The position numbers and the translations under genes are program-made. Of a DNA stretch of 50,045 bases, positions 1-50,045 are shown one piece after another. Within the stretch, counting starts at the first letter, position 1. Each line of letters opens with the position of its first letter. Source of the stretch: Blastocystis sp. subtype 4 (lineage: Eukaryota); assembly GCF_000743755.1 (NCBI RefSeq), contig NW_014569545.1, positions 62,001 to 112,045 of the forward strand. The letters run 5' to 3'. The notes under the pieces were generated by a model. That model saw only the letters and a list, made by a program, of their open reading frames with translations, searched no databases and had not been told where the DNA came from.

Positions 1-351
1 GTTGTTTTGTTGCGGCAACTGACATCGAAGAACCTTCATTCTAGGAGTAATACACCATAAGAACAACTACGAGCCCTTTTCCAAACATTCTTGCGTTCTA
101 CATACAAATACATAGATACAACGATGATAGAGATCCCTCCGATCATCGCAAGGATTATACAATTGCATCAAAAAGCACATCACCTTGCCACAACATTTGC
201 AAGTAACATCTTTGGCTGACGGAATTTGATTTGGAATCAACCACCACGGCTTACCTCCAAACTTTGCCGAATCCCATATGGCCCAGTTTTCCTCCGGAGA
301 TACAAGAAAGCCTAGTTCTACCTGTCCTGATCCTTTAAATGATAAAACCAT
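1..351 (-). CDS. PDCD2/TSR4-like protein, 5' part (runs off window)
   Basis: SAKFGGKPWW..TCKCCGKVMCFLMQLYNP..HRCIYVFVC; 30-nt intron 41-70, then MKVLRCQLP, typical of the PDCD2 family. Confidence 0.85.
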
Positions 352-467
352 TAGCGTGAGCTCTCTTATACAGTTGTTTCGCTAGATCCGAATACTCCAA
401 AATGGAGAAACAAAGGCGATTTCCCTGTTTCGTTCCTTGTTCATTTTGGCTTAATAGCTGTTAAAAG

Positions 468-2471
468 ATGCTTACAAGAATTTCATCTCGTCTTGTTCGT
501 GGTGTACCCTATACCACAGCCTTTGTTCGAGCATCCCAGCTAACAAGAAGTAGACCATGTAACTTTTGTGTAACTGTATAGCTATTAGCCCAGCTATGTT
601 ACAAAATGCTCAGAATATCTATATTCAAGTAGAGTGGAGAGGATTTGTCATAATCGAATAGCAACGTACCTTTGGCAAGTTCTCGGATTTTACTTCAGCC
701 TTTAAGGAAGAATATGCCAAGGCCAAGAAGGATGCTGCTGAAAAAGGATCCAAGAGTGAGAAGGCTGCTGAAGATGCTACAAAAGAGGAAACAGAGAAAG
801 TGGCTGAGCAGACAACCGAACAAACTGCCGAACAAATCTCAAAGAAAGAGGCAGCAGAGAAAGCCACAAAGGAGGCGACTGAGAAAATGAAGGCCAAGAT
901 GGATGAATCAACGCAGAAACTGAAAGAAGGTCTTAACGATGCAACTGCTGAGGCCAAAGAGCAATTGAAGGAACAAGGAAAGAAGCTAAGTTCCTTCTGG
1001 AGTGAATTTAGTTCTGAAGTGAGAGAGACTACGCGGGTTTGATATGCAGATGAAAACTCAATTGAATATTAAATCCACCAAGACTCCTGTCAAACCAAAG
1101 AAGACGAAAAAAGTAAAGAAGGTGAAGAAACAGACTGTGAACCCTACTGCTGCGACGGCTGCTGCAGAAGGAGAGAAGTCACAAGAAGGTGTTTCAGCTT
1201 CGGAAGAAGAGAAACACGAGACCAGTTCACCAGCTGTAGAAGAGGTGAAACCTGAGGTGTCGGATGCTTCCAAGTCCAGCGAGAATACAGAACCAAGTGA
1301 AAACTTTGAATCGGTAGAGTCTCTAGAAGCAGCAGAGGAAGAGGAAGAGGAAGAGCTGGATCCAATGAGTGATGAAGCTCTAGGAATCACTCCAGAGATG
1401 AGTGAAGAGGAGGCTGACGAGATCCGAAAGGAAGCAAAGCGCAAGCAGATCAAGAGTGAGAACTACGAGAAGAAGAAGGGTCAAGTACGTGAAACCTGGA
1501 AGAAGACGAAAGAAAGAGCGAAAGTACGTGTGCGTTCAATCACTTGGGACAGTGTGAAGCACTTCCTCAGAGATGGTTGGAATGATATTAAGGGAAGCAA
1601 TGAGAAACCTCATCGTGTGATGCTGGATGAGGAAGAAGTAGAGAAGCAACGACAGGAGATCCTGAAGGCTCGTGAAGAGGCAGAGAAACTCAAGGAAGAG
1701 CATGAGAAATCCGGTGAGCCTTTGAAAACAGAGCTGATGAATGTGGACAATACCAACAATTTATGGGCTCAAGTGGCTGATCTGCTGAAGGATGCTCCTC
1801 TGATCGAGTCCCTATTGGAGATGAGTAAGAAGGTGAAGGAAAGCAAGGTGGGTGAAACAGTAACATATGCTACTGAGGACTTCCGTGAGAAATGGGAGAC
1901 ATCCCAGCATCCTCTGGTGTACAAGATTTCTGCAGTATATGATGAGTTATTCTCGGAGAGTGATACAGCACGAGCAATTAAGGAGGTGCGTCGAACAGAT
2001 CCGACGTTCCTGGAGGATGCATTGCGTGATGAAATGAAGAACCGAATTGTCCCTGCGATGTTACGTGCATGGGTCAACGCAGATACAAAGACATTGAAAT
2101 TGGTGATGAGTGATCATGCTTATGCTCAAGTCTATTCAATCATTAAGATGCAACAAGCTGAAGGGTTAGAGATGGATAAGAATATTCTGGATATCAAGGA
2201 TGTTCAGTTGCAGGTATTCATGAGAGAGTAATATGATGATTAGAGTGCACATGTGATGGAGCGTCAAAGTCCTGCCTTCTTGTATTTAGTAACTGTCCAG
2301 ATGGTGAATTGTATTCGAGACAAGGAAGGAAAGGTAGTTCAAGGAAAAGAGGATGAGATTAAACAAATGTATTATTACATGGCTCTACAACAAGAACATG
2401 ATGATGAACTCAATATCATGCGTTGGAAAATCGCTGAAATGCAGTTGGTAGCAGAGATGGATACTTGGTAA
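468..2471 (+). CDS. TIM44: Mitochondrial (MRO) import inner membrane translocase subunit Tim44
   Basis: Arg-rich presequence MLTRISSRLVRG; WETSQHPLV..ESDTARAIKEVRRTDPTF..VQMVNCIRDKEGKVVQG..WKIAEM Tim44 C-terminal domain; several short introns. Confidence 0.9.
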
Positions 2472-2503
2472 ATGTGTTTTAGTTCTGTTGGGTATTGTAT
2501 TTG

Positions 2504-3479
2504 TTATGAAAGAGAAGAGAAATGATATGAACGATAAGCAGTGAAAGCCTCTTCATAGGCATCCAGGATTGCTTCCTTCTTCATTACTACTCGTCCACTA
2601 GAACTAGGACATACAAACACCTTGGCTTCTTGTTTGAATGGCCAGTCTATGGGCAAATCTGTTTGTAATCCCATGGAGATTCCAGCTGTTTTCTTTGCGA
2701 CTACAGTATACTGCTTCTTTCCAGAGAATAGGACGACACGAGGAGCGTGACATACGAGAGAACACTATATCATACTGTAGAGTTGTATCATTACAGTGGG
2801 ATCATTATGAGACTCCTTGCATACTCGTTGAAGGTGTTTTCGCAATCTAAGAAACAAGTCTTTCCTCCACTCCAATAACTCATCCTTCGTGAACACATCA
2901 GATTGATTCCCTGGAACAACTCCTAAATCACAGAACCCAATACGATAATCTTGGGGAAGGGTATTCTGATCATTGATGGAAAGAGTACTCCGTATCACGC
3001 CCTACATCAAAGAGAATACAACACTATGTACAGGGTACTTTGGAGATGATGAAAGTGTCCCCGTTAGGATCTTCCACATACGATTGGTAGGATTGCTATA
3101 CATATTTCCACTCTTCCAGGCATGTTCAGATGGATTATGTCCGATTATAAGTAGGTCTAACTGCTTTTCTGGGTTATGAGTACACACTTTACTGATCATT
3201 ATAACAACACATTCCTATTGCATACCATTGATTAAAACAGGTACTACAGGGAGAGCAAAACTTGTCACGGTACTTGTTTGGATACGGTGCAACAAAGGGA
3301 TCCAAATCATGATCCTTTCTCAAATCGCTTTCGGTCTGAACTTGATCTGTTCCATCCGTTTTGGGTATCTTCGACGGCGTCACATCATTTCGTTTACTGT
3401 TTCTACCAAAAGCAAACTGATTACAAAAGTCTTGAAAGGGGTCGATAGATTTATTCTCATCGATATGACTCCTCTTCAT
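2504..3479 (-). CDS. G/T(U) mismatch-specific DNA glycosylase (TDG/MUG family)
   Basis: LDLLIIGHNPS..SGNMYSNPTNRMWKIL, RIGFCDL and VFVCPSSSGR motifs across short introns. Confidence 0.85.
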
Positions 3480-3512
3480 GAACAAAAAGTGATCAACAAA
3501 CAGGAAGACCAT

Positions 3513-4158
3513 CTACATCTTTGCAGCATCTCCCTTCATTCGAATCATCACTTGCTTCATTCTACTCATGTTATGCGAAGTCTCAGCATTCATATCAACG
3601 AGCTTATTCACACGCTCCCAAGGATTTGCGCAGGTCATATCCTCCTTGTTTCCCTCAATCAACTTTTCTTCTTCCTGACGATTCATTTCAGCCTTAGCCT
3701 CAAGTTTCTTAGCTCTTTCCTCTCTCCACTTCTCTAACTCCTCCTGAGCTTCCTTCATCACCTCCTTCTTCTTGTCCAAAGCCTCCTTATCCTTGGCCTC
3801 GCATCGTTCACGGAACTTCTGGTTCCATTCACGAGTGAATTTATATTCATCCTCGACAGGGGTAGAGGTGGGGGCAGGAGCAGAAGGAGCGGCTTCAGCA
3901 AAAGGATCCTCCTCGTCTACAGGATTTGCAGCACTAGTGTCAGCAAAGGGATCCTACGAATATTACACGACCACCAATAGAAACAACCTCTACAACGTTC
4001 TCAGTACTAACCTCCTGGACATCTACAATTGGTTACTTATCATCTCAAAACAAAGAAAACCAATAAGGGAAATGATCCCATCACCAATAAGTGGGATCAG
4101 TAACAAACACTCAAAACTTCTTAGATCACATACCATCTCCAAAAAAATCGTCAGACAT
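3513..4158 (-). CDS. Clathrin light chain
   Basis: MSDDFF start, DPFA repeats, helical WREERAKKL region, NPWERVNKLVD..NMSRMKQVMIRMK C-terminus; 111-nt first intron 4023-4133. Confidence 0.9.
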
Positions 4159-4397
4159 TATATATACAGAGATTCAAATATATAAAAAGTATTTAGATAC
4201 CAATTCAACCCACATGGAAAAACCACGACAGATCCATTAGGTGACAGATCCAGACTTTATACAGAAACTGATATAGAAGATACATGGTTTGGATTCGGCC
4301 GTGGTAACTCAATTGTATCTGATATTGGGAAGTCCAAAAATCCCATTTCTTGTTTTTTCTCACTAGATACCAGCTGGTTCTTGTTGAAATTTATTGA

Positions 4398-5827
4398 ATG
4401 TCGTCAGAAGGCAAGAAGTCGTATAATCCAGAAGAAATCAAAACAGTTGTGGATGTACTTGATCAGAATGCTTTGATGCGAATTGTTGTTGATGAATTGC
4501 CTTCTTATACGGGGTCAAAGGTGTTGAAGTTGTCAAAACTGGGTATTAACTACTTGGCTCCTCTCCAGTGTCTGGATGCGCTGAATCGAATTGACCTATC
4601 GTACAACAAACTGAAGTCTGTTCGTGTATGAAAATATTATGTCCCTTAGTGATTAGGGTCTTGATAAACTCAAGGCATTGACTTATATTAATCTTAGTTA
4701 TAATCAGTTGTCTGGAAAAGGTATTCGTGGTATTCTTCTTTTGAAAAATGTTGTTTTTCTGAATTTGGGTTACAATCGTATTGGTATGCTTCCTGAAGTT
4801 GCATTCGTGGAAATGCACAATTTGAAATGTTTGCTGCTGAATAACAACAAATTGGAAAGTATTCTGTTTATTCGCGAGCTTCCTGAATTGAATACGCTCA
4901 TCTTGTCGAATAATCTGATCTCCTCGATTCCGGCAAATGCCTTTGAGTTGTGTACAAAGCTTCGGAAGATCTCTTTGTTCTTCTTCTTCTCTTTTCTCAT
5001 CTTTAGAGGTCATAACCAGCTTTCTGAGTTCCCGAATGTATTTTCGATCCCGTATTTGAAAGAGCTGAATCTTAATAGTAATCGTATTTCCTCAATCCCA
5101 GATGCGATTACTGGGTTGAAGCATTTAACGTTATTGGACTTAGGCAACAATCTGATTGAAAATATCGAGAGTTTGACGATACTTTGTTCTGTTTCAGTTT
5201 ATATGGTGGATTGGGATGATATGTAGTCGTTAACCAAGTTGAATGTGGCTCAAAACGATTTCTATCGATGTGATCCTACAGATAAGGAGGCATTGGAGAA
5301 AGTAAACAAGCGAATTCAGGAAATGCTTCCTCAACTCCTCACATTGAATAATCGGATTCTGAGTCTGGGTGTGGAGAAGAGAGAACAACGTAAAAAGCAT
5401 TACGAGGAGAAGCAGGGAGAAAAGAAGGAGAAACGGGTCCAGAAGGAGATACCTGTGAAGAAAGAGAGAGCTCAGAAGGTTCCTTCTGCAAAGGTCTCTA
5501 ACAAAGGAGATGCGGGAAAGACAACAACTTCTGTCAGTGAACCCACTCATAAAGATGTATCAGTTGATACCAAAGAACCATCAGCAACTCCTCTTATGCA
5601 TCCTACAGACACTATTACACCTGAAAATGCTTCTACTACGGATGACTCTACCAATCCTACACAAGTATGGATCTACTATTTTTCGTTATTGTTAGAACCA
5701 ATCTGGTGTTGTAAGTGTTGAAACTGCATATACTATACGAAAGAATGATACGAAACCTGAAGAGTTGGAGGCTTTCTTCAAAGGTACAAACGAAGTAGAC
5801 GAAGCTGTTGGAGGATGGGACGATTGA
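4398..5827 (+). CDS. Leucine-rich repeat protein with basic C-terminal tail
   Basis: Multiple LxxLxLxxNxI repeats; ends VGGWDD*; TGTTTGTT near 5851. Confidence 0.8.
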
Positions 5828-5904
5828 TATTCTTTTAGTTTATGAGCCTGTTTGTTATGATTCTTTTTATTGATTTTTGATTACTATTCCTTTGTAATCA
5901 CATC

Positions 5905-6274
5905 ATGTCGCAGAGTCAAATCGACAACCTGTTAGAGTTTATATCGATAGTTATGGTGTAGACTCGCTGCTCCTGGAAATGCTTTTGTATTCAGTAAACT
6001 GATCAAATACTCCTTTCTTATGGTCGTATTTCCGCTAGCTGTCATGTTTTCAATGATGTACATCATTCTTCCAGGTCTCGATGAATCTTTTTTGTGACAC
6101 ATAGCACTTCAAGTTACCAATCCTAATGTCATTCACTCCGTCTCGTAGGAGAGTGTACCTAATCTTAGATCTAGTGGTATTTCTGCCGTTATTACTGTTA
6201 ATATTGTTATTGCGTTCTATGTAATTGGTGCTTTTAGAGAAAACCTTGATGTCGACAAGGAGAAGGAAGATTGA
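5905..6274 (+). CDS. VMA21: V-ATPase assembly factor Vma21
   Basis: Spliced translation: VFSKLIKYSFLMVVFPLAVMF..SGISAVITVNIVIAFYVIGAFRE..KEKED*; two transmembrane segments and a KxKxx-type tail; absent from the ORF track. Confidence 0.8.
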
Positions 6275-6401
6275 TGAATCCTATTCCTTTGTTTTCACCA
6301 AACATTTTGAAGATGAATAGGAGATTCTTTCGCACACAACTGATAATTGAAAGAAAACCACGGGAATTACCTTTCATATATTGTTCCATATCTCGCCGGA
6401 T

Positions 6402-7049
6402 ATGATCCGTATCCTCTGTCAATCACCCTCACTCGTAACTACACCGTATATATTATCTATTATACATGAAGAGTTCTTCTTTGGAAGATACTTTTCGACA
6501 AAGCCACATGCATCTGAGAATTCGAGTCCTTTTCTCTCTATTCCAGAAAATAAACTTCATTTTGAAATTAATCGATATAAATCTGTAGGAGGTGTGGTGA
6601 TTCTTCCACTTCTCACTTTGAGGAAATGCTGCTCCCAACGATATAAACTCACGTGTTGTTGTTTCTTTCAAAGTGGATGAAGCCGATTGGATGCCTGAGT
6701 ATGTGTTAGTATCTGTTTTTACTTTAGGGATGTGAAGAAAGTTTTCGTGCAGCAGCAGGCTGCTCATATTAATAGTGATGGAGTGTTTTCTCTCATTTCT
6801 ACGCTTCACCGTTCCATCGTGGCAAATCATGTAGAAATTATGCGCAAACTCCAGAAGAAAGTGAATCAGGCATGCATATCTTCTGTAAATAGACATACAA
6901 TTGGGAGTATTCCAAGGTCGTCATGATCAGTCATAGTCATCGACCCTTCTTTGAATGAGCATCGTTTGAAGGAAAAGCGAAAACGAGGTGAACTAAGTCG
7001 CAAACGCCGTCGACTCGATAAAGACTATGACCTTGAAGACTTCTTTTAA
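6402..7049 (+). CDS. ICT1/ArfB (mL62)-like peptidyl-tRNA hydrolase homologue, GGQ motif degenerate
   Basis: IPENKLHFEINRYKSVGGNAAPNDINSRVVVSFKVDEADWMPEDVK..HINSDGVFSLISTLHRS..NEHRLKEKRKRGELSRKRR aligns by eye with ICT1/YaeJ; start approximate. Confidence 0.7.
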
Positions 7050-7230
7050 TTGTGTTAAGTGCCACGAGGCGGACCTCTTGTTTTGCATTACAAAACGACA
7101 CCTAACTGGTTCACTAGTGATTCTGGATGACGGGGAACCACACCAAAACCGTTCATAGACAATGTCTAATAAGAGAGGGTTAGGGTTAGAAAGCCTTCTA
7201 AAAAGCTAGCGACGCATGAATGCCGTGAAC
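7050..7230 (-). ncRNA. Candidate telomerase RNA
   Basis: Template CUAACCCUAACCCU (7189-7176), hairpin just 5' of it, H-type pseudoknot 7156-7117, closing helix GUUCAC/GUGAAC, 3' three-way junction 7106-7054, upstream USE-like element; ends inferred. Confidence 0.72.
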
Positions 7231-7280
7231 GTTTCTTCAGTGTTGTCTCTAAGACGGATGACATGAATACCATTTTTTCG

Positions 7281-7290
7281 TTATGGGTTT
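7281..7290 (-). promoter_or_regulatory. USE-like snRNA-type promoter element AAACCCATAA
   Basis: Matches the ACCCATAA-type upstream sequence element of snRNA/telomerase RNA genes in ciliates and algae; 51-60 nt upstream of the predicted RNA 5' end. Confidence 0.6.
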
Positions 7291-7372
7291 TGTAGTGTGA
7301 TTCTTTATAATAACCATAATACCACTTTTCATTCGTTGGTTCTCCCAGTTCTTGCTGCTGTTCTTGTGATAA

Positions 7373-7791
7373 ATGGTGAGTAATCGTCTTTTGTTGAGTG
7401 CAATTCAGGGAAGGTGTTTCTCTTCCATCCGTTGAATGAGGCTTGTGCTGAAGGAATACGTTCCTTATTTGCTTGTAGACCAAGGGTACTTCCTCTTTCG
7501 GTAAAAGACATACGAAGACTCACACGATTTGCAGAAGATGTAATCGTCGTGCTTTCCATATCCAGAAGGGTCGCTGCGGATCTTGTGGTTATCCCGACGC
7601 TAAGATGAGACACTGTAGGCCTCTTGTTGTCTTCTCCTGGTTTTTGGTAGAGTAATCGTTTTGTAGACAACTGGGCTTTGAAGAGTTCTCGCCGTCGTGG
7701 ACAGGGAACTGGACGCATGCGTTACCTCAAGACTATGACTCGCCGTTTCAAGAACGGATTCCGTGAGGGTTCCGAGGCTCCTGCTCACTAA
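7373..7791 (+). CDS. RPL37: 60S ribosomal protein L37 (eL37)
   Basis: ATG | intron 7376-7478 | [39 protein letters not shown].. | intron 7615-7666 | ..[22 protein letters not shown]. Confidence 0.97.
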
Positions 7792-7975
7792 ATGAAAACG
7801 ACTATCGTTAGTAGGCAGCATGATACTGTTTGTTTGTTTCTGAAATGATGATTGGGTCCTGTATCCACGGAAGTGTCCCATGGTAACGGCTACAGTCAGA
7901 ATAGGGTTATAGAGCCACTCGATAGAATTGAAACTGCCTTGCAGTAGTTCTCACATTTGTCTCATTGATTGTGGA

Positions 7976-13277
<5,302 letters not shown>

Positions 13278-13317
13278 TGTGTTGCTTTTGAATGTTTGTT
13301 TTCCCTATCTGATTTCA

Positions 13318-15267
13318 ATGCCTGCTCAGCGAAAAGAAATCTGTTTCTTGGGGTCATTTTCCAAGGAAGTACCTTCAAAGCGGCATTGTTGGGTAGTTTT
13401 GTTCTATCCATTTTCTGATGTAGGTATTCTCGAACTGGATTGTTGTTCAACGTAGCGAAGATACTCTTCACATCTTTCATCATGATGTCTATAGAGTACA
13501 ATATTCTTTCATATATCTACTTTATAGTTACTTCTTCAACTGCCTAGAACAATTTCAGCTTTTGTTTGTCAACAATGTCTTGATCAACTCATTCTTCTGT
13601 TGTTTACTCTCGATCATGGATATATTCTGTTGCACATGGATATGAATAATTCAAATCAACTTATTATCCAAAAGGCACATTCACAACAGTGGAAGGTGGT
13701 AACTACATGTGAACTACCTATCGCTATATATTCTTTGTGCGATCAGGATCCAACAGATACTTCTGCTGACTATCCCATTGTGGAGTCTGTCTATCTAACG
13801 GATTCTTCGGACTCTTATCTTGTCTGTGATATCTTTAATCAGATTTGGAAATTACAGGTTGAAGAAACAGGTTGTATCCACTACTCTCTGCTATGTTCGA
13901 ATCCCACATGGAAGATTGAAACAGTTCATTTATCTGATTCATCTCTAATTGTAAGTTGTCGAGATGGAACTGTTTCCATCTTTCGTGATTCCAGAGTACA
14001 GAAAGAGTATCATCTCCCTATAGATCGGATAGGAGTGACAATCCTGCAAGATTCGGACTACTCTTTTATAGTTGATGATGTAGGTGATGTATACAGTCTA
14101 ACAGAAGATTGGAAGCGAGTAGGTCGCTTAGGACCTGCTACTTCCCAACACACTCTTATTGAGAATCAACTTGTATATATGAAGCAAGGAGCCTTGTAGT
14201 GGTCCGTTTTGAGTATGATATATAGATATGGATTGCTTCTTTCTTCTAAATCATTTCAGCCGTGGTTACAAGAGTCTTTTGTTTACTCTTTTGGCTACAG
14301 TAAGGAGACCCATCGACTGATAGTAGTACGTGTGAATGGGAGTGTGATTGAGACACATCTGTGTCAACAGCAAATGAAGGAATCTCCTTCACCTCAATCG
14401 ACTCTTCAGTCTCTTCATTCTGCTTCTTCAGTATATAAGCGTCTCTCTCTAGAAGGAGATGAGCTCTTTGATATACTTGCTCGTCGAGAGGCCATCCGAA
14501 CGAGTCTTTCCACTTTGCCTAATCAGTTGAATGCCTCTTGGTCGCTTCTGAGTAATGGAGGTATGTCATGCCGTGTTTCCAATCTCTTATTCCCTCAAGG
14601 CGTTACTTGTATTCAACTGTGTATCACAGGAATGACGGGTGATTGCCATATCGTCAGTCAACCAGTTGAGACTTGTTCAGGACTGTGCCAATTTACAGTC
14701 GATCCTCTTCCAGTCATTTTAGCAGGGGTTTGTGAAGTTCATATTCGGTTAATTGCCACACTGGATTCCTCTGCACCTCTTATGAAGAAGATTGACTTAG
14801 GAAGTATTAGCATAGTTGATATCGGAGTAACATCACGAGGAAAGCAAGCTACGATGGGTGTACTTCCTCTTACTGAGACTCTTCCTGTCTTATCTTCGCT
14901 TTCTCGCTCAGATCTACTTCATTTGATTCCCGAAGGACTGACAGAGTCCATGAAGATTGGATCAGTTCAGTTCCAGGTTGTTACACGTGGGTCCAATCAC
15001 ACCATTATGCTCCAGAGCTCAGATCCATATGCAATTGTCGTGGTTCGAGCCAGACTACTTCAGGCGATGTTATCAAAGTGGAAATCGGATGGTGATGGGT
15101 GGATAGTTAATTTTGAAAGGAATCAAGTTCTTCTGGATACTTGTATTCATCGATTACAGAGTTTGGAGATAAGATCTGAGTCTACTTCCATTGTAGATGC
15201 TATTAAGGAGTTGCTTGATATCAACAGACAGTTGTTTTCTCTTTTAGAGTCTTTGAGTGTTTGTTAA
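13318..15267 (+). CDS. Hypothetical protein (beta-rich N-terminus, helical/beta C-terminus)
   Basis: Long ORFs 13600-14199 and 14209-15267 joinable by a short intron; mature stop probably created by polyadenylation at 15253; start approximate. Confidence 0.6.
15258..15265 (+). terminator. TGTTTGTT cleavage/polyadenylation motif
   Basis: Exact motif; in-frame codon-initial T 5 nt upstream (15253). Confidence 0.75.
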
Positions 15268-15329
15268 TAGCCATAGGATCCCGCGGTTTTTTCAAAACCT
15301 ACCGCCTTTTCAATTCATTCCTTGAAGAT

Positions 15330-17391
15330 ATGCTTACAGAACAAGGAATTCATGATATTTTAAGTGCGATTAAAGAGGGTATTACAATTATTGTGTTTCT
15401 TATCGATAAGATGTCCGAGAACAACTTAAAGTGCAATTCAAAGATAGATCCTTTTCGAAACGAAGGAAATTATCATATAAAAGTGACTCTTTTGTATCAG
15501 ATCTTTAGTGGACTCTGATCCGTAGACAGATTCGATAAAACAGTTAGAAGAATATGGAGAAACCTTTGGTTTTCCCAGTGATATTCTTTCGGAGGTATAG
15601 AAAAGAAAATTGTAATAGGTAGATGGCAGAAGTCGCTACGCTACCTTATTTAGATCATATGATAGTAATTAAACTTATTAACTGTATGTGCCCGCGAGAT
15701 GTATGCTGATAGTATCATTGGTTATGAATAGAAAGTGGGCTCAAAGCCTGTTCTTTTGTTTCTTAGCGCCATTTCATCATTTCCTGTCGAAGTGAAAAAG
15801 GCCGTGTTTAAATGGTTGTGTGTTGTTTATCCATATTGTTCCAAGTCAGCCAAGCAACTCTTCTTAAAGCTTTATTCGTGTGTCTTTTTTCATTTAGATA
15901 TCGAAGTAATCCGTCCCTATGTTTGCCATTTGTTGTATGTGATAACTACTCGTCAAGTACGATTGAATGCATATAGGCATGTATAGACTGTGAAGAGGTA
16001 TCGAATAAGGCATTTGTATTCGCTTTATCAACAAAGTCTACGTTCTGGTCAAATCGTGAAACCGCTCTATATTCTGATGGAGCTTTTCTATCAATATGAT
16101 TCTTCATTTCTTCTTCCTCAACCTCCTAAAGGTTCATTAGGATATGGTCAATTTCTCCATGTGGATGATGAATGGAGTGATCGAATTGCTCGGATCCAAC
16201 AGGCAAATCGTGAGTATGAAATGAGTGATACCAGTACCATGTTATCTATGACAGATGGTCATACTATGATTGCTGATTTCCGTCTTCAGACTCAGCTCTC
16301 TCTTCAGAGCCGAGAACTAAGACGAACTCATGAAGTCTTTGAGGTGGTTATTATTGAATGGGTTAACTATAGTGGCCACATGCAAATGCTACGTTTTCAT
16401 CCATGGGACAAAGTAACAACAGTCTTCCTGAGGTAACGGTGGAACAGATCAATTCTCCATCAGAGCTGGTAACAGTATTACGAGGTCAACGAGTCCATTT
16501 AAGCATTCCTGACGAGTTGGATCGTTGTATGATCGTGATATCTAGATCAATATCACTCTTAGCACCTCACAGTGCTCGTTTTTCTTTGTTTGTCCTTTTC
16601 TGGAGTCAGGAACGGGATCAAATTCAATCTCGTCTCATTCGGAATCGTCTGTAAATAAATCGTCTTGTTATCTGTAGTTCCAGATTCCCTCTCTTTTATC
16701 TTCTTTGACTCGAAAACACCTTATCATGTTAAGAAGGATATTCTTAGACAGCTGATCGCACTCACCATGTTCACATATCAACTTCAACAGGAACTGATTC
16801 CTTTTGTAAGGAAACTAGCACAATATGAGAATTATGCAGATCCAGATGTGATGACCCTATTTGCATTCCTACCAATTACGCATCTTCATCAACTTAAAGA
16901 CTCTATCCAGAAACAGTTTCAAATTTCCTCTCTGTTCCAGCAAGTGAAGATGATGGAGTCACTGATGTCGGCTTGTTTCCATCTGAGGATTGTGATTCGA
17001 CGTAGTAAGATGATGATGTTGGAGGATTCAATAAGGCTCCTTGAGAGTTTGATGGAGAATTGTGTATGCCTATCTGTATTGAGTCAAGGTCCTCCCAGTA
17101 TCCTGTGCTCTCTATTCCTGTCATATCTCTATCTTCAAGTGAAAGTACAAGGACGAAAGTTATCAATCTTCTTCCCAAAGCACACCACAGTAGCATTATT
17201 AGTGGATTGGAGGGATGAATCCATACTTGCTGGACTGAATCGGTTTGTACGAAAGTTGGATCTTTATGGGGTTATGAGTCGTAGAGTACGAGATGCTCTA
17301 AGTGAATCGATGTCTGGAGAAGTCATGGAGAAATGTGTTCGATTTGAGGAGCACGTACAGGCGTGTGCATCTCAGTATAGGTTGAATATGT
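15330..17391 (+). CDS. Centromere protein I (CENP-I/Mis6) homologue
   Basis: LFLKLYSCVFFHLDIEVIRPYVCHLLYVITTRQ..VKRYRIRHLYSL matches the Mis6/CENP-I signature; stop inferred from polyadenylation at 17391. Confidence 0.8.
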
Positions 17392-17395
17392 ATTC

Positions 17396-17403
17396 TGTTT
17401 GTT
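17396..17403 (+). terminator. TGTTTGTT cleavage/polyadenylation motif
   Basis: Exact motif; in-frame codon-initial T 5 nt upstream (17391). Confidence 0.75.
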
Positions 17404-17541
17404 CGTTAACAAATCCAAATTCCCGTGGTTTTCGGTTCTGAAAAAGGGATTGGAAACTCTAAAACACGTTTTACTAAGTAAGGAAAATGTCATTAATTGT
17501 TGAGGTTACCACTTCTAACATGTTATAGATTCCTCTGTGAA

Positions 17542-19015
17542 ATGACTGTCTCTGCTATTTATGTTCTTGGTCCGACGGGAAAGGTGATCATTTCTCGTGA
17601 CTATCGAGGTGATGTCACAGATGCTGCAGTTGAAAGGTACTTCTAAAGTGTAGTCAGTAAGGGTCTTAGATTTGCTGTAATGCTCCGTGAAAAGGAAGAT
17701 ACCGAACTGAAACCAGTAACTACAGAGGGAGATATTACCTATATCTATGTGATGGTACAAATCGGTAGGAATGGATGATGTGAAGAGTGGAAATCTGTAC
17801 TTGCTAGCTCTGACGAAGCGAAATGCAAATGTTACAATGGTAATGGAATTCCTCAACCACTTGGTGAAAGTGTTCAAAGACTATTTCGGTGTCTTTGACG
17901 AGGAGCGTATTCGGTACCTAGAATGTTGTTAATTTGATTGTAGTGATAATTTTGTGATTATGTACGAGTTGTTTGATGAGATGATGGATTTTGGCTTCCC
18001 TCAAGTAGGTAAGGATGAGAAAGTTGACATGTAGATTACAGATACACAGGTGATGAAGGAGTACATCACACAAGAGAGTCAACGTCTGGAGAAAACGACT
18101 GTGGTTCCTAGCAATCTGACGAATGTGGTCAGTTGGCGTCAAGAGGGTATCAAGTATAAGAAGAATGATGTGTTCCTGGATGTAATTGAGAAGGTGAATT
18201 TGTTGGTAGCTCGTGATGGTACGGTGTTGGATAGTGAAATTGTGGGTACTGTGGAGATGAAGGTGTGTCTGTCTGGAATGCCAGAACTGAAGTTGGGTCT
18301 GAATGATAAGGTGCGCTTTGATATGGGAGACCATAAGTTGGAAGGAAGCAAGAATAGCAACAACATTGATCTGGAAGATGTTCACTTCCATCAATGTGTG
18401 CGTCTGGCTACATTTGACAATGATAAGACCATCTCTTTCATTCCTCCTGATGGTCAGTTCGATCTCATGTCCTATCGTCTCCACACACAGGTACGTCCCT
18501 TGATCTGGGTGGAGGTGACTACTACTCGCAAGGCCACTTCTATTGACTACTTTGTGAAGGCAAAGTCGAACTTCAAGGCTCATAGTACAGCCACAGACGT
18601 TGAGATATTTGTGCCTCTTCCTTCAGATGTTGATACACCTCAGTTCAATGTTGGATATGAGAGAGAGAGTAACAGGTAGACTTCACTGGGTACTGTCTCG
18701 TATGTCCCTGATAAGGATTGTCTGTTATGGAAGATCAAACAATTTTATGGTATGCGAGAGTATCATATGCGAGCTCATTTCGGATTACCTTCAGTTGAGC
18801 GTGATGATGGGGTAGAGATGAAAAGGAGATATGATGAATAGCAACAAGATGATTACCAGATGCGTCCAATTTCTGTGAACTTTGAGATTCCATACTACAC
18901 TGCATCTGGTTTACAAGTGCGGTATTTGAAGATTGTGGAGAAGAGTGGTTATCAGGCTTTACCATGGGTACGATACATCACTCGTAATGGTGATTATCAA
19001 TTAAGAATGAAATAG
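17542..19015 (+). CDS. AP1M: AP-1 complex mu subunit
   Basis: MTVSAIYVL..IISRDYRGDV; VSWRQEGIKYKKNDVFLDVIE; FHQCVRL..ISFIPPDGQFDLMSYRL; ALPWVRYIT. Confidence 0.95.
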
Positions 19016-19929
19016 TGTTTTATGTTTGTAACAAGAAAGGAATAGGAATAGCAGAATCAATCCAACAATAATGATGGGGACAACAACAAGTGCAATACAA
19101 GTGGTAACTCCACAGGAATTACCCAGATTAATAGTATAACCAATACCTACTCGTTTGGGAACACATACTGCATCATCCTATAGTGAGAAGAGATTGGAAA
19201 CCTTACATCGATGTTACAGTAGATACATCCATATTGCCAGTTATTGTCTTCTGGTCCTGTTAGTGTTTCCTTCCTACCATTGAAAGAATCGTGAATGCAT
19301 ACACTTTACTCTTTGCTAAACTCCAGACGAAGAAAACCGTAATACCCACGAACAGAATGAAAAATACGATCAGCTGAGGCCAGAAAACGATCTTATATGA
19401 ACAAGGAATGACCTTTCCCGACTCAACTTCACACTTCATGTTGTATTCCCAAGTCGGCTCGATGATAGCAAATAAAAAGACAGCTAGAATAGCTCCATAG
19501 GTTGACATCATATTCGCTACTCTTAACAATCATAGATGTGATCATCACTCACGTTGCTCTGAGTTGGTTCATACGGTTCCCCTTCTTATAATATTCGGCA
19601 TTGATTCCATTGAAAGCGGATGCAGGCATCCAACACATCATGCAACCAACCAAATCTACAACAATCGTTATTGTTAATGGAAAGATAAGAGAGAATCCAA
19701 AGAATGCATCCTATAAATTATAAGCTGTTATAACACTTATTCTTGATTGCCATCCATTGGGGGCACTATTTATATCAAAATGAGAGGCACAAGATTCCGG
19801 AAGCTTTGATTTGTTAACTACTGTGTACGCGACCAGAGGAATACAGCAAATCAAACTGATGATAAGACCTCTGATAATAAACACGTATCATAAATCCTAC
19901 GGTAGTGAGAGTTGGAAAGCACTTTTCAT
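19001..19929 (-). CDS. DUF1648/DUF5808-type membrane protein (bacterial-like family)
   Basis: KLPESCASHFDINSAPNGW (DUF1648-like) and NWQYGCIYCNID..VCVPKRVGIGYTINLG (DUF5808-like); several TM segments and short introns; may end at 19042 via a poly(A)-made stop. Confidence 0.75.
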
Positions 19930-20049
19930 TTTACAGAAATGATAAATGGTGTATTACCGTATCTTTTCATTCGGTTCAGATTTTCCGATTCCCGTCCGTA
20001 AAGTCAGTTACTCAAGGTAGTTCAAACACAACAAGTCAATAATAAAAGA

Positions 20050-21847
20050 TTAGTTCTTCTGAGAAGTGGGTTTCTCTTTCTTTCCTCGTTTCGCTGCTTT
20101 TTCCTTTTTCTCCTGTTTCACTTCCTTTTCCTTCTTCTTCTCTTGTTTCTTCACCTCCCTTGGTTTGGCTTCTTTAGATTTGGCTTCTTTCTTTGTCTTC
20201 TTGGCCAATGTCTCCTTTGTCTTCTCTTTGTCCTTCCCTTCCTTAGGCTTGGCTTTCACCTCTTTGACGTTCATTTCCTTTTCCTCATCCTCATCCACAG
20301 TCTTCGGAATGTCATTACTCAACTTCACAAACTTTGCCACATAGAAGCCGTCCGTATTATGAACATGAGGATAATATCGGCGAGTCAGGGAGAGGGATGG
20401 ATGATAATGATACTGACGAAACGTAGTGAAGCCAGGAGTACCAAATGAAAGACCTGTATCAACCAACTTCACATTACGTTTACGCAGAGCGTAATTAACA
20501 ACATCCTCATTTTCATAGACTGAGATAGAGCAAGTAGAGTACACAAGAACAGCTCCATGCTTCGAGTTGGCATCAATCGAATCGATAGCAGCTAGGATGA
20601 GCTGCTTCTGAATTGCTGCATTCGCTTGAATGTTCTTTATCGTACGATTCATCTTCACAGATGTATCTCGTGAAATAACACCCAGACCTGAGCAGGGAGC
20701 ATCCAATAGAACACGATCAAACTTTCCCATCACTTCAGGGAATTTCAAACCATTGTAGTTTGTAACAATCGTATTTGTCACTCCCAAACGGTGCAGATTC
20801 GCCACTGTGGCCACGAGACGTTCCTTCTTCAGATCATTGGCGATTAGTACACCTGTATTCTTCATGAGCTGGGCAATGTGAGACGTTTTACCACCTGGAG
20901 CCGAGCACATATCGAGGATTCGCTCATCTGGCTGGGGATTGAGAGCCATTACAGGTAACATGGAAGAGGCACTCTGAAGAATGTAATGGCCAGCGAGATA
21001 TTCAGGTGTAGCACCAATAGGAACTGGTGTATCATAGATCTTCAGACCCACTTTACTCCACTCTGCAAGAGGATCCAAATTCACACCTCGATTGATGAGA
21101 GCCTGAGCCAAGTCTCGACGACGTGTCTTCAGTGTATTGGTTCGAATCACAAGAGGACGATCATTTTCATTAGCTTCCAACCATTCTAAACACTCTTTAG
21201 GATTGAAAATATCAAAAAAGTACTCAATGAGTTCCGCATTATAACTAGACATCAACTAGAAGCCATTCCTCTTACCCATAGAACTTCGCACAATCTTTCT
21301 TCAAACGATCCATATAATCCTCTCGACTGAGAGCTGGATCTCGTTTCCTGCGGAAATCAGAAAGACAAGTAACAATATCCTGAATACGCTCTTTCAATTC
21401 ATTCAGATCGTAGACAGCATCTCCATCTTCTTTGCTAAAGGAGACATGATCCTCTTTCTTCAGATCATCTGCAATGTTTTCGTTTGCTTCCTTTTCGATT
21501 AATTTCTGGTTGCTTTCATCTTCTTCAGCTTCTTTTTCGAAATCATTCTATGCGATGACAAAACATCTCCCATTCCCCACCATTTCCTCTTCACTATCTC
21601 CTTCTTCCTCCTCTTCACTATCATCCATATTCTTCTTTAACTTTATCCATTGATTGTCCTTATCGCTAAAGGCTCTGGCATTTCCCTGAGCAATCTCATC
21701 ATCCTCTTCTTCCTCAACGCTCATCTCAGATTCAGAACTGCCGTCGCTAATAATGGCCGTTATAGAGTTCTCCTTTTCCAAGGACTTTTCCTCCTTCTCG
21801 CTTCCCTCATCGCTATTTAAGAGGTCTTCATCTTCTGAAAAGGTCAT
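20050..21847 (-). CDS. NOP2: 25S rRNA C5-methyltransferase NOP2/NSUN1
   Basis: IGATPEYLAGHYILQ, LDMCSAPGGKT, FDRVLLDAPCSG, VYSTCS, HNTDGFYVAKF. Confidence 0.95.
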
Positions 21848-22071
21848 TGCTGCCGCTGAAGATGGTTCAATTCCGAGATAATGCGGTTTTGGACTCAAAA
21901 CGGCGTTTCAATAAAGATACAATTGTCTTAGTCATTCTCGATATTGACTTCGCTGGTACAAGTGAGTAAGAATGGCATAGCAAGAGATAATAAGTAGACT
22001 GTCCATTGCGTAGCCAACCTTGATTTTGAATCCTATTACCGTAACTGCTTTTGTATCCACGCATACAATAC

Positions 22072-24737
22072 ATGGAAGAAATTAATATTGAAAATTACAC
22101 ATTGGAAGGTGTGATCACGTTCATTGCAAATAAGTTCCACGAGTCCACAAATTTTGAATTGTATCTTATTTGTAGATTTGACCGAGAACGAATTAAATGG
22201 GCTCAAGAGCGGGAAGAACTTACTCGACGAATCGCAGATTTGGAAGCTGAGAAGGCTGTTGGATCTTTATGTAGGATTATGATAATATAGTATCTGGAAC
22301 AGCAATTAGTGGAAACTATGAATCCAGCTAATCCTCACTATGAGGTGAGATTTCCTTCCATTATTGATTCGTTAGGAGAATACATCGAGCTCTCGATCTT
22401 TCTATGAGGGTTCTCTCCCAAGGCATCGAAGGTGCTCTTGCTGTAGGTTTATTCATTAGTAGTTTCAATCGTTTAACAGCAACACGTAAAGTCCTTCAAC
22501 GATATCTGAATCGATATGAAAATGAGAGTAATACCACTTCGTATTTTTCAACAGGGTTGGAGTATTGATTGGATTTGATATGCAGTCGCCCTTCGGAGCC
22601 TGTTGATACTTCGAATACTGCCTTCACCATGCCTCTCCTTCGGAATTCTAGTAATCATCTACTCTCGAGTGATCCAGTCATTCATCTTTCACTTCGTTCA
22701 GCTCCCTCTCCCTTAGTTGGCGCCCCTTCCAAAGGGAAGAATCCAGGTTCACCTTTTACTTTGACTCCAAAGGTATCGCATGTGATGGAGGAACGTGAGA
22801 GTGGGTTTGAGGATATGGAAGATGTTGATGTGAATATGATTCGGGAGATTCAGCGTCAACAACTGATGAAGAAAGAAGAACAAATTGAACTGGATACTCC
22901 TGTGAATTCTCCTTCTCAGATTATTTCTTTGGATACTTCAGTCTCTCCGTTAACATCTGAATCTAACGTTGTGGCTGTTGAGGGTGAGATGAATGAGGGT
23001 CCAGCTGCTTCCCCTCCTGTTGATATTGAGATAACTCCAGAGGTCCATACTCCGATATCTATCGAGGCTCCATCTACGAGTTTACACTCTGATGATCAGA
23101 ATCTGGTGAAGACCAATTCATCAGATGTGCAGTCTATGAATGTGCCTATGAATATGTATTCAAGTAATGTGCAACCAGCTGATACATGTCCTCCTGATGT
23201 TAATCTCGCTGATTCACGACCTAGTGACTCTCAGCCTCCTGTATCATCAACAGATTCACTACCTACAGAATCACCACATTCTGATATGCAACAAACTCAG
23301 ATAAAAGGAGTGACTACTAGACGGAGACGCAAAGTCCATGCTCCAGCTATCGCTCGAGGTGATAACTCTATCTTCCTTTCCTCCTCATCCTCTACAACAC
23401 CGTTATCCTTAGCTGGTACCAACAGTGGTCTAACAGAACCTGCAAAGCCTCTACCGAAACCCTTCCCTCTAGATTCCCAGATTGATAAGCCGATCCAGCT
23501 TTCTCGCTATAGTATCGGTCGCATTAACTCATTGTAGTCGTAGAATGGAGTTGTGATTCATAGTCACTTATCTCCACTTCGCGCCTTACAATACAGTGAG
23601 GGAGCTGGCGGAGCTCTCCTGAGTGTGGATCAGAATCATGTTATTTGTGTTTGGGAGACGTCTCGGTCTGAGTAATCCTTGAAGGATGGATTCATAGTAG
23701 GTTATGTATTAACACTCAGCCCTCTCAAGTGATCTATGGAACTCAACACTCTTGCCCTATCCTGACAGCTACGTGGGTTTCTCCAATCCAGGCAGTGGCA
23801 ACAGCAAGTAGTGATGGGAACATAGCATTGTATCGTGTGAATGATTGTTGTCCATCATCGCGCTATGTGGATGGAGGTGTGAAGGATGTGAAGGAGAATG
23901 CAGAAGAGAATCGCCGGTGGAACGGGATGTTCGACACATTCCCCAGCAACCCGTAGGATTTGGGTGGAGAGTGAGACATAGAATGAGTCTGATGACAGAT
24001 CACAGTGAGGCTGTGTGGGCTCTTTTCAACAATGAAATGGCTTCAGATCGTAGTAAATATCTCTTGTTCTCAGCGAGTGCTTCAGGTAGTGTGATGGCTC
24101 ATGATGTGGAGCATGGTAAGAATGAATGAGAGAAATGAGGTCTAGAAACAACAACTCATTATCCAATGAAGAATGATGGTGATGTTGTTGTCTCGTTCTC
24201 TAGCAATGCTGAACATAGCAAACATATTTTCTGTGGTCATTTATCAGGACAAATGAGTATGGTTGATGTGGAGACACAACAACTGGTTCATAGTTTCACT
24301 CCATTAAATGATGATTGGAAGAAGGATAGTGTAAGAGGGATGATGAGACTGTAACGAATAGGTTTATTCTGTAAACGTTCATCCAACTCTTCCTCTTGTT
24401 GTTGTGGGAACAAAGTATGGCAAGATTCACCTCTATGATATTCGGGATCCTACTGTGAGTGTTAGTTATAGTGCTCACTCAGATTCAGTATCCCAGGTGA
24501 GTTTCCATCCGTGGATCAATGTCGTGGTTTCAAGTGGTTATGATGGATCATTACGTTTGTGGTGTGCTCGTGATCGTACATTAATGCACCAATATAATGT
24601 AAGGTTATGGAAGTAATGTAATAGCTAGAATATTTGTCCATCCATATTTGATGAGTCTGGATTACTCTTCTCGATCAGCGAACAAAATGGATCTGTAATT
24701 GTTGGAGGTTCTTCAGGCTCTATTTATTGCCTAGTCT
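22072..24737 (+). CDS. Striatin family protein (N-terminal coiled coil, C-terminal WD40)
   Basis: YTLEGVITFI..FDRERIKWAQEREELTRRIADLEAEK striatin N-terminus; WD40 repeats; final exon FDES..GGSSGSIYCLV; stop inferred at 24737. Confidence 0.85.
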
Positions 24738-24774
24738 ATTCTGTTTGGATCAAACACAGACATCTAGTAATACA

Positions 24775-25575
24775 TCACATTGCAATTCGAATCCGAATTG
24801 CTTCAATCATCTGACCACTTCCCTCTGTTCCAGCATCTTCTCCATCCTTCATCCAAGACTGCCAGCCCAATCCCTTTATACAAACACAATAGAATACATG
24901 ATAGTTTTCTACATTCAGAAGACGAATACGAATACTCTCCATACGTAAACCTTGCCGTTCAGTTCCACAGACAACATCATTCGACACCTCATCCAACCAA
25001 CCCTTGTTTTCCACATTTGCTTGCATAATCAATTTACCTGGACCACTATAATGAATGTACAAAGCTTCTAATCGTTGTCCTTTCCCTTCGATTCCCAGAA
25101 CTTGATTGTCACCAACGAAGTTAGTCCATCCAACATTTTGGACATATCCACGGTATAAGAGGTGCGGTTCATCCATTACAACTTGGAACTCAAAGGCAAT
25201 CACACACAAACTGCCATCAGGATCTCCTGCAATATCAAAATCACGTTTCCAATCTGACCAAGACCCATCATTCATGCATACGCGATAAAAGACATGATAT
25301 CCAGGAACATTCACTAAACGAATCCGGATAGCATTCATTCTCTTTTTATTATCTGTATCTCCACATGTTTCCTCATTAACAATAGGAGACATCCAACCAC
25401 TTCCTTCCAGAGAACACTGAATAATCAGGTTATCTATACCTGTTGATGCGATCTGAAAACAAGTAACACCATTTTGGGCGTCTAGTGTCCCAGATGTCTC
25501 CCCCATTCGAACCCATTCACTCCATCCACTTACAATCCCACAAGAACGATAACGAATATCTTGGGTTGTTACCAT
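24775..25575 (-). CDS. Clostridial hydrophobic-W (ChW) repeat protein, intronless
   Basis: About six repeats such as YRGYVQNVGWTNFVGDNQVLGIEGKGQRLEAL and GLGWQSWMKDGEDAGTEGSGQMIEAIRIRI. Confidence 0.9.
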   Translation of the reverse strand: MVTTQDIRYRSCGIVSGWSEWVRMGETSGTLDAQNGVTCFQIASTGIDNLIIQCSLEGSGWMSPIVNEETCGDTDNKKRMNAIRIRLVNVPGYHVFYRVCMNDGSWSDWKRDFDIAGDPDGSLCVIAFEFQVVMDEPHLLYRGYVQNVGWTNFVGDNQVLGIEGKGQRLEALYIHYSGPGKLIMQANVENKGWLDEVSNDVVCGTERQGLRMESIRIRLLNVENYHVFYCVCIKGLGWQSWMKDGEDAGTEGSGQMIEAIRIRIAM

Positions 25576-25674
25576 AGAAAGGATCCGAGGCTATGCGAAT
25601 TGGACTTTACGCCAATTCGTCAGTTTTGGGGTCATGAAGCCCAATCAATTGTGTTCATTTTTCGAAAATTGAAC

Positions 25675-26930
25675 ATGGCTAGAAAGGTGTACACACCCAA
25701 TCCAGTCTTAGATGTAATCCTCCCTATTGGATTTAGCTCCTTGGCCCTTTATGTTTGGTATGCCTACATGCTATAAGATATAATGTTATAGCTATTATCT
25801 GTACAGAGAAGGAGAGTTGTTCTGGACACTTGTTCTATCGGTAGTTGCCGTAGCAATAGTAGTTCCTATTGTGGAATTCTTACTGCGGTGGAGTGGTCAG
25901 AAGGTGTCAAGTCGTTTCCTTAATGACAAGAAGCATGGTAAGCAAGTTCTTACTCCCATGATGTAAAGGTGATCCTCTATCAAAGGTGTACTCTCTTAAG
26001 AAGTTCGTAGATCAGGTAGTAGAGTGGTCCTAATTTTACACTAGGGCTGGCAGTTTGTATATCATTCTGTATTCAGTGTCTGGGAGTATTTGTTGTTGAA
26101 GAAGTACAACTGGTTCCAAAATGATCCAGATTGGTACCCACTTACTGGGGAAAACAAGGTTCCTCATGATATTCGCGTACTGTTTACAGTACAGATCGTA
26201 CGGGTCATTATTGTCTATGATTCTAGGCTCTTTGGCTCTACCAAGCTTATCGTCATGTATTTGTAAACCAGCGGAAGAAGGATTATTATCCCTTATTCCT
26301 GCATCATATTGTTACTCTCAGTTTATGTTGTATCAATCAAATTATTCATCTTACGTCTAGTCTATGCTCAAGTTAGCTATTATCAAATGGGTTTATTGAT
26401 TCTCTTCGTAAGTGGTTCTGTATTTCCATGAGGGCTAGCTACATGATCATAGTGATATCTTCATCGATGTCTTAAAGATGTTGAACTTGTGTCAAATCGA
26501 AGGTGCTAGTGATTTCTTCATCCTGGAGACTGTGTATGCTAGCACCATTATCGTCTGGTTAGTACAACGACTCTACAATTTGCCAACTGTTTGATCTGGG
26601 AGGGGATATGAGATGTAGTTGTTCTTACGAGCCTTTTTGGGAATGATCCGTTACTACAAGGAGCTGACTCCGCAACAAGCCATTTGCAAGGAGTGGTTAT
26701 TCTCTCTGGAAGTTCTGTGTTGCTGTGTTCTTTATTGTTTACATATCTATTGGTTTGCATTGCTTCTTCGAATTGGTTTCCGAGCCTTTGTTAAGTGGGA
26801 GTCATTCGAGGGTATTATGCATAGGGATCCTGGTACTCTTCATGAGGTCTCCAAGAAGGGATATGAAGGTGATTCAGATGAAGAGTCCTCGGAAACATCT
26901 CCAATCGTTGAAAAGCGTAAACAAGAATAA
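25675..26930 (+). CDS. Ceramide synthase (LAG1/TLC domain)
   Basis: KKFVDQGWQFVYH..RKKDYYPLFLHHIVT..LHDHSDIFIDVLK..CLHIYWFALLLR..EGDSDEE Lag1 motif. Confidence 0.88.
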
Positions 26931-26970
26931 GTCTCTGTTTGTTAGTAATAATCTGTCATCTGTTGTTGCT

Positions 26971-29853
26971 ATGTCGAGTTTACAGCTAGGAGAGAAACAA
27001 ATAACGCTGGAAGACTTGGAAACCATTCTCTTTGCCAAAACCCCTGTTTCTGTTGATCCAGTGACAGAAGTTAAGGTATTGTCTGATTCGTTGGTAACTT
27101 AGTCTCTAGATTCAGAAAATGGGAAAAGGAAAACGAACGAAGGTTGAATGTGTGAAGTAGTGCATTGTGACGTTTCTTGATTATAGGATTGAACCCGTGG
27201 ATATCAAACCGATTCGGGGAGTATCTAAGATATGTGCATTGTTCACTCTTCTTTCTATCCTCAAAGTAACAATAGGATTAGAATCTTATTTCTAGGGTGA
27301 GGGAATCAGTTCAACTCTCCTTAAAGCACTAATTAATGAGATTAATAGTCAAGAGGAGAGATACTTAAGTATGTTCAACTTGGCTGATTCTATTCAGTCT
27401 CTTGAAATACCCCCACTTGGAGATCATGAAAAGATGCTTCTTTCTATGGTAGTTTTCTTTGCTGTCTTATAGTCTTAGTTGGCTCCTCGTACGACTGCAA
27501 TGTGCTATATGGCTTTTATTGAAGGAGAGAAAGTCAACACCCTTCTTCTCAGTACTGTTGCCTTCCTCATTGCTATTCTCAATGGCAAGATCGATTCACT
27601 TGCTGAAAATGTATACGAAGTAGTCTCTGAAGCATTTCATTAGTTATAGTTGGATCACCCTCATCGTTGTGCTGCGTACATCGCTCAGATGTTGCGTCTG
27701 ATGTTATTTGGTGCTTCCAATTTGAAGGAAGACCGGGACACATTGATTCAACCTCTTCCCGAACTTTTGGGACCTCTCTATGACTATCTGAAGCAGATGA
27801 AACTGGCTCTCCAGGCTGAGTTGAACGCTCCTCCGATGGCAACTGGGTCGGTGATCCTGCTCTCTTATCTTGAAAACATTGCCAATCAGTACCAGCACAT
27901 TCTGCCCCGTAACTCTGTTGTGGATGTATGATTGTAGATCTGCTGGCCATGATTCGTGCTACCGGCGCTGCCCAGCTCATCCAGCATGTGGATGAGATAA
28001 AGAAGGATCTTGATGCAACAGAAAAGGCATTGGAGTTGACAGAGCCTTCTCTCGGAGTTCCTCTGAAGGTGTTGGAACAGCAGCGTGCCTTACAGAAGGT
28101 GATGGCTGCTTCACTCCAATTTTGTGTAATCAAACTCCAGGAGATGGTTGCTCAGGCGGCTGCAGCAGTGGAGGAGAAGACTGTGAATCCAGAAATCGAG
28201 GCCCGTTTGGCTGCAGAACGAGCAAAAGAAGAAGCTGAGATGGATCCCGCTACATTGGCTCGTATTCGAGAGAAACGTGCTGCCAAGGAAGCAAAGAAGA
28301 ACAAGAAGGCTGGAAAGAAGGAGAAGAAGCTGAATGTCGGTAATGGTGTGCAGGCCATTCAGCAAGAGATTGTGCATTTATGTCCTTCTCTGTGGATATG
28401 AGTGGATTGTCTCATAGGTAGATCACAGGAGGAGCTAGAAACTGCCACGGATCTGTTGGATGGTAAATTGCCTAATGTGGTGTTCCAGCAGTATGAATCG
28501 TTGAAGTCTGGAGGTATTCATCGTAAGCCAAAGATCCCTAAAGGTACCCGTGACTTCCTCCCTGAGCAGATGGAGATCCGATCGCGTGTGATGAACACAA
28601 TTCGTAGTGTATTCCGTCGTCATGGAGCAGTAGAGATTGATACACCTGTATTCGAGGAGAAAGAGACATTGATGGGAAAGTATGGTGAAGATACCAAACT
28701 CATCTACGATCTGGCAGATCAGGGTGGAGAAATCTTGTCGTTACGTTATGATCTGACTGTTCCTTTCGCTCGTTTCCTGGCTGTGCATCAGGTTGGTAAC
28801 ATTAAGCGATTCCACATTGCGAAGGTGTATCGACGTGATAATCCTGTGGTTACAAAGGGTCGGTACCGTGAATTCTGTCAGTGCGATTTTGATGTGGCTG
28901 GCAGTTATGGTAGAATGATCAGCGATGCTGATGTGCTTGCAGTGGGTGTGGAAATCTATCGTTCTCTTGAGATCGGTGAATTCTGTATCAAAGTGAATCA
29001 TCGTGAATTGCTGGACAGTATGATGGAGATCTGTGGTGTCCCTACGAACAAAGTCCGGGCCATTGGTTCAGCTATCGATAAACTCGACAAAGAGACATGG
29101 GAGACTGTGCGTCATGAGATGGTTGAGAAGAAGGGATTGGCACCAGAAGCTGCAGATCGCATTCATGAGTTTGTGATGATTAAGGGTGATCCATGGTCTG
29201 TATACAAGCAGCTAGCCGCGATGGAAGTAATTCAGCAGAATGAGCGAGCGAAGAAGGCTCTGGAGGATATGCGTCTTCTATTTGAGTATGTAGAGGCTAT
29301 GGAGTGTCTTAACTATCTCTCGTTTGATCTGTCTCTGGCTCGAGGACTGGATTATTACACTGGTCTCATCTATGAGGTCGTGTTGGTCAACAATCCGTAT
29401 GGTGTAGGCAGTATTGGAGCAGGTGGTCGATATGATCACTTGGTTGGTATGTTCAATGCAGGAGGTAAGGATATCCCATGTGTGGGTATTAGTATCGGTG
29501 TGGAACGTGTCTTCACGATTCTGGAGAAGAAGGCTCAGGATGCAGGCGAGTTGCGATGCAAGCCGTGCTCTGTACTGGTAACATCGATTGGAAAGGATAT
29601 GACAGCTATGCGTATGAAGGTTGCAGCAACACTGTGGCATGCTGGAATCTCGGCGGAATTCGGATACCAAGAGAATCCGAAACTCCAGAAGCAGCTTGCA
29701 TATGCGTTAGAGACGGGAATTAATTGGGTTGTGGTGATGGGAGAGGAAGAAATGAAGGAGGGTAAGGTGAATCTCAAGAATCTGAAGACCCGTGAGGAAG
29801 TGACAATTCCCATCGACTCCATTATTGATGAACTCCATAAGCAAGGATTATAG
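26971..29853 (+). CDS. HARS: Histidyl-tRNA synthetase with long N-terminal extension
   Basis: PKGTRDF, LSLRYDLTVPFARF, GRYREFCQCDFD, LARGLDYYTG, GAGGRYD. Confidence 0.95.
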
Positions 29854-29970
29854 AGTATTTATGGTTGTGTTTCTTGTCATAAATCATTCTGGTGGAGGTC
29901 TTGCCATTTGGGTTATATTTAACAAGCTCACCGCATAATATTTATTGTTATTTGAAGATCATTAGGCGAA

Positions 29971-30970
29971 ATGGAAGTGGATGTTGATAGAATCATAGCA
30001 CTGCTTCTGGATGCGAAAAAGGAAAAGCCAGGGACCCAGGTTAATCTTCCGGAGGAATGGATCCGTGCTCTATGTTTAAAGGCACAGGAGATCTTCCGAA
30101 GTCAGCCAATGCTCTTACGGTTGAATGCACCGATTCAAATTTGTGGTATTTGATAATATATGACCTGTTGTGTAGGTGATATTCATGGTCAATATTATGA
30201 TCTTCTCCGCCTATTTGAGTATGGTGGTTATCCTCCAAAAACGAATTATTTGTTTTTGGGGTAGATTGTAATCTGTGGCTTCAAGTTTAGGGACTATGTG
30301 GATAGAGGAAAGCAGAGTATTGAATGTATTTGTCTTCTTTTTGCGTACAAAGTGAAGTATCCTCAGAACTTTTTCCTTCTTCGAGGCAATCATGAAACTG
30401 ATAATATTAACAAGATTTATGGTTTCTATGATGAGTGTAAACGTCGATATAGTATCCGCCTATGGAAGGCATTTTCGGAGTGTTTTAAATATCTGCCTGT
30501 ATCGGCTTTGGTTGATGATCGAATCATCTGCATGCATGGTGGCTTATCTCCTCAACTAACATCATTATCGAAGTTAGAAGAAATTCAGAGACCTTGTGTC
30601 GTCCCAGATAACGGTCTTCTATGCGATATTTTATGGTCAGATCCTGAATATGAACTGTCTTCAGGCTGGGGGTTGAATGATCGAGGTGTGAGTTACATTT
30701 TTGCTGAGGATGTGGTTCATGCCTTCTTGGAGGATCAGGATCTTGATTTGGTGTGTCGTGCTCATCAAGTGGTTGAAGATGGCTATGAGTTCTTTGCTGA
30801 TCGTCATCTGGTTACAATCTTCTCTGCACCCAATTATTGTGGCGAATTTGATAATGCTGGTGCCATGATGAGTGTAGATGAGACTCTGATGTGTTCCTTT
30901 CAAGTACATGATATGAAAGCATGACAATATAGATTCTGAAGCCTGTTGCATCAAATCAGAAGTTCCATAG
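29971..30970 (+). CDS. Serine/threonine protein phosphatase PP1 catalytic subunit
   Basis: [51 protein letters not shown]. Confidence 0.95.
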
Positions 30971-31085
30971 CAATGGAGACCAGATTTCGGATCCTCTAAC
31001 TGCTACCGCAGCAGTACACAAACACTATGATAAGGAAAAGTATTTGCAGTAGTTGCTTGTATTTGCATTTGTTCACAAACACGGC

Positions 31086-34028
31086 AATGACGCAACTGAT
31101 AAAACAAAACATATGCATCTCGATTGTCCTCAACTTGTCTCTTCTGTAGAGGAATTCGTCTTGTATCATCATAGCATACCCAGTCAAATTCCATTGAGTC
31201 TTCAGGTTGCAGACTGGAGTTTACCAGAGCAACGTAATGACCCCCTGAAGTGGTACCCATATGATTCACCACAGCAATCAAATCATAACTATCAATTATT
31301 CTTTCCCCTCATCCTCACATAACATGACCTTCTGGTAAACCAAAGTATTCTGAACAGTCGAGTCCCTAGAAATCAGACACCGAATACATTCTCACATTAA
31401 TGGGATACTCAACATCCTCATAGAGCTTTACAGCACTGTAGGTATCAAAAGCAAAGCGCATGAGATGTAGAATTAGAATCTGTGGAGGATGTTCCATCTG
31501 AATGTCTCGGAGGACTTCAACTACACGACCACATTTCTCACAGGTATATTCTGCACTAAAATCCATCACTTCACGATGGAAATAGGATCGTAGACACTCG
31601 TCCAACGTTAGGATACCATCTGATAGATCCGAAGTTATCTGGAGTTTGGGATCAATAAATACCGTAGGAGTGTGATTGTCATTTCGCTTACTTAAAGAGG
31701 ATAGAGACTCAAGCAAGGAGAGAGGAAGACTTGAGGAAGAAGGAAACTCCATCTGAGGGAGTAGTGATTGAAACACAATGACATCAGAACTGATTGTTAG
31801 AACGAGGAAAATCAAGGAATCTTCAAGAACCTCTACTATGAGAGAAGAGACACAAGAGTACCATCTAATAGGATTGAAGAGTCCTGTAATGTCAGATCCA
31901 TGAAATGAGCTTTCTTGTCTTCTGTAGTGAGTCGAATGCCAACAATGCCATTATCTGAAGATCAGTTTCCTTATCAACAAAGAGTACAGAGCGAGCGAAG
32001 TTGTTGAATGAATTTACCGATAGTGAGAGACAAGGTGTCCACAATCATCATTCTTGGTAACCGCTTTAGCCTACCTTCTTGTTGAAGTTGTACAATAAAC
32101 CAACGTGGTGTAGAGAAGCTCATTTCTATGCTGAGATAGATACAATTATTCTACCTTTATCACTAGCAATGTCATTAGTGACGATCACATCCTTCTGATT
32201 CTGGATCCACTCCATCGAGAGTCGGTTGGATCCAGTAGGAGGGATGACACGACAAATAAGATTCTTACCCTCAAATAGCATTCCATTCACCCAATCTTGT
32301 GTTAATGATGAGTCCTTCGTCGAAGTCTGAATGCTGTAGAACGAAGACGGAAGATGCAAGATATCCACAAGACTGAGGAGTTCCTGAAGTTCTCGAATCA
32401 CAATATTCTTTCTCACTTGAAGAGAGAATTGTTGTGGAGGTGGTGAAAGAATTAGAGAGGATGAAAGGAGAAGGGGAGGATAGAGAATCACAGAAATAAT
32501 CATCAGATTATGAATAGGAAGAGGGAGTGATAGGGAAGTGACTGCTTGATAACTTGCGCAGGTATTACCACAGCTACTGCAAGTTGACGTACTACGCAGA
32601 AGGAATGAAAAAACGGATGAAAGAGGTGAAAGCTCCCTATTACATAAGGCTGTCCATAAATGCGATGTTTCGTCCAATAGGCCTTGAATGGATGTGAGAG
32701 TAGGAGGTTTAATGACATTCATTTCATCGATCATAGCTACGATCAACCACTCTTCATATTGATACTGGATACTAATTGAACGATTGTTTCATGAGCGTCT
32801 TCCTGGCCCCAGAATGACATCTCTGGATTGTGATGTAAGAGAGCTGAACGCACATTTCCCTAGACCTGATACTCTCCTGGATCACTCACAACATGAACAG
32901 ACGACCTTCGGAAACGTAACTCTCGAAAGACTCGACTCACAGACGTCGTGATACATCCAGGACCTTCTTTCTATCAGTCATTCTCTATCTTCAAACTTGC
33001 CTCTGGTGCTAAGTAGCGTTTGTAGTTGTCACTGATCAATAATCGACGTAAGGGAGTGACTGAATAGAGACATTGAAGGGAAGCAGCGAGAAAGCATGTA
33101 TTGCCAGAGTTGATGATTCCCTCTCGGATAAGTTCAGTGCGAACATAAGAAGGCAGCACATCTGGATTCTCTAATATGGCTCTCGATTCGTCTTGTACAT
33201 CTTCCAAGCTCTCTTCACATACGCGAGAATGATAAGGATAATGAATGTCTCGACATGCTGTACTGCAGTAGTAACATCTTTTACAGCGTTTGCATCGCAA
33301 GATGGAATCTTCAGAGCACACGACACAAGGAATAACATGAGAAACCGGTATCATGTGAGCATCACTCACCTGGCAAGGAAGTGCAACTGAATGTCTAGAA
33401 CAGAACTCGGATTCCATTTTGATAGTTACTGCTTCCGTAGGTGTCTCCTCTCCTTGAATCTCACTATCAGAAAGAGATGCATTTGTTGGGAGTCTTGGAC
33501 GTCCCAAATCCAGTGTGGACTCATTAACCATGCATTCTAGGTCCGATCCATAGGTATGTCGGAAATGTTTCCAGACAGACGAATTAACGAGATAATAGTC
33601 GATTCCACATATTAATCCAGGAAGAAGAATTAACAACAGCGGATGCTGTTCATCTCCTCGTGAATACTACTAATAATATATAAATTACAAATCATACTAC
33701 GAGTGATGAGTTTTGAATACTCTGCGGAGGTTCTTCATTATCCTGATCATTAGTAAGCCCAATAATGCTCTACAAAGATATACCGTATCCACTGTCGGAT
33801 CCATGTTCCAGAAATCAAATAATATTGACTTTCGCGACAATTCCATAAGCGAACGACTTTTTCCAATTCTGCATGTCCCTGACTTCTTATATCTTCAAGT
33901 ATATTGTTATTTCTTTTCTTTCCTGCTTCCACAAAGGCATCAAGATCGAAGAAGGGAGAGAGTCCTGTATCCACTCCTTCCAAATACTTATCTAGATCCA
34001 CCCTACAAGAATAAGTTACCGATGCCAT
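31086..34028 (-). CDS. Ubiquitin-specific protease (DUSP-like, MYND finger, C19 peptidase)
   Basis: YYLISGTWIRQWIRY..DYYLV (DUSP), CVVC..CKRCKRCYYCSTACRDIHYPYHSRVC (MYND), GIINSGNTCFL Cys box, NHMG..GGHYVA..WVCYDD..AYVLFYQ His box; stop inferred at 31086. Confidence 0.88.
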
Positions 34029-34104
34029 CTTCAATGGGAATGAGTGATTCAGTCAACAAACAGGGAGCAGGCGAAACAAAACACTTTAGCATAGAATGAA
34101 CTGC

Positions 34105-35821
34105 TTACCAACTCAAGAAGTCCTCTTCATCAGCAGCAGCAGCTGGTTCTTCTTCCTCCTCTCCGAAGTCTTCTTCCTCTTCTTCTTCCACAGGCTTCTT
34201 CGCCTTCTTTACAGGTTTCTTAACAGTCTTCTTACGAGGACGCTCTTCCTCCTCCTCTTCCTCCTCCTCTTCTTCCTCAGAGACGGGCTTTCTAACCTTC
34301 TTAGCAGGCTTACGACGAGGTTTCTCTTCTTCCTCTTCATCATCATCGTCATCATAACGTGAAGCCTTCTTAGCAGGCTTACGACGAGGTCTCTCTTCCT
34401 CTTCCTCCTCATCCTCATCATCATAACGTGAAGCCTTCTTAACAGGTTTACGACGAGGTCTCTCTTCCTCCTCTTCATCATCATCGTCATAACGTGAAGC
34501 CTTCTTAGCAGGCTTACGACGAGGTCTGTAATCATCTTCATCATCGTCATCATCATAACGAGATGACTTCTTAGCAGGCTTACGACGAGGTCTGTAATCA
34601 TCATCATCACTATCACTCTCGCGGAATCGCATGCGCTCAGTCTGAGAACGACCCATAGCACCGTTACGACGAGGCTTCTACATTTCAGTCTCTCCATTCT
34701 CTCCTACCGAGGTCTGTTTGATCACTTCATCATCGAATTCACTCTCCTCCGAATCCTCATCCGAAGCTTCAGGAGTGTAATCATCACGGAAGTTACTGAT
34801 CACAGTCTGTGCAGGACGAGGCACACGTTTGCCAACCTTAGCCTTGATCACCTTGAACAGATCCACAGCCGAGGCACGCTTAGCAGGATCTGCAGTGAGA
34901 CACATCTTTAGCAGATTCACCAACTCGGGACTGTAACGATGACGAGGTGGAATCGTGTACTTGGCTCCCAAAATAGCCAGCTTTCCAGCATTAGCGAACG
35001 GCTGCTTCAGGAACATCAATGTGTAGAGAATGCATCCCAGAGCCCAAATATCGGTCTTCTCCGTGATTTCACTTACACCAAAGAAATCCACCATCTCGGG
35101 AGCACGATACATCTGAGTCGTGTACTTTTCAATCTGTTCCTCTTCGCGATCACAATCATCTTTGTTATTCAGTTTCACAGTACCAAACACCACAGAACCA
35201 AAATCGATCAGTTTCCAACGACCATCCTTGCCCTGCATTACATTTTCCAACTTCAGATCACGATGAACCATAGGAGGATTCTGCTTATGCATGAAACCGA
35301 TAGCACTCACCATATCATACATCATTCCCCAAATATCCTCTTCAGGAAGATACTTCTTATCCTTCTCGAGGATCTTAAGATAGTCAAACAGACCCAGAGG
35401 ACAGTACTCCATCAAAACACGAGCTTCCCAACCACCATACGACTTTCTCTTCTGAAGGGCATACACCTTGGCAACATTCGGATGGTCCTTCACTACACGA
35501 AGCACATCAAATTCCTTGTCCAACAACTTTTCCATCTCTTCTGTCTATACAATGATTTCTCTTTCTTCATAGTCCTACCTTACAGTCCATTCGCTTAAGC
35601 ACATATTCCTTGTATGTATTCTCGTCCATAGCAAGATACACAGTGGCATAACCTCCCTGTCCAATCTTCTTCTTCAGCTGAATTACACGATGACCCATCT
35701 TCAGTCTACCAAGGATCTGGGGCTTTGCTGTCTGTTTCTCAGTGGTCGAGCTCGAAGCAGCTTTATTCGATGATGACTGCGATCCTACCTTCATAGGAAT
35801 GAAATCCTTCAGTTTCTGCAT
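34105..35821 (-). CDS. NAK (AAK1/GAK-like) Ser/Thr kinase with repetitive acidic/basic tail
   Basis: IGQGGYATVY, PPMVHRDLKLEN, LIDFGS, IEKYTTQMYRAPEMVD, KTDIWALGCILY. Confidence 0.9.
34190..34610 (-). repeat. Coding tandem repeat, ~60-nt unit (RPRRKPAKKASRYDDDDEEEE), about 5-6 copies
   Basis: Repeated plus-strand ttcttagcaggcttacgacgagg with tca/tcc microsatellite spacers. Confidence 0.9.
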
Positions 35822-35964
35822 TCTAAAAGATTATTATAACAATGATTGTTGAGATAATAATCCATGATCCTATTTCTGAAAGGTCCTATAAAATGCCTCA
35901 TGATAACCATATAATTGGGTCATTAATATACATAATATCATTTCTTAACAAATAAGGTTTGCAA

Positions 35965-36850
35965 TTACTTTCTAAGATACATGCTGGATATCATCTGAGT
36001 CACCATCTTAAAAGGAGGAGTCTTAGTAGGAGCCTCTAAACATCACTTGCTTTTGCCATCCTTACCTGTCGGTTTCCTATTTTTCGTGTAAACATAGTAG
36101 ATCACAACAGCCGCAACAATCAATATCACAAGAAGTGTAATCAGACCCATAATGATCTTATCTGTCATCAGGCGTACTAGATATGCTCGAATCAATTGTT
36201 CCGATTTCTTCAACTGATTGTCAATATCCTCCACATTTCCCTTCATTCCTCCCAGTTGGTCAGTCTGTTGGGACAGAGTTTCCGTTGTCGCCAATGCAAC
36301 TTGTTTGGTTTCCTGGAGAAGCATCATTGTGTTTTTGGCTGCATCAATCGTCTTGCCTTGAGTCTAAAAATCATGTCCAGTTCAAATCCATACCTGTAGT
36401 GCGTGTTGAATAAGCATATCTCCACCTTCCACTCCGTCGTCTTCTAAACATCACTCCTCGAATCAACTCCACACTTGGTCCTCCCAGCAAGTCCTTTCTC
36501 TCCATGGACTGAAACTGGAATTTCAAATCAGACTGCAGGACTTTAATTCGTTCAGAAAACGCAGTCTTCTTCTAAACATAACTCTTTCTGTTCATTCCTA
36601 CATTAATATAGTTAATTTGTTGTTCGCGAGGCAATTTCTTGATCTGAATCGATAAGGCATCGAGATTATCCTTTGCCTCATTCAGCTATACATGAGATAC
36701 AACATCCATACACCTCACCAGTCGTTTTGCATCTGCTAATAGCATTCGCTTCTCATCTGTAGTCGTGTCGTCGGTAATCTGTCTGTAGCTGTGTTCCGCC
36801 TTCGACAAGACGTCATCTACATCATTGACCCATCCATCGACTGCAGCCAT
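35965..36850 (-). CDS. Qb-SNARE, NPSN/VTI1-like
   Basis: ETKQVALATTETLSQQTDQL..IDNQLKKSEQLIRAYLVRLMTDKIIM plus TM helix; TDK before the TM is NPSN-like. Confidence 0.8.
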
Positions 36851-36942
36851 TGGAATTAATGGTTTCAACCAAACCTGGATACAATAATCCAAGACTTGTG
36901 GTTTTGCGACAGTAGAATCCCAGTGGCGCAATGGATGGATTC

Positions 36943-36950
36943 AACAAACA
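36943..36950 (-). terminator. TGTTTGTT cleavage/polyadenylation motif of PMM
   Basis: Exact motif 5 nt after the last base of the TAG stop. Confidence 0.7.
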
Positions 36951-36954
36951 TACT

Positions 36955-37823
36955 CTACTCTGAACCAAAGAACAGGTTTTCACACTGAGAAATCGTGTCA
37001 AAGGGTCCCGTAACAGTATGACCGATTGTACGAGGATCCGAAAAGATCTCATAGTCATTTCCGCCCTATTCATCACCACCCAACTGAATTCCTACTGGGG
37101 CCGTTTTATCCCCAAAGAAATGAATTTCGTCATATCCATCCAGGAACTGAAGGCAATATGTCTTGTCCCAACCCTGAGGAACCACATCAAAAGAGATCTG
37201 TCCCCCAATCAAATACACAAATCCGTAATCGCTAAACTCCTTCTTCAACACCTCTACCATCTTTTCACGCACATGATGAACCTTATCATATTCGCCAAAA
37301 GCATCACGCTCTTTCTGCGAGCAGTTACGTCCAACTGGACACACATTGATCATTCCAGAACGGAACTCAACAAATGTACCTCGCTTTACAGGAATATCTA
37401 AGTCACTCAAGTATCGCAGTACAAAGTTGATAAACCGGTTCAGTTGTTCATTGGAATACTTATCCGTGATAAACTAAACATGAAAAGTACACTTATATCC
37501 AACAGTTTCATGGAACTTCACTCCATTATGATATGACGATAGTCCGTTCTGTGAGAACACATATTGAATTTCGTCAACGACTATAAATCAGGATTTCACT
37601 TATTTAACTACTATTCTTCCCTAATTGTTCTTCTTGTTTAGAAAGGTCGGATCCACCAACAATACCAACGTCCACCTTCTCTTTTAGACGACGAAGGAAT
37701 ACCATCACCTCAGGAGGAGCTACCTAGAACATTAGCAGTAAAGCATATCCATACTTTTCTACTCTCGGATAGAGTGCCATCTACATCAAAAAGAGCAAGG
37801 ACTTTCTTCGGATTGCTTGCCAT
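36955..37823 (-). CDS. PMM: Phosphomannomutase
   Basis: [56 protein letters not shown]. Confidence 0.95.
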
Positions 37824-37886
37824 TAGAAAATCAATTACAAAAAAGATGGAAACGTGGAAACATAACAAACAAGATCCATTATCTAA

Positions 37887-38931
37887 CTAAGCATCTGGAT
37901 GAATCTCTTCTATACACTCCCATGTTCCCTACTTATCAGGTGATCTATTCAATTGTACATCAAACTTCTGTTTCCACATTCGAACTGTATTATCATCCCC
38001 ACTTGAAGCAAGAATAGTTCCTGTAATGTTCCATTCGATTCTCCATACCTAACGCTTACATACTACAAAGAGATGTACATCCCGTCCATGATCACGTAAA
38101 CATGCAGTCATCGTCATTCCTGTGGGACGAATTTCATAGATCCGAATACAACCATCCTACACATTATCTTGTCCTTCAATTATTACCGAACTCGCAGTAG
38201 CCACAGTTTCATAATCCTTTCCATAGTTTGAACTCCACGAAACATTCCGAATGATTCCACTGTTATCTGAAAACACCCATTTCCGTTCCCATTGGTGATT
38301 TGTTGAATTCAACTCCCAAATCTGAGCATCATCATCAGTGCCAACAATGAGACTCATGGGTTGATTTCGAGACTTGCACCATGATAGACAGTTCACCTGT
38401 TTATTAATCACGAAGGAGGAGTCATTTTGCCACGTCCAGAGCTGAAATACATTTTGTGGTTTGTAAATATAGACAGAACCGTCCTTAAAACATATGGCCT
38501 ATATATTAGGAGGATCTAAAACACTCACCAGACATAGACCGTAGAAATTTGGACTAAAGGCAATATCAAGAGGTGAAAGACTTGGAGCAGCTATCGAACA
38601 TTTCTTCGTCCAAGTTTTCTGTTTGTCATCACCAACAATCTCCTGATAGATGGCTACGGTATCATTATGAAGACAAGCCGCAAATATCTGACCAAATACA
38701 GGGTGAGCCCAATCCACCCGACTTATCAACGACGAATGTGCTTTAATCTCTGTTTGTAGTTTCCATTCTTTATTTATCAAGTTCCAAATACGAAGGTATC
38801 CGTCTGCTGATGCAGAAACAAGACGTTTTCCATAGTAATCAAAAGCAGTGTCGCTAACAAACTCACGGTGTCCTGAATGGATCAACTGACTTGTGTTCTA
38901 CAAATGAGATTAAAGTAAATCAAAAGACCAT
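37887..38931 (-). CDS. SEH1: Nucleoporin Seh1 (WD40)
   Basis: [50 protein letters not shown]. Confidence 0.85.
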
Positions 38932-38958
38932 AGGATCTGAACAAACAAGAGAAAACTA

Positions 38959-40247
38959 CTAAACGAAATTGAAATTCAACTTGTTCCCTAACTTGATAAA
39001 ATGATCAGGAAGTGGAGCAGACAACTACACATCAGCACCATCACTCGATTTCACTTCCTTCCACTTCCCATTATACTTGAATCGGATTGTACTACAATGA
39101 AGAAACAGTTCATGTTTGTTGTAACTCGAACCCATCAACTTCCTTGTTAAGAAAAGAGTATCCTTCGACCCATACTTTACATCATTCAACAATTCGATTC
39201 CAAGAGCATCCTTCATGTGGACGCGAATCTGACGATTATGTTGGTGACAAGAAACTACTTGATGCATCTTTCCTGTGTATAACTTACAGCTAATCGACAC
39301 AACATCTCTTGTACAGTCCATTATCCGATAACTATCAATGAGTCATATTTCAGTCTCATACCCTGTAATAGCAGGATACTCCTCGGATGCCATAATACGA
39401 TGAGGAAACGAGGAGTGTGGAAGAGATCGAAGTGAGATATGAACGGCTCGATACAAACTCCCTGTGTAATCTTGAGTCTAAATAAAACCAGAAATCAAAA
39501 ATGACTCTACGCATGTCAGAAAGAATCAAACCTAAAGGAGGAACATCAGTGGACTTTTTTCCAATAGCGATGTACTGCTTCTCTACATATCCGCAAGCAA
39601 ACTCTTGACCCAAAGCACGAGCAGTTTCGCGGTCCTTGGCTATTATGAGTAGACCAGAAGTATCCTTAATCTGATGGCAAGCAAAAACCCGTACACGATC
39701 AAGACGATGAACAGGGTACAGCAATGATGATGAACGAATAATCTGTTGAATACACGGTGTTCCATCCATCGTCGGCTACACATAACAAGAATGAGAAAGA
39801 AAAACTTGACAACAGATTCCTGATGGTTTGTTCACAATTATCAAATGATCGTCTTCAAAAACAACACACTGAGTATCAACAGTCGGATTTATACCCGAGT
39901 TCATCTTCTCTTCCTCTTCTACCTTCTCAAAGAAATCAGGAATGTGAATCTGGCAGACTTCAGAAAAACGTTCACCAGGTTTACAACGCATTCTACGATA
40001 AATACATTCCATTATCAGTACCTCTTGGTTTCTGATATATCTAGAAGGTAGACTTTGCGATTTCGCAGTTCTCGTTGTATCATAGAATATGGAACCTATC
40101 TCTTATTTCACTCCATTAGACAGGAACCCTAGGATACTTATCCATAATAAACTTGTCGACTCGAGTATTCACATACTCCTTTCCCACAACAAATGTCAGA
40201 GGACGAGTAAGCACTTTGGTGAATCGAGCCAAGTGTCGGGATATCAT
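38959..40247 (-). CDS. RluA-family pseudouridine synthase with S4-like domain, probably organelle-targeted
   Basis: MISRHLARFTK presequence-like start; RVDKF..PYSMIQRELR S4-like; VNKPSG, PVHRLDRDTSGLL, TGKMHQIRVH, LFLHC. Confidence 0.82.
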
Positions 40248-40275
40248 CTCAAAGATTTGTTGTGATCTCACAAGA

Positions 40276-41535
40276 ATGGATTGGCCAACGATCAGTTCTC
40301 ATTCAGTGAGAGATGAAATCAACTCCATCACAGTAAGGATATCAACTCTCCTTCAATCAAAGATCCCTTCAAGGACTATTCTCTCATCTGGAATCGATGA
40401 ATTGGATCTTGAAGAATCCATTAAAAAGCAAGTAGGGAGTTTGGAAAACAACTCAACAAATGCAGATACAACAGTTTGTGGAAAGCATTCAGCAATATCA
40501 CTTAGTTCAAGATACTCTTCCTGGAATAAAATCATTGTTTTTGGTTGGACTTCGATGTGGGAGTTATATGTAGTTACGATACTTCCACTATTTAGAGACT
40601 GCCATTAATTCATTTCCACAAAATAGCAGCTGTACAAATGATTTTGTCAATTCCATGAGAATGGAACAGATTCGATCCCTTATTCAGTCTATCAAGATTT
40701 CTCCAAGTGTAGATATTCTCGAGGAGAGTGAGTTATAGACAGGCTCGCGTACTAATCAGCAATTCACCGAACGAATCAAAGCTTGTAGGACTGCTCGAGA
40801 ATCTTGTATTGAAGTGTTGAATGAAATGAGGATAAGTTGAACTGCTGTTGATTTCTGAGTATAGATCATGTGAACATGTCCTTTCCCATCGATCGAGATG
40901 AACTATCCACAATTCCTATACCATCTGCATCTCAGATTCAGAAAGATTTACAGCGTGAGTCCTTTATTCTCAATGGTACTGTTTTTTCTGGTGCATTGGG
41001 GTGTGTCAATTAAAGTGTACTAACCGATAGGATATCCCATATTCGTTCTTCTCTTGCTAGTGCTTGCAGTTCCATCGCTGATGAAGAATCGATTGATGCA
41101 ACTGTGGAACGAGTGATGGAGATGATAAGCAGAACGAGAGTTGGAGAGTATTGCTACAATGAATTGTGTATGGAATTGTGGAATAGGAATTCTGAATAGT
41201 GAAAGTGTTACCTGTTGGTGATGCATCCCTTATTCTTAAGGTGGATAATCAGAACACCATTCCTATTGAACTTCAAATTAATTCAAACATCTATGAGGTG
41301 AAAGGTGAGATGAAATGGGGATTAGTCGTTTCATCGTTTTTCGGTTTCAATTACTCCGTATAACTAAGTTTGGATGGTTAATGAGAAGATAATCGATATT
41401 AATGATGTAACTAATCAGAAGGAAGTGATCATGAACATCAAGTTGTCCTTTCATAGCTACAATTGTTTTGGAATGGCTGAATATAGTGGGTGTGATTTAG
41501 AGGACAGTGGAATGGTTTCGATATCTTTTGATTGA
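40276..41535 (+). CDS. Hypothetical protein
   Basis: Exons joinable by ~30-nt introns (QIQKDLQRESFILNG..MISRTRVGEYCY..); boundaries approximate. Confidence 0.5.
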
Positions 41536-41552
41536 CATGTTTATTCACAATA

Positions 41553-43335
41553 ATGATGTTAAGTCGGCATGTTCTGAAGGCAACTGTTTGCAAATCGGCA
41601 TTTCGTTGTTTTGCAACAACGAATACGTCTAGACTGAGCATGTTGGAGGAATTACCGAAGTAGGGCCTATTCTAAAGTTTTCATGGTACAGTACTCCTAA
41701 ACTGAAGCCTGCTCGTGATTTAAAAAAGCCAGAGACGATGTCAACGACGCTTCCTTGTGGTTTGACTGTTGCTACCCGTGAAACATATGAAACTGTAGGA
41801 CCTTTCATTTCATGTGATATCGTAGGTGAGTTCCATTGGTATCTTTGTTGGTTCTGGAAGTGCTGATGAAGAAGGTAGTTTTTCATTTTCAATATTGATA
41901 TACAGTGAACGAATATGGTAGTGCGTATATGATGGAAAAGATGGCGTTTAAGTCGACAGAGAACAGATCAAGAGAGACCATGGTAAAGTATGTTCAGTAT
42001 TAGATTGTGATGGATGTAGAAATTTAGAAGACATTGGAGCGAATCTGATTACCCGAAGTGGACGAGATAGTATTATGTACATTGTGGATACACTTCGTGG
42101 AAATGTTGAGAAATGCGTGAGTATGTTTGCTGATACTGTGATGCATCCACTTCTGCAAACAGATGAGATTGAAGAGTCAAGTGTCGGAATTGGACTGAAA
42201 CCTAATTTTTTAGCATATTTTAGATTACGAAAATGAAGATAGTATGATGAAACGAGATTATTCTGCATTTTCGATGGATGTACCTTTTGTTCATTCCTCT
42301 TCATTTCTAGTATCTTCATGCTGCAATGTATGGAATGAAAACTCCATATGGTCATCCTCTACGTTACCACAATCCAAATCTGTACTATTTTTGTCCTTCT
42401 CTTATTGTCAGAAATCATGAGATTTTACAGGGTTACTGGAAGAAACACTTCCGACCCGAGAATATGAAGATTGTTGGTATTGGTGTGGAACATGAGAAGT
42501 TTGTCCAATTGGTGGAGAAGTATTTTACTTACCCCTCCTCACAGCCTGTGATTCTGCCTAAGACTTATTCAAGTACTAATGAGATTCTGAAAGGTGGACA
42601 ATATCACACAGATGTGAACGGAATGGACCAGACACAGGTGAATTTGGGTCTTCATTGTGATGGATGGTCCTCAAAGCGTACAACTGGGATCTTCGAGTGA
42701 TGGATAGATATGGTTTCAATCAGTCTGCTCCAGACATTGTTAGGAGGAGGAAGCATGTTCAGTGCTGGAGGTCCTGGGAAGGGAATGTACAGTCGACTCT
42801 ATACAGTAGAGAAAGAATGATTGTTTAATACTAGGATGTGATGAACCGATATGGATGGTTTGAATCGTGTAATATTCAGCTAATCATGTACAGAAATCAA
42901 GGCCTGGTCACACTACAGTGTCTGGTGCCATTCACCTATGTGTCACCCACAACAAAGATTCTCTGTGATCATATTCGTCGATTGATTGGTAAGAATTGAG
43001 AGAATGAATAATGAGTAGGGGAACCTGTATCAGATGAAGAGTTCATGCGATCAAAGAATCAATTGAAGTCAATGATCTTTATGAATCTGGAACAACGTTC
43101 TATTTATTGTGAGGAAATTGGACAGCAATTCTTATCATATGGTAAACATAAGCCACCAGAAGAATGGGCACGTGAAATTGATGCATTGACAAAGGAGGAT
43201 ATTATGGTTGCTGTTCAAGAGATGTTAAATTATCCTATCTGTTTCTCTGTGTTTGGAAAGGATGTTACAAAGGAAATCAATACACTTCCTCCTGTAGATG
43301 GTATCAATGCTTATCTGAAGATGCCTTATAAATGA
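41553..43335 (+). CDS. Mitochondrial processing peptidase alpha subunit
   Basis: Presequence [20 protein letters not shown]; Gly-rich loop [35 protein letters not shown]. Confidence 0.93.
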
Positions 43336-43364
43336 GGGGTAAATTGTTTGTTCAAACAAATAGA

Positions 43365-45889
43365 CTACAGAACAAAGATTGCTGATGACTCTTCCACTTG
43401 TACAATCCATTCACCTTGAATAATCACAAACTTAGCGTCCTCATTTGTTAAACGTAACTCCTCTTCAGTGAGAACGAATCGCAGTTCCTTCTCTTCTCCG
43501 TTCTTCAGATTTACACGATCGAAACTACCAAGTGTTTTCACAGGGTAACCACTTGTTCCAGCCTATACATCAAGATCAAAATGTATCACAACCAAAGGAG
43601 ACTTCAGGAAGAGGAGAACACTCTCACTACCATCCATGGGACCTTCATTCTTCACATGCACAAATATTTCAACTTCCACAGTACGATGGTTCCGACGAAG
43701 TCGATAAGAAGGCAGTTTCCCAACAGTTACTTTATGAGAAAAGTGTGAATAGGAGAGGCCATATCCGAAGGGATACTGAACAGGCCCCTCATAAAATCGA
43801 TAAGATCGACCTGGATACTCCGATATCTACAGGTGATACGAAGAAAACAGAAAGACGGGATCAGGTCGCATCGCCATATCAAAGAAATCTACCTTCTCTA
43901 CATAATCATTGTAATACCACGTATTCACAGTACGACCACCTATGAATGATACTTAGTAGAGAGAAATACTTGGATTCACATCACCATTCAATACCTCAGC
44001 GATCGCTTCACCTCCAAACATTCCTGGATATCCAACACCTATCACACCCTTCACTAATGGCTGAGAAACATAAGCACTAACATCAAGAGACCCACAACCA
44101 GAGAAGAGGAGGAGAATCACTGGAACGTTCAGATCCTGAAGGACCAAATCAATGAGTTGACGCTGACCTTCTGGCAATAGAAGTGTTTCTCGATCCAATC
44201 CTTCTCGCTCCAGCTTCTGGTTGATACCAACAGCAAATAGAATCAAATCAGCTCCTTTAGCCATCTGAACTGCTTTCTCACGAGTAGCAGAATCATCACA
44301 ATATACATCTGAACATCCCTAAGTAATAATCATGAATCACTTCTACAGGAGCAATAACTGCATCTGACTGATACTTCTTCACACCATCAGCTACGCTACG
44401 AATAAACTCGGGGATGCCTTCATAGTTTCCTAACATGACATCAGTGTCTTCAGCAAAGGGGCCCATCACAGCAATTCTATTCATCATAGCATCTCACTGA
44501 AATCACCGATGCGATGCAAGAGATACAGGTAGGAATGAATCACGATTCTCCAACAATACAAGACCTTCACGTGCTGCTTGCAGAGCGAGTGCATGATTCT
44601 CTGGGGTATTCAATCTATCCAGCCCGTATGAAGTATAAACTTGCTCTTCAACCGGATCAAAGTAACCGAGACGCATCTGGACTTTGAATAAGTTGACAAG
44701 AGCTAATTGAGACTCTAAATTCATTTCTTACCTTGATCAATCTCTTTCTCTTCCACCAAACCGACTTCAATTCCATGTTTCACATGATTTTTGTAGTAGT
44801 CTCCACAGTCGATATCACAGGTTGCAGCGACAGCTTGATATTAAATGACACACAGTATCCAAACCTAGTGCTACTGTAGTATCAGAATTATTGGTGTAAT
44901 GATGATAGTTCTCAATGGTATCAATGGCGTCACAATCAGCTGTAATGTATCCTTCAAATCCCCACGAATCACGAGCCACTCCATAAAGAAGCTCTTTACT
45001 GGCACAGGATGGAACTCCATTCACTGCATTGTAACTGCACATCAAAGCAGAAGCACGGGCCTTCTTCACACAGGATTCAAAAGGAATCTGGAATCTAAGA
45101 GTTATTACTTCTTCATGTTACCACGTATCCTGCATATCTCGTTCTTTGACTTTGGCATCAAACCAGAAACATTTCACTCCATGCCAGTTATCCAAATCAT
45201 AGGCTGTATAGTGCTTGCAACAGGATGAAACTTTTAGATAGCGATTGTCTTCTCCTTCTTGCATACCACGGACAAACTCAACTGCATAGCTTGAAGTCAG
45301 ATAGGGATCTTCTCCAGGCGTTTCTTGGCCCCTTCCCCAACGAGGATCTATCATTCAATCACTAACAACAACAGTACCTCGAAAGATGTTGACATTGGGG
45401 GACCAGAATGTCAAATGTGCATTTCCTACGTTACTCATGGCTCTGGCTTCTGTTGAAATTGTAGAAGCAATCCGGTGGAAGAGTTGTCGATCGAATGACT
45501 GGGCGGTAAGACTGACTTGGGGAAATGATGTTGCATATCTATTCATCAGTGGTTCAGTTGGAGATTACGGAGTCTTTGAATCAAAGACAATTCCAGGCGA
45601 TTTCCCAATTCCATGAAGTGCTTCTGACCACCACTGGTAGTCTGGAATATGAAGTCGCTTTATCCCAGAAGCCTCATTTCCCATCAACTGAATCTTTTCA
45701 TCCAATGTGAGTTCGGATATCAAGCTACGAGCACGATCTAGTTTTAGCAACATTCCATAACTAGATACCTTCAAAATTCAATGACATATTACACCATGGT
45801 TTCGACTTCCATGGTTCACCGTCACAAGGTCGGTATCCCAAAGTAGCAACAATAAGGAACAGAAAGAGCAAAGATATGGACAGACTCAT
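43365..45889 (-). CDS. Secreted GH3 beta-xylosidase/arabinofuranosidase-like glycosidase
   Basis: Signal peptide [67 protein letters not shown]-terminal Fn3-like domain. Confidence 0.92.
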
Positions 45890-46070
45890 CGCTTACAAAA
45901 TGGATATTAGGAGTTTCGTAGCTATTACAGGAATACGACCTATCCTGGTGTTATCCTTCAAATCATTGCAAATACATAGGAGACTACAAAAGAGACATTC
46001 TGACAAGACCCCCTCACAGTATCACAATTCTCCATTCTTTCGTTTCGATATTTGTTCATTCTATTTCTCA

Positions 46071-48482
46071 ATGTCAGACAGTGAAAGTAGCGAATTAGTG
46101 GACAGTGAAGCTGGTCTAGAAGAAATGGAGGATGAGAAACTGCTTTCTTCTGATCCTGAAGACAATAGCAATGAATCATCTGACGAGGAGGAGCTCGATG
46201 AGGAGGAAAACAATGTGGAAGAAGAGTTTCTAGAAGATAGTGGAGAAGACGAAGAATTAAGTAGTGAAGATGAGGAGGAAAAGAAACTAACAGAGGATGA
46301 ACTTCGTCGTATTCATCTGGACGATTTCTCTTCTGACGATGAGGTTTGGTTTGAATATTGTTGAATAATGTCCAGGAAGCCGGAAATACGATTGGAAATA
46401 TTCCAATCAAATGGTATGATAAGTATGATCACATTGGATATGATCTGAATGGTGAAAAGATTATGAGACCCAAGTCTCTGGATGCTATTGACAAATACAT
46501 TCATTCGCATGACAAGAACGAAAGGTTGGTGGAATCTTGGAATGTAACAAGTAGATGGACAATCTATGATGAAAAGGAGGGAAAAGAGATTCATCTAACA
46601 CCTCGCCAGATCTCTATTATTCGTAATCTTCAGAATCATCGGTATGCAGAACCAGGATACAATGATGAAACTGAATACATTCCCTATTTCTCAGGTGAAG
46701 TCAGTGTCCTTCCGTGGTCGGAGTCTTTGTCTAAGGCTTCATTCGTTCCTTCAAGATGGGAACGTCTTAAGGTGAATGAGATTATTCGAGGCATCCAAGA
46801 AGGTCGTTACAAACCACGTAACTCATAAAAGAGAAGAATAATGTGTAGATGAGAAGAAGGAGCATTCATTGTATGAGATGTGGGAGAATGAAGGAGAAGA
46901 ACGAAAGAATGGTCCTCCAAATCTGATGGCTCCAAAGTTACCCCTCCCTGGTATGAATGAATGACATTTGTGATGTGTTAGATCACAGTGAGTCATACAA
47001 CCCTCCTGATGAGTATTTGATGAGTGATGCAGAGAAGAGGAAGTGGGAGGAAGCAGATCCTGAAGAACGAGAGAAGAACTATCTCCCTCAAAAGTTTGCT
47101 TGTCTGCGTCGTGTTCCTCTGTATGGAAACTTCGTGAAGGAGCGATATGATCGTTGTTTGGATCTCTATTTGTGTCCTCGCTCTCTCAAGCGTAAGATGA
47201 ATATTGATCGAAGTGTTTTGTTGCCCCAGCTCCCTAATATCAGTGAACTACGACCGTTCCCAACCACACAATCAATGCTGTTTGAATCTCAGTCAGATCG
47301 TGTGCGTTCAGTTCAAGTCGATGCTAGTGGATACTACATGGCTACTGGAGGAGATGCCAAGGAGTGTAGGAGAGAAGGGAAGAGGTAAGATATAGTGCAC
47401 ATCATTGAGATTATCACGGGACGTGTAATGAAAACCTATTCATTTCCCGCAGTTATCCAACAAATCCGTTGGAATCCATCTCCATTGTTGAGTGATGTGT
47501 TGGCTGTGGTATGTGATTCAACGGTGTATTTCCTGGATACAGAGATGAGTGGGAATGAAGAGATTCATCAGCATTGTCAGGATCTGTTACACAGTCGTAG
47601 GAAAGTAGGAATGAGTGGAGGAAATGATAGAAAGGAGAGTGAACCAGAAGAAGTACGTGGAGTGACATGGTTAGTGAATGAAGGAGCAGAAGGTGATGAG
47701 TTTGTGAGTAGTGATAATGTGATTGTGATGAAGCATCTGAATCCAGTGAAGGACATTGCTTGGCATACGAAGTGTGTTATTAGAATCATGTATGATGAAT
47801 AGAGGCGATTATATCTGTGTGAATGCTAGTGATGCTTCCTCTTCAGTAATATTCATTCATCAACTCAGTAAGGGTCATACTCAGATCCCTATCAGTAAGG
47901 TGAAGGGTATTGTACAACGAGTCCTCTTCAGTCCATCTTCTCATCCTTATCTGTTTGTAGCCACTCAGACGGAAGTCAAGATATACAATCTCGTGAAGCA
48001 GACCCTTGTAAACAAACTGAAAACGGGAGTGAAGTGGGTATCTTCAATGGCCATCCATCCTTCGGGAGATAACCTTGTTGTGGGCTCATATGACTGTCGT
48101 TTATCTTGGTTTGATCTGGACTTGGCTTCAACTCCATTCAAGACGTTGCGATATCACAAGAAGGCGATTCGTTGTGTTCAGTTCCATAAGAACTACCCTC
48201 TGATGAGTACCTGTTCAGATGATGGAACCATTCATATATTCCATACTACGGTCTATAAGTGAGAATGGAGGAGTGATATGATTTGTAGTGATTTCATTCA
48301 TAATGCACTGATTGTTCCTCTTAAGGTACTTCGTGGACATGAAATCAAAGGAGAGTTGGGTGTGTTAGATACGGAATTCCATCCAAATCAGGTAAGAGGT
48401 AGTTGGGTATGTTGAGTTGTAGCCTTGGATTCTGACTGCTGGAGCCGATGGTACCGTGAGAATGTACATCAACATTCCTTGA
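46071..48482 (+). CDS. BOP1: Ribosome biogenesis protein BOP1/Erb1
   Basis: [60 protein letters not shown]40 C-terminus. Confidence 0.95.
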
Positions 48483-48601
48483 TCTCTTTATGGCCTGTTT
48501 GTTGAATTGATCTCCTGAATCCTTCTTTCATCTGAATGACCGTTTCGATTTCCACATTTCCCCATTTGTTTCAAAGTCCATATCTCCTCCAATTCAAACC
48601 C

Positions 48602-50035
48602 ATGAGCAAGGCGATTGATGATCCGATGATTATTTCCATTCCTTCTGACTATGTGCAGGAGGATGCAATTCGACGAGCAATTGCAAGTTCCAGCAATGAT
48701 TATTGCAGTAGATCTGAGTGAAAATGAATGAGGAATAGCGATGTATACGTTTTCAATTCCAAATCTGGGGGAATGTACTCTTGAGATGTTGATGGTAGGT
48801 TTTCTTGTGACTATTGTTGTTCTAATGATTGTAGCATCTAAATGATGAAATGCAGAAGATTGATACGGTGACAAAGAGTCTGCTTGAGAAGATTGCGAAA
48901 ACGTATCATGATATGAACCAAGATGGTTCAGAGAAGAAGTTGACGATTGATGGAAGGAGTCTCATTGATTACTTGTGTCAATTCCATTGGGATGAGGAGC
49001 GTTTTCCTGAGAAGAACTCGATTGGTGAACACAAGAATGTGGTTCAGCAGGTAGAAGATGAGAGAGAGTGATAGGAATAGGATGGAAAGCGTTTGGATAG
49101 TGANNNNNNNNNNNNNNNNNNNNNNNNNNNGCAATGAAACGTAAACGAGGGTATGAATAGGAAGGTGTGTTGAGTGTAGAGCGAACATTCTGAGTGCTCC
49201 GTTAGCAAGTGTGTTGAAGGAGGAGGAGATTATGGAGATGACCCATGGAGCATCATTGCGTGACATTTTCATCGAGACAGAGTATTTACAAACCGTGGTT
49301 GTGATTGTGATGAGTTCACAAGAGAAGGACTTTTTGAATCGTTATGAGTCCTTGGGATGTGAGAGAGATTCTTCGAAGGAACCTGGAGCAACTGTTCCGA
49401 AGGTGGTTCCAAAGAGTGCTCGCAAGTTGTTGGTGGATGCTGAGGGTTATGTGGTATATTCAGTGGTGATTCTGAAGAAGTACCTGAGTCAACTACAGCA
49501 TGCTTGTCGTGAGAATCGTTTCACATTGCGTCTTTTCAATGTGCAGAGTTAGATGAGGTGAATACGGCTGATGACAGTGAGGAAATCTTGTTGGCTCAAT
49601 ATGAGGCCGAAGAGAAGAAGTTGAAGGTGAGCAAGTGAAAGGAGAATAAGGAGTAGGCAGATATGCTTCAATGGTGTCGTCCAAACTATGGAGAGATGAG
49701 TGATTGGATTCATCTGAAGGCACTTCGTGTGTATGTGGAGAGTCTGTTGCGCTATGGTTTGCATGTGAAGACATACAGCTTTGTAGTATTGGTATGAATG
49801 AGGGAGATAACTGAGGAATAGCCCAAGGCAAAGACTGCAGGAAAGATGTTCACCTCACTGTCTGTGTAGGAGAGATAGGAGAGAAATGAGAGATAGACTG
49901 TTTAAAGGATTGGGAGGCAGTTTGGATGCTTATGGAGCTTTGAATGAAGAGAATCTGATCCTTAGCGCTTTGGGAGGAAGTGACTCTGCCAACTACAGTT
50001 ATGCTTGTGTTGGTGTGGAGAGAGTCTTGTGTTGA
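48602..50035 (+). CDS. V-type ATPase subunit C
   Basis: [53 protein letters not shown]; interrupted by an assembly gap. Confidence 0.9.
49104..49130. other. Assembly gap (N run)
   Basis: Run of n characters. Confidence 1.
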
Positions 50036-50045
50036 TTCATTTGGA

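What the first reader, a model, noticed from the sequence alone, without database searches (positions are those of the whole stretch)
7050..7290. Candidate telomerase RNA gene between the ICT1-like gene and RPL37
Seen on the minus strand, 5' to 3': (1) AAACCCATAA at 7290-7281. (2) About 50 nt later GUUCAC (7230-7225), which can pair with GUGAAC (7114-7109) to close a core domain. (3) Hairpin AGCUUU-UUAG-AAGGCU (7207-7192) ending 2 nt before (4) CUAACCCUAACCCU (7189-7176), complementary to TTAGGG repeats. (5) Small hairpin UAGAC-AUU-GUCUA. (6) H-type pseudoknot: stem AUGAACGG/CCGUCAU (7156-7149 with 7133-7127, one bulge), U-rich loop UUUUGGU, stem GUGGUUC/GAAUCAC (7141-7135 with 7123-7117). (7) After the closing helix, a three-way junction: 10-bp GUUAGGUGUC/GGCACUUAAC (7106-7097 with 7063-7054) enclosing GUUUUG-UAAUG-CAAAAC and GAGG-UCCG-CCUC. 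Established: boundary element, template, pseudoknot, closing helix and 3' stem/junction is the conserved telomerase RNA layout, and ciliate, algal and plant TRs use USE-type snRNA promoters. Inference: this is a compact ~180-nt telomerase RNA. I cannot tell whether it has already been reported.
Basis: partly seen in the sequence, partly recalled or inferred. Interest (0 to 1): 0.95.

Follow-up and report, generated by a model that had tools for sequence, protein, structure and literature searches.

The report
Blastocystis telomerase RNA gene, previously predicted
This stretch of Blastocystis subtype 4 DNA holds a small-RNA promoter motif, a telomere-repeat template and a predicted telomerase-RNA fold, so it is likely the telomerase RNA gene already predicted in 2021, with a predicted tail junction resembling the activation domain of animal and fungal telomerase RNAs.

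Summary
All seven elements sit at the stated coordinates. The window is Blastocystis subtype 4. The upstream motif fits the published Blastocystis snRNA promoter element AACCCRTAA and occurs once in the window, 91 nt before a 14-nt TTAGGG template; 0 of 400 shuffles pair them. Boundary hairpin, pseudoknot and closing helix co-occur in 1 of 3000 shuffles. It is very likely the telomerase RNA (TR) gene (0.85). It is probably not new: Fajkus et al. 2021 (PMC8287931) predicted Blastocystis TRs, ST4 included, from this motif and template, without in vivo confirmation. Their supplement was unreadable, so same-locus identity is inferred. Two features are not mentioned for Blastocystis in the passages I read. 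(1) The 3' three-way junction (z -4.2) matches most of the yeast/vertebrate CR4/5-P6.1 junction consensus but lacks its invariant first A-U pair. (2) There is no Pol III terminator: a T5 lies inside the RNA and the next is 1658 nt downstream, hinting at Pol II. No homologue was obtained, so covariation and transcription are untested. The scan noted similar unproven candidates on other DNA.

The parts
7281..7290 (-). USE (snRNA-type promoter upstream sequence element), AAACCCATAA
   Evidence: Fits the Blastocystis USE consensus AACCCRTAA in Table 1 of PMC8287931; only match to that consensus in the window
7054..7230 (-). Minimal structured body of the likely telomerase RNA (177 nt; true 5' and 3' ends not mapped)
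   Evidence: ends inferred from the outermost helices
7225..7230 (-). Core-closing helix P1c, 5' strand
   Evidence: 6 Watson-Crick pairs with 7114-7109, pairing probability about 0.58
7192..7207 (-). Predicted template boundary hairpin (P1.1), 6 bp; holds a U5 run at 7204-7200
   Evidence: probability 0.29-0.41; such a hairpin alone is common, 668 of 3000 shuffles
7176..7189 (-). Template CUAACCCUAACCCU (2.33 repeats complementary to TTAGGG)
   Evidence: 0 of 400 shuffles give a 14-nt run
7156..7168 (-). Small hairpin UAGAC-AUU-GUCUA between template and pseudoknot
   Evidence: Pairing probability 0.73-0.98
7117..7152 (-). Predicted H-type pseudoknot: P2 core 7152-7149/7133-7130 (extendable to 7156/7127 with one bulge), U-rich loop 7148-7142, P3 7141-7135/7123-7117
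   Evidence: descriptor met in 14 of 3000 shuffles; base triples are inference
7109..7114 (-). Core-closing helix P1c, 3' strand
7054..7106 (-). 3' three-way junction: 10-bp stem, 6-7-bp hairpin 7096-7080, AA linker 7079-7078, 4-bp hairpin 7077-7066 (P6.1-like), GU linker 7065-7064
   Evidence: -20.1 kcal/mol, z -4.18, pairs 0.99-1.00; -12.0 on the opposite strand; compared with the Brown 2007 consensus
7373..7791 (+). RPL37 gene, divergent neighbour: ATG 7373-7375, intron to 7478, second intron 7614-7667, poly(A) at 7826 with TGTTTGTT at 7831
   Evidence: PF01907; spliced contigs and poly(A) loose end
6351..7049 (+). ICT1/mL62-like gene, convergent neighbour; its stop codon (7047-7049) lies 4 nt from the RNA's 3' stem (start coordinate is that of the enclosing frame, approximate)
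   Evidence: Exon 100% identical to Blastocystis ST4 JH06_1352

Best explanation
The locus is likely the single telomerase RNA gene of Blastocystis subtype 4: a USE motif precedes a minus-strand stretch of at least 177 nt whose 14-nt tract would template TTAGGG repeats. Shown in the sequence: USE, template, all complementary strands, and no T-run after the RNA. Inferred: SNAPc binds the USE and starts transcription about 45-50 nt downstream. P1c closes the core. The 5' six template bases would be copied to end each round in GGTTAG, and the remaining eight would realign the DNA end. The hairpin 2 nt upstream would stop copying. The U-rich loop would form U-A.U triples on P3. The 3' three-way junction would bind TERT as a CR4/5-like activation domain. 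Because a T5 lies inside the RNA and none follows it for 1658 nt, transcription is more likely by Pol II in snRNA mode with 3' processing (about 60%) than by Pol III. It is probably the same locus as the ST4 candidate of Fajkus et al. 2021 (about 90%, inferred).
For: Organism: exon 100% identical to Blastocystis ST4 JH06_1352; poly(A) 5 nt before TGTTTGTT. USE equals the published consensus and is unique in the window; USE plus template in 0 of 400 shuffles. TTAGGG telomeres in ST1 and ST7, and one TERT in ST4. Boundary hairpin, pseudoknot and closing helix together in 1 of 3000 flank shuffles, 0 of 2478 sampled window positions, 0 of 121 chance USE+template matches in prokaryote genomes (2 dropped as too short), 0 of 110 in metagenomes (3 dropped) and 0 of 3 in viral contigs. 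Pseudoknot dimensions (P2 4 bp, loop 7, P3 7 bp, loop 6) are at or next to the published plant values (~5, 6-8, 7-12, 6-29). The paper reports for Opalinata a pseudoknot with a 1-nt mismatch, P1c and P1.1, as here. 3' domain z -4.18, and much weaker on the other strand.
Against: No homologue was obtained, so there is no covariation test. No Rfam family matches, telomerase families included. The core is not significant by nested folding (z -1.24), and the boundary hairpin and P3 have pairing probabilities near 0.4. The descriptor was written with the real structure in view, so its rates are optimistic. No telomere repeats were found in the ST4 assemblies, so TTAGGG is inferred for ST4. The tract lies 184 nt upstream of a ribosomal protein ATG, where a telo-box could sit. 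For the Pol II part: a weak TATA-like TATTCAT begins at 7269, I had no Blastocystis U1/U2/U6 promoters to compare, and the TSAR TRs whose polymerase was assessed were called Pol III.
Confidence: 0.85

Rival explanations
1. It is the telomerase RNA but made by Pol III, as proposed for plant, algal and ciliate TRs. Blastocystis Pol III would read through the internal T5 and T4 runs, and the 3' end would be trimmed from a longer precursor or set by a non-T-run signal. This rivals the biogenesis step only; the confidence is conditional on TR being right.
For: Fajkus 2021 infers Pol III for all sampled TR promoters of early plants and ciliates, and later text generalises this to TSAR. A TATA-like TATTCAT starts at 7269. 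No Sm site (A-T4-6-G) exists in the RNA.
Against: T5 at 7204-7200 and T4 at 7148 and 7095 lie inside the RNA. Downstream there are only T4 runs (first at 6983, inside the neighbour's coding exon), and the next T5 is 1658 nt away. No single T-run threshold gives a ~180-nt product. A Pol II snRNA-promoter TR without Sm or H/ACA has been shown in Lepidoptera.
Confidence: 0.4
2. The tract is a DNA telo-box in the upstream region of RPL37, bound by a Myb/TRB-type protein, and the surrounding folds are incidental.
For: The tract is 184 nt upstream of the RPL37 ATG. Interstitial telomeric motifs bound by TRB proteins are known in plants (their link to ribosomal protein promoters is mainly recalled).
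Against: It does not explain the USE on the opposite strand at a fitting distance, the pseudoknot and closing helix (1 of 3000), or the strand-specific 3' domain. Telomeric 7-mers are not enriched in the window (AACCCTA 4, AAACCCTA 0). A dual role is not excluded.
Confidence: 0.05
3. It is a USE-driven small RNA of another function, or a non-functional TR paralogue, and the working TR lies elsewhere. In ST7, 3 loci had USE plus template and only 1 was conserved.
For: Chance USE+template loci exist in Blastocystis genomes (3 in ST7). No genome was available to count them in ST4. The published sequence could not be compared.
Against: Chance USE+template loci in my controls never carried the pseudoknot (0 of 234 matches). 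All stems here are intact, and the features agree with the paper's description of Opalinata TRs.
Confidence: 0.08
4. Chance assembly of motifs in intergenic DNA.
For: The features were picked after the fact; whole-RNA z is only -1.8 to -2.1.
Against: 0 of 400, 1 of 3000 and 0 of 1000 in three tests on different parts. The USE consensus came from another subtype, independently of this window.
Confidence: 0.02

Closest known systems
Blastocystis (Opalinata) candidate telomerase RNAs, Fajkus et al. 2021, PMC8287931
   Same: Same genus and subtype (ST4-WR1 and ST4-BT1 listed), USE AACCCRTAA, CCCTAA template within 200 nt, pseudoknot with a 1-nt mismatch, P1c and P1.1. Probably the same locus.
   Different: Sequence identity not checked (supplement unreadable). 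The main text holds no 'P6.1', 'CR4', 'RPL37' or 'synten-', and the passages read do not discuss a terminator or polymerase for Blastocystis. Their Supplementary Figs S2/S3 may show the 3' domain.
Viridiplantae and ciliate telomerase RNAs with type-3 promoter
   Same: Small size, USE, template-adjacent P1.1, short P2 and longer P3, U-rich J2/3, P1c.
   Different: Those end in a U-rich Pol III terminator, which is absent here. Ciliate helix IV is a simple stem-loop, whereas here the distal domain is a three-way junction. Rfam's ciliate model gives no hit.
Vertebrate/filamentous-fungal CR4/5 (P5, P6, P6.1) and budding-yeast three-way junction (Brown 2007, PMC2094081; Podlevsky and Chen 2016, PMC4993307)
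   Same: No linker between stems 1 and 2, adenosine between stems 2 and 3, GU after stem 3, a 4-bp small stem, and, in the register where the second A is the first position, G-C at pairs 2 and 4 and A-U at pair 3.
   Different: The invariant first A-U pair is missing (the A is unpaired, so the linker is AA). The loop is 4 nt (UCCG), not 5, and an extra G-C pair closes it. No H/ACA domain or Sm site.
Lepidopteran telomerase RNA (PMC11892584)
   Same: Small TR under an snRNA-type promoter, without Sm site or H/ACA domain, with P1.1 and a short pseudoknot; shown to be Pol II.
   Different: It lacks any CR4/5; this RNA has a strong 3' junction. Unrelated lineage; the polymerase here is only inferred.

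Membership tests
Telomerase RNA (general) | Template complementary to the organism's telomere repeat, more than one repeat long | tested here: met
   14 nt complementary to TTAGGG; repeat reported for ST1 and ST7, not observed in ST4 assemblies
Telomerase RNA (general) | Pseudoknot 3' of the template with a U-rich loop | tested here: met
   Sequence allows it; descriptor met in 14 of 3000 shuffles; folding in the molecule not shown
Telomerase RNA (general) | Template boundary element and core-closing helix | tested here: met
   (probabilities 0.3-0.6)
Telomerase RNA (general) | Structure supported by covariation among homologues | tested here: inconclusive
   No homologue retrieved
Telomerase RNA (general) | Expressed as a discrete RNA | tested here: inconclusive
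   Only contigs of 5 RNA-type runs were laid; they cannot show absence
Telomerase RNA (general) | Directs repeat synthesis by TERT | not testable with these tools
   Needs reconstitution; ST4 has one TERT
Diaphoretickes type-3-promoter (Pol III) TRs | Lineage-specific USE upstream | tested here: met
Diaphoretickes type-3-promoter (Pol III) TRs | U-rich Pol III terminator at the 3' end | tested here: not met
   Next T5 is 1658 nt downstream; a T5 lies inside the RNA
Diaphoretickes type-3-promoter (Pol III) TRs | TATA box placed as in U6 promoters | tested here: inconclusive
   Only TATTCAT at 7269; no Blastocystis snRNA promoters available
Published Blastocystis ST4 TR candidate (Fajkus 2021) | Sequence identity with Supplementary Table S2 / TPA entry | not testable with these tools
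   Supplement too large to read
CR4/5 with P6.1 (vertebrates, fungi) | Three-way junction with L1 = 0, A in L2, L3 starting GU | tested here: met
   L1 0, L2 AA (consensus is a single A), L3 GU; strict descriptor met by 2 of 118 permitted junction sites in the window, this one and 23089
CR4/5 with P6.1 (vertebrates, fungi) | First and third pairs of P6.1/stem 3 are A-U | tested here: not met
   Third is A-U; the first A faces G and is unpaired
CR4/5 with P6.1 (vertebrates, fungi) | 4-bp stem with 5-nt loop holding conserved U and G | tested here: not met
   4-bp stem, but a 4-nt loop UCCG; U and G are present at a different spacing
CR4/5 with P6.1 (vertebrates, fungi) | Binds TERT TRBD and activates the core in trans | not testable with these tools
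   Experiment needed
H/ACA or Sm-type TR biogenesis | H box in a hinge plus terminal ACA, or an Sm site | tested here: not met
   No Sm site; no ANANNA in the hinge before the 3' stem. An ACA follows the stem (7053-7051) but overlaps the neighbour's likely poly(A) motif on the other strand

The most novel reading that the evidence does not exclude
Blastocystis has a compact, Pol II-made telomerase RNA that keeps a CR4/5-homologous activation junction with a P6.1-like hairpin. That would place CR4/5, so far traced to the animal-fungal ancestor, back at the common ancestor of opisthokonts and Diaphoretickes, and would break the rule that TSAR and plant TRs are Pol III transcripts.
Probability: 0.2. 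Interest if true: 0.75.

Novelty: already known. Interest (0 to 1): 0.4.

Why it matters
The gene itself was in all likelihood predicted in 2021 and stated there to be unconfirmed in vivo. In my searches that paper is the only one holding both 'Blastocystis' and 'telomerase RNA', and the library lacks most subscription journals. An independent structural case from one sequence strengthens the only stramenopile TR candidate I found in print. The two side observations bear on an open question, stated in PMC9841428: whether the first TR was a Pol II or Pol III transcript. They also bear on how old the CR4/5-P6.1 activation domain is. A ~180-nt RNA with a single TERT is an easy system to reconstitute.

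Tried and rejected
No whole genome is held for this window, so USE sites, snRNA promoters, TERT and telomeres of this assembly could not be examined. Rfam gave 0 hits at gathering over the window, and 2 chance hits (E 5.8, 9.6) over 6950-7400; no tRNA. Homologue hunts all failed. USE-gap-template scans returned 3 viral loci, 121 prokaryote-genome loci and 112 metagenome loci (the scan stopped after 18 of 64 parts and was swamped by telomere-like repeats). None resembled the locus by nhmmer, so they served as negative controls. A protein search with the left neighbour in genome contigs found no relative. A template-pseudoknot pattern gave one Flavobacterium contig, taken as chance and not examined. 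Reads: 8 of 21 listed runs were laid, all as contigs. The 5 RNA-type runs (X7, X14, X16, X17, X18; RNA status guessed for three) covered RPL37, and three of them the left gene, but none covered 6996-7435. X7 shows splicing and poly(A), so it may be mRNA-enriched, and the others are shallow; this neither supports nor refutes transcription. The sigma-70 promoter/terminator scan is irrelevant to a eukaryote and found 0. Sm-type and canonical H/ACA 3' ends were rejected. Pfam did not recognise the left gene, nor did a single-sequence PDB search. The supplement of PMC8287931 could not be read; it bears directly on same-locus identity and on whether the 3' junction was already drawn.

Full report
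Setting. The window is from Blastocystis subtype 4. A 59-aa exon of the left neighbour is 100% identical to Blastocystis sp. subtype 4 JH06_1352. RNA contigs show short GT-AG introns and a poly(A) end at 7826, 5 nt before TGTTTGTT at 7831, the Blastocystis polyadenylation signature (PMC5608401, passages). The finding lies in the 323-nt gap between the stop codon of an ICT1/mL62-like gene (7047-7049) and the ATG of RPL37 (7373-7375, followed by an intron to 7478). It is on the minus strand, head to head with RPL37 and tail to tail with the ICT1-like gene.

Observation. Parts of the locus are identical in DNA contigs of three runs from samples other than the possible source. The 14-nt tract is the only telomeric run above 8 nt in 50 kb, and such a run appeared in 0 of 400 shuffles. 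The upstream motif is not remarkable alone (5 matches with one mismatch against 3.07 expected). It does, however, fit AACCCRTAA, the USE consensus that Fajkus et al. 2021 derived from Blastocystis ST7 snRNA genes (PMC8287931 Table 1). That consensus occurs once in the window, 91 nt before the template, and USE plus template arose in 0 of 400 shuffles.

Structure. Nested folding recovers P1c (probability about 0.58), the boundary hairpin (0.3-0.4), the small hairpin (0.7-0.98), P3 (0.38) and the 3' junction (0.99-1.0). The 3' domain is the strongest part: z -4.18, 0 of 1000 shuffles, 10 of 14,284 sampled 53-nt windows as stable. It folds at -20.1 kcal/mol on the minus strand against -12.0 on the plus strand. 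The core alone is not significant without its pseudoknot (z -1.24). A descriptor for boundary hairpin, H-type pseudoknot with U-rich loop and closing helix is met by the real locus, by 1 of 3000 flank shuffles, by 0 of 2478 sampled window positions and by 0 of 234 chance USE+template matches from three collections (5 further matches dropped as too short). The descriptor was written with the locus in view, so these rates are optimistic. It picks a 4-bp P2, 7-nt U-rich loop, 7-bp P3 and 6-nt crossing loop, at or next to the plant consensus.

Mechanism. Shown: motifs, complementarity, T-run distribution. From the literature: TTAGGG telomeres in ST1 and ST7, none seen in ST4 assemblies, one TERT in ST4 (PMC5608401 S1 Text passages and S4 Table). 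Inferred: SNAPc-dependent initiation about 45-50 nt below the USE; copying of the 5' six template bases, with the boundary hairpin stopping synthesis; realignment on the 3' eight bases; base triples in the pseudoknot; TERT binding by the 3' junction. Overall confidence that this is the TR gene is 0.85.

What is known. Fajkus et al. searched for USE plus template within 200 nt and found 3 loci in ST7, one conserved in ST6 and ST9. With covariance models they found homologues in ST1, ST2, ST3, ST4-WR1, ST4-BT1, ST8 and ASY1, and called them unconfirmed in vivo. For Opalinata they describe a pseudoknot with a 1-nt mismatch, P1c and a putative boundary element. This locus meets all those descriptions, so it is probably their ST4 candidate. 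The supplement with the sequences could not be read, so this is inference (about 0.9).

Two features that go beyond the text I could read. First, the terminator. Plant and ciliate TRs end at a U-rich Pol III terminator. Here a T5 lies inside the boundary hairpin, T4 runs lie in the pseudoknot and 3' domain, only T4 runs follow, and the next T5 on that strand is 1658 nt downstream. No T-run threshold yields a ~180-nt RNA, which favours Pol II snRNA-type synthesis (about 60%); lepidopteran TR is a shown precedent. Against this stand a weak TATA-like TATTCAT at 7269, no Sm site, no comparison with Blastocystis U1/U6 promoters, and the published view that TSAR TRs are Pol III. Second, the junction. 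Brown et al. 2007 give the yeast/vertebrate consensus as no linker between stems 1 and 2, an A linker before stem 3/P6.1, GU after it, A-U at pairs 1 and 3, and G-C at pairs 2 and 4 in vertebrates. Here L1 is 0, L2 is AA, L3 is GU, and the small stem reads G-C, A-U, G-C, G-C around UCCG. It matches except that the invariant first A-U pair is absent and the loop is 4 nt, not 5. A strict descriptor is met by 2 of 118 permitted junction sites in the window (this one and 23089), and a narrower motif-plus-junction test gave 2 hits in 200 shuffled windows; both were fitted after the fact. CR4/5 with P6.1 has been traced to the animal-fungal ancestor, with flagellates lacking P6.1 and ciliates having a simple helix IV. 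I therefore say it may work like CR4/5 but do not file it as a member, because two defining features were tested and not met. The main text of PMC8287931 holds no 'P6.1' or 'CR4'; its supplementary figures may still show this domain.

Limits. No homologue was found in any collection (the metagenome scan covered 18 of 64 parts), so covariation is untested. Rfam gave nothing. Transcription is untested in substance (see Tried and rejected). The telo-box rival gets 0.05, because it explains neither the USE nor the RNA-like structure, though a dual role beside RPL37 is not excluded.

Papers seen. PMC8287931: abstract, passages, sections 9, 19 (part 1 of 2), 26, 27, 29, 30; supplements not seen. PMC5608401: passages, S1 Text passages, S4 Table. 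Passages only: PMC2094081, PMC4993307, PMC3603654, PMC9841428, PMC11892584, PMC9498494, PMC12133305 (the 2025 review has 0 mentions of Blastocystis). Searches. SNAPc binding of USEs is; the role of telo-boxes at ribosomal protein genes and the steric limits of pseudoknot loops are recalled. Earlier scan notes list unproven TR candidates in other genomes, one beside a ribosomal protein gene and one with a CR4/5-like tip; I did not test them.

Verdict. Observation confirmed, interpretation supported, most likely already predicted. Interest 0.4, carried by the unvalidated status of the gene and the two testable side features.

Noticed in passing
window 6351-7049 (+), proteins P0001, P0003, P0006: The ICT1/mL62-like protein has GGN where the PDB ICT1 chains have the catalytic GGQ, also in another Blastocystis lineage; it may be a purely structural subunit of the organelle ribosome. 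Pfam RF-1 does not detect it.
   Followed up: partly
window 7047-7060: The neighbour's stop codon is followed by TTGTGTTAAG, a possible variant of the TGTTTGTT poly(A) motif. It overlaps the last pairs of the RNA's 3' stem on the other strand, so these bases may serve both genes. On the minus strand it reads ACA right after the stem, like an ACA box without an H box.
   Followed up: partly
window 7373-7478: RPL37's start codon stands alone before a 103-nt intron, and the second intron is 52 nt; both are longer than the ~30-nt introns of the left gene.
   Followed up: partly
window 7476-7787 in runs X5, X6, X7, X10, X16: Diverged RPL37 contigs (about 15-17 differences, different introns) occur in the same runs, pointing to a second RPL37 copy or a second subtype.
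   Followed up: no
window 34255-34593: A 66-bp tandem array of about 5 copies, apparently coding acidic/basic repeats on the minus strand.
   Followed up: no
window 7950-9400 (+): Next gene has PHD-like, chromo and bromodomain matches, likely a chromatin remodeller.
   Followed up: no
L001:250-520 and L002 (one 122.6-kb IMG/VR contig, both ends): A viral-collection contig carries degenerate TTAGGG-like repeats in inverted orientation near both ends: possibly a linear element with telomere-like termini or a small eukaryotic chromosome.
   Followed up: no
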